Source: Ginglymostoma cirratum (Eukaryota). From it: DNA of 64,000 nucleotides. Where the stretch lies: contig JAHRHZ010000058.1 of NCBI GenBank assembly GCA_024137785.1, positions 19,951,349 through 20,015,348 on the forward strand, in the 5' to 3' direction. Made by a program: the position numbers and the translations under genes. The notes under the pieces were generated by a model. That model was not told the DNA's origin and searched no databases. It saw nothing but the letters and a program-made list of their open reading frames with translations. Shown in pieces: positions 1 to 64,000 of this stretch; position 1 is the first letter of the stretch, and each line of letters opens with the position of its first letter.

Positions 1-1253
1 TCAGAACAGATCATATGACTCTTTCTTCACCCTAAAGCTGTAGTCCTAAAAGAGAATTTAATAAACTTGGTAATTCTGTGTTTCCCTTTGTAAAATAGGA
101 TTCAGACTTAAGTCCATATTGCCCAAAGTGAATTATGCCAAATCATTTTTAAATTTAGAAAGTTGTTTGTTTGAATAGATTTTAGAAGTTAAAACATGTT
201 GTTCTTCAAATACCTAATTTTTTTCCACCTCATTTTTCCGTAAGGCTTATTAGCAGATTTAGACCATTCAGCCCATCAGATGTTATAGACATGGATGATC
301 TGATAATATTCAACTCCACTTTCCTGCCATTTCCCTATAACCCTCGATTCCGTTACTGATTAAAAATCTGTCTATCTCACCCTTGCAGATATTTAATGAC
401 CCAGTATTGACAGCCCACTCTGGTACAGAATTCCACAGGTCACTGTCCTCAGAAGAAAATCCTCCTCATCTGTCTTAAATATTCTACCCCTCTATTCTGA
501 GACTATGCCCTCTGGTCCTAGACACTCTCACTAAAGGAAACAACCTTTCTCTATTTACACTGTCAAGCCCCTCACCCCACCCCCCAAAAAAGACATCTTG
601 TATGCTTCAATAATGTCGCATCTCATTCTTCTCAAGTACAGACCCAGATACCTAAACCTCTCCTCATATGACAGTCCTCCCCCCATATTTGGTATCAGCC
701 TTGTGAATCTTCTTTGTACTACCTTTACTACCAGTATATCTTATCTTAGGTAAGGGGATCAAAACTGTTCACAGTATTCCACCTGTGGTCTGATTAGTAC
801 CTTGTATATTCTTTTTTAAAAGCCTCCCTACTTTTGTATTCCCTTTGAAATAAAGGTCAGCATTCCATTTGCCTTCCCTATTACCTGCTGAACTTGTATG
901 TTTGCTTTTTGCGATTCGTGGATGAGGATACCCAAAACCCTTTCTTCTTTTAAGTAATATTCTGTTCCCCTATTCTCTGTGCCAAAGTACATCATCTCAG
1001 ATTTTCTTGCATTATCTACCAATTTTTTCCCTGCTCACTTAACCTATCTTATCAATCTGCAGACTGCCTTCTTCATCATTTGCCTTCCCACCTACATTTG
1101 TATCATCTGCAAACTTGGCTGTTCACTTTCCTCAGCCACGTCACTGATGTATTGCATATAATTGTTGCTCCAGCCCTGATCCCTGTGGCACTCCATAGTT
1201 ACAGGTTCCCATCATGGAAGTGACCTCGTTATCCCTACTCTGTCTTGTATTAG

Positions 1254-1409
1254 ACAACACAGTGTGGAGCTGGAGGACCACAACAGGCCAGGCAGCATCC
1301 GAGGAGGGACCCTTCTTCAGAGATGCTCCTCTTATGCAGCCTGGCCTGCTGTGTTCCTCCAGTTCCACACTGTGTGGTCTTTGACTCCATCATTGGCAGT
1401 TCTAACTAT
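1254..1409. mobile_element. Palindromic non-autonomous Penelope-like element (family A) with 16-bp TSD
   Basis: Inverted arms cacagtgtggagctggagg..caggccaggcagcat / atgcagcctggcctg..cctccagttccacactgtg. Direct repeat ctctgtcttgtattag at 1238-1253 and 1410-1425. Confidence 0.8.
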
Positions 1410-1496
1410 CTCTGTCTTGTATTAGTTAGCCAATCCTCCATCCTGCTAATAGACCAACTCCAACATTATGGGCTCTTGCCTTTATTAAGTAGCCTC

Positions 1497-1697
1497 ATAG
1501 AGTCAAGGCACAAAAACAGATTCTTCGGTCCAACGTGTCCATGCTGACCAGGTTTCCCAACCTAAACTAGCCTGCGTTTGGCCCAAATTCCCCTAAACCT
1601 TTCCTATTCATGTCCCGTTCCAAATATCTTTTAAATGTTGTAACTATACCTGCATCTACCACTTCCTCTGGCAGTTCATTCCAAATACAAACCACCG
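1497..1697 (-). mobile_element. Short 3'-terminal CR1/HER1-like fragment nested in the older CR1
   Basis: catagagtc..cttcggtccaac..tccatgctgacc..acctgcatctaccacttcctctggcagttcattcca resembles the antisense 3' end of CR1 LINEs (recognised from memory). Confidence 0.6.
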
Positions 1698-3285
1698 CCT
1701 TTGATAAATGTATGGTGCTATATCAAATGCCTACTGAAAATCCAAGTGTGTTACATTCAGAGTGTCGCCTTCACCTTTCCTGCTTATTATCTTCTCAAAG
1801 AATTCTGGTAATTTTGTCATGCGTGACAGCCTCTTCATGGAGCCATGCTGGCTTTGCTTGATCACTTTTGTGTATTTCTAAATGTTCTACTGTTACATCG
1901 TCTATAACATACTCTAGCATTTTCCCAATAACAGATATTAAGCTAACTGGCCTATAGTTACCTGTTTCTTGACTCTTCCCATTTTTAAATTAAGGTATAA
2001 TATTGGCAGTTTTTCAATCCTCTGGGACTTCTCAGAATCTGAGGATTCTTAGAATGTCACTACCAGTGCATCCACGATCTTTGTACCTTTTTCATACCTA
2101 TTAACCTGTATTTGTGCTGTTAGTTCATCTGTTTTAATTTTCCAAATGCTATGCACATGCAAGTAAAGAGGCATTAATTTTGCCTTTTTACCATTTTCTC
2201 TCCTTTGACTCTATTTACTGCTATTCTTCTATTTATCTACTTTGTCCTTTCTTGTCACACTTCCGGTATGATTAACCAAATAACTGTCCAATAATTCTGC
2301 CATATCCTCTTGTTTTGTAAGTCTATATTTTCCCTCTTTCATCTCTCCTCTTCAAAGCCATCTCTACAGCCCTAGTTATTCAGTTTGCCAGATCACTGCT
2401 ACCAGCATGGCTCAAGGGAAGCCTGTCCCATCAGAACTGTCTCTTTCTGCCCATGTACTGGTGCCGCTACCCCAGAACTGAAACCCATTCCACCCACTCC
2501 AATCTTTGAACCACACATTTAACTCCTTGAATTTATTTACCCTATGCTAGGTTGTCCATGACTGACGGAGCAATCCAGAAATTATTGGTACCAATGTGAG
2601 CAATGACTTCTGGATCCCTCACCTCCCTCTCCTAAGTTCTTCTCCAGCTCCAACCTCTGGCACCTGGCAGGCAGCACAGCATTCAGAACTATAGTTCACA
2701 GCTGCAGAGAACATTATCCCACTAATTATACTGTTGCCTACTGCTACGACATTCCTACATCGTCCACTCACTTGAATAGTTCCCTGTAGCAAGAGAGTCT
2801 CTCTGTCTCCCTTTTGTACCGAATCTTCACTTCGAACCACATTTCAAACAGTATAGTTGGAGTACTCGTTTGACCTTTGTCTCACTCTGCTATAGTCTCA
2901 CACTAACTCTGCTCCTCACTGACTTGCAGGACAGTTCTTTCAAAACTAGGTACTTCCCCTCCTGGTATAGCAGAGAGAAAGTTGAACATTGGTACACCAC
3001 CTAGAGGAGTGGAGGAGTGAAATTGCTGAGACAAAATAGATTGTAAGTCAGCAGACCACTGTTGTGCATCTGCTGTTAGTTGACAGTGACACACTAAGTT
3101 GCATTTTGGTGTGCCCTGAGGAGCAAAAACAGAAAGGGGCCCTTGCAAAGAAAGGTTGTTCAGAACTGTGTAGTGTATATTGCTTAGTAATGATTTTAAT
3201 GGCTTGTAATGATATTTGCACACTAGTAGTCTGAACAATGAACAAAATTCTTCTTGCTCATTGTATGTCCTGTCCTTGCCCTCAG

Positions 3286-3706
3286 AAAGAGGTATGATAA
3301 GGCAGAAGTGGAATATGTTGCAGCAAAACTAGATCTGTACAAGAAGAATGAATTGAAGGAGCAACTGACTGAGCATCTGTGCACCATAATTCAGCAGAAT
3401 GAGTTACGCAAGGCCAATAAACTGGAGGAGCTGATGCAGCAATTGGAAATAGAGACCGATGAGGAGCGGCTGGCACTGGAGATTGAAGTGGACAGTTTAC
3501 TAAAGCAACAGGAAATGTTCCAGGGGACTGATCAGGTTAATTCAAGTGATGAGTCAGCACAGCAAGCTGTTCAAGCAGATCATCTGAATCATATGGTGAA
3601 GCAGGTTGAAGGAAAACAGATCTCTGGTGAAAATGTTTCAAAGGATCAAAATAAATCTCAGTCAGAGAACTTGAACGATAGAATTTCAGAGAAGATTGTG
3701 AATTGA
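3286..3706 (+). CDS. GORAB: GORAB (RAB6-interacting golgin), last coding exon (phase-2 acceptor, stop TGA 3704-3706)
   Basis: Acceptor tgtccttgccctcag ends at 3285. Peptide [53 protein letters not shown] matches the GORAB coiled-coil C-terminus. Syntenic with PRRX1. Confidence 0.95.
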
Positions 3707-3857
3707 GTTTGTGTATTTGTGCTTCAAAAATGGTTTGGGTGAGATTGGTTTTGGTTTTCATGATATAAAGTCATTTATCTGTTGGTAAGCTTAATCAGCA
3801 CCCAATTATTTAAAAAAAAACCAAGCATTTGAGACTTTTGTATTTTTCTTCTGAGTT

Positions 3858-5830
3858 TTTTTTATTCATTCACTGGCTTGGCCAGCAATTATTACCTATC
3901 CTTAATTAACCTTGAGAAGGTGTGGTGAGCTGCCATCTTGAAGAGCTGCGGCACATCTGTAGGTACACTGACAGTGCTGTCAGCAAGGGAGTTTCAGGAT
4001 TTTGACCCAACAATGGCGAAGGAATGGTGATGTAGTTCCATATCAGGAAGGCATATGACTTGTAGAGAAAATTGCAGATGATGTTCCCACATATCTGTTG
4101 CCCTTGTCCCTCTAGATGGTGCAGTTCACAAATCTGGAAGATCCTGTCAGAGGAATTGTGCTGAATTGTTGCAGTGCATCTTGTAGATGGTATACACTAC
4201 TGCCACTGTGCATTATGGTAGATGGAGTGAATGTTAAAGGTGTTAGTGTGTTAATTAAGCGGCTATTGAGCTCGTTGAACACTGTTGGACCTGTGCTCAT
4301 CCAGGCCAATGGCTAGTATTCCATCCCACCCTTGATTTGTGCCATGTAGATGGTGAACATATTTTGAGGAAACAGAAGCTGAGTTACTCACCGCAGAATT
4401 CCTGGGCCCCATATGCTAGTCCAGTTTAGTTCCTGTTTGGTCAATCATCTGTGCCCCAATAACCAAAAACTGAACTGAACCAGTTTGGTTCAACGATTGA
4501 CCTTGAATAATTAAAACTACTTTCCTTTGTATGAGGTATGAGTGTATGCATTGAAGAGTTTCCCTTGATTCCCATTGACTTCGGTTTTCCGACGGTTCCT
4601 TAATGCTACACTCAATTAAGTGTAATGAGGTGAGGAGCAGAGTGGACTTGGCAGAACACAGCCTGCCCACTGACATTCAGTTCATGTTGAGTAAGTGCCA
4701 CTTGATAGCACTGTTGATGATGCCTTCCATGATTTTCATGATTGTGAATAGACTTCGTAGAGTGCCGATTGGCTAGGTTGTATTTGTTCTGTGTTTTGAA
4801 TGGGAAATGACCTGGGCAATTTGCCAGATTACTGGTTAAGTATCATTTTCATAACTATTCTAGAATAGCTTGATGAGGAGCGTGGCATTTTCTAGATTAC
4901 AAGTCTTCCCTATTATTGCCCAAATATTGTCAGAGTCCAGAGCATTTGCACTAACTGGTGTCTTCACCCATTTCTTGTATCACATAGAGTGAATTGGATT
5001 GGCTGATGGCTAATGTCTGTGATACTTGGGGGCATCAAGAGGAGGCCAACATAGATCATCCACTTGGCATTTCTGACTGACAGTTGTTGCATATGCTTCA
5101 TCATGGTCTTTTGCTGTGATTTGCTGAACCATCATTAAGGATATTTCCAGAGCCTCCAAGTGAGATATTTAATTGTCTGCTGTTATGCATGACTGGATGT
5201 GTTAGGATTGCAGAACTTGGATCTGAGCCATAGTTTATGGGGTCCTTAACCCTGCATGGTATCCTCTGCTGTTTGCTTCATCTTATTATTAGATACATCT
5301 GATGATCCTGAAATGCTCTGCTGCAATCTTCTTTGAACCAGGGTAGATCCCATGACTTATTGATAATGATAAAGTGGACAATATGCTGGCTGGAGATTAC
5401 AGATTGTGGTGGAATACAGTTCAGCTGTCGGCCCACAATGCCTCGAGTACCAAGTCTAGAATGGTTAGAACTGTTCTAAATCTATCTCATTCACCATATT
5501 ATTAGTGCTACACAACAGAAGAGTATCCTCACTGTGAAGGCAGGACTTTGTTCCCACAAAGACTTGGGTGGTGGCCACTCCTGCAGATGGTTGGGACAGG
5601 AGATGACCGCAGTTGGTGCTGGTCGTTTCTGAGACGTTATCTTCAAGGTTTGATTCTGTTAGGTTGTTGCTTGGCTAGTCTCACCGCTCTCCCAATATTG
5701 GCACAAGTTCCTAGATGTAAGTGAGAAGGATGTTGCAAGGTTGATATGACTGCGTGCCATTGTCATTTCTGGTGCCTTAGTTGATCCCCAACTAATCTGT
5801 TGGTTTTATTTCTTTTATCTGTTTTTAGTG
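3858..5830 (-). mobile_element. Decayed non-LTR retrotransposon (CR1/L2 group), antisense to GORAB
   Basis: Starts with a tail tttattcattca..ggccagca..cttgagaaggtg..gagctgcc also seen at 11520. The body resembles 57346-58655. No intact ORF. Confidence 0.6.
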
Positions 5831-6110
5831 GATTAATACACAGTGGTTACTACCAGTTGAAAGTCACTGCATTGCTATGATTCTGAAGTCATGTACTACA
5901 GTCGAGGTGAGAATTGTAGATTGTCCTTCCCTAAAGGACATTGAAGGATTGTATTTGTATGACAATCGATATTGGTTTCATGATCATTGTTAGGCTGGCT
6001 TTTAGTTCCATATTTATTAATTGAATTCACATTTTCACCATAATGTCTCCAAAACATTAGCATGGGTCTCCGAATTAGTACTCCAGCAACAAGACCATGG
6101 CACCATTTCA
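5831..6110 (-). mobile_element. tRNA-derived SINE
   Basis: Shares ccttccctaaaggacatt and ..gggtctc..attagt..ccag.. blocks with copies at 35230-35605 (-) and 57593-57915 (+). Confidence 0.65.
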
Positions 6111-6631
6111 ACCCTTGACAAGATTTAGGTTGACTGATAGCCAGATCACAATGTAATTGAGGTATTTTGGACCTGATGATTTAAACTTTTCACTTGAGGC
6201 ACTTTTAAGTGTTAATTGATTCTTCTATCACACTAACTTTCTTTATATTTTGTGCAACGTAGTTTGTTTTCCCATAATGTCTTAAAATTTGATCAGTCAA
6301 AAGGTTGAAGCTGATCAAAAATGCCCATGAGAGCATCTAATTTTAGGCAATTTTTTTTATAGATACTTGCCTAAACAAATGTCACTGGCATTTTGTTTGA
6401 ATATTAGACTGATTGTTATCTATGATAACCTTTGTACTTCTGTTTGAATTTTTTTGTAGTTTTAAAATATAAACTTTTTCATGGGACCATGTGGCTTAAG
6501 TGTTTAAAAATGAAATGGTTTATCTTTGTGTAGTTCTGAATTTATTTTTCAGTCTCTTTTATTTTTCTGGTTTTTTTGGCGTTTGTTAGCATGGCAGCAG
6601 TCAAAACCTGCTGCAATAGTTGCTTCTAAAT

Positions 6632-6845
6632 TAAAGCAAAATACCAAGGATGCTGGAAGTCTGAAACAAACACAGAAAATGCTGGAGAAATCAGCATGTC
6701 TGGCAGCATCTGTGGAGAGAGAAATGGAGTTGACATTTCAAATCTAATGTGACCACTTCTTAAAGTCCTATTGAACTTGAAATGTTAACTGTTTGTTCAC
6801 TACAAATGTTACCTGCTGAGATTCTCCAGCTTTTTCTGTTTGTAC
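6632..6845. mobile_element. Palindromic Penelope-like element (family A), old copy
   Basis: cagaaaatgctggagaaatcagca..gagttgacatttc / gaaatgttaact..cctgctgagattctccagctttttctg inverted arms. Confidence 0.7.
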
Positions 6846-8043
6846 CAATATACCAACTTGGCCTTGATTTGAACTGTAAATGTTTATAATAAAGTTTAGA
6901 AAGGTCGGGTATTATATAAGCAGTGTCCTATAACCAACTCCAAACGGAGCTAAATAAAATGGATGGTTAAAAATCAGTTAAAACAGAAATCAGACATGCA
7001 AATAATGTAATTTAAGTTCACAGAAGTGCAAAAAGATTGTGTCCTTAAGAGTTTAATAACATCCTTTTGTTAACAGTATTTTTAGATCATTAAGTCCATT
7101 GCTGTATTCTTAATGGTAACACATTGAACAAAAATGTTCTCATATTTGGTTTGACTGACTGCACCAACATGCAGTAACTTGGATTTTGTTCATCCAACCC
7201 TATCTTCTTGTTTGTTTCCATTGATAATAAGTGGGTATTAACACTAATATTGATTATAGAATGTATACATGATGGATTTACACTAGATTTGAGCTCACTT
7301 TGTTAATTCTTGGCTTTTTACATCTGTATTTTTGTATATATGCATTGCTTCATCAATTCATTGATTCAAAATTGACACATCTAAATGTATTTTGTGAAAT
7401 TAAATCCAAAGAGACTATTGTGGTTATTGGATTCTTTCATTCTAAAACGTATTATATTTTGGGAGTCTCAAGCACAATATTAACTTTCTTGCCAAACATC
7501 CACCCTCCACCTCCATAATTTTTCTTCCTTCCGCAGAAGAAAATTACCTTGCTTAGAATATGGTCCTACCAGTGCAAGCAGTCTCTTGATTTTGTCAGAG
7601 TCCACATCATGTTAACTGGTTACTAATGCACGCCCTCCTGAACCTGGTCTTATCAAATGGCCATGCACAGGTACGTTTTCCAATGAAGTCAGTGTTTGAT
7701 CAGGAGCAGCACCCTAATTGGTTCTTCCCATTTCCAGTTACCAGTTGCCAAGAGAAGCTTAAAGTCTATTGTATTGTCCCTATAATTTCTCCAAAACTGA
7801 AAGCATAATTTGATTTTAATCTGTAATGTATGTTTTATTTTAGAAACATACAAGTAGGGTGCAATTAGAAATTGGATCAGAAAGTGTGATCTGAAGATAT
7901 GAGGTGGTTCTGCTTTTTAAAAAAAGTCAATATCATGTTGTGTTGAATTAAAAATCAGTAATTTTTACTAATCAGTAAATTATCAGTAATTTTGTTTTGA
8001 TGGTCCTGTTTAAGAGCCTATTCTCAGTCCTGTAAAATTTAAA

Positions 8044-8210
8044 TAAAATATCCTGCACGGGTGAACGTGGTAATCCAAGACCAGATAAACTACAAGGGAG
8101 TTCATTTGGTCCAGTCATGACTCAGAAGTAATGGTAATCAGACAGCCGGGCTAACAGAAGGTATGAATGGTCTTATGAGTGGAAAAAATCAACATCCTTC
8201 CAAATATATA
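8044..8210 (+). repeat. Copy 1 of a ~166-bp local direct duplication (partner 14425-14590)
   Basis: Direct alignment by eye: about 9 substitutions and 1 indel. Confidence 0.95.
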
Positions 8211-8225
8211 GTGCTGCATTGTGTG

Positions 8226-8710
8226 AACATATGCAATAGGAGCAGAAGTAGACCACCATTCAATAAGATCACGCCTGAGCTGCTGTTCTGTATTCTACCT
8301 TCTGATCTATTGCGAGAAGCCTTAATTCCCTTGCCTGGCAAGAATCCATCCATTTTTCTCAAAAATATTCAATGGCTGTGCCTTCTGCCATAAATGAATA
8401 AAGTGGCACAAATTGTGGTAGGGAAAAAGAATTCTGTGCTGAAAGATTTTCTGATTTACACAAGAAACAACATTTTCATTTTTATCTTGTTAAGAGAATT
8501 CAGGCTCTTGTACCTTTTCAGTCCAATCACTCCTCCCTATTCTAAATTTTGGTGGAAACAAAGTCATCTTATCCAACCTAACCTCCAAAGGCAAACCATT
8601 AATTTCATGTATCAATCTTATAGTAAACCTCCTCTGAACTGTCACCAATATATTTATGTCTTCCTGCAAATAAAAAGACCAAAATTTTGCACAGTTTGAG
8701 ATCTGTGGAG
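8226..8710 (-). mobile_element. CR1 3'-end remnant
   Basis: ataggagcagaagtagacc..ccattcaataagatca is typical of an antisense CR1 3' terminus. Confidence 0.55.
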
Positions 8711-9249
8711 TGTATCAGATGTAGTTTCTTCTAATAGAATTAGCCATATCCTAGTTCATAGCTAGATGAATAATTACTTTGTCCTTGACAGTCTCCCATG
8801 CTACTTGAGCAAGGTAGTGGCCACACACCAGAAATTGTTAGTTATGCAGGCAAAACCAAGTGAGATAGCATCCAAAGCACGTATGAGTGAGAGTGCTGAC
8901 TTCCAACCACCATTTATTAAGTGTATTAAAAAACTAACTTGAAAGCTGTAGTTGCATCACTGCTGTATGGACAGCTGTAAAGTTAATTGGCATAAATGCT
9001 GAAGGTACTGCAGTTGACCACATCTCCATCAATTTGACATGCCAAACCACTGGAAGCACATGTGCAAGACTGGGATTAGAGCTCATTAAGTGCATTCCAT
9101 CTGCATGCTAGGTCCTTGTGTGCATATCTTGCTGACTCCTTCCACACATTCTGTTGTGTTCTGAAAAGAATATGCATTCCTGTACTTTTTGTCTACACTT
9201 TCTGATATACTGTAGGTCAAACAAAAAGAAAAAACTGGAATTTTTTTTA

Positions 9250-11400
9250 GCTTCTTGAAAGGTGCAAGCTGTTATTGATAATATAACAGCTCTGATTGTC
9301 AGTGAAGAATCACAGTTCAATATTAACATTACTGCTTCAAGTGAAATCCACCTAGCAAAGGAGGGCCAGCTAGCAGCAGGCTATACATTCTTCTGGATAG
9401 GTTAGTCTAAGAGCATGAGGTGAGAGGCAGGTGTAAAGTTTTGTAATCAAGTCTGACTGCAAAAAGAGTCTAGTTACTGTCGATAGGACCATAAACAATC
9501 GCCTTGTGATTATGCACATATCAATTGTGAACAGCAAGTAGGTCAAAAGCATTAGTCCATATGCACCGATTAGTCCTGAAGATGTCAAAGTAAAATTCTG
9601 AGGACCTAGATGGAGCTATCGCAACTATTTCAATGGTAGATTAACTTGTATTGAAGGGACTTCAGTGCAAGGGATGATTATCAGGCTTAGGATGATGTCC
9701 TAGGCAAACAATATGCAACAAAATCCAAGCATTGCATGCTTCTGAGTCTTTGCATCTGCTGGACTATGGCAATCACCACATTCAGAAAGAAAGCAAAGTG
9801 AAAAACACCAGGATGCACTCAAGATCTAAACACTGTCTTTGACTAAGGTTGACTTTACTATCACCTGGTATGCAACATAAACGGTGTTATGATTGCTAGA
9901 GTTATAAGAGCAGTCGAGTACTTTAAAGACCATCAAATGCTTTGTTCCAAGGTAAAACTTACTATTTCGTGGAAATGGGGACTTACGGTTAATGTTTTTT
10001 TTGGGCTAGAGAAAGGTTTTGAGTGGGGTTCTTCAGGGAGTGGTATTGAGACCATTACGTTTGCTGATATATATTAGGGATTAGACTGTGGTGTACAAAA
10101 AGAAATATCAAACTCTGTGGACAATACAAACTTGGGAGCATTGTAGACTGAGAAGTACAGTTTAGAACTCAAAAGAACGTTAACATTTCGGTAGGGGAGG
10201 CAGATGACGTTCAATGCAGAGAGGTGTCAACTGATGTATTTTGGTAGAAAAATAAATTGCAAAACTGTTGAAAATAAAGAGTGCTACTCAAAAGAATGTT
10301 GAGGGGGAAGACACCTGGGTGTACGTTTGCACAGATTATTGAAAGTGTCAGGACAGGTGGCGAGAACAGTTAATAAAGCATGCAGAATCCTTGACTTTAA
10401 TAAGGGCATTGAGCACATCAGCAAAGAAGTTATGCTATGTGTGTGTAAGACATTAGTTAGACCTTAACTGGAGGAATGTATTCAGTGCTGAGTGCCAACG
10501 TTTCAGGAAAAATGTAAATACATTGGAGATAGTGTAGAAGACATCTACGAGAATGGTTCGAGGGTTGAATCACTTCAGTTATGAACATAAATTGGAGCTC
10601 TTTGCCTTGGAGAAAACAAGGATAAGAAGAGATTTGGTAGAAATTTTCAAAGTCATGAGAGGTCTGGACAGAGGAGAAACTGTTCCCACTCATTAAAGGA
10701 TCAAAAATGAGGAGGCACAGGTTTAAATTAATTTTCAAGAGAATTAATGCCATGTCAGAAGAAACTTATTCACTGAAGTGTGTAGTTAGGATCTGGAATG
10801 CATTGAGTAAAAATGTAGTTGGCACAGGTTCAATTGAGACATTTATGAGATGATTATTGGAATAGTAATAATGTGCAGAATTATAGGGGAAAGATAGGAG
10901 AATGGCACTGAGTCATAACGTTCATTCAAAGAGCTGGTGTATTGGATCTCAAGAGAGCTAGATGTGCTGAAACTGCATCAACAAGAACTGCAAACATACC
11001 AGGCTCAAAGCTGTGGTACGTTTTCCTCTGAAGGAAACCTGTATGATGAAGTTGGAGTGGCATGGTCAACCCCCAAAACAATAGTTGTGGAAGCTGCCAA
11101 TCATGTCCTGGAATCACAGAGAAGAAACCACTGAGATTGTTTTGATGAAAATGATGACCACAAGCAACCGTTACAGCACAAAAATGCAGTATGGCTGAGA
11201 AGCAAAGATACACATACTACTAAGAAATCATTCCAGGAGAACAAAAAATGAAGCTGCAATTAAAACTGCATTGAATGAAACGCATAGTGGGTCAAACAAT
11301 CAGAGAATCTTGAGTCTATGCTGAATAACAAAACATGAGTAATTTTGATTGAGTCCTGCACACTACTTTTCCCTCCTCAAGTAACTACTTGCCTGTTTTT
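9250..11400 (+). mobile_element. Decayed RTE-clade LINE (APE endonuclease region), split by a CR1 insertion
   Basis: Translation near 9326: NITASSEIHLAKEGQLAAGYTFFWIG, then ISPYAP and a GDFNAR-like remnant. It resumes after 10936 with ..RRNH*DCFDEND (RTE motif RKHQDWFDEND). Confidence 0.75.
9975..10935 (+). mobile_element. 5'-truncated CR1 LINE nested in the RTE element
   Basis: Decayed GVPQGSVLGP / IYI.DLD / KFADDTKLG-type coding sequence at 10020-10137, followed by CR1-like C-terminal sequence. Confidence 0.75.
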
Positions 11401-11519
11401 AAAACTGACAGAAACATTGAAAATGGGATCAAGATCAAACTAGGATTAGGGTTCAAGGACTACCTGAAGGTGAATCTCAGGAAATGTGGCTGTCCACCAC
11501 AGACTGGGTAAGCTTTCTT

Positions 11520-11955
11520 CTTTCATTCATTCATAGGATGCAGTCTTTGCTGGCTAGAACAGCATTTATTGCCCATCCCCAGTTGCCCTTGAGTAGATGG
11601 TAATGAGCTATCTTACTGAACTGCTGCAGTCCATTTTGAGTAGGTAGACCTACAATGTTCTCAAGAAGGATTTCCACCCAGCAACAGTGAAGGAACACCA
11701 ATATATTTTCAAGTCAAGATGGTAAATGGCTTGGTGATGCAATTGCAGGTCATGGTGTTCAAATGTCTCTGGTCCCCTTGTCCATCTGGGTTGTAGTGGT
11801 TGCAGGTTTCAAAGGTAATGATCTAAGGAGTCGAGATGAGTTTTTGCAGTGCATTTAGTAGATGACATACTCTGATGTGTGTTTCACTGGTGGGGGGAGT
11901 GAATATTTTTGGCAGAGATGCCAATTAAGTCGTTTTTTTGTCCTGAATGGTACTA
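11520..11955 (-). mobile_element. 3' fragment of the LINE family seen at 3858-5830
   Basis: ttcattcattcataggatg..cagcatttattgcccatccc..gcccttgag..gagcta shared tail. Confidence 0.65.
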
Positions 11956-12258
11956 GGCATTAGAAAGAGCGACATATGGAGAAATAAATTTATGAAATGT
12001 ACATTGGCAGCCTTGTATGAATGGGTTCAGTGGCAGAGGGTGAAACCTTGAATTGGAGCAGCGGATAAAGAACAAAGATAGGCTCCCTTTCAGTGATATC
12101 ATTTTTATTTTGAAGTTATTCAAAATGGTGCCAGAGTGTTGGCGACAGTTGAAGCTTTTCACTGTATTTTCCCTTAAATACATGTGATAATAAATCATTC
12201 AATCGAAAATAACAATCACTACAACCAAATTACAAAATGGAAACATATGGTCTATCAA

Positions 12259-12494
12259 AGATACTAAGAACTGCTGATTCTGGAGTCAGAGATAACAGTG
12301 TGGAGTTGGAGGAGCACAGCAGGCCAGGCAGCATCAGAGGGGCAGGAAAGTTGATGTTTCGGATCAGGACCCCTCTTCAGAAGACTTGTGTCTTAGACCC
12401 TTCAGAAGAAGGGTCCCAACCCAAAATGTCAACTTTCCTGCTCCTCTGATGCTGCCTGCCTGCTGTGCTCCTCCAGCTCCACACTGTGTTACCT
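12259..12494. mobile_element. Palindromic Penelope-like element (family A) with 15-bp TSD and two hammerhead-like cores
   Basis: TSD catatggtctatcaa at 12244-12258 and 12495-12509. Inverted arms ~90 bp. Minus strand 12380-12352 reads CTGAAGAggggtcctgatccGAAAcatca. Confidence 0.85.
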
Positions 12495-13039
12495 CATATG
12501 GTCTATCAAGTCAGCTTTCGTGCTGGAATCTGACTTGTCCAGTATTACTATCAGCTGAGATCCTGAGACCCTCAATTATTGTTTTCCAAAGTATCTCTCT
12601 TTACCTTTTGTTTTAATCCTACAGTAAGACACAAGTCTTTCACCATTTGTGTAAAACAGTTGTGTCCTGTTGTCCTTTTTTGAACCGGTAATTATATTAA
12701 ACATGGTAGTCACTGCCTTTTCTGGTTTATAAACTGTTTCAGCAATATTTAAATAAAACAGCCTCAAAAGAACACCCCTACTTTCCTTCCATTCCATACA
12801 TCAACTATCCTTTTAGACTGTCTACCTGAGGCCTACCAAATAATAGAGAATTGTGGAAAGTATTTTGGACGACGCTCAACTCTAAAGTGACTGTGATGAG
12901 TCTTCCCTAGTGCCCTTCAAAACTTGTTTCACCCAGGTATTTGAACATTCATCAGAGAGGAGACTTCTTATTATCTGCCTAGGCGTAACTTAAACTCAGA
13001 TACCAGAGTTGAATGAGTCGAACATTAAAAAAAAATCTC

Positions 13040-13225
13040 AAATACTGGGGATGCTGGAAATCTCAAGCAAACAGCGAAAATGTTGGAGAATCTCAGCAGG
13101 TCTGAGTTTCGGCTGTGACATAACTTCTTCAGGGTTCTGAAAAAAAGTCAAATCGGACTCGAAATATTAACTCTCTCTACAGATGGTGCCTGACTTGTTG
13201 AGTTTCTCCGGCATTTTCTTTGCTT
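13040..13225. mobile_element. Palindromic Penelope-like element (family A)
   Basis: gaaaatgttggagaatctcagcaggtc / gacttgttgagtttctccggcattttc arms. Central ttcttcag..ctga..agtc(aaatcg)gactcgaaa. Confidence 0.75.
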
Positions 13226-14424
13226 ATTTTATAAAGCTTGTGAACTGAGCTGAGACTGTCAACATTTTTTTTAATGGTTTTGGAGAATAATGTGAAAAGC
13301 AGTGACTTATTGGCAGAGAATTGAGAGAAGGGCGAAGATCTCCAGAACAACATGAAATGTATTATACTGCACAACCTAATTAAACAAGGGACAAATTGAC
13401 AGTGCGCATCAGCTAACCCTTCAGAGAATTAGCGGTCAGTCATCAGAGAGAGGCTAGCAATCTTCAGATAGTTGTACGACGAAAATAACTTTAGTTCATG
13501 TCAACCAAACGACAGATCGATTTACTCATTTCTGAAAAACAGATACGCAAAACGTCATTGTTTTTCATAACGTCTCCATCTCAACTCTCCAGGATACATC
13601 TGATAAATCCAGACCCCAAATTGGAAATTTTGCTTAATTTCAAGGGCCGATATTCAACTATTTTCAGAAGTCCTGATTGTTTTCGTTCATTTTTAGATTT
13701 TATTTTAATGTAGTCTTTTGAACTAGTAAAGGAGATTGTATTGAAATGTGTTTCGGGTTGATCAAGCGACAGATTCAAGAACTTTGTACAGAATCAATTT
13801 TTTTTAATCGCAGGATAGCAGTTGTCGTCCTAAGTAATGAGACAAGGTGACATTTCAGTGGTTCTGGCAAAGCAACAACATAGCACCAATGAGAACATCC
13901 CAGTTTATCACGATAGATGATGTTAATGTGAAAGGGAACTCGGGATTGCGATATATTTCGCCGTAACAATACTAACTCTATCACATTTACTGTGATTGGG
14001 AACTATAATTTTCCAGATTTAATTTCGAAATTATCTGTGCTAAAGACATGACATGCAGGCTGAACTGGATCTTTAAAATCTATTTTCGTCATATAACCTC
14101 TTGTTCAATCCCGCCCATTTGCCGTCTATTGCTGATCAAATTCTACTTAACCGGGCGTTTATAACTATTTCATTTTAAATCCAAATTAGCACTGAGAATT
14201 TTAAACGACACGGTGTGAGGTGTTTGTAAATGATAAAAAAAACAATAATTCAGAAGTCCAAAGAGAAGGGGCTTTCAGTTCTCTGATGCATTTCAGCGGA
14301 TATTTAAAATGCATTAATTTCGAGGTAACTTCGTGTGATTCTTTAGAATTGGGTCGTGCTGTTTATTGTCATATTTATAGAAGCCATTGCGAAGTAATAC
14401 GGTTTCGGTTGTTTTCTTTTGTTT

Positions 14425-14590
14425 TAAAATATCCTGCACGGGTGAACGCGGTAATCCAAGGCCTGATAAACTACAAGGGAGTTCATTTAGTCCACTCGTG
14501 ACTCAGAGGTGATGGTAATCAGACAGCCGGGCTAACAGAAGGTATGAATGGTCTTATGAGTGGAAGAATCAACATCCTTCCAAATATATA
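14425..14590 (+). repeat. Copy 2 of the ~166-bp local direct duplication (CpG-retaining copy)
   Basis: Aligns with 8044-8210. Confidence 0.95.
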
Positions 14591-17500
14591 TTGGGGCCAA
14601 TATCAAAAAAATGTCAGTACTATCTATAAGATAACCAGTAAAACTAGAATAAACTTTAGTAAATTCTACTTTTGCCACGGGCTAATTCCAGGTTAGGACA
14701 CGAATCGTCGATGGAGACGATAAATCAGCAAATACGAGGGGGCTTTAAATTACGTAGCGGTGCCAAACCGGGTTTAACTAGTATTCAGAAGTCCCCCAGA
14801 CCTACTCGGGACGTTAGGAACTTACCCGGAATTACATAAAATTCTTGCCAGCCCATCAGTGGCGCTCTGAAAACATTTAAATTCTAAAAGCGGAAAGGAG
14901 AAATATGTACGCGAATGGAAACCTAGAATTCTCTCACGGTCCTGAGCAGTGGCTTGGCAGCCACGTCATAAAATCTAGTTCTGCCAGGTCAGACTCAGCT
15001 TTGTAGTTAAGGTCGCAAACTTTAAAGTAGCCGAATAAACATAGGTAATGACAGATGTAAATAAACCCCCTGTGTCTAGGGCCGCATCTTTAAGTGAATC
15101 ATTCCCAGTCACTGCTCCTCCGAGGGTCCCATCGTTAACAATCTGCGCAACGTCTTTGGGTTAACATGGTTAAATAAATCAAATCCATACATTCTTCGAG
15201 TGACGAGCTCTTCAGGGGTCAAGCAATCACACTTAATCCAAACAGTTTTGTTTTAAACACGTGGGAGAGACAATGACCATAAGCACTGTGATGTTGCATT
15301 TCTATCTATAAACAGTATTACTTTCAAGCTGTCTACTATAATTGACTGATGCCGTGGTGTAATGGACGGTTTAGGTAGAGTAAATTAGTTAGGTACCTTT
15401 CCCCCCAACATTTTATTGCTGCTTCAGACAATCTTCCTTTAAAAGTCATTCTGATTTTTTTTTTGTGGAGCCAGTCTTTCCAGACAAGTTGGAATGAATT
15501 ATGTAATCGGAGAAGTGGCCGGACAGTGAGTTCAAACTTTCTTCTGAAAACGTTGCCTCTAGCAATACTATGATATTTTAGGTTCTTAACTTTTGTATAC
15601 ATCAACTTAATATTAAATCCCATGGCTATTTTAGGAAGAGTTATGAATTGCAAAGAAGCGCAGCACGAAATTCTCATTAAATGGTATTATTTCCTTATAT
15701 TTGGTATTAATTGGTTTCAATGTTTTTCTTGTATAGTCTAGGAGTAAATTACAGTGTTACCCCTAAAACGTAGTGAGGATGGATTTTTGATTTTTTCGTT
15801 TTTTGACCTGGGCGGACGACCGAGGACCACAAACTACTCTCTATTGACTGGATTCCCTAGAATCATGGCTCTGATCTGGATCCAGCCTGATGAATGTAAA
15901 AGTATACCTTTTTGGCTTGCTTTGCTCTGCACGAAAATTACGAAGGATATAGTATAATTGGAAACATTTTGTTTCCTGCCAGCGCCTCAAGGTTTGACGG
16001 TTTGCAAAAAAAATGTATTTTAAAGCATAAATAATTTTAAATAAATCACTTTATCAGAGTTAAATCATTACCAGAACCTTAAGACTGATAATATAGTCAG
16101 ATTATAAAAGCAATCCCCCTCCATACCGATACCACCCCACACAAGCTCATACAAATAGAAGCACGGATTCTGTTGTCATATTGACACAAAGACACACACA
16201 TATAAACATGTAGGCAATGATGCTGACATATTTGACACCGATAGTTAGATATGCACGTGCACACATTGCCGCATGTATAGATGTTACATTCTCACATACT
16301 CAAGCACAACAGCATACAAATCTAACATTTTATAAGTGAGTTTAGTTTTATTTCATCCTAACCCAGCAAAACGTCTTCAGCGTTAAAATCTAAACATTTT
16401 CAGATTAAACAAACTGTGGCTTGTCTTTCTCTCTAGATTAATAATCAGGAAAGCACATTAGGAATTATAAAACGGCAGGAAAGTAATGTAGTAATTCGTA
16501 ACAATTTCGGCTTGTGTTTTTCGGCTGAGATAAGACTTGAGAAGTAAAAATATAAGACATCGTAAGTATGTATTCATTTTATGCGAGTGTTCACAAATGC
16601 ACATTACGTATGTTCTTCCTGATGCGCTGATCAAAGGACATGGATCTATCATTGACATTGCACACCGCCGTTTAAATGGGTAGGCGTGTTCATGTGATCT
16701 CAGGTCAAACCAAGCTCATTCTCGATTTCATGTGGCATGCATCAGCAGAGGATTGGTTGTTTCTTTTACCTATCAACATATCCAAGTCTATGCTATGCTA
16801 TGCACTGTGCCAACCAAAAAATACGCACAAAAGAACGCGACCTGATTTTAGAATTCAATTAAGTTTAACCTGCTAGTCAATAAAATCATTTAAAATCAAC
16901 TTGCATAAATGCGTAGGAAGGGAAGATAATTAGTAAATCTAAATGTAATGTGCCTGTTAGTGCACAATTCTGGAGTTTCTGAGCATCTGGGAATGCACGG
17001 TAACAATTAAAACCACGTTGACAAATAATTTATTTAAAAGATGACAACAATGATTTTTGAACGACCCGTTTACGCTTATTTCAAATACGAGCCTAAGTAA
17101 TCTGATGTTCGGTATTGCCATCCGTTTGTATCATGCCAGTTTCATATATGTCCTGCCATTACAATGTTTCTGTGAATCGCTATTGAAAAGAATTCCTCTA
17201 TCATAATCCTGTGTGGTTACACAGAAGACATATTCCATAAAGACGTTTGAAACTATTAGTGAGACGAGCCCAAGAAATGATCCGTGAGGCGCGAGAAGGG
17301 GGCACATATATATTGGGCTGGGACATTGGAGATATTAATCAGATGGCAATGCTGGTCACGTGACATACTACCTACACGACGTTTCACTTGGAATATTAAT
17401 TTTGATGTGCTATCTTTGATTTAAAAATCATTTGAAACTATTTTATCCTCGCAACTGAAGAGTTTTATTTTTATGCCTAAGCATTTAACTAATTTACATA

Positions 17501-20037
17501 TACGCACATATAAGCATGCGAGAATATATGGTCGCTGTCTGTCTTCACAGCAGTGAACGGAATTACGAGTTATTTGCATAGGTAATGAGAAGGTTTACAC
17601 ACAATTTGCAGGCCCGTAATAGCCTGCTTACTTCGTTAATCACGCGAGTAGCACCTCAACTATTGTCGTTTTTTGTTAATTCCAAGTAATGCCAAAAACA
17701 TGCACAAACGTTCACCCCACAAAAATCTATTGCAGTTGAATATTAAATACATCGGAAGTCCGCGCATACGAATCTGCAATGTTTTCAATCTCTATATTTT
17801 ATGGAATCTGCAGGCCCCAGTGCATGTGTGAACGCTGAATACAACCGGGTGCCGGCAGCGGTCTTTGTATTCACGGAATCGAGAGGAGATGACTGTCCAA
17901 TGTACCCTTTTACATCTGATGTCTCTTTATATCTGAGAAGTTGATGGAAGTGAAACGGAATGTTGTTGAATTGCAATTAGACATAGCTCAGCCGCGCTAG
18001 GAAAGTAATGCGAAAGAAATGTACGTCTTTGAGATTAATTGTATATTCGTAATTAAGAAGTACTTGAACAGTACTCATCGAGAATAGTTTACATCGCAAT
18101 CCACAGACACATTGCCCCTCACTAACCATGTCTGTAAATCTCGGACTGATCATTGAGTTGGAAAACCCTCAACCAGTGGTGAGAGGCTATTCAAATAAAC
18201 AACTGAATTTTAAAACAAAATGTTAGTACTTTTAACATGAACCTAGAATATTACGGGTTCCAGCAAAAACAAAATACTCAAACGACAGATGTCGCATTCA
18301 GGGACAGAGTATGTAACGTTTCGATTGCTTACTGGTTCAAACATATAGCACCATGCGTGATATTTCATGTGTATTCTTTGGATAGCAACTAGAGATCTTC
18401 ATAGCCGTGTTCAACTTGTTAATGGGAAATACACCGCACTCACACGTGTCCAAGTTAGGCACGCGTCAAGGTAAAACTGATAGTCCGGACACCTTGAACG
18501 ATAAAATGTTAACACGACTTTTACCGGACGAAGCAAAACACAGTTTTTTGGAACTAGCCAACAGTGTTTTATTAAATACAAGCGCGTTCGCTTTCGCAAC
18601 CTTTTTTGATCAAGTTTTGTACTGATTGCAGCGTTTGCAAGTTAAATTATTACTTTTAAGTTGTTTAATTGTAATGGGTTTAAATACTTCATTCAAATTT
18701 GCAAATTATGACCGAAGAGGGAATGCGAAATACAAAGCAATGCTTTCTTGATGCTGAAATTATTTCTAATAAAGATTTGTGTAGAAATGGACTTAACCAA
18801 CCAGTTAATTTAAACCCCGATTAGACACTTACCCAGACTTTTTAAAATTTAAAATGTAGTGTACTGTTAAAATGCGATTGATTTTATGTGGATTATTGCA
18901 ATAACCACACGTTTGCTTTTCACTTTGGCAGCCAAAGAAATCGTAGCTTATCAAAGCCATACTCTAACGTGATCCATGTTGTTGGTTGCAGAGAAGTCGC
19001 GTGGAATAAAAATCTTTAATTACTGCCACTTGGTTGATTTAAAGAGACCATTTCAAATATCATTTGGGACCCAAACTGTCCAATCTGTCAATTCCATTTC
19101 TGCTTTCCTTTTCACATTTCACAAGAATACTGTATACGAACGGTCAAGGTCGGTAAATCAAGGTCAGAGTGCAGCTGTAGCTCCTGATATTTTGAGTAGG
19201 TGTTCAATGTTTAAACTGAGGATTTTTTAACCTGGTGTGGGATACCCACCCAACACAATCAACTATAATCTGTAGATGCATTCATTTTTCAAAGAAAAAT
19301 AGTTATTCTTTGGAACAGAACCAATACCATTTATTTTCAAAGAGTAATCCCTCGTTTTGCACTGTGTCATTTTAAATGTTCACTCCAATTATTGGCATGG
19401 AGTTGCGTCTTCAATAAGCTGGTTGAGAAGTTTAAACTTCAGAAACAAAGCAATATTTTGCAGATGTGAAATTGTGCTGACCATCATTTCGTTTCAGAAT
19501 CAGTGGTGCCAATCCGTCTGCCGCTAGCCTGACTTTCTGACAAAGGGTTTTGGGGTGAGCCAATTCGTGGGAATTTTTCCCCTCCGGGGTAAGAAATGCT
19601 ATCTGATATCTACTCTGAGACGAGAATGGGACCCAGCCTTAAACTTTTTGTGATTAAAGTGCTTGGCTACATTTCCAGTAGATTTTTGCGGTTTCCCTTG
19701 TTGAAATGATAGCATTTTAGGAGACTAAAATGAATAACTGGATCGGCTTGTTTTCTTTTGAATAAAATAGATTTTACCAACAGTTGAACTGAAATCCTAG
19801 CGCTTTTTTCATTTTGCAGGGACTGACACGCACATTTTCAGCAACATTTCTGTTGAAGTACTGGGCAATGACCTCTTGTGATTATTAAAGAACCGCCTGA
19901 CCGCCACTTTGTTCCGTTGCCCTCATTTATAATAAATTATGGTTTTAGTGGCACTCTGCTATTACCACTTATCTTAATTAGAGTTTGGTCTGCAGGGCAC
20001 TTTACTAGCGTCGGTGGGAGGGAGAGATTATACTGTA

Positions 20038-20064
20038 TGTGTGTGTGTGAGAGAGAGAGAGAGA
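20038..20064. repeat. Compound (TG)n(GA)n microsatellite
   Basis: tgtgtgtgtgtgagagagagagagaga. Confidence 0.9.
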
Positions 20065-23000
20065 AGGAATGTATAAGAGTTAGTTACGAGAAAGAGGATC
20101 TGCATAGATAAAATGGTGTATTGCCTGCTCGCAAAGCCACTACAAAAAAAATCTGTATTTCCGCATGTATAGGCGATATACAGAAATGTTAATATAGTGT
20201 AATTGGCCTTTAATCGAATGGTATGGAATCTACTCCGAATGGTTTAAATTAAACAAAATAAAACGTAGGCTGGTCAATGCAAAATCCCGAGAAAGCTTTT
20301 TTTCTGTCCTTAGAAAAGGTATTCATTACACATTTCATAAATAAGGAACGGCATAAGGATGGTACAGAGCTGCAATTGTCAACTTTACCGATGAAGGGGG
20401 CGCACCCCATTTGTTAATCTCTTATTGGTCTTTACAGATATTAACAGACTTTCTTATATTCCTTGTTTTTATTAATTTCGTGTTTGTCAGTATTTGATTT
20501 AAAAGAATAGCATGCTAACGTGATATAAATTCCTGCTTTTTCTGTTCGTGTCTACACATTTAGCAAGGCAACCAGATAGATCATAAAAATCTATGATTCA
20601 CGATGCCTGGTTTCGATCGAGATAAATATAGACAATAGAGGCATGTTGTGAAATAAATTCAACTTGCTTTATGTACTACGACCATGAAATGGCATGTCGA
20701 CTCGCGATGATTACACGGTACAACTTGACTACATACACAACAGTACCTTTTATCTCTCCTACACAACAGATTCCAGATAGAAAGAATAGTAATTGTATGA
20801 TTGTACTGCAGCATTTGTTGATTTGTGTACATGTTGCACAGAACTAACTCAAACCCCGTGAATGCAACGCTTATCAGAGGTATGTCCTCATTTTAGAAGT
20901 ATATAACTCATTTCGACTATACTTGAAGACCAGAAATTGTCCTTTCAATTTCTGGATTTGACAAAACTTTCCAACAAATTACAAAGAACATGCCAATTTC
21001 CATTAGGTAGTGTGTTACATTATATGTGATGGAACTTACAGGATTTAGTCAAAGACCGTTAGTGACAACAGATTAATACCATACCAACCTCCTTTGTATA
21101 AACCATACAAATTTACACCAATCTTATCATTTCTATTTTTTAAAATTTGAGCATTATAATAAGCATACCCTTTATATGTACACTGTTTCTGAGACATCTC
21201 TATTATCAACATGATCATTGCCATTGTCGTTTCTCTCCTCTGTAAGGTGTGCCGTAAAATCAAAAGGTAAAAAAAAAGGCGTTATTGTACTAGCGTACGT
21301 TGAGCATTAAGCCTTTGCTTCAAATTACTCCCTGCACTCTGGCAAAGAAAACTACATTAATTGTCACCTCTCAATCGTAAACGGGAAGAAATGAATCCGT
21401 CGGACTAGTTTATGGTAGGCTGCCGCGTCTGCATTAATGTTGAAATGATTTGGGTTATTTTTATGTATACTTTGTCAACTGCATTTAAATTAAACTCATT
21501 GAGATGTTACTGAGAAGTACAACCAATTCTTCTGATTTATGAAAAAGTCGCTTTTCTGTTGTACCCTCAGAGATGGTTGATAATTTAACCATTCATGGGT
21601 GATAGTACTCCAGGTACGAGTCCATTTACTAATTCCGTGCATTATTTGGCCTGTAGCACTGACGCAGCTTTTAATATGTTCATATTTTGGTAATAGGATC
21701 ATATCCATGAGACATAGGGCGTAATACTTTTTACTTTGCTGAGTACCAGATTTTACGTGTCAGGTGCACAAAACAGACGTTTGATTCTTGAATCCACACA
21801 CCTCCCCACGCGTGACAATATTACACGAGGATTGTCATCCAGTTTGAATTTATGTCCCAATATCCTTTGGTGAATATAAACACATGCCTCTCTGTTTTAT
21901 CCAAAAGCTTTAACAGCGAAATAAGACATTAAGAATGAACAATCCCAGCGTAGTCATTATTATGAGGGAAGGAATTAATTCTGTCAGTAAATATGTCCAT
22001 TCCTCATTATCTAGTTTTCTTTAGGAGAGGGGCCGGACGGAATCCTCGTTTTATGGAAGCGAGAAAGCTCCTTTGCAACATCCGCATTCCTGAAAATAAC
22101 AGCAGACCCCACATAAAGTGATTCTGGAATTGAACGGTATTATTTCAGTGCTTAATTTACAACCAACTGAAGAATTAACAAAATGAGCAATCGATCACAA
22201 ATATATTCTGAGTGCAATGGATGGATGCTTGGCAATGAATTGGATCGATAAATAGATTCAGTGTTTTGGTTTCAGATCTCCAGAATCTGCGGAACGTTTA
22301 CTTGCCCTTGCCACAATTTAAAAAAAAGGAATATGGAACAAAACTTGTCAACAGCGATATAACCAGGAGAAATTCGAGCCAAGAACTTAGTTATTCTGAC
22401 CAGTTAGCAACATGTACGCTTTTATCTTTGCTTTAACAACGCCGAAAAAAAGGCGGGGGGGGGGGTGGAAACTTGAAGTTGGCGCTTTACTGAAATATTT
22501 TGACACTGCTCGTATTGGATAGAGCACATTAAGCAGTACTCAGATAAATCCCGTCAATGATGCAAAAAACGCGATTTAATAGCCCGCATTTCCGAATCAT
22601 TTTTCAAGTTATGAGTAAAAGGTAACTTTTACCCTTGGAGCATCCCTCTTAAATGGGACTGTGCGTTAATTATGCATCTATTCAAAACTAAAATCAGTAT
22701 GACTACATTCTAAATCTATCGAGCTTCGTGAACCAGATGTGGTTACATTTTTGGGAGGAGGGGAGAGGGGGGAGAACCAGGAGCGGGAAGCCGGGTGGTG
22801 GTGTCGATAAATCTTTGGACCTTTTCTGCGGTGCTTTAACCGATTCCATGAAGGCTCCGACGCCAGCCGAACTAGAAACAGGGCTTTATGACATCTGGCA
22901 AGTTTCTTCAAAATAAAGGTTTTAACGCGATTTGAAAAATAAACACGCACGCCCGTTGGAAGAGCAATTAGAAAGCGTACAATATCAGGTTAATAAACTT

Positions 23001-23724
23001 CCTGGCGAGTTCATTTGACGTTTCCTTCCGCGTCTATGAGTTCGACTTTAGCAAATAATGGGGAAAGGAGGAAGGGGGGAGGGGTTGAAAAGCTTTCTCC
23101 AAACAGATGTTGATAGAAGTCTCAATTCAATGATATTTGTAGATGAAAAAGACAGACATATTGCACTGGCACCGTACTGGCCGCCCAAATCTGGGGAAAG
23201 GGTCTGGAGGGAAGCTAATGATGAAAAAAAGTCTACTCCGTCTCAGTTGCCTTAATTAAATGCATGGAAAGAACTGAGAGGCTCACATCTGGTTTCAATA
23301 TGGATCTCTTTGATGGCATCAAGTGTTCTTTTCCCATATCAGGCCGCTGCAAGTAATGGGATGTCTATTGCAGCGTGGAGTCCAGAATCCTGCCATTTGC
23401 ACACATGAGCTCCCTTCCACTCCCGTTGAGCCCTGTTTCTGAAGCCTCACGCAATCTTTGTAATGAGTGCTGGCCATTGAAAGAAATAATGACTTCATCC
23501 CGATTCCCTCATATGTTTAAGTCAAATTTTAATTAAAATGACAAAAGAGATGGATTCCAACTGAATCTTTAAATGTATATATTATTTTGCAATGCGTTTT
23601 TAAAAGCGCGTAGAAAGTGGTCAACCCAAAAAATAAATCTGCCTTTCCCTCAAAGTTACGGCGTTCTCCCCTCCCCCTCCTTATCCGTGTCTCTCTGGTC
23701 GCTGTTGCGTTCTGTACGTCCAGT

Positions 23725-23732
23725 TATAAAAG
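23725..23732 (+). promoter_or_regulatory. Candidate TATA box of the PRRX1 promoter
   Basis: Consensus TATAAAAG in a CpG-rich context, preceded by a ccctcccct GC-box-like tract and ~240 bp upstream of a strong splice donor. Confidence 0.55.
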
Positions 23733-23754
23733 TGAAACAAAAGCAGCGAGAGAG

Positions 23755-23968
23755 AGAGAAAAAAACCTCGCCGGGCTGCTTGCACACAGACAGGCTCCAG
23801 TAATGGCAGTGTATCGCCCGAACCCACAGCGCGCCGCCAATACCTAAAGACGCTGGAGACATAACGGGTTCGGTTTTTAGATCTTCAAACAGTTCCGAAA
23901 TGAAAGTTAGGGTCATCGGATTAGCCTTTTACTCGCCACTTCACGTTGATTTGGCGCTGCTCGTGTAG
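23755..23968 (+). other. PRRX1: Probable non-coding first exon of PRRX1 (start approximate)
   Basis: Donor tag|gtgagt (GT at 23969). Matching acceptor tttcttttttatatatttttcag ends at 24217 (249-bp intron). Confidence 0.5.
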
Positions 23969-24964
23969 GTGAGTACATGGCCCTTGTAATATTTTCTTTT
24001 GCCTGAAGCAAGGAACTACTTATAGCAGTAAGCTACGGGAAAGCGTATTTTTTGAGGGGGGAGGGGGGGGAAGAGCACAGCGATTGGTATAAAACATGCA
24101 AATTAGTTCTTTAACCGCAATAGAAAACAAGTCTGTCTGACTTGACGGGATAGATAAACAAGCTCGCTCTTTGATGTATTTTTCTGGCTGTCAGTTTCTT
24201 TTTTATATATTTTTCAGATGATAATTACGTCTTATTACGAAATACAAAGGGATCCCAGGGCAGATTACAAGAGAGCAAAGGTTTCATTTGCCCGCTCTAA
24301 TCAAAGTGGTGGGAGTGCTGTGATGGAGAGGGGTCTGTAGAACGTCAGAGGCACAGAACACAGGGGCTTTGCCACGTAATTACAGGCGCGTATGAGCAGA
24401 ATCTCGTCTCCCTGGGGTCGCCAATTTTAATTTATTCGGCGCAAAACAATCCCTGGACGGCACTCTGCTGGCTTTTGAAGTGCCAGAAAGGCCTTTTTTT
24501 TAACTCAGCAAGGAGGAGAAGTACTGCACACTTCAGAGTTCCTCCCGCCTCGAGTCTTCCAGCAAAAAAACTTTTCCCCCTCCTGTATGTGTGTCTCCTT
24601 TTGAGAACAGAGTAAGTTGAGAAAGCTCACTCGTACATCTGCAAAACATCATTCTTTCTAAACTGATGTCACCTATGTGAGTCAAGGAGAAGGAAGGACA
24701 ACTTTTCTTCAAGTTCCTCTGAAGTTGGCTATGTGCTGCTGTTACATGGGCGTTGGAACATCTCTCTATAAGGGAAGTTTGCTCATTTTTTAACTTTAAA
24801 AAAAAAGTTTTGAGTTTCCCGGCGTCCGGTTCAAGTGTGGAGATCTCTTTTCTGACAACATTGGCCTAAACTGGAGACGAAGGGCGTCGAGTCTCGGAAG
24901 GTTGCTAGAGTTTGCACCTACATTTTTTGTTTAAAATAAAAGATTTTTTTAAAATATCTAAGCC

Positions 24965-25214
24965 ATGACCTCGAGTTATCCTCATGTAATGGACAGGCAA
25001 ACGTCCTCCGTACCCAATCGCTTGGAGAACACTATCACGGCCAGCATGGACAATTTACAGTCTAAAAAGAATTTCACGGTGAGTCACCTGCTGGATCTGG
25101 AAGAAGTGGGGGAGATGAACCTCCAGCAAGCCGACGAGAGTGTGAGTGAGGCGGGCAGGAAACTGGTCGAGTCGCCGGCGGCGACCAGCGGCAGTGACAC
25201 CCCACAACAAGAAA
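24965..25214 (+). CDS. PRRX1: PRRX1 coding exon 1 (N-terminus with eh1-like FTVSHLL motif)
   Basis: gccATG start; MTSSYPHVMDRQ..KKNFTVSHLLDLEE..EAGR..TSGSDTPQQE matches the PRRX1 N-terminus. Donor a|gtaagt, phase 1. Confidence 0.96.
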
Positions 25215-26092
25215 GTAAGTGTGAACAAAAAGAAATACAGTAGGGGACAAGGGGTTACTAACAGGATTATCACTGTGGCGCAAAGAGGGATCATCGCATT
25301 AACACGTACGTGTAAATGTCATGGAGCCGTTTGATATTACCGAACGTGGAGATACCGCTTGGCAGAGTCTCGAGGCGACTATTGAGAGGCAGCTGGAGAT
25401 AAGAGTTTGGGGGAAAGAAGCGTAGAATCAATCACTTAAAAGTTGGCGATACAGGATCTCACCTTTATAAGCAGGACAGTCCACATTTCGCTTCCCTTTA
25501 AGTATATTTTTGAAAAATATTTTTAAAAAACTCCCCCAGTGTAATATAGCTTCCCGCAAAGTTCACATCTGAGATGTGGTGGAGAATGTTCACTGGCATC
25601 AAGATCGAGGACCGTTCGCCGAATATGCGGTGAGGTCTAATAAATAGTATTTCATAAAGGAAATCAACAAGTGCAGATGTGTTGAAAAATGTAAAGGAGA
25701 CATAAATGATCAAGACACGTACAGTCGCCAGGGTCGGGAAGTCAAATATTTTCAGACAATAATGTCACAGCACAATGTGATTACTGGAGAGGCTACAGAG
25801 AGGTAGACTATAATCTAATAACTCTCATCACTTCATTGGAAACCTTTTCAAGACATGTGCGTATGGATAGTAACATTAAATGTATTGCTTTGAAAAATCA
25901 AGGAGCTAATTCACAGCTAATTGAGTGAATGTAGGAATGCATTTTTAAGCCATGTATCGCCTCCATTAGCAGGAACACATTGCACTGAATAGTTCATTCT
26001 CTCAGAACATGTGTAGGCATAATAAGTGTACGATTGAATTTGACAAAACTGCTTTAAGTGTCCCCACAGACAACAACAATGGTAATGACAGC

Positions 26093-26103
26093 TAATCTGA
26101 TTA
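26093..26103. promoter_or_regulatory. P3 paired-class homeodomain dimer site TAATCTGATTA in intron 1
   Basis: Exact TAAT-NNN-ATTA palindrome flanked by c..g. Function is inferred. Confidence 0.4.
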
Positions 26104-29100
26104 GTTTGATAAATTGATTTGTCATGCATCAGCGATAAAAGACGACATCTTTGTTTTCAATGAATCATGCCTAGCATGTAACGCTAAGGAAACATTTACT
26201 TCTAATTATCCACGGCAACACGCCGGCCAAAACCCATGCACCAAATGACTGATTTTTATCAATTTTGGAAGTAGAACAATGATTAATTTTAGCGTAACTT
26301 GAATTTCTAGCTTTTTCTGTAAACTTGATCGATATAACCTGAGAGATGAGTCTAAACTATTTGAAATCTGCATCTTGCATTATATATACACGCAGGCTTT
26401 GGTACACACATGAGAAAACTATGCAAGTTCATACAACGTTTAACCTTGAAAATAATTTTATTTCAACGTGTTATTTTTCAAATTCTTTTACAAGAAACAT
26501 TTTAATTAGGCTCTCTTTCAGTGCTGGCACCAGTTTGCTAATAAAAGATAAGGGAAAGCGTGTAGATTTCTCAGTTCCTTTCATCCTGATGCTGTTAAGA
26601 TAAAGATTGTTAGAAGTTTTCCGACTGCCCATGCATCAGAGTGAGTTTGATGCTGTGCCTGATTGATGTGAGGTGTTCAGAGCGTGCCTTGCTCTCTCTC
26701 TCTTTTCCTCCAGAGACCTCTACTGACCATTAGATACGGCTTAAGGAGCTAGTTCAGCCTAAATTCATCGGCCCCCACCCCCTTTACATCTCTCTGACAG
26801 CACAGCAGATGTGGATCGGCGCCGGCAATGTGCCCCTGACCGGAGATCTGCCTTGATCCTCTGGTCTGAGAATCTGCCCCGAGCAACAGAACTAGCTTTA
26901 ACATTCTGGAGAAGGCCCCGGGAAATGTCTACAAACAGTTTATAGTTTATAGTTCTCCACTACTTTTTAACTACCTAATTATGAAACAGTTTGATGGTTA
27001 AGGGCATTTTGTATCAATAATGAGTTTCATAGGACCACTTATTAACCCAAGAGGTTATTGCATGAGAGGAAGGCAGCCTGGGCTACCAAGTTAAAATCTG
27101 TTTTCAGCTGAAGGCCCGTTCTTCCAAATAAGGTTCTCTAGGTTAAAGGCCTAGAAGTATCCACTGTCCAGCAATTTGAAACAACTGATTTCACACAATT
27201 AACCAACAACTTTAAACCAAGCCCTCACAATGCAATTTGGGGAAATGATGGCAGGATAGTTGACCCCGATTTAACGCCACTTTGTCCCACCAGCCGATGT
27301 CACTCCCGATAGAACACACTCGAGGGAGTTTTACATTCTTTTCACAGATACCCAATGATTCAATTTACACATTCACATATTCGATCACTCATGACACCAA
27401 ATGCCGATAGTGGGAGGTTGATTTGGCTCAAATGCAGAATGAAGTGTGAATAGAATCGAAACAACGTGACACCAGTCCCAAGACCATCGGAACCATTGAT
27501 TGCTATGTGTTCTGCTGGCGAAGAGGGAAGGCCTTTTATTTGTACAATATGTCGTGAACAATCCTAGAGTGTAAGTTGCTCAAAGTTGATCTGAGAAGAA
27601 CTGACATCACATGAATGATGCAGAAGGCGCAGACATGTTTGAGTGACATTCCGACCAGCAGCAGCACCGATCTAAAACCTTTCGAGCGGGCTGATTTTGC
27701 TTTCTCTGTAAGGAGGCAAACATTCCGATTTGTGATTGCAAGAGGCAGAGCGTTTGTAATTTGTTTATATCAAGAAAAGATGTTATTTATTAACCCGAAT
27801 CACAACCTTAATTATCAGTTCCAGCTGTAAATAATTATTTCATATGTTAGACAAAAAGAATCATTTTGGTAGAGGTTGGTAGGTCTCCAGTGGATTTGTA
27901 CCGAGATTGTGAATGGCTGGAGGTTCGGTCTGAACCACGTTCGTGCTGAATCAATCCGATTCAGCCGCCAAGGAAATCACAACGTACACATTAGCATGAA
28001 GAAAACTGGAGGCTTTGTGCACAAGATAAAGAAGCTAATTAACATGCAATATAATGCAACAACATTGTAAGACAGATTCTAAACTGGGAGGGGGCGGAAA
28101 ACACACTGTTCACCACAACAGAAATCAACCAGCAAAATTCACAGGGCCTAAATACCCAGCGCATCCAACCCTACAGGTCTGCAGACAATGTTACCCAATG
28201 GTCAATTTCGTCAAACAATATCTAGCACACGCCCATTGTGCGAGCTAACTAAACTGTTAATCAACATTCACCACATTGACTCTTGGAAAAAGGTTTACTT
28301 TTGAAGGTTTATCATGTCAAACATCCACCATGTATAGGTGGCAATTGGAACACAGATCTGTTATGACATTTCATTGATGCATGCATTATGGAACGTGCAC
28401 TCATCGTTAAACGACTTCACTGGGCAATGGCAAATCATCCCTACTCTAGAGTCGCTTGGCGATTTTGTGGCGAACCTTAATTTCAGCGAGGTAGCCATTT
28501 CGTTTCAGCTTAGTGGTCGAGCAAGAAACCAGTTAATGGATACAGAAAATATATTACCCAAATATTTCTCTAAACCCCACGCAAGTTTCCTGTGCTAGGA
28601 AGTTCCCTGTCGCGGCTTCAGTTCCAGTTATAGCTTAGGGAACCGGTAAAACTTTGCACAATATTGATGCTCAGTCCGGTTTAATCTTCGCATCAATCAA
28701 AGCTAAGGCATTGCTTTGGAATTGGGAGTTATAGATAAAACAAATGGGATATTCTCTTAATAAAATGATGTAGCCCCAGGCATTCAGGAAAGTAATAAGA
28801 TTGGGAAAACATAAGAGAACGAAGGCTTTATTTTATGACCTAGTTGTGATTTATAAACGAATGCTGTTCCAAGAGGGATCATGAAGTAACAGGAAAGAGT
28901 CATCTGATAATCTGATTCCTTCTCATATACCAAGAATGCTAAGAACACACGGGATACCTACAACAAGCGTGCTCCGTTTCATAAATAAATGTTAGGAGAG
29001 AAGTGGTCCTTTTTTTTCTGGACATTTGTTCCTCATTGAATATGTTTGATAAGCTCTTACAGACAACGTAAAATCTAAATTCTTAAGTGCGCGAATCGAA

Positions 29101-29374
29101 ATTACAGTTTTCTGTGGGACAAGAGGACCTGAATTGTTATCTCCACAATCCGTTTTAAAAGTTAGAATGAAGGATAGTCGCTGATCTTGATTAGCGCAGT
29201 GATAGCGATTTACCTCAACAAGAGCACGGTTGCCCGGATAACTGAGAAACTGAGTCTAGCAAATCCAGTTGCGATAGTGCACAAATGGAAAGTTTTTAAG
29301 GTCCCCTGTACTTCGAGTAGATCTTTTGTCTGTTTTAATTTTCCAAGTGCTAACTGATTAAACGGTGCATGTAA

Positions 29375-29590
<216 letters not shown>

Positions 29591-31644
29591 TAATATTTAG
29601 TTTTCGACTACCGTTTATTTTTAGCTCTCGCCATTTGATATAGTTCATTGGAAAAATGGGTAACGGGGTAAAGGGTTGTTTTCACAGGTCTTTCACTGCT
29701 AACAAACCACGTAAGAAATATTGTCTCAATGCAGCGCTTATTGCTAGTGTTCTGCGCCTGTGCTAATGGTAGCTGAGCGCCAAACGACTCTCGGTTTTCA
29801 ATCAAGTATTTTAAAGTAATGCGAAGTGTTATTTTAAGACCTAAATCGTTGCTTAATTATTTACCTTCAATATTATGGAAAGATGTAATTCATTTCGCTA
29901 TTATAAAAAGAAGCAATGTACCTCCAGGGTAAGCGAGCGCTTTCTTTTGCGGATGTTTGACATTAGAAATAAGGGGAGTTCAAGCCGTACAGTCAGGTTA
30001 GGCGTGAAAACAGACATCTTTGCAAACCCTTCTACACATAATTAGTTTATGATTTTAATTTAAAGCCTACAGGACCAAAAATGTTGGCATTCAGAACTTG
30101 CTTGCCATATTTAATCTCAAATTCGCTACTCACACTGAGGCAAATTCCTGTGTTACATTGTATCATAGACGCAATTGCCGCTTTTTGAAATCGCATGTTT
30201 TAAATAAATGGTGGGAAATCGTGGTCGATCTGTTACGTTGGAGAATATTAGCATCTAGAGAGTGGGCTTCAGCATCAGACCGATTGAGACTAGATATCCA
30301 GTTATCTCATTGTTAAGTCATTGACTCGAACCCGAAAGCATGACAGATACGTTTCCAGGAACCATGAAAAATGGCAAAATGTATTCACTGCAGGAATAGA
30401 AGTTAAAGATGCATGCTCACGATTTCCTTTCGCCTATATACTATATCTTATTTCAGGACAGACCACCCCCTGCTGTCTGAACCTAGTTGCACAATACTGA
30501 CCAGTGTTTTTCCGACTGAGATAATTGTTTCTGTGGGTACAAGTTTACTAAACCTGGCAATTGACGCATATTTTCTGCTTTAGTGTTCGATTTAAAACCA
30601 TGACGGCATCAAGCCGGACCCAAGAGCAGGGAAACTGGGGGCCATCTCAGATATAAATTGTAAAAGTTGTGACGACGTCATCATAAAGGCCATGTTGCAC
30701 ATCCATTAAATGGGATACTGCAAATGCTTTTCTCCATCGGATTGGCCAATTTACTCTTTAACGGGGTTATCAGTGTGAACCTTTTCACTTACTTCACGTT
30801 TCCATTCAATGTCGTCGAAATAGCACGATGGTGTCACGCAATAATGCTGTGACGATTTCCCAAATGCTGTAACCCAGGGCTGGGTGGAAAAGTTCTTCAG
30901 TCATAGCCAATCCTCATGAAACAGAAATCGCCATTTTTGCGTCCCAGCTCAACTTATTTAGGTGACCAGCAAAAAGTGAGCCCCAAACTGTTCACCATTC
31001 TGCTGTGCGGTTATCATCGAAACTTGAAACATTTTCCCCCATCTTCCTTGTGAGTAGATATGTAACACATGACCAAAATACACAACCCACATATAGAATA
31101 CGTGTAGCGTACGAACAGAAAATGCAAAACGTTAATATGCAGTACACACACAGTACACATAACACAAAGCACAGCACGTAAGAAAATGCAAAGAAAGACT
31201 GAGTAGCTATTTGTTGAGGGCCAGAGAGAAGACAATTAAATATTAAAGTTTATGGTTGGACTGGAGGTACTTCGACGCTTATTTATAGTGTAAATGTAAG
31301 AAAACTGTAAGGGAAGAGTAGTCCCTGGAACAATGGGAACTTTCAGACTGAGAACTGTGCCTCCGAGCCACATGGGAAAAGATTTTAAGTGAATCAAAAC
31401 AACAAATACACGACAAATTGAAACACTCCCATCCACAGTATGATCCACTTCCACCACTGTGGTCAGTTGTGTTATGTTCTTTGGAAGACCTCATATAAAA
31501 AATGCCATCAATACCGCAGTGTGTTTGACAAATATTCAGATTGCTTTTTTGCAAAAAAAAAACTATCAGCAGGTTTTTGGTAGAAGTGATTGTTGCCATA
31601 TCATACAGGTGAGAGAAGTCCAAAGCACACTGTTTTGGTAGAAT

Positions 31645-31820
31645 ACAGCAGCAAAACACTGGGGATTCTGGGAATTTGAAATAAAAGTAGAACATTTTGT
31701 ACATTCTTAGCAGATCAGCCAGCATCTGAAGAGTGGGAAAAATTGGCATTTCAGGTCTGTCATCTTTCATCAGCACATTTCATAGAATGCTGTCTGACCC
31801 CAGGCTATTTCTGTATCTTC
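31645..31820. mobile_element. Old Penelope-like palindromic element remnant
   Basis: aaacactggggattctgggaatttgaaataaaa..ccagcatctg. Minus strand reads CTGATGAaagatgacagacctGAAA. Confidence 0.55.
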
Positions 31821-33189
31821 CACAAACTTGAAATCTATAATTTCTGCTCTATCTACTTGTACTGTTCACCATCATCTCCATTATACAGGAGGCTCTTCAG
31901 TGCATTCCCCGCTGCCAGAAAATTCTGTAATTCATGACATTATTTGTTCATGACATTGAGTTTGGTTTGGCAAAGCTATTTTGATCTTATCAGGGACTAG
32001 ACTCTATACAGTAATTTCAATATGCTATAGCATTCCAATTCTGTGCCCCATTGCAGTTGACAAGGTACTGATTTGACTCAGAAAATGATGAAAAATTGAA
32101 AATAAGCCATTATTTGTATGTGCAGTTAACTCTCCATATGTGAGAATATAGGGGTGATTTTGTTTTAATTTGGAAAGAAAACGACTCATCAAGTCCAGAA
32201 TGTGTCAGAATGGCTTTGCATATTGGAGAAATTGGGTAATCCCAGCCTATTTATTGAGGTTGTTATTAGGTTGTTTGGGGGGGAGCTTATAGATTATAGT
32301 ACACTGCACTGCCCATAAAATACAAGTAATAGTTGACAACTTTTCACCTTTCATTATCGAAACTAATACGTTTCACAGACCCAGAAGGGTCCATGAATAG
32401 AATCGCCATTGGTACTAAAAAATTGCTACAAAATTTATTACTTTAAAATCCAAGAACATCATTGCTAAATTATTTATCAAGTAGCCTTTCAGTCTTATCA
32501 CAGACATGACATTCATCTAGCCACATTATGTAAGTACTCCCCTTTCATTCTGTCCCCATTTGTGAACGCAATGCTTACAGTGTTCCCTTTCAGAGCAGGT
32601 ATTACATTACTACCATGTAACGAACCCTTAGTGAAAGCGGTCAATAAGGGAAAAGACCTGGTTTAACTGTGCACTACCTGGGAAATCTGGTAGATTGTAT
32701 ATCTTCCAAATGAATATTTTAAGATATTAGTAGGTGTCGAATCTCAATTTAATATCTGTGTTTAAATTTGAATCTGTTTATTTGTGGAACCTAATCCAGT
32801 GGAATCTGTACATTTATAATTGACTAAACCAGAGAAGGGAGACTGTCCATAACTTTATAGCATAATCAGTAAAAGTCTAGATTATTTGCATTTCTATTAA
32901 ACCTGAGAATTCAAAGTGTAGGTTCTTTCTATTTTGGAGGGACCATGACAACATTGATAGAGTTTTTGGTTGGTCACATTGCAATCCTTCTGTCTTTCTA
33001 CTGGGATGATTGCTTTAACATTGAATCCATCCTGTTAAAAAGCTTGCGGTTAAAAATAATTATAACCAAATGAGTCATGTGCCTTGGGTGTTGCTGGACA
33101 GCATACCAGTTATATTAGGAAGCAGTTACTAAGATTAGAGGGAACACTAAATGTTCTAGATTTATTATTCATTCTCACTTCTCTCTCAG

Positions 33190-33365
33190 GTTTGGTTTCA
33201 GAACAGAAGAGCGAAATTCCGACGGAATGAGAGAGCCCTGTTGGCCAGTAAAAATGCCTCTATCCTCAAATCATACAGCGGGGAGGCAGTGGAGCAGCCC
33301 ATGGCTCCACGCCCAGCACCCAGAGCCCAGGATTACCTGTCCTGGGGAACGACATCTCCATATGG
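33190..33365 (+). CDS. PRRX1: PRRX1 coding exon 3 (homeodomain helix 3 and linker); absent from the ORF track
   Basis: ctctctcag| VWFQNRRAKFRRNERALLASKNASILKSYSGEAVEQPMAPRPAPRAQDYLSWGTTSPY, then gg|gtaatc donor, phase 2. Confidence 0.97.
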
Positions 33366-33683
33366 GTAATCTCTTATTGGTAATATAAATGTCATCTTTA
33401 ACTGCAATGCAGGCAAATTTGCCACAAAGTAGGCGCAACAATTTCCTCCTCGATGCATTCTCCAAGGCAAAAAAAACTTTTCTAACTTGATTTCATGGAT
33501 AATGTTATCTACAGTCTCATACAATGCTACAGGGAACTGTGCAAATTTGGATTTCAACTCACACAGCCCAAATTAACTGGCTTTGTGGGAAGCACAAAAG
33601 CCATAATGACAATAAAGTCACCTGTACTTGCCCTGGTATATCTTTTTGGTTAATCCTAAATACAAATGTAATGTATAAAAGTG

Positions 33684-34193
33684 AGACGTGGGGCTAGATG
33701 AACACAGCAGGCCAAGCAGCATCAGAGGAGCAGAAAAACTTGACGTTNNNNNNNNNNNNNNNNNNNNNNNNNNNNNNNNNNNNNNNNNNNNNNNNNNNNN
33801 NNNNNNNNNNNNNNNNNNNNNNNNNNNNNNNNNNNNNNNNNNNNNNNNNNNNNNNNNNNNNNNNNNNNNNNNNNNNNNNNNNNNNNNNNNNNNNNNNNNN
33901 NNNNNNNNNNNNNNNNNNNNNNNNNNNNNNNNNNNNNNNNNNNNNNNNNNNNNNNNNNNNNNNNNNNNNNNNNNNNNNNNNNNNNNNNNNNNNNNNNNNN
34001 NNNNNNNNNNNNNNNNNNNNNNNNNNNNNNNNNNNNNNNNNNNNNNNNNNNNNNNNNNNNNNNNNNNNNNNNNNNNNNNNNNNNNNNNNNNNNNNNNNNN
34101 NNNNNNNNNNNNNNNNNNNNNNNNNNNNNNNNNNNNNNNNNNNNNNNGCCTTGTTATCTCGGATTCTCCAGCATCTGCAGTACCTTTTATCTC
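33684..34193. mobile_element. Family-A palindromic element spanning the assembly gap, 15-bp TSD
   Basis: TSD taatgtataaaagtg at 33669-33683 and 34194-34208. Left arm acagcaggccaagcagcatcagaggagcag..tgacgtt; right tail ctccagcatctgcagtacc. Confidence 0.8.
33748..34147. other. Assembly gap (400 N)
   Basis: Run of N. Confidence 1.
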
Positions 34194-35229
34194 TAATGTA
34201 TAAAAGTGTTTGAATGCAATTGTTTATGGAAAAGGGTGATAGACACAGAATAGTGGATATCTGAGAGAAAAAAAACATTAAATTTCACATTTACTGACAT
34301 TATAACAATGACAATGTTCCAATAGTCCATTAGTTCTGAACCTTTTTGGGACATCAGTAAACCTGAAAGGTGTTATTTAAATGCAAATTATCTTGTTATG
34401 GTGGAAAAACAGAGGCATGAACAATTGGAGGACATTTAATTGAGACCTAGCTGATATAAAGAGGGCAAAGTATTATCGGTTTATTGGCACAATTAGAATT
34501 CCAAAGTAAGATAATAACCTTGAACTTCTGCTTGGTGGTCATTACCTAATAAACCTTTTGCAGGTTCTCATAGCAATTGCAGTGATTTCGATGACCTTGG
34601 TGTGAATTGGCAGTGTCATCTAAGTACAGGTTGGGGAGTAATCCTGTGCATTTAGGTTTTTACCTGTTCACACTGTTGAGAAGATTTAGTAAGAAACTCC
34701 AGCAACTGAAACTCATAGCATCCCCAAATAGGCCCAAACCCAGTACAACTACTTCTCCAGTAACATGAAGTCCCATCACATTGTGCAAGTACTGAGGCCT
34801 CAATACTGGAGTGTTTGAACAAATTTAAAATGACAAAGAACTGTACCTGTGTCATTTTCTTTTTGTCTGTCTGGACTTGTCAGTAGGCAGCCAGCTACTT
34901 TAAGTAATTTATTTATTTCAGATGGTCAGTACTTGCAGTGGACAATTGGAGTGTCAGTAGCTATGCCTATTAGCAGCAAAACGTCAACGGTAAATTTGCA
35001 GTCTATAATGGCAGTATAATAAAACAAATTCATGGCTTTAGAATTTTGAAAGAGAAACAAGAAAGTGAGGACTTAAGGAATTACATTATTCTTTGTAGTA
35101 ATCAGAAGATGAAATCAGCATGGGTTAAGTTTCCGTATGGGCATGGCACTAATGAGCACCCACAGGCAATATCCAAGTGCTAAGTCATTATTCAACAGGT
35201 TTAAAGGCCAGCAGGGTCATATAAAACTC

Positions 35230-35605
35230 TTTCTTTATTTATTCATGGGATGTGGGCATCGCTTGCCAAGCCAGCATTTATTGCTATTCCTTAGCTAGCC
35301 TTTAACTGAGTGGCTTGTGAGACCATTTCAAAGGCCAGTGAACAGACAACTACATAGCTATTGTCTGGAGTTACTTGTGGGCCAGACAGGAAAGAATGGC
35401 AGATGTCCTTCCCTAAAGGACATTCGTGAAGCAGATGGATTTTTTATGACAATTGTTACATGGTCCCCATTAGACTTTTAATTCCTTATTTTTTATTGAA
35501 TTCATATTACACCATCTGCCATGGTGAGATGCAAAGCCAAGTCCCCAGAACACTCACCTGGGTCTCTGGATTATTAGTCCAGTAACATGACCACTATACA
35601 CCACC
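35230..35605 (-). mobile_element. Near full-length tRNA-derived SINE with LINE-like 3' tail
   Basis: The tail tattcatgggatgtgggcatcgc..ccagcatttattg is shared with the LINE tail at 11520. Head similar to 57593 (+). Confidence 0.75.
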
Positions 35606-35611
35606 CACCCT

Positions 35612-35815
35612 TGGCTCATTTGGCTGGATGTTTGGTTTGTAATGAGAGTGATACCAACAACATGGGTTCAATTCCTCCACTGGCTGAGATTATCATGAAG
35701 TACTCTCCTTCTTAACCTTTCCCCTGCTTGAGGCATTAAACTGACACCAGCTATCTCTCTCTAATGACAGAGCAGCTCAATGGTCTAGTAAGACTATGGT
35801 GACTTACCTTTACTT
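35612..35815 (+). mobile_element. tRNA-derived SINE (second family), head-to-head with the previous SINE
   Basis: A-box-like tggctcatttgg and B-box gggttcaattcc. A reverse-complement relative lies at 55068-55270. Confidence 0.7.
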
Positions 35816-36187
35816 TATAAGATTTCAGATATCACTGGAATCTTACATTTAAATTATGGCCATTAATTCATCTCCAATATTTATTACTAAATAAATTATT
35901 TCTCCTGTGCTTTCTGTTCTACCAATGCACCTTCTGTATAGCTGGCAGTAAGTGGAGCACTGAAATATTCTGTAAGGAACAATAACTATTTATAAGGCAA
36001 ATGTATTATGAATTCACACTTAAGGTTTCTTCCAATATGAGGATTTGGCTATTGTGAAATTCAGCTGATCCTAAAACAATGCCCTTTATTTAAGAATATT
36101 GATTTAGGATACCGTAAGTGTTCCCCTAATGTCATACTTAATTTCAATAAATAAAAAAAACACCCTTAACACTTATTGTGTATCAAC

Positions 36188-36560
36188 TCTGCCTCAGTTG
36201 GTAGACTTGTCTCTGAGTCGCAAGATTTTGAATTTAATACTGACTCAAGACAAAATTAAGGCTGATATTCTAGATTGGTATTGTGGGAGGCATCGTCTTT
36301 TAGACAAGGGTCTACTCAAGCGGACACAAAAGATCCAAAGGCACTATTTCAAAGAAGAGCAGGGAGTCATCCCAGGTGTCCTGGCCAATAATTATCTCTC
36401 GATCAACACCACAAACAATGATTATCTAGTCATTATCTTATAGCTGCTCTGAGAGTTTGCTGTGTGCCAATTGCCTATTGTGTTTCTACCACTCCAACAT
36501 TGGCTACAAAGAGATTTGAAATGTCTGGTGCTTGTGAAAAGTACTATTTAAATATAAGTT
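36188..36560 (+). mobile_element. Deu-domain SINE (SacSINE1/AmnSINE1-like)
   Basis: aaaagatcc..ggcactatttcaaagaagagcagggagt..ggtgtcctggccaata central domain. Relatives at 48365-49220, 50185-50545 and 54495-54810. Confidence 0.7.
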
Positions 36561-39500
36561 GTACATTTTGTTTTATGTGGAAACATTTATCTGAGCCTTT
36601 GCAACACTTTCTGAGGTAAAATATTGAAAAGCATTCCACATCTCAGAACAGTTTCCCCTGCTTCTCCATTGTTCCAACTTATTACTATACCCCTCATACT
36701 ATATTAAATAATTGTAAATAAACTGGGACTGGATGCATTACATTTCTATCTTTATTATTTATAGTGTCCAAGAGACTGCGTTTAAAACAATCATTACTGG
36801 CTATTAATTACACATCCCAATTCCTAGAGGTCTTTTCAGTTGTAATTAGATTCCGTAATTAGGTGGTTAACTTTTTGATGGTTCATCTCATGTTGGCCAG
36901 GGACCAGCTGCTACTTGTTAAAATAGTTTGCCCTTTGCTAATTAGTGGATTCAGTAAAGAGATCCTTCCCGACTGTGTTCCTCATGGCGGTCATAGTTCC
37001 ATATAAATAGAATGCAATAGAAGTATTGTTGTGGAGTGTTGGAATTTAGAGTCAGATCAGATTCATTATTGAAATTATATCTAATTTCTTTTAATATCTT
37101 ACTTTAGTTATAGTAAATATATTTCAATTTTATTTATAACTTCATGGCCTTTACCCTGTTGTCAGTATTCATAATTTTAGAGTTAATGAAGATATGGAAT
37201 AAGTCTTGTTTTTAAAAAGGAAATGTCATTTAATTATAAAAATTCTATATTTAAATACAATCTCTCACTGTCCTGTTCTTTGCTATGATTTATACTTTAA
37301 AGTAATCAGAAAAGGACAACAAGAAGAAATTTTATTTAGAGTTATCTAGTAGGTCATCATGAAGCTACAGGAAAGTGACCTCATCAGTTCAGTGGCCTTT
37401 TTACAGTCACAATGTTTCTCACATTTATTTTCCTGAATTGAAACATCAAAATGTCATGAGAAGGACTCTACACAAAACATTTGGCCTAGTAGCATCTGAC
37501 AATTAGGAAGCACAAAAGTCAAATTAACAGATCTTCCTTACAGTACTTACATCTATGACAACTTAGAACTGCACATTGAAAGGGACATTCACTATTAAAT
37601 ATTAAGTAAAGTTATTTCTAGGCTATGGTGTAATATAGGAAATACAGTATAGGAAGCATTTTTATTTTAATTTTTTTTGAAATTTGTATATTTTACACAG
37701 AATAAGAAAGTCTACTGAACAAGCTACTGAGTTGAAATGTGCAAGGGCAAGATAGTTTAACCCAGGTTGAAAAGTGACATTTTTGTGATCTATTATATAG
37801 TTTGTGAAATTTATCAAAGCAAACAAAATAATGTACCATCTTCAAAACTCAATTAGCAAAGCTGCTTGATCATTATATAGCATTTAGTACACTTAGAAAA
37901 CAGAACCTTGCTATATGCACATTGAATATTACTTCTCACTTAACACATGAATTATAACAGAAATCATTACTGCCTGAAAGCCATGTTCCTATTATGAAGT
38001 ACCAGGCAGTACTTCAGTATATGATAACCTATTGTAGATAGATTTTACATAAATCACTACTAATTTGTCTAGCCAAGCTTTAAAGCAGAAAATTGATCTA
38101 TTTAAGGGTACTGCAATAATCATGTGTCTAAGAATACAATTTGCTTAGTGCGATCTCAAAATTGTTTGGCTGTAATATGTCATACTTTGTGAAAACCACT
38201 GATTCTAATTATCAAACTCACTTGGAAATATTATTATGAATTGGGAGGACAATGCTGTGAGCAGCATTGCCAAAGAAACATTCCTACTTAATTTTCTTTA
38301 ATTGAGACATATAGTGTCTTTTGATTTTTTCCCTTTTTTCTTTCTCTACTTGAACTGTCCAATGATGTGTCATATATGTTTGAGTTAAGGCAGTCAATAT
38401 CTTCTACATCTCTGACAATATAGCTTTGAAACTAGTAACTGGATGATGGTAAAATCACTTTAGGCAACAATTGTTCATTCCAGTATTGCAGCTGAAATTC
38501 ATAACTTGGCCCACAGGGCTTTGAAGACATAACTATTTTCCACTGTTCAGTGATACAGAACAGATAATTAATTTTAAGGTTATTTTCATAAGTGTTCACA
38601 CTTCCCAAAGTTATCTCCGACACCACAGAATTAATGTCATGAAATGTTAGCTCCCCTTCTAGAACAAACAAATTTGTATCAAGTTATTTCAATTATATGT
38701 AATCTGACAAAATTAATTTTAGATAACTATTCATCAGTCATTTTTATGTAAACAGTTTACATTCCAGTCCATTAATACTTAATATATAAACTTCCAGAGC
38801 AGGCCAAAGCCACAAATCTCTAATCCTGAACATATGCTATCTGACCTATGGAATGGGATTTCATTGTGTATAATCATTGCTAATATTTCATTACTGATCC
38901 TTCTATATAGACTGACACGATTCATATAGTCATTATATATGTATCTTATTTGGCCTAAGTGTTTAACTAAAATACATCTGGAAATTAACTTGTGAAAATC
39001 CTTACCTTCTTCAGTTTTCTTTTCCTACAACCAACATGCTTCAAAATTCAACATTTCCTAACCTGTACTTCTACACTTATTCTATTTTCTCTTCCACTCA
39101 TTTCAACTTTGGCAGAGTCTTGGAGTATGAGCTTTTTTGTGACTTAACCTAACAAATGCAAATTCCTAATAATCTATTTTCTAATCATTAGGAAGCAGTC
39201 ATGGTTTCAGACCCAGTTTCAGATATTAGCTAATAATTTTGTCTGCAAGACATTAATCATATGCCCAGCCTATCCATGGCTATTTTTCACATAAATGTCA
39301 TTCACTAATCAGTCTGGTCATCACCACTACTAGTAAGACCCACTTTACAGTTCACATTTCTGTCAGACATTCCTACCACTGATAATTTTACCACTAGTGT
39401 TATGAGTATGAATTGGGATGGAAAGAAGAAATTTTGTGCCCACAGTGACTTAATCAAGGATTTGCTTTTACGGTGCATTAAGTAAAGTGTGAAGTTCCAC

Positions 39501-41571
39501 TGACTGTGCTGCAGCTAATGGCAATGCCAGAGTAAATCTATTTGATTTTCTAAGGCAAGACCCAATAAAATGAATCTTTTCCATGGCTCACTTCAGCCAA
39601 TCCATTGTTACTCCCTATGTGAGACACAAGTGATACTAAATAATAATCATTCTACACCACTAAGTGTACCATAAAAGCAAATGGATTTGTATTTTCATTT
39701 ATTTATTCCACTCCATCTGTCCTGCCAGCTAACTTTCTCAATTGTTTTGTAGTTTTTCTTATGATTTATTTGCTCACATGGGCCCCATGAACCATAATCC
39801 CTGACAACCAAGAACGCTGGAGAGCTATTTCCACACCATATTTCACCAGTCAGCAGCTGCAATGAATGAGACACTAGATTGCTGGTTTCTCTCCTTTTAA
39901 ACAAACCACTGTCCCCATTTAGCCCTCACTCTTATGGTGTGGATATATACTGCAGCTACCATTTGAAAAATTGTGAACAGAAATTTTTACACCAAAGTTT
40001 TGAAAACACGACATCTGATTTGATATATTTTATGTCATGCCTGTTTGTTTTCTCTTTCTTTTCCAATTATTGCACTGTACTTTCCTTGAACACTTCAACC
40101 AACTTATGCTACCTCCAATATTTCACCCAAATAACTGTTATTCCTACGTGAATCTACATAGTGAATGTTGGGCATAAAATTTAACTGTAAAAATCATCAA
40201 AGCCAAGTTCGCTTTTGACTTCACTTGACACTCAAACATACACAATTCGTAGCAAGAATTAGTGAATACCTAACAGAACAGCAGCAATGGACATTTAGGT
40301 AGTGATTGTGATTAGTGTGTGAACACTAGCAAATTTCTCCTTCACAAGTCTAGAGATGCTGAGACCATTTGTTTCATTGCCATCACAAATGTCTCAATAT
40401 CAATTGTATGAACACTGTCCAGGGATGAATCCTGTGGCTTTCTCATCTTTATTTTGGTGTTACAAAAGAGCAATTGTTTTTACCCACCAATTTATTAGCA
40501 TAGCCATAAAAATGGAAATATTCCTGTGTAAATAATCACTTAGTGCAGCATGTGTTTTAGTCATGTACAACGCATTACATATGACTTCATCTCAGCACAC
40601 TTATATGTGTATATATAATTTATATACAGACTCTGTGATATATAGAATAGCATGAAAAGTAATTATCTATTACTATTGCTTATTATTATTGCCACTTCCA
40701 CTGTCATTGCTATTGGGAACAACATTGATTTGTTCTCAGGCATTTCGATGACAACAAACCTTTTGCCCCACCTGCATGTGTATTAGTAATTCTCACATAC
40801 AGGTTTTATATTTCTTCTCCTGTTTTCTAGTCAGAGATTTTAAAAAAACACATCGGTGGCAGTGTTATCCCAGCATCCACAGGACTGTGCAAGTTATCTA
40901 GTTAAACTGCAGACTTTATAGATTTTAAATCTTTATAAATTTAGTTAAGCTATATAACATGTGGAGTGATGATTTATGTTGATAATGAAAACACATGCAC
41001 ACAACACACACAACACATACATACATACACAAGCACTTTGTTTTAATGTTAACTTTATGCAACACAATCTGAAATGTATTTAGTCACTTGAAATTGACGT
41101 TATTCATTTGGAATGATTGCTATGTCAATAATCTGATGTCAATAGAACCTTATCAATAACCAGTACATCAAGGGTAATTTCCACATTTTCTGTGCACAAC
41201 CTTTCTAAACAGACTCTATACACTTGAGGATCAACCTTACCCTACTGCTAGTCTCTTTGGCCGTACATCCTATTGGACTCCATAAGTCCCATCCACAATT
41301 CCTCTGTACACAATGGGTATGTATCGATCACATTAATATACAATGTACCCATATGCCTAGATATAAATAGCACTGATCAGTAACACTCAAGCAATGTACA
41401 TCACTTATTTTATAAGGGCTGTAGCTCAGATTTGTCAAGGAGGATATGTTACAGGGACTAACGCATCTGCTGCAATTTTGTTTGTCCTTGATTTTTCTAT
41501 TTCTCTCTCTCTTTCCCACACACACATATTTAATTACACACAAAATAAATCTTTATTTTTCTCATATGCAG

Positions 41572-41641
41572 ATCTTCTTTCTGCTTCTCACAGCTTTCTC
41601 CAAGATAATATTATAGAAGTATTTAATAAACTTGAAGGGAA
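41572..41641 (+). other. PRRX1: Candidate alternatively spliced PRRX1 exon (OAR-removing)
   Basis: Acceptor ctttatttttctcatatgcag. In frame with exon 3 it reads (G)SSFCFSQLSPR*. Weak donor aa|gtaaca; 70 bp. Confidence 0.4.
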
Positions 41642-41892
41642 GTAACAAATGAGAACAAAAATATGCTATTGCAGTACAAGAAAAGGCACGGGAAATATCA
41701 TTGCTAGCTGGGTGATATATATCATACTCCATTGTTGACTACAGGATATTTTAATTGTAGCAGCTGAAATAGGCTTATAATTGGAAAGAAAATGTGTTGA
41801 ATTTAAAATGTTTTGTTAAGGTTTCTTTTCCTTCATGACATTTCAAATCATGTTTATTTATGATTATTTTTACTATCTGATAACCATCATCA

Positions 41893-42580
41893 GCATATAT
41901 TTTATAGCACCTTTAGTGTAATAATGTGTGTCCCCCAAATTGCTCAGCATGCACTTCAAAGAACAAAATACGACATCAAACCACATAAGTGGATTTAAAG
42001 TCAGATGACCAAAAACTCAGTCAAACAGGTAGGTTTTAAGGTATTATCTTAAAGGAGGAAAGTGAGCTAGACAGGCAGAGACATGAAGAGAGGGAATTCC
42101 AGAGGTAGGATCTACCCAAATGAGGGGAGCTGCTGATTTAAAATTAGGGGTGCTAAGCAGAAGAGAATTAGATAAGCACAGATATCTTACAGGTTATTGG
42201 GCAGGAGAAGATTACAGAGATTGGGAGGGGTGAGAACAAAGAAATGAATATTAAAATCAAGGTATTGTATTTTGCCTGATACTAAGTGAGCACATGAGTG
42301 GTTGATGAGCAAGGCTGGCTGCAGACTAAGAAATAGTTAACAGAATTTTGGATGAATTCAAGTTTATGCAGGCCCAAATATGGAAGACTGGCCAGAACCT
42401 CATTGCAATAATTAAGGCTAGAGGTAACAAAGGAATGAATGACAATTTGAGAACCAAAAGAGCTGAGACAGGGATGAAGCTGGGAGATGTTATGATGGTG
42501 AAATCACCTGTCTCAGTAATTGAATAAATTTGTGGTCAGAAACTCACCTTGGGGTTAAGTATCATACAAAAGCTATTAAG
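41893..42580 (-). mobile_element. Decayed L2-type LINE 3' fragment
   Basis: catatatttatagcaccttt tail; cattgcaataattaaggctagaggtaacaaaggaatgaatga is antisense to an L2-type IHAFVTSRLDYCN motif. Confidence 0.65.
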
Positions 42581-45016
42581 ATCCAATGAACATTCAAATG
42601 TCCTGGATTCATTTGTGAGTCACTTAGAACACTGTTAGTCATCCTAATAGCCTGTCTATGAACATTTTATTTGTGTAGTAAAAGAAGGGGAAAAGATAAG
42701 TGCAAAGGTATGAATGCTATATCTGGGTAACTAGGAAGTTACTAGTATTTTGAGCAATGCATAAATAAGTAAAATATTGCACTGAACTCTGGGTTAGGAG
42801 CTGTGCCTGTCAGTTGGTATATCATGTCTTTCGTTTGTATTGGTTGGTTGTGTTGAAATATGTCCTCTTCAATGGTAAATATACGACAGTCACAGCATTG
42901 ATACATTGACTCTTCTCCATTTCTTCAATGCAAACTATAATATAATTGACTAGTAATTTGTTGATTATTTAAATTTTGGTTTGTAGGTAGCCTCTCCCCA
43001 CAGGCACAAAATAGTTGATAATGAGAAAGAGGTGTCCCCCTCGTGCAAGCGATTGTTTATGCCTTGGGTAATGTCTCACTCAGGCAGAGCTATCTATACA
43101 TGGTAGTGGCTTTAATTTGCATGACTTATACTTAATTCATATAGGCTTGACTGCAGTCAATGGTTAGCTATATTTTAAACAGTAACAATAACATTTAAAA
43201 TGATTAATGTCGTCCACTATAATTGTAATGTTATTAACACGCTAACAGGTCAGTCAGCTCTTCACGAAATTAAATATTTTCTTTAACGGCCTCTGAATGG
43301 TGAAGGTTATACCATGTTACAATGCAATTTGAGCACATATGTTTAAGGTAGGAAGGGAAGAGACGAAAATATAACCACATCAATCTAAAGCAAACGCCTG
43401 TAACGGTGTAAAACTTTATGAGTATTCCTGGTATTAAAGAATGAATAACTAAAGTAAAAATTAATGCGGTGAAGTAAATAATTTCACTGTTCCAAACGGG
43501 GCGGTTTTCTTTAGAGAAAATGTTACCATTTCACGAGTGTGACGAACAATAAGCCAATAAGCCATGCGAAGTTTGTATCGTGTCTTTAGTGTCATAAGCA
43601 TACTGAAGTCTCTTTGAAGTGCAAAGACCATCCTTGTGTAAGTGCACAGGATATGATATGAGAGAGCCTGGGCTTCTCAGGGACCTTCATCGTGTTTTAA
43701 ATTACTGAAAGGGCTACATGCAACATGACCATATGTGACCATAAGGCAAGTGTAGGCGTTTGATGCGGAATTTACCTACGAATTAAAATTAAATGATTAA
43801 AGGTGGCTGAAATTTGGTTGCAAAACTAAAGTTTCAAACGATCAGATCGCTCATCTATATAAAAAAACAGTTGGACAGTGTCTCTCAGAAGTCCAAAGCT
43901 TTTCCTAATTCTCCCATCTTTTTCATAAAACTCTGAGCTGGAATGGGGTGCATTTTAAAATTACAAATAGTGAAATACTACACATACAAATTCCGAGAGA
44001 CTAAGAACCGTGCGTATGCTAACCGCAGTAATATGCCATGTTCCTGGCTTAATAGGTGACAATAAGTGAAAGGCGACAGAGGCCAATTAGGAAGAGCAAA
44101 AAGAAATTCCCCTACTGATCGGATGGCATCCAACACTTAAAAAATGTGTTACCTGGAGATTTAACTCTTACAATACCTTACAGGGAGTGTGCATGAGATT
44201 TTAATATTTTAGGAGCCTATACAATTAAATATAACGGTGAGTAGTTCTCACAACCACAGAGTTTGAATTGAGATTAAGAAACCGTGAAATGCAGAGCAAA
44301 ACTCTGGATCATGTTCACTTCTCCTTGGCCAACACCCTTTGCTGTTCCAGCAGTACTACGATCTCTCACACATACCGCTCCCAAAATATTGAGGGTACAC
44401 TGTATATTCACTCTCTGGAGCTCTTCTCATTTCAGGTCCTGATCCAACTAAGCGCCAGAAATTGTTAATAGGTCGCTTGTTACAGTTTTATTCTGAGCTT
44501 CCGCCTCCTCCTTTCACTCTCCGACCCGACGTAATAATAGAAGCGATTGGAACCGGTGCGAACATCCATACAAACCTGTTCTAAAGAATTCAACCACCAA
44601 AAGTCGTTTATTTCATACCATTAGTTTATTGTTACTGCAGTTTAAATGGGATATTGCTTTGCACAGCAAACGGAGACCCTTATTTCCTCCTATGAAATGT
44701 TTTAGACGAACAAATCATTGTCTACAGTGGAAAGTATTAAGTTGCCAATGGGTGACATATTTTACAAAATAGCTGTGGTATTTGTTTTTACCAATAAGTG
44801 TTGCCTACCTGAACCTAACACGTTCTCTATTCACCCTGATATAAAAATCCCTCATATGAAAAAATCTTAAGGCAGACTCTTGATAGTGCTTGTAATTCCA
44901 CCAGTAATTTGAAAAAGTTGTTAAGCTTTAGTACATGTACAAAAATACTGTAAAATAAAATCTTACCAAGAAAATATTTATGATGGCTAGTTAACATCCG
45001 TGTCTTTGCCCCGCAG

Positions 45017-45155
45017 TGCTATGGCCACGTACTCCTCCTCTTGTGCTACCACTAACCCTACTCAAGGAATGAATATGGCCAACAGTATTGCAAACCTTCG
45101 TCTCAAGGCCAAAGAATACAGCTTACAAAGAAATCAGGTGCCCACCGTAAACTGA
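45017..45155 (+). CDS. PRRX1: PRRX1 terminal coding exon (OAR/aristaless domain); absent from the ORF track
   Basis: ctttgccccgcag| AMATYSSSCATTNPTQGMNMANSIANLRLKAKEYSLQRNQVPTVN*. Phase matches exon 3. Total CDS 741 nt = 246 aa + stop. Confidence 0.97.
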
Positions 45156-45286
45156 GCGTCCTTCATGGACTATAGCAACCACGGGTCCTTCTATTCCCTG
45201 CAACCAGACAGCATCAGCAAATTATCTCACGGAAGGACAAGGACACAAAACTATAAACAGCAACAAATATCCCAGTACAACAGGCA

Positions 45287-45815
45287 AATAAAAACAAGGA
45301 CACGCACAAATACTTGACCTGTATAGAGCCAGAATTGCTGACGCGTTTCATCCCTGTGGATTTTTAATAAAGACAAGAGTAAGTATATATTCCAGTTTTG
45401 TCAAAATCTTTTCCATCCTGGATTTAAGATACTGGGACACAACTGTCAAACTTTGGCTAGACCAATTGCAAGATTTTTTTTTGTTGTGTGTATGTTTTAA
45501 ATGGGCTTTTATTAGGTTTCCAACTGTGTTGTATTAAAGTTATATTGTATTGTTTCTATACAGATTTTACATTTTGTATCCCATGACAAGGTTATTGTTA
45601 GCAATGCATCTTTTTTCTATAGAGGCAAGCTTGATAAGGCAATCTTTTTGTTGACCAAACTATTTTTGAAATAAGGCAAATCTGATTTCCTATTCTGTCT
45701 ACGTCTGTAACAGCCTTTACCGATTCTTAAAGGAAAAACGATTCTGTTGTGTACAATAAAGGAACAAGCACTCAAAAGACGTGGGTTTATATCTGACTAG
45801 AAATGCATCAATAAA
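45287..45815 (+). terminator. Candidate PRRX1 polyadenylation signals (AATAAA at 45287, 45366, 45755, 45810)
   Basis: Hexamers in a U-rich 3'UTR-like region. Which one is used cannot be determined from sequence. Confidence 0.4.
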
Positions 45816-46524
45816 TTATTACGAAAGTATTGTTGGTGCCAAATGGGTCTTTTTTAAAACTGATTGCTTTATTTTATTTTTTAATAATAACGCTATATAC
45901 ACGAGTCAAGCAGACAAGATACACTGGGCATTTAAAATATTTTGATTTTATACATACAGAGACTCAAATTGCTTGTTTGCTTTTTGATGCCCCAGTTTTT
46001 AAAGTTCTGCAGCGTATATGAAGATAATTGCACAAAATGCGCTGGGCGGCCATCCTTTCCCACACTGCATCCTTTCCCAACTCTCTCCCAGTGCACATGC
46101 ACCCCATCTCAAATCTCTTATTGGCCATTTAAAAGAAAGCCAAAACTAGTTCTATAAACGTTCCTCGCTTGGCTTACTGCAGGGCGATTTCAACTGAGGT
46201 TTGGCTGTCTAGGAAATGTAAAGTTACACATCAGCCCAACATTTAGATATTATTAAAGCAGAATTGGAAGTGCGTGTAAAAAGTCCTAATATAATGACTG
46301 GTATATACCAACCAAGGCACAATGCCCCTAATTAGTCTAGGGCCTCGTCATCACTCCGCAAGAATTTGTATTGAAAGTGCCCCTCTCAATATAGTCTTTT
46401 CAGGTAATATAAGTATCGAATCAGAAGTGGGAAAAGTGGGATAAATTGAACGGAAGAGTCATCCCTTGAACAGAAATAGGTCATCCAGCGCAACTGATAC
46501 TGTATTCTATATTGAAACAAAGCT

Positions 46525-46690
46525 CTGCCGATGATGAAGATCTGAAACAAAAACAGGAATTGTTGGAGAAACTCGGCAGGCCTGGCTGCATCTGTGGAGA
46601 GAAAGCATAGTTAATATAGAAAACGTTAACTCTGCTTTCTCCCCACAAATGCTGCCAGACCTGCTGAGATTCTCCAGTAGTTTCTGTTAA
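46525..46690. mobile_element. Family-A palindromic element, centre deleted
   Basis: ttggagaaactcggcaggcctggctgcatctgtggagagaaagcatagttaa / ttaactctgctttctccccacaaatgctgccagacctgctgagattctcca. Confidence 0.8.
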
Positions 46691-47944
46691 TGTTTCCTAT
46701 GTTACTTGCCTCCGTAAACTATTTAATCTAAATCTGTAATCAAATCTCTCTAATTTCATTCCCCTCTGGCTTCTCTTCATGCATCTATGCCAATTCGCTT
46801 TGCATGAGCGAGTTTTCTATCTACTGTTAATAATTAATGTTTCGACTAAGTTTTGAAGACGAATGCAAGGTGTTAAACACCAAATATATGAAGGAGAGTC
46901 TCAAAGTACAAAATACCAGTTAGTGGCTAAGAGATTGCCATTATGAAGCTGGGAGACTGGGAAGGGATAGCAAGCCTGCTTCTCATGAGAATCGGGTGTG
47001 TGCTCCAGATATGTGTTCTTACAAGATCGAGGGAAGCTACCAGGAAAACTGAAAATAAGGCCACATTTCTTGAAGTCAAACCTGGGAGGGGTTGTTTGAC
47101 AGGACATTGCTTTAATGTTTGTTACTCTAAGAATAGACACCGAACAACGAAGTGGAACCCGCTGTAAAGTTGTTTCAAGCAGTACTTTGACCCTTGCGAT
47201 CTTCCAGACAATATCCCAAGGGGCTTACCTCGACAAGTCCACCATTCAGAATGTGTTGGCATGTTGAAAGGAGAAAAGGCATTGACCCTCGGATTTCTTT
47301 GGGTAGATATTTCCCAAAGCCTATCTGCCTGCCTTAATTCCCAACTTCCCTAAGAACAACTCGGCTGCTCCAGTGTTTCTTTCATTCAATTTTTAAAGCG
47401 GCTGTCTGCTTAAAAAAAACCTTTGAAAAGCTAAAGCAGAAAGAGGGAGGGACAGTTTGAGCAGAGTGGAGTTTAGTTTAAGGTTGTCTTCCTAGATGAT
47501 CATTCACAGTTATAAATTGTTGAAAAGTGCGGCTGACTCTTTACTCTTAACTAGTCTCGACACGTTTTGTTTTCACTTGAATTTTATTATGACAAAGGGG
47601 TTATTTGCAACGTTGCAAAAGTAGATTCAATGCAGTAACCTTCGTTTTATGTTGAAACTGTGGCTTTAACACGTTGTTACCTTATTTTAAATGCGCATAA
47701 TCATGATCGAAGTTGCTTCTTGATATAATATTTAAAAGTTTGGAGGAATTGTCAGACACTCAGAACCATGTGGCCTCCTTTTGATTGCGGTGTGCAATGT
47801 GGAACCAACGTAAACCGCCTGGGTCACTCAAAGAGGCCAGGGTCGGGGGCAGTTGTAGCAGCAGCTTTTTCGGTGGACAGGGAGGGGAAACTGTCCAGGT
47901 CAGGAACATTCAAAATGGGTACACAACAGGAGTAATATATCAAC

Positions 47945-48165
47945 AAATTACTACGGATTCTGACTATCTGAAACGGGGGGAAAAAGTGCTGGAGAAACCC
48001 AGCAGGTCTGGCAACATCTCTGTGTGAGAGAGGGACAGACTTAATGTTTTCGGTCCAGCGATCATGTATCAGAACTAAACTGGACTCGAAAGTTAACTCT
48101 GCTTCTCTCTCTCTCTCAACAGATGCTGCCAGACTTGCTGAGTTTCTTCAGAACTTTCTCTGCTT
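47945..48165. mobile_element. Family-A palindromic element
   Basis: gctggagaaacccagcaggtctggcaacatct / agatgctgccagacttgctgagtttcttcag arms; ggactcgaaagttaact remnant. Confidence 0.75.
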
Positions 48166-48364
48166 GCGATACTCAACAGGAATTATAGGGCATATTTTCA
48201 CGGGTGTGCTTCGCTCTTTCGTGCTAACTTATTAAAATATAAATTATTCTAATGATGACTCCGAAATATGACTAATTGTTTACTTTTGCATAAAGCTATA
48301 AATTCTACTTAACTTTCAATATACACATTTGCTTACTGTATGTCTACTTGGTTGTTTATTTGAA

Positions 48365-49220
48365 GGAGTCAGTGGTTCAATGGGTATAGCTAGCAGGTTG
48401 TGGATTCGAGTTCTACCTCAGAGACTTAAGCACAAAAATCCTTGGTGATACTTGAGTTCATTACTGAAGGACCGTAACACTGTCTTAAGTATGTTCATTT
48501 GCTTGACTTTGTTTATTTTTTGAATATTGCTGAAAAAAAGGGTACATTTAGTTCAAGCTTTCTATTTTGCATTCATCAGGGTCACAAGAATGCCAATTCA
48601 AGGGGAAAACCCTCATTTATACTGCTTGGTACAGCATTGTGATGGAGAATGTGCTAATTAAGGTCGATTTGACAGTTAACTGACTTTGCTTATATTTTAA
48701 ATCAGGCAATTGACTGATTGTTCAGGGCATTGCATTGTGTCTCAACAAAATAGGTGCCAACCATTTGGTGATTCATTTTCATGGGTTTTCCCTTTGCAAT
48801 GGTATTCTTGTGAATTGGCCTGATGATTGCAAGATGAAACTCCTTGGCAACATTTGTCCCTTTCCGCAAACACTTAAGTTCTGTACTAACAAATATTATT
48901 TCAATTCATTTCAATGACAACTTTGGTGCCAACAGATGTTATCAGGTATTAAATAACTCAGAGTCTATTCTGTCAAATGGATGTAAAATATTTAATTACG
49001 CTATACGGAAAGGGAGAGAAGTTTTCTCTGGCGTACTTGTTATTTACCCCTCAAGGAATATCACAATAATGGGTTATCTCGTCATTATTAAATTGCTGCC
49101 TATAGGAACTTGCTGTGCATAAATAGTCCTGCAATGTTTCCTGCATTACAAAGGTGACTAGAGTTCAAAAGAAGCTTATTGACATTCTGAAATCATGCAA
49201 GATACTATGTAAATATATTT
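48365..49220 (+). mobile_element. Deu-domain SINE split by a palindromic insertion
   Basis: Head (ggttcaatggg..ggattcgagttc) at 48365-48500. Deu-like domain and tail at 48960-49220. Confidence 0.6.
48530..48880. mobile_element. Second inverted-repeat element (family B) with hammerhead-like cores in both arms
   Basis: ttgcattcatcagg..tcacaagaatgcca..aaggggaaaaccc versus gggttttccctt..tggtattcttgtga..cctgatgattgcaa. Confidence 0.6.
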
Positions 49221-50184
49221 ATCAGTTTATGTTAACCTGCATACTTTTTCTTTATTTGTTTGCCTTGGCTTTTATCATTTACTGTCTGTACAGTTTATTA
49301 CCATATATCTCCGGGATGCTTCCCTTATTTATCCACCTATGATCATATTTAAGTTTTGTTTTATCCTGCAAATATTAATCTGCATTTATTCAACCCAGCA
49401 TTCCGCCTGTTTCTATCTCTATCCCTTTATAGAACCCTCCAGTTTTATTTGCCATTTACCATTATCTGTCTTTAATAACTATTTCTGAATTTATAGTTGT
49501 GCTTTATACACATCAAACAATGCCATATTGTAATATAATATTTTATAATACCATATATCTTGCAGTTAAATCAGGTCTTCACTCATTTACCCAATAAATC
49601 AGCAACCTATATAGTATACTGTTTAAGAAGACATTGATCCATTAATTTTAAGAAAAAAATGAATTTTACAAACTCCTCTGGCTGCTTGCAGACACTCCTG
49701 TTATTGTCAACCCTGTAAATACAGTAATAACAACAAAAAAGTGACAGAAATGTTCAGGCCGGCCAGCATCTGTAGAAATTGAATTAAAATTTCAGGTCAA
49801 TGACATTTGAACAGCAGTATAAAACAAATTACTGCAGATGCCAGAAATTTTCAATAAAAATTAAAAATGTGAGAAATATTCAGGTCAGGCAGCACCTGTG
49901 GAGAGAAACAAATAGAATACAATATCTATTTTCCATACAATGCACCCTTGGAGGTGCAATAATTTAATTTACATGGATTTGTTAGAAGGATTATGTTTGT
50001 CTCTTTACCCCATTAATCCACTCCTATGTTTTTGTCTTTACCATCTCTTTCTGCTTTTAACCCCTTCTCTCTGCCTTTTCATGCTCCTTTGTATCCCCCC
50101 ATTTTCTTTCTATGTCCTAGTATTTTCTCTCTTCCTACTTATATTCTCATCTGTTCTTCTACCTTGTTTTCCTTCATCTACATA

Positions 50185-50545
50185 GGTTCACTTTAGCTCA
50201 GTGGATAGCTTTTGTGTCAGAAGGCTGTAGGTTCCTCTTGCACACCAGAGGTCTGAGTATTAGGCTGATCATTTGCTGCAGTCTTGATGGAACTATGTAT
50301 ATTGGAGGTGCAGTTTCTTTGAATGAGACAATATATTGTGGCTGCACACTCTTTCTGGTAGATGTAAGAGGTCCTGTAACACTATTCCAAGAAGACTATG
50401 AGTTCTTAATGGTTTTCTGGGAAATATTTATTCCTGCAGCAACACAAAAATGGATTACCTGTTTATTAACTCGTTGTTGTTTATACAACCTTGTTGTGTG
50501 CAAAATGATTGTTGTGTTTCACAGTGATTACACTTCAGTCACTGT
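50185..50545 (+). mobile_element. Deu-domain SINE
   Basis: tagctcagtggatagc head; gatgtaagaggtcctgtaacactattccaagaaga domain. Confidence 0.65.
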
Positions 50546-50659
50546 CTTTGTAGTCTATTTCATCTACTTCTCTGCAATCATTCCTTAATTTCATTAGCTC
50601 TCACCTCTTTTTCTTTATCTACCTAAGCCTCTACTACTGCAAAGCAATAAAAATAAAAG

Positions 50660-52660
50660 AATAATAATATTGCAAATGTTAACAGTAAACCTGAGAATTG
50701 GAAGTGTTTTAAAGACCTGCAAAGGGGGACTAGAAAATTGCTACTAGGAAGAACATACAAAAACATATGAGAGTAAATTAACCAGGAATACAAAAACAGA
50801 TTGTAAGCTTTTACATAAATTGCATACAATGAAGACTAGATAATTAAGGGCCTAATAAGGATGAGGAATTTATGGCAATTAATATCAGAAGGGCAACTGT
50901 ATTAAAGAACCTAAAAGATTAAAAGGGAACAAATCACAAGACCTAAAGCTCAGGGTTCCAAAAGGGATGGCTGCAGAGATGGAGGATACATTAGTTATGA
51001 TTTTCTAAACTTTCCTAGGGTTTAGAATCGTTCTTGTGAATTGGAAGTTAAAAAAAATGCAACACTACCAATTAAGAAAGGAGGAAGACAGAAAAGAGGA
51101 AACTGACCAATTAGTCAGCCATCAATCATCAGAGAAATGCTGGAATGTATGATGAAGGAAGTCTTAACAATGTACTTAGAAAACAATTGTATGATCAGAC
51201 AAAGTCACCACAGCTTTGCAGAAAGGAATCATGATTGAAAAATGTATTACAGATGTTTTCAAGCTATAACTAGTTGGTAACTAGTAACTAACAAGAGAGA
51301 ACAAATAGATGTAGCATACTCAGTTTTCCAAAAGGCACTCAATGAACTGCCAGTCAAAAGGTGAATACACAAAATAAGGACTTATGGAGTTGCAACTACA
51401 TTAACATCGTTGCAGGATTGATTAAATGACTCGAGATATGGAGCATGAAAAGGAAATTTACAAGTTGGCAGGCTGTGACAAATGGGTGTCATAGGGATCA
51501 ATGCTGGGGCACACAGCAATTTATAAATTATATCAATGACTTAGATGCAGAGACAACAAATAATGTGACTAAAAATGGAAAATGCTAGAGAAACTCTGGC
51601 TGTATCTGTAGAGAGAGAAACGGAGTTTATGTTTTGAATTCCAGTGACTCTTCACCAGAACACTGTACAGCCCAAATTTCTAACAAAGGGTCACTGAACT
51701 CGAAACATTAATTCTTTTTCTATATAGATGCCTCCAGACCTGTTGAGTTTCCCCAGCACTTTATGTTTTTATTACAGATTTCCAGCATCTACAGTTCTTT
51801 GTTTTATAATAATGTGATCAAATTTGTAAATGATACAAAGTTAATTAGCACTGCAAACTGAAATTAAGACTGAAAGAGGTAGAGTCATGTTAAGTAATAA
51901 TGTTAACAAAATGGCAGATAGAGTAGAATATGAGGAAGTGTGAGGTTATTTATTTTGGCAGAAAAAACAAGGAAATAGAAAAGGATAGTTTTTAATAGGC
52001 TTGAAAAGTTTAACTGGAGTCAGAGAAATTTGGGTGTTCTCCTGGACAAATAAGATATGTTCATATTATTGCAGATGATTCAAGAATAAAGAGGTCTTGC
52101 TGCAATTATTTTCGAGCTTTGATGAAATCAGACCTTGCTTATTGTGTGCAGTTTTGGCTTCTGTATTCAAAGAAGGTTACATTTGCCTTGGAGGCAGTAT
52201 AATGAATGTTTACTAGCTTGGGTCTTTTTTGGATGCAAGTTGTCATATGTTGAGAATCTGAATAAATTAGGATTATAATCCTGGATTTAAAAGAATGAGA
52301 AGTGATCTAATTGAGACACAGAAGATTTTGAAGGAAATTGATGAGGATGAGATTTCTTTTTATTGGCTGGACAATCTAGAAAATGAGACACAGTCTCAGG
52401 ATATGGTATTGATTGTTCAGAATTTGGATAAGGAGAAATTTCTACATTAACAGCATTATGAATCTTTGGAATTGTCTCCACTGGAGGGAATAGATGTTCC
52501 AGCATTGAGCATATTCAATACACAAGTGGTAGATTATTTCAGGGAACTGACAAATATAGAGAACATACAAGAAAGCAGAATTGCAATAGATAATTAGCCT
52601 TGATTTTATTGAATAACAACGAAGGCCTGTTTGGTCTACTTGTGCTCATGTATATTATGC
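50660..52660 (+). mobile_element. Decayed CR1 LINE (RT region to 3' end)
   Basis: YINDLDAETTNNV[insertion]IKFVNDTKL; a GSMLG motif near 51495; CR1-like 3' end near 52650. Confidence 0.8.
51569..51807. mobile_element. Family-A palindromic element inserted in the CR1 RT, 10-bp TSD
   Basis: aataatgtga at 51559-51568 and 51808-51817. Removing the insert restores the RT motif. Confidence 0.8.
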
Positions 52661-52739
52661 CTTTATTTTTTGAATTAAATTGGTTATGAATGCTTTGGAA
52701 TTTCTGGAGGCCCACAAACTCATTACAAAAGTATAAATT

Positions 52740-53155
52740 ATTTCTTCCACAACCTGTATCTTCCACTGCTCTATCTGTCCCTCTCTGTGCCTCTGGCTGG
52801 GCCTCTTTCTCTTTTCCTCTTTTGTCCCTGTATTTCTTTATAGCTTCGACTTCCTTTTCTACTATCTCTTTCTGTCCTTTCCTGTGCTCCCCTTTCCCTA
52901 TTTCTTATTCTATCCTAGTTTCTGCCTCACACTCTTTCTGTTACACCTTCTTTCTTTACCTGCCTCTGTTTCTTTCAGTTTTTATTCCAATATCTCCACC
53001 TTGATCTTCCCTCCTTGTTACCATTTCAGTCCCTTTTTCAGTTTCTACCCCAATTCAATTCTGTATCAGGTTCAAACTCCTCCCCCTTACCTCTATCTTC
53101 CTTGAGTTTTATTTGTCTATTTGTTTCTGTTTCAATACTGTTACCGTCCTTCTGC
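52740..53155. repeat. Pyrimidine-rich low-complexity tract (similar tracts at 50000-50180 and 50550-50625)
   Basis: Strong C/T strand bias. Confidence 0.8.
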
Positions 53156-54494
53156 GCTATCTAACTTGTTATACCCACCCACTTGAATATCCCTTTTAAA
53201 TAGACACTATTGACAGATTTGAGTGGATAACAGTACTTGAAGATCTAAGCAGAATGTATTGGAACCACCAGCCTCAGGGAGAGTTTGCTTTGAAACTGTA
53301 CCATTTGACCACATTACATCATGATAACATAAAACAAACAAACAAAAAAAAGGCTTTACAAGGAGTTGAATGAATCTTGGGCCCACTAGTACATGAGAAT
53401 ACTTATTTCCATTGAATAGGAACAGAAGTCTCCAGACTTGAACATAGATTGCATGCATTTCACCTTCAAGTCAGTACACATTATGTCACTAATTTAGCAA
53501 GTTTGTTGATCTTCTCTCATTCAATAATGGAAAAGAAGAAGTCTTACAATTATCCCCCAACATTGTGTATGTTTACGTCAATAAATTAATATAGGGAAAT
53601 TGTCTTGTGTACACTGTAAAGAGCATAGTGATAGAGTTACTGATCTACAAAGGCAGAGACTGGGACAATGACTTTTATATTTTCATTTTAATAGACTTAC
53701 ACCATTCCTTTCTATGTCAGCGTCAACATCTGGTACACCTTTTATTTCTTCAAGTACAAATATATTGCTTTGCATGACTAGCTTTGGTATAAATTTTAAT
53801 TTTACTGACATTTACTTGTGGAGTGTCCAGAACCCAAGAATGCAACTCAGCTGAGACCTGTTCCAGCAAACTGTAGATTCTGCAGTTCATGTTGTCAGAC
53901 CCCAGAAAACAATGCTAAAATGTTCATAAGACTGAGTTGGAAGTTGCAAATACAGCTTTTAAAAAAAGATAAATTGACAGACTAATTTATATCATTGTCA
54001 AAATTGTTTTTACTTCATGTAAGTATCACTTGGCTGAGTAGTCACACTCCAATTTCCTTGTAAAAAGCTATGGATTGGGGTACTGCATCCAGGCTGACAC
54101 ATTGGTAGGATTTTACTGGAACTGGGCAGGTAGGGATGGGTGACGGATACCAATAACACTGTGAAAAGCCAGGTCGGATCAGCAACCACCAACCCTACCA
54201 CACGCCCCCACAACTGTGTGATAGGCAGCTGATTAAAATAATTAACATGCAATTTTATATTGATGTTGGCTTTTTGGCAATGGTAAGGCAATGCCTCCCC
54301 GGCTCTGTTGCAACTCTCAGGAGAGATCTGTACTCCCAGAGATGCTGTTCTGGCTTCAGGGCTGCTGGCTGTCTGTCAGACAGTGGGTCCACAGGCACTT
54401 AATTAGGAAGATGCCTATGGTAAAACTGAAAATGAACTTCTGCTTATCATTCTGGCTGAGGTATTAAAGCCCCTTATAACATTCATCTCCTCAT

Positions 54495-54810
54495 TGCAAT
54501 ACTGAAGGAATGCTGCATTGCAGGAAGTGTTGCATTTATGTGAAAAAGTATAAAAAGGACCCTCTCAGATACTAGATCAAGAAAAGAAAATGAGGAGTTC
54601 TACCAGTGTCTTAGCCAATTTTTATTCCACAGTTCCAAAACATAACTGTTCAGTATCATCCCTTGACTGATGGTTGGACCTTGTTGAGTGCAAATAGACT
54701 ATATGCTGTATTACATTACCGTAACCTTCCAAAGTAATAAATTGACTAAGAAAGTATTTTGAAATATCTTGAGGTTACAGAGGCACAAGATAAATGTGAG
54801 TCTTTCACTT
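54495..54810 (+). mobile_element. Deu-domain SINE remnant
   Basis: tactgaaggaatgctgcattg..ggagttctaccagtgtcttagccaat. Confidence 0.55.
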
Positions 54811-54849
54811 CTGCTTTGTTAGAAATATAGACAGATGTATAGAAGGTAT

Positions 54850-55875
54850 ATTGTGTTCATGCAGGTTGAAAAGAACCACCCAATCTTATCCCAACTTCCA
54901 GCTCTTAGTCCGTTAGGCCTGTAGGATATGTCACTTTAAGTTCATAATCAAGTGTTTGTTCAACGTTATGAGGGTTCCTGCTGCTGCCACCCTTTTGGGA
55001 AGCAAGTTCAAGACCCCTACTAGCCTCTAGGTGAAAAAGAAACTCCTGAAGTCCTTCCATCAATGACAAGTAAAAGTCATCATTGACTTACCAGACCATA
55101 GGCTGCTCTCTTGTTAGAGTGAGACAACTAGTGGAGGGTTACCAAACCTCAGGTAAAGGGAGAATTTGAGAGGAAAAGCCTTCATTGTAGCTTAAGCCAG
55201 TGCAAGAATTGAACCCAAACTGTTGGGGTTACTGTGCCTTGTAAACCAGCTGACCAGCCAACTGAGCTAAACCCCCTCTTCAATTTTATATGTCACAATT
55301 AAATCTCCCCTCGGCCTCTTTTGTTTTAAATAAAACATCCCCACCCCTATCCAATCTTTCCTGAAATTTAAAATTCTTTTATTGGCAACATCCTCATAAG
55401 TCTTTTATTTTACCCCCTAGCTGTGGTCTAAAAAATAACTTATACATTTCAAATGTACCCTTCCTGCTCTTGGAGTCAATTAGTAAAAGGTACCATTTAC
55501 CTTCTTGACTATCTTATCTAACTTCTGAAACCTGAAAGAATCTATAGACAAACATTTTAAGAACCCTGTGGTCATCTAAATTTCTCAGGATTTTAGCATT
55601 TATTGTAATTCTTTTTGCTTTGTTTCCCTTCCCAAATGTATTTCCTAACACTTCTCTATTTGAATTCCCCATACCATTTTTCTGCTAGTCTGATGATATT
55701 TTCCTGAAATATACAGCTTTCTGCCACATAATAGGGCCAATTTTATATCATCTGCAAATGTCTTAATTATGCCACTTATATTTGAATGCATGTTATTGAT
55801 ACATATCACGGACAACAAAGGACCTAGCATTGAGCCTTCAGGAATCCATCAAAAACAGTCTTCCCATCACAACAA
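54850..55875 (-). mobile_element. Decayed CR1 LINE containing a tRNA-SINE (55068-55270, -)
   Basis: Minus ORF 55645-55830 MLGPLLSVICINNMHSNISGIIKTFADDIKL is the RT FADD motif. Confidence 0.75.
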
Positions 55876-57204
55876 CACCTGTTAAATTCATGAAGAATTA
55901 CCAAGCATGTTTGTCCTTGCATTCCAATGTGTTTTGAATTTTTTTGTACTTACTGATATTATTAACTGATAAAATCACAGGCTTTTATTGTTATATAAAG
56001 CATTCCCATTCAGCTTTACATCAGACACTGTAATATTTTTATTAGTGAAACAATTTAAAACACAAATATTTTCTTTTCCCAAGCATGGCATCAAGCAGAC
56101 ATCAAGTAGATACTGCATTTATCTAATATGGCGCACCAGTCCAATATTCTAAATCAATGCCCGGTCAATGCTGTAGATTATGAAGGTGACTCGATTGAGT
56201 AAATAAGCATTAAACACAACCTTGACACTTTGTTCTCTTTATTTGTTGTATTGTTTTATTATTAAATGGGGTCTTTTCTTCTTGCCTGCTCCATCACCCT
56301 ATCCCACTTGCTGGTGTGGAAATCCACAGGTACTATCATGTCAGTTCCTTGCTCAGGTGACTTGTTTTGTGTCTGAGCCTTGACAAAGTGTATCAGCAGA
56401 CATTTGAATATCTGCACAAGCAATGTGAGCATAAATGTAACTTTACTGAAATTTCAACTTCTCCTTTTCCTGCAAAGATTGTTGGCTATAAATAGCAAGA
56501 AGCAGATTTCTCATCCACCTGGCATTAGCACCCTAACAGAAATTGTAATGTCAATCCAGTAGAGAGCAGTTACATCAGTTTACTTCATTACATTTTACAC
56601 ACTATTTTCAGGATATATTGAATTTGTTGGTACTTATGGTGTGTTACATGTTTAAGGGAGAGGCAGTGCCATTTAAGGGCTTAACATTTCTTCAGGTGGT
56701 GTTGAATTGAATCATTATATTTTTGGCAGTTCTTCCTGTGTTGGTGCATCATTCCTGTTTTACTACAAACATTTTCTGAGATATTTTGTTGGTCATCTAG
56801 TTGTGTTGGCATACAGAAAAAAAGATCTTGACTGTCTGGTACTTTTTGCAGCTGTTGCTGAACACTAATCTGCTTTGAGGAAGTCGGTGTAGGTTGAGAT
56901 CTAAGTTTTAATTTGATTTTCTTCTCTCAGTTGCATTTGAACTTTTAAGTCGGTTGTTGTACTAGGATTGACATCAAGAGTTAACAGGATGGCAATTTCC
57001 ACTTGACTTTATCAATGAAAAGGCCAGCTTCTATTGTCCGTACCAAATTGACCAGGAGTGATTAATGTTCAGCTATATTCTTGTAGAGCTCGTGTCTGTA
57101 TTGTAAAAATACTCTTGCAGTGCAGTTCAGTCGGAATGTCCAAGATTTTGATCCAGTGATGATGCAGGAACATCAACATATTTCCAAACCAGCATGACAT
57201 GTAG

Positions 57205-57345
57205 AAGCAATTTACTGTGGATGCTGGAAATTGGAAACAAACACATAGAATGCTGGAGAAACTCAAAAAATCTGGCAGCATCTATGGACAGAAAAGTGCT
57301 GCCAGACCTGTTCAGTTACTTCAGAATTCTCTGTGTTTGTTTCAG
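57205..57345. mobile_element. Family-A palindromic element, short
   Basis: gaaacaaacacatagaatgctggagaaact..tctggcagca / tgctgccaga..agttacttcagaattctctgtgtttgtttc. Confidence 0.75.
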
Positions 57346-58655
57346 GATAGTGTGCTCTTTGGTGGAGGTGAACTGCTTACATACCACCACCCTGAGATTG
57401 CAGAGATGCTATTAAAGAAGCTTGGGTGAGTTGCTACAGTGCATCTAGTAGCTTGTCTTGGAGGAAGTGAATGTTTACCTTGGTGGATGGAGATCCAATC
57501 CAGTAGTTGCTTTTGCTTGAATAGTATTGAGTTTCTTGAGTTTTGTCAAATTGCACTCGTCCAGGCAAGTGGAAAGTATTCCATCAGGGAAAATGATGGA
57601 CTAGTGGTATTAATCCAAAGACCAGGTAAAGTTTTTGGGGGACCCTGTTTTAAATACCACCATAACAGATGGTGGAATTTGAATTCAATCAATATCTGGA
57701 ATTAACAGTCTAATGATGATGGTGAAACTGTTTTGGATTGTTGGGGGAAAACCCACCTGGTTCAATTAAATGCCCTTTAAGGAAGGAAACTGCCATCTTT
57801 ATCTGGCCTGATTTACATGTGACTCCAGATGGCAAGGTGGTTGACTCTTAACTGGCAATTAGGGAAGGACAATAAATGCAGCCCAGCCAGTGATGCCCAC
57901 ACCCTGGAATGAACTTTTAAAAAAGCACACTCTGAATTACACCTTGTAGGTAGTGAAAAGCTTTGGGAGTCAGGGGGTTCTTCATGCAGCAAAATACCCA
58001 TCCACTGATCTGTTCTTGCAGCCACAATAGTTGGATCACTTACCTATCTGATCAATGGTAGCACACAATAACTCTGAACATCAAAAGTGGGAGACACAGC
58101 ATTGACAATGCTGTTGAACATCAAAGGATGATGGTTAGGTTCTCTTTTGTTGGACGTAGTCATTGCCTGAAACTTGTGAAACATCATTATACTTGGTACT
58201 TATCAACCTAAACCATAATGCTGTCCAGGTCTTGATATCTGCAGGCATGAACTGGTTCATGATTGGAGAGTGAAAATGGAACAGTGCAACCATCAATGAG
58301 CACCCCCACCTCTGACCTTATGATTGCGAGAAGGTCATTAATGAAGCACTTGAAGATGATTGGGCCGAAGATATCAGCAATGCTCTTGGGTTGAGACAAT
58401 TGGCTCCCCAAGCCAGAACCATCTTTCTGCACTAGGTATTACTCCAACCACTAGACTTTTATGCACCTGAATGTCACTGACTTCAATATTATTGTACATG
58501 TTGCTATTACTTTCAGTCAAATATGGCCTTGCTATCAAGGACAGTCACTCTCACCTGAACGCTGGAATTCAGCTCTTTTGCCATGTTTAGACTAAGGCTG
58601 TAATGAAGTCTGGAACTAAGTGGCTCTGCTGGATCCCAAACTAAGCATCAGCTTC
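57346..58655 (-). mobile_element. Decayed LINE (family of 3858-5830) with a nested tRNA-SINE at 57593-57915 (+)
   Basis: Minus ORF 58208-58432 IFGPIIFKCFINDLLAIIRSEVGVLIDGCT is a decayed RT motif. The SINE sits after tattccatca. Confidence 0.7.
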
Positions 58656-59086
58656 TGGCAAAAATACCTGTTCTGAGCAATAGTCTATGAGAATGTAGTT
58701 GGAATGGCACAACTAGAAGTCTCTCTCCGAAGAAAGAAGTCCTCTAAATATTTTACAAGACCCCGATGGAAAAAAAAAATGTTCCATTAATGATATTTTC
58801 CTTGAATAGAATTCCATACTCTTTTAAAACTAATAAACAACTGATGCTATCAAGAATAGAAGTTGTATTGCTGTTCTGCATCACAAACCTGATCCAGGAA
58901 AATATCTAAACCACAGTTAGAATTCTGATGGTCTGAGCCATTTCCCATTCTACTGAATTCCTCATTCAAGCATAAAATTTAAATCTGTGATACTGATCCA
59001 GGTTTGTAATGTTTCTTGATTCAGCAACCTGTTGTTGTCCACATTCAATCCACAATTCGCTGCTAACTAGACTTAACATTTTGAAT

Positions 59087-59236
59087 TAAAACCAAAAGAA
59101 CTGCGGATGCTGTAAATCAGAAACAAAAACAGAAGTTGTTGGAAAGGCTCAGCAGGTCTGGCAGCATCTATGGAGAGAAATCAAAATTAACATTTTGCAT
59201 CTGGTGACTGTTCTGAGAAAGGATCACCAGACCTGA
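59087..59236. mobile_element. Family-A element with one full arm and a very short second arm, 12-bp flanking direct repeat
   Basis: aacattttgaat at 59075-59086 and 59237-59248. Confidence 0.75.
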
Positions 59237-59410
59237 AACATTTTGAATATTGACTACTTTATATGAAAATCGTCTGTCTGAGTTTTGACAAATATGTTAA
59301 ACCATTCATTGAAGTCCATCATCCTTGGAACTATTCTTATAAATCATTCTGACATCCTCTCCAATGCACTCACAGCTTTCTTAAAGTACGGTGGCCAGAT
59401 TTGGACATGA

Positions 59411-61483
59411 TGGGTGGGATCTTACAGGGGTTTGAATGACGTGAGCGAAAGAGAGGCATGTGGCAGAATCGAGTGACAAGTCCAGCAGGCCCATCTCAAT
59501 GTCAGGAGCAATTTGCACCATCTTTTATGCTTTTAACAAATTGCATGATGTGATTCATGAGTTACTTATTGATGGTGACCATTGCTTGCTAAATGCCTCA
59601 ATAACATCCAAACCCATTCACTACTATTCAGCCACCCCATCTTACCACATTCACCAAACGAACTAAGCATCGAGAAAACTAGACAATGAGATGAACCAGA
59701 TCAAGTAGCTGGCAGATTCTCTTGCCACTTGCTTGGAACGATCCCTATGTTGGAAACTGGGCATCATGTTGCAGGGCACTGTCCACTGACATCAGCCACA
59801 AGCATACCACATCCACAGATATTGGCATCTTACATGTGCCAGCCTGTCAGAACCCTTATGCCGCATCTCCGATTCACTTCCAGGATGTTTTTGCACTTCA
59901 ACCTCTGGCTGCACCAAAAACTATTATTGTAATTGTGTAGCAAGGACATTGGGTGCTCAGGGGACACACACCCAACTCATTTATTGGGCCAGGCAGCATC
60001 TCCAGGCTCTTTGCTTGTTTTCATACCACTCATTCATTCCAATCTTGTCTGGATTCTCACAGTATGCCTGCTTTGCATTACCTTGCCTTATCTTTTTGCA
60101 CCTAACCCCTGCTGCCAGAGATAAAGGGTGGCAGATGGGGAGATCCTGAGTCAGTGAGTCGACAGTGCACCGATCATGTGGGATTATTGGAGGTTGGGGT
60201 GAATGGGAATGGCTGGGCACAATGTTGCAGGCAACAGGGAGAGTGGTAGAGCATAAGCCTTGATGGAACACCCCTTGCAGAGTGAGGAAGGACATTGACT
60301 TTCTTTCTACACTGCTGGGCATTTTGCCAAAGAGCTGCAACTGCTTTATCCTGGATGGCAACCTCAGACCTTTGCTAGCATGATTTGGTAATATGGCCTT
60401 CACAGCTGGTCCTGGGAGAGGAGGAAGTCCTGCCTTAGCACCACGCTGTCCAGTAGGACCCAGCCTACACAGCAGGGTGCTGATTTTAACCTGCCTGCAT
60501 TGTCCAGGGCAAATGTCAGGAACGTCTGTGATCACAGCATTTGTCCAGGTGCATAATGGACCATTAAAGGTGGCATGGGCACAAGGGATGTTGGTGAATT
60601 CTGGGACATTAGCTGAGTGGTGAGTTTGTCTGGAAATAGCACGTGCTAAGTTAGGGCCAGAATCAGACATTGTAGGGGTGTAGGTAATTAATGAGATAAG
60701 TTTGATAAGATATAGTGAGAAAACTTGTGAGGTCTAGTGGAGAAAAACCCATTAAAAAAACTCAATGCAACTCAGACTTAGTGAAAAAAAAAATGTAAAT
60801 TTCAGTCCAACGGATGGAATTTAATTGAGGCAACAGGAGTATCATCCACTGGTTGGAGAACAGATAGGAACCCTGTGTCACTTTTCCAGGTGCGGTCAGT
60901 GCAATACATCATTTACTTGGATAATGTTGGGACTGTCACAAATTAAGGCTCCAGGAGAGTGAAATCCTTGTCCCATGAGCTCTGGTCCATCAGAGATTGA
61001 CCGCTCCCTAGCACCCACTGGAAGTGATGGCCACTGCTGGTATTGCACTGGCATTCACACAGAGAATCAGTAATCAGATCACCTTCTGTAATGAGGTAAA
61101 TTGAGTGGAATGGGGCTCTTAGAGTACTGGCTGGGTGGAGGGGGTGGAAAGATGAGGGGAAGAAGGGGAATTAGCAGAGGTTGAGTTCTCTTTTCCTGGT
61201 TAAACAGTCACAGAGTGCTTGAGAATAAGGAAACTGTTGCAAACTCAACAGGGTGTTCTGGGCAGCCTTCCCAAATGGTCCTGCCTGCCATGAGTTGAAT
61301 GCCAATTGTCTCTAGGCAAGAAGGCCTCCCACATGCCTTCCCAAACCAGAATTAATTGGAGGGAGGCAGGAAGGCAGTGGTTCCCCACCCTGCACTCTCC
61401 AGCATAATCACAAGCTGAGTCCCATCAACAATCAGTGACATCTGGGGGTGGGTAGTGGAGGGCAGAGGTTATTAAATCCCACC
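59411..61483. mobile_element. Two abutting putative non-autonomous TIR elements (59411-60809 and 60812-61483) interrupting a minus-strand CR1 remnant
   Basis: Imperfect terminal inverted repeats (tgggtgggatcttaca / tgtaaatttcagtcca; gatggaatttaat / attaaatcccacc). CR1-like sequence ..ccagatttggaca resumes as ..ctccagttgagg. Confidence 0.45.
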
Positions 61484-63595
61484 AAAACTCCAGTTGAGGC
61501 TGAACCAGAACTTTATGAAGGTTCACCAAAACTTCCTTTTGTATTCAATGCCTCTATTTATGAAGATATGGATTACAATTGCCATTTGTCTTATCAACCG
61601 ATATCACAATGCTCCCGCACCCCGTTGTGTGGCATCCTTTATTTTACATTAACTCTCTTCATTCTTCCCACCAAATGTATCACTCCTCTGCTCTTTCCCA
61701 TGGCCCTGCTTGTTTTTTTTATTTTCTAATATATATCCAATTATTTTTTGAACATCACTCTTAAATCTTTTTCTATCATCTTTTCAGACATGCATTCCAA
61801 ATCATAATAAATTACTGTGCAAAGGAATCCCTCTTCCTCTTCCCTTGATTTATTTTTCCAATTATCTTAAATTAATGGTCTCTGGTTACCAGCTCTCCTG
61901 CCAGTGGAAACAGCTGTCGTTAGACACTTTAGTATTTTGAACTCAGAATTTTCAACAATTCTGTTAAATTCTCCTTATTATCCTTCTCTACCATAACAAT
62001 CACATTTTCACTAGTTTTATTATATAACTGAAGTCCCATATCATTGCTAGCAGTCTTCTAAATCTCCTTCACACCCTTTGCAAGGCCTTGACATCCATCC
62101 CAAATTGCACTGCCATCTGTCTGTACAGTTTAGCAAAGCTTATATTTTATGCAAACTATTTTAGTTTCTTCAATTACATTTTCGAAAGTAAACAAATCGT
62201 TTGATACATGACAGCCTAATAAACTAGTTGTTTGTTGTAGATAAGAGGGTGACATAAATAAATATTTACATTTTGGTGCAAGTATAAACAGAAAATGCTG
62301 TAAATACTCATCAGGTGAGATAGAAAACTGTGAAAAGAGCAACAGCATTTATATCTCAAACTGATGACCTTTCATCAGAACTTATTCATAAACAAAAATA
62401 AAGACATGATTGGAAGCAATACTAGCTCACAAATGTGCAGATTATATCATACAGTACTGGATCAGATATAAATAATGCTCCATATAACATAAAAGTGTGG
62501 TGTCTACAAATGTTAATACAAAGCAGCAAGTGATTTCAATTCTCAAAGATTTATATCAACTAATTCTGGCATGATTTACAGCTAAACTCAGGAGAACAAG
62601 ATGCCAATTAAAATAAGGGATCACATCCAAAATTAACCAATCTTTATGAGCCGCTTGCTGTGCCAATACATCATTTTAGGTTTTGATGTATTATTAAACT
62701 CAACAAACATTGTGTGTTAAGTTATTACAAATAAAATCATAAACATCATTATTAAAACTCTCCATATAGCTATATATTAGTAAAACTAGTGAGATACATT
62801 TTTATTCACCTTCATGGGTTGAAACAGGATGGTAGCATTCCTGTTGTACTGAGGAAAAGCACATCAACTCATTTTCCCTAATTCAGCTGACAGCAATTTA
62901 TTGGAAATGCCCTTTTGGACAGGCAACATTCCTGCTTGAGTTAGTCATTAGATGTTTTCAATTCTATAATCTGCATAGCATCCTGGCTTCCATTTTAGAC
63001 TTCTGGACATAACATGCACCGTGTACACTTATCATAGTATCAACTGGCAGTTCAACCAAACAGGAGCCAAGCAAATAAGTTCTTGCTCATTTTTGTAGGT
63101 CTGGGGGAACGCAGACTCGCTCAAGCTCCACAAAACCATCTGGAGTGACAACTATTGGAGAATACCCACACCCCCCCAATAAAAACTGATTATGTTCTTC
63201 CAGTCTATTCAATGGCCAGGCCACCAATACTGTCTGTTTTCTTTCTTGCATAGCCTGATGGCTCTTTTTTGAGACTGTGAGCTAGCTAGTGGGTATATTG
63301 TGCTGTTGGTCACCCCAAACCTGCCTGCAGTCAAAGTCTACCTCAACGACTGATTACAATATTTGATACCTGCAGGTGACAATTATTGTTGCATTGTGTG
63401 ATGTATTAAATAAAGAGGTATCATGCTGAAGTTAAACAACAACTCCACTATACTGACTGACATAAATGGAGTTTCAGTGACCTCTGGTCAACTTGTTCTA
63501 CACTTCTCCCCCTTTGCTTTATGCTGTTGCTGACAATAATTTCTGCAAAATGAGCATATTAATATTAATGCACAGACTGGACACACAAATGTAAA

Positions 63596-64000
63596 TTGTT
63601 TGTGATATACATAAATGATCTGGAGGAAGGTATAGATGGTCTGATTAGCAAGTTTGCAGATGACACTAAGATTGCTGGAGTAGCAGATAGTGAAGGGGAC
63701 TGTCGGAGAATGCAGCAGAATATAGATAGGTTGGAGAGTTGGGCGGAGAAATGGCAGATGGAGTTCAATCCAGGCAAATGCGAGGTGATGCATTTTGGAA
63801 GATCCAATTCAAGAGCGAACTATACGGTAAATGGAAAAGCCCTGGGGAAAATTGATGCACAGAGAGATCTGGGTGTTCAGGTCCATTGTACCCTGAAGTG
63901 GCAACGCAGGTGGATAGAGTGGTCAAGAAGGCATACGGCATGCTTTCATTCATCGGACAGGGTATTGAGTACAAGACTTGGCAGGTCATGTTACAGTTGT
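63596..64000 (+). mobile_element. Young 5'-truncated CR1/HER1-like LINE RT fragment running off the window
   Basis: LFVIYINDLEEGIDGLISKFADDTKIAGVADSEGDCRRMQQNIDRLESWAEKWQMEFNPGKCEVMHFG is open until an apparent 1-nt frameshift near 63897. Confidence 0.92.

What the first reader, a model, noticed from the sequence alone, without database searches (positions are those of the whole stretch)
12259..12494. Palindromic insertion family carrying back-to-back type-I hammerhead ribozyme cores (Penelope/retrozyme-like)
Seen: at least 11 related ~140-250 bp elements (1254, 6632, 12259, 13040, 31645, 33684, 46525, 47945, 51569, 57205, 59087). Each has one arm with an extra tail plus a truncated inverted arm. 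Near the axis the arms carry CTGANGA-hairpin-GAAA. At 12380-12352 (-) it reads CTGAAGAggggtcctgatccGAAAcatc. At 12403-12430 (+) cagaagaagggtcccaacccaaaatgtc looks like a CpG-decayed CTGAAGAAGGGTC..GACCCGAAACGTC. At 13133-13172 ggttCTGA..agtc(aaatcg)gactcGAAAtattaact has a ggtt/aact stem I. Known: Penelope-like elements carry minimal type-I hammerheads with a tiny palindromic stem III (ACGT) thought to act as dimers, and they often insert as inverted truncated pLTRs. Inference: this is a highly amplified non-autonomous PLE family whose RNA was processed by self-cleavage. The copies here are mutated and probably inactive, and stem II is preceded by one extra purine relative to the canonical core.
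Basis: partly seen in the sequence, partly recalled or inferred. Interest (0 to 1): 0.7.

Follow-up and report, generated by a model that had tools for sequence, protein, structure and literature searches.

The report
Two-armed Penelope retrotransposon insertion stumps
These short mirror-image inserts are real leftovers of a very abundant Penelope-type jumping gene with a known miniature ribozyme motif; each was likely built anew by copying the start of the element's uncut RNA onto both ends of a DNA break, so they are not a new self-spreading ribozyme family.

Summary
Real, of a known kind. 12259-12494 is a head-to-head pair of arms inside a 15-bp target-site duplication (TSD). The same arm ends RT+GIY-YIG Penelope-like elements (PLEs) in this genome (Neptune/Nematis-type linker) and runs straight into their ORF start. 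Of 56 short pairs, 52 are tail + tailless, 40 have 8-18 bp TSDs, and no two share a centre sequence. The hammerhead is the published PLE minimal type; its extra purine is a conserved trait, not a defect. Arm ends show slippage, a non-templated C and re-copied ends, which fits run-off at an RNA 5' end four bases before CUGA; the two arms often differ at source-polymorphic sites, which fits two templates. The scan noted similar palindromes before (88 notes, at least 11 genomes) with a similar reading.

The parts
12244..12258 (.). Left copy of 15-bp target-site duplication
   Evidence: Identical to 12495-12509
12259..12289 (-). 31-nt 'tail' of the long arm, between the two PLE 3' ends (+94 and +126 from C3)
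   Evidence: 3' ends bimodal among 76 unbiased arms; tail on one arm only in 52 of 56 pairs
12290..12352 (-). Body of the long arm; in the parent this is the start of the ORF (first in-frame ATG near +46)
   Evidence: Arm runs in frame into the ORF N-terminus in L214; junction reads in polyA RNA (loose end at 1568)
12353..12380 (-). Minimal type-I hammerhead core: CUGAAGA, extra G, 4-bp stem II, GAAA, stem III decayed from ACGU to ACAU, C17
   Evidence: intact form has 2,335 exact genomic matches
12381..12402 (.). Unique 22-nt centre joining the two arm starts; includes re-copied arm sequence
12403..12430 (+). Broken hammerhead core of the short arm (U4 and G12 lost, stem III decayed)
12431..12494 (+). 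Body of the tailless arm
12495..12509 (.). Right copy of the TSD
1254..1409 (.). Family A pair, core partly deleted, 16-bp TSD
33688..33747 (-). Family A arm cut by a run of N (33748-34147)
6627..6844 (.). Family B pair, old; no clear TSD
13031..13231 (.). Family B pair; plus core lacks G8; no clear TSD
31642..31778 (-). Family B arm with tail and core; no partner arm detected by the profile
46506..46699 (.). Family B pair, both arms start inside or after the core
47936..48166 (.). Family B pair with 12-bp imperfect TSD
51570..51810 (.). Family B pair, tail on the plus arm, 10-bp TSD
57205..57347 (.). Family B pair with no hammerhead core left
59084..59242 (.). Family B pair with a core-only second arm, 12-bp TSD overlapping the arm end

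Best explanation
The element is a short, doubly 5'-truncated insertion of an RT+GIY-YIG Penelope-like element of this genome, likely made when the element's enzyme cut the target with a 10-18 bp stagger and copied uncleaved element RNA from both nicks. Shown: the arms are the element's pLTR (hammerhead plus ORF start); there are two 3' ends about 31 nt apart, one per arm; TSDs are variable; arm starts pile up 0-6 nt before CUGA; cleaved RNA was not the main template. Inferred: each nick primes at one of the two internal start sites described for the anole PLE, giving tail and tailless arms. Priming in the 5' pLTR copy runs off the RNA's 5' end after about 100-130 nt, probably a capped start at the A four bases before CUGA. 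The two cDNA ends are joined by microhomology, filler or snap-back synthesis, often from two different RNA molecules. The hammerhead is a passenger in these copies.
For: Parent: the arm lies about 270 nt after the ORF stop in ORF-bearing copies (exact core motif found in 22 of 30, visible with 1-2 changes in 7 more). L097 has a 786-aa open frame with RVT_1 (5e-6, under Pfam's cut-off) and GIY-YIG (5e-5, over it), plus DKG and a CX4CxxC linker. Long copies share the anatomy: L097 has a 550-nt inverted arm and a TSD, L098 has two ORF-bearing arms. Family B arms also follow GIY-YIG remnants (L070, L020, L147). Of 56 family A pairs, 52 are tail + tailless (24 of 27 outside the similarity-picked set, p=2e-5); TSDs in 40 of 56 vs 5 of 548 mismatched controls; all centre sequences distinct. 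Of 76 unbiased arms, 33 start in -10..+8 and 1 in +25..+33; family B gives 35 and 0 of 51 despite different upstream sequence. Template-end signs: T-run of 4 or more in 22 of 103 short vs 1 of 53 long arms (p=6e-4). After the terminal T of 4-A arms the next base is C 42, A 5, G 53 in the first 100 of 1,716 matches (hand count); the parent templates G, so C is non-templated; about 7 show the end re-copied. Two templates: arms of one element differ at non-CpG polymorphic sites in 9 of 26 and 8 of 28 pairs vs 5% background. Literature: inverted pLTR, 31-bp one-sided tail and TSD in Pen2a_Av; two internal RT starts, both strands cut and extended, uncleaved RNA used.
Against: PolyA RNA-seq shows no pile-up of molecule starts at the proposed 5' end (weak test, dominated by read-through of dead copies). 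The first cap-G test was weak (G 32, A 46, T 22 of 100; p=0.03). The non-templated C can also come from realignment on the template rather than a cap. In D. virilis the start site lies 46 nt before a 75-nt intron that ends at the hammerhead, so a start at -4 is not general. In the young subfamily simple centres recur, and one 22-nt centre occurs at two places with unrelated flanks (L231, L233; tail on opposite sides). Arms of one element share more rare variants than chance (15 vs 4.1), so some pairs come from one source. 29 of the 56 pairs were picked by similarity to the window copy.
Confidence: 0.85

Rival explanations
1. A non-autonomous, retrozyme- or SINE-like family: the palindrome is transcribed, cut by its hammerheads and re-inserted as a unit by the PLE enzyme.
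For: Very high copy number (2,846 young palindromic centres); recurring simple centres in the young subfamily; palindrome joints appear in polyA RNA.
Against: Distinct centres in 56 older pairs; no separate clustering of tail and tailless arms (0.887, 0.871, 0.876); continuum of arm lengths up to kilobases; ends avoid the cleavage site; transcript is one hairpin; RNA reads come equally from both strands.
Confidence: 0.05
2. Fold-back or self-priming from one molecule (Arkhipova et al. 2013): the second arm is copied from the first, or from an antisense transcript.
For: Published model for head-to-head PLE inserts; short snap-back pieces are seen in centres; excess of shared rare variants between arms.
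Against: Arms differ at source-polymorphic sites far above background; pairs with tail and tailless arms reaching different depths into the ORF; filler centres, one with telomere-like repeats.
Confidence: 0.12
3. Same twin priming, but the pile-up at -4 is an RT stall or an endonuclease cut at ATT in the 3' pLTR rather than run-off at an RNA 5' end.
For: Family A has a C-rich tract just upstream; the anole enzyme prefers ATT at the ORF-pLTR junction; no RNA start seen.
Against: Family B lacks the C-run and has AGTT rather than ATTT, yet piles up at the same place; end slippage, non-templated C and re-copied ends fit a template end.
Confidence: 0.25
4. A MITE or other DNA transposon with long terminal inverted repeats.
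For: Palindromic outline only.
Against: TSD 8-18 bp and variable, ends asymmetric, arm continuous with an RT ORF.
Confidence: 0.01

Closest known systems
EN+ PLE insertions with inverted pLTR and tail (Pen2a_Av, PMC3846280; general scheme in PMC8557442)
   Same: Head-to-head inverted pLTR, 31-bp tail on one side, TSD, pLTR covering the first codons of the ORF.
   Different: Here both arms are usually cut down to the pLTR alone and number in the order of 10^5-10^6; TSDs are mostly 10-16 bp (9-10 bp in the rotifer examples).
Poseidon_Ac (PAc) of Anolis, in vitro (PMC11167929)
   Same: Hammerhead at the ORF start, two internal RT start sites bounding the tail, both strands cut and extended, uncleaved RNA as template, no RNA ends at the cleavage site.
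   Different: PAc is Penelope/Poseidon clade; this ORF has the Neptune/Nematis linker. The parts I read do not describe pLTR-only palindromes, a 5'-end pile-up or two templates.
Metazoan PLE minimal hammerheads (PMC4209133)
   Same: CUGANGA, extra nucleotide between 9 and 10.1, G10.1-C11.1, palindromic 15.2-16.2, pairs on opposite strands 100-700 bp apart ascribed to truncated PLEs.
   Different: Stem II is shorter (4-5 bp), stem I only 2-4 bp in family A, and the two cores are 0-40 bp apart; cartilaginous fish are not named in the parts I read.
Retrozymes (PMC6155905, passages)
   Same: Small hammerhead-bearing retro-inserts.
   Different: Retrozymes carry a hammerhead in each LTR for double self-cleavage of one RNA into a circle; here the cores are on opposite strands and ends do not follow cleavage.

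Membership tests
EN+ Penelope-like element | One ORF with RT and C-terminal GIY-YIG linked to the arm | tested here: met
   L097: RVT_1 5e-6 (below Pfam cut-off), GIY-YIG 5e-5 (above); DKG and RYIDD present; arm about 270 nt after stop. No full-length intact copy seen.
EN+ Penelope-like element | pLTR shared by the 3' end and the ORF start | tested here: met
   L214 arm runs in frame into the N-terminus; junction reads in RNA
EN+ Penelope-like element | 30-40 bp tail on one end; inverted 5'-truncated copy; variable TSD | tested here: met
Neptune or Nematis clade | CX2-5CxxC linker before GIY-YIG and CCHH motif | tested here: met
   CNRRKCYTC linker, CTRC and two histidines in the EN; definition
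Neptune clade specifically | RT phylogeny with reference elements | not tested
   No reference set in hand
PLE minimal type-I hammerhead | CUGANGA, extra nucleotide, G10.1-C11.1, GAAA, palindromic ACGU, H17 | tested here: met
   134 family A cores: extra A 130, G-C pair 112 (G-U 16), CGT 82 with the rest CpG-type decay; the parse requires the core, so this shows pattern, not frequency
PLE minimal type-I hammerhead | Stem covariation | tested here: inconclusive
   Family B (13 cores): stem I pair U-A 10 / C-G 3 (p=0.0035), stem II G-C 7 / A-U 3 (p=0.045); few lineages. Family A stem I third pair is mostly a U-C mismatch
PLE minimal type-I hammerhead | Self-cleavage as a dimer or with protein | not testable with these tools
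   No RNA ends at the site in one polyA run
Retrozyme | Two same-strand hammerheads, ends set by cleavage, copied as a unit | tested here: not met
MITE / DNA transposon | Symmetric TIRs and fixed short TSD | tested here: not met

The most novel reading that the evidence does not exclude
Up to about a million fossil integration products record the PLE mechanism in vivo: a dimeric enzyme loads two separate RNAs, primes both nicks of a 10-18 bp staggered cut at the two internal start sites, and runs off a capped 5' end whose first four bases are the hammerhead's stem I. There the telomerase-related RT slips, copies the cap and sometimes realigns to re-copy the last eight bases, like telomerase repeat addition.
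Probability: 0.4. Interest if true: 0.6.

Novelty: new member of a known kind. Interest (0 to 1): 0.3.

Why it matters
As an element it is ordinary: the architecture, tail and ribozyme type are published. Its value is as a large natural read-out of PLE integration, whose later steps are still unvalidated (PMC11167929). The strict tail/tailless pairing, the arm mismatch and the end signatures make twin priming, two templates and a start site at stem I testable, and argue against the published self-priming model. The group covered 9.6% of 344 kb sampled, so it is also a major part of this genome and a cause of assembly gaps.

Tried and rejected
Rfam scan: only weak miRNA-hairpin and one snoRNA match, no hammerhead family. 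Pfam on four short frames of L043: nothing. PDB sequence search: two irrelevant weak hits. No PLE ORF remnant in the window itself. Arms starting at the cleavage site: 1 of 76; among 100 listed of 1,233 joins between +18 and +33, about 40 use the TTTC/GAAA microhomology and about 8 could end at +29 (hand count). Arms ending at the cleavage site: 4 matches vs 6 and 3 at control positions, so the core-only arm at 59207-59242 is best read as microhomology. G-quadruplex or poly(C) roadblock as sole cause: family B lacks the tract. Splicing within the 3' UTR: no skip joint among the 15 best-supported joints shown, 152 not shown. Within- vs between-element identity in young copies was uninformative because 9 of 15 loci had an arm in N. 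Run X23 gave only 28 reads. 24 of 60 sampled stretches were all N and were left out. Sequence look-up in earlier notes found nothing.

Full report
Observation. The element at 12259-12494 is as described. It has a minus-strand arm with a hammerhead core at 12380-12353 and a 31-nt tail, a 22-nt centre, and a tailless plus-strand arm with a broken core. A perfect 15-bp TSD flanks it. Either strand folds into one long hairpin of about -161 to -165 kcal/mol (z about -16 to -17), which buries the core. All 11 listed places are hit by a profile of the group and fall into two families; three of them hold no complete core. The genome (G000, 4.36 Gb) looks like a cartilaginous fish; that is from my recall of such repeats and from earlier notes, not from a call.

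Abundance. An exact 35-nt intact core has 2,335 matches with 0 in the reversed control; one young palindromic centre pattern has 2,846 places. Sixty 10-kb stretches were fetched at fixed positions; 24 were all N, leaving 343,853 bases with 113 arm hits, which extrapolates roughly to 10^6 arms. Arms and ORF pieces covered 9.6% of those bases.

Parent. Of 30 loci picked by the core alone, several ran upstream into a pyrimidine-rich UTR and an RT/GIY-YIG frame. That protein piece had 140,866 first-look candidates in the genome. In 30 top loci the core lay about 270 nt after the stop (exact motif in 22). L097 has a 786-aa open stretch with RVT_1 and GIY-YIG matches, DKG, RYIDD and a CX4CxxC linker, which Craig et al. 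give for Neptune and Nematis. In L214 the arm continues in frame into the ORF's N-terminus, and RNA reads hold that junction. So the arm is the pLTR, as in Pen2a_Av and PAc. Long copies show the same head-to-head, tail and TSD anatomy (L097, L098). Family B arms also follow GIY-YIG remnants. No complete intact copy was seen.

Anatomy. Among 76 unbiased family A arms, 3' ends are bimodal (about +91-101 and +125-127). Among 56 short pairs, 52 are tail + tailless, 40 have TSDs of 8-18 bp (control 5 of 548) and all centre sequences differ; 29 pairs were picked by similarity to the window copy, and the other 27 give 24 (p=2e-5). Tail and tailless arms do not form separate groups. In the young subfamily simple centres recur, and one complex centre occurs twice with unrelated flanks and the tail on opposite sides, which fits repeated formation better than copying.

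Hammerhead. The motif matches the PLE minimal type, including the extra nucleotide that Cervera and de la Pena call conserved; they also report opposite-strand pairs from truncated PLEs and only low in vitro activity. Family B shows compensatory pairs in stems I and II on 13 cores; family A's stem I is weak. Cleaved RNA was not the template: 33 of 76 arms start in -10..+8 and 1 near +29 (family B: 35 and 0 of 51), joins between +18 and +33 are dominated by microhomology, and 3' breaks at the site are not enriched. This agrees with PAc, where unprocessed RNA is the main substrate.

Why arms stop at -4. The pile-up holds in two families with different upstream sequence; both have an initiator-like A at -4 (consensus recalled). 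Short arms have lengthened T-runs (22 of 103 vs 1 of 53). After the terminal T the next cDNA base is C 42, A 5, G 53 in 100 listed of 1,716 (hand count); 35 of the C's cannot come from the partner arm, and about 7 begin a re-copy of the end. Many G's begin snap-back copies. I infer run-off at an RNA 5' end, probably capped. Against this: a first test was weak, polyA RNA shows no start there, and D. virilis starts further upstream.

One or two templates. Within 31 pairs of the window's subfamily, arms differ at two non-CpG polymorphic sites in 9 of 26 and 8 of 28, against 5% background and 46% under independence; they also share more rare variants than chance. A mix, with many pairs from two RNAs, fits best and argues against pure fold-back.

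Known or new. The architecture, tail and ribozyme are in print. Searches found no paper on hammerhead-bearing PLE palindromes in sharks; Repbase and Dfam could not be searched, and I read no supplements (those of PMC4209133 and PMC11167929 may bear on this). Seen: PMC11167929 and PMC4209133, parts 1-2 of 4; PMC8557442, PMC3846280, PMC2377424 and PMC6155905, passages only. Earlier scan notes (88, at least 11 genomes) reach a similar reading; I looked at them after forming mine, and they are not independent support. Verdict: new member of a known kind, interest 0.3, with a testable mechanistic side result.

Noticed in passing
L187 centre (G000:C4, near 6,798,400): Centre filler holds several TAACCC units, telomere-like DNA captured between the two arms.
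   Followed up: no
window 33748-34147; L226-L240: Runs of N often start inside an arm of young palindromes (9 of 15 loci), and identical centres recur 434-460 bp apart; likely assembly gaps at hairpins, so young pairs are under-assembled.
   Followed up: partly
window 8044-8213 and 14425-14593: Two direct copies of an unrelated 170-bp repeat.
   Followed up: no
   Followed up: partly
L060, L043: 26 nt before the core: The parent's pyrimidine-rich 3' UTR ends in a good 3' splice-site look-alike; in family B parents an AG sits directly before stem I's end, recalling the D. virilis intron that ends at helix I. No splice joint among those shown.
   Followed up: partly
run X22 on L097:1540-2440: About 0.4% of read records (49,591 of 12.9 million) lie on this 900-bp stretch, equally from both strands at the arm; hairpin RNAs from read-through could feed small-RNA or dsRNA-editing pathways.
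   Followed up: no
L216, L225, L198 (ORF N-terminal region): Variable-number T/A/D/P-rich tandem repeats upstream of the RT's first conserved motif.
   Followed up: no
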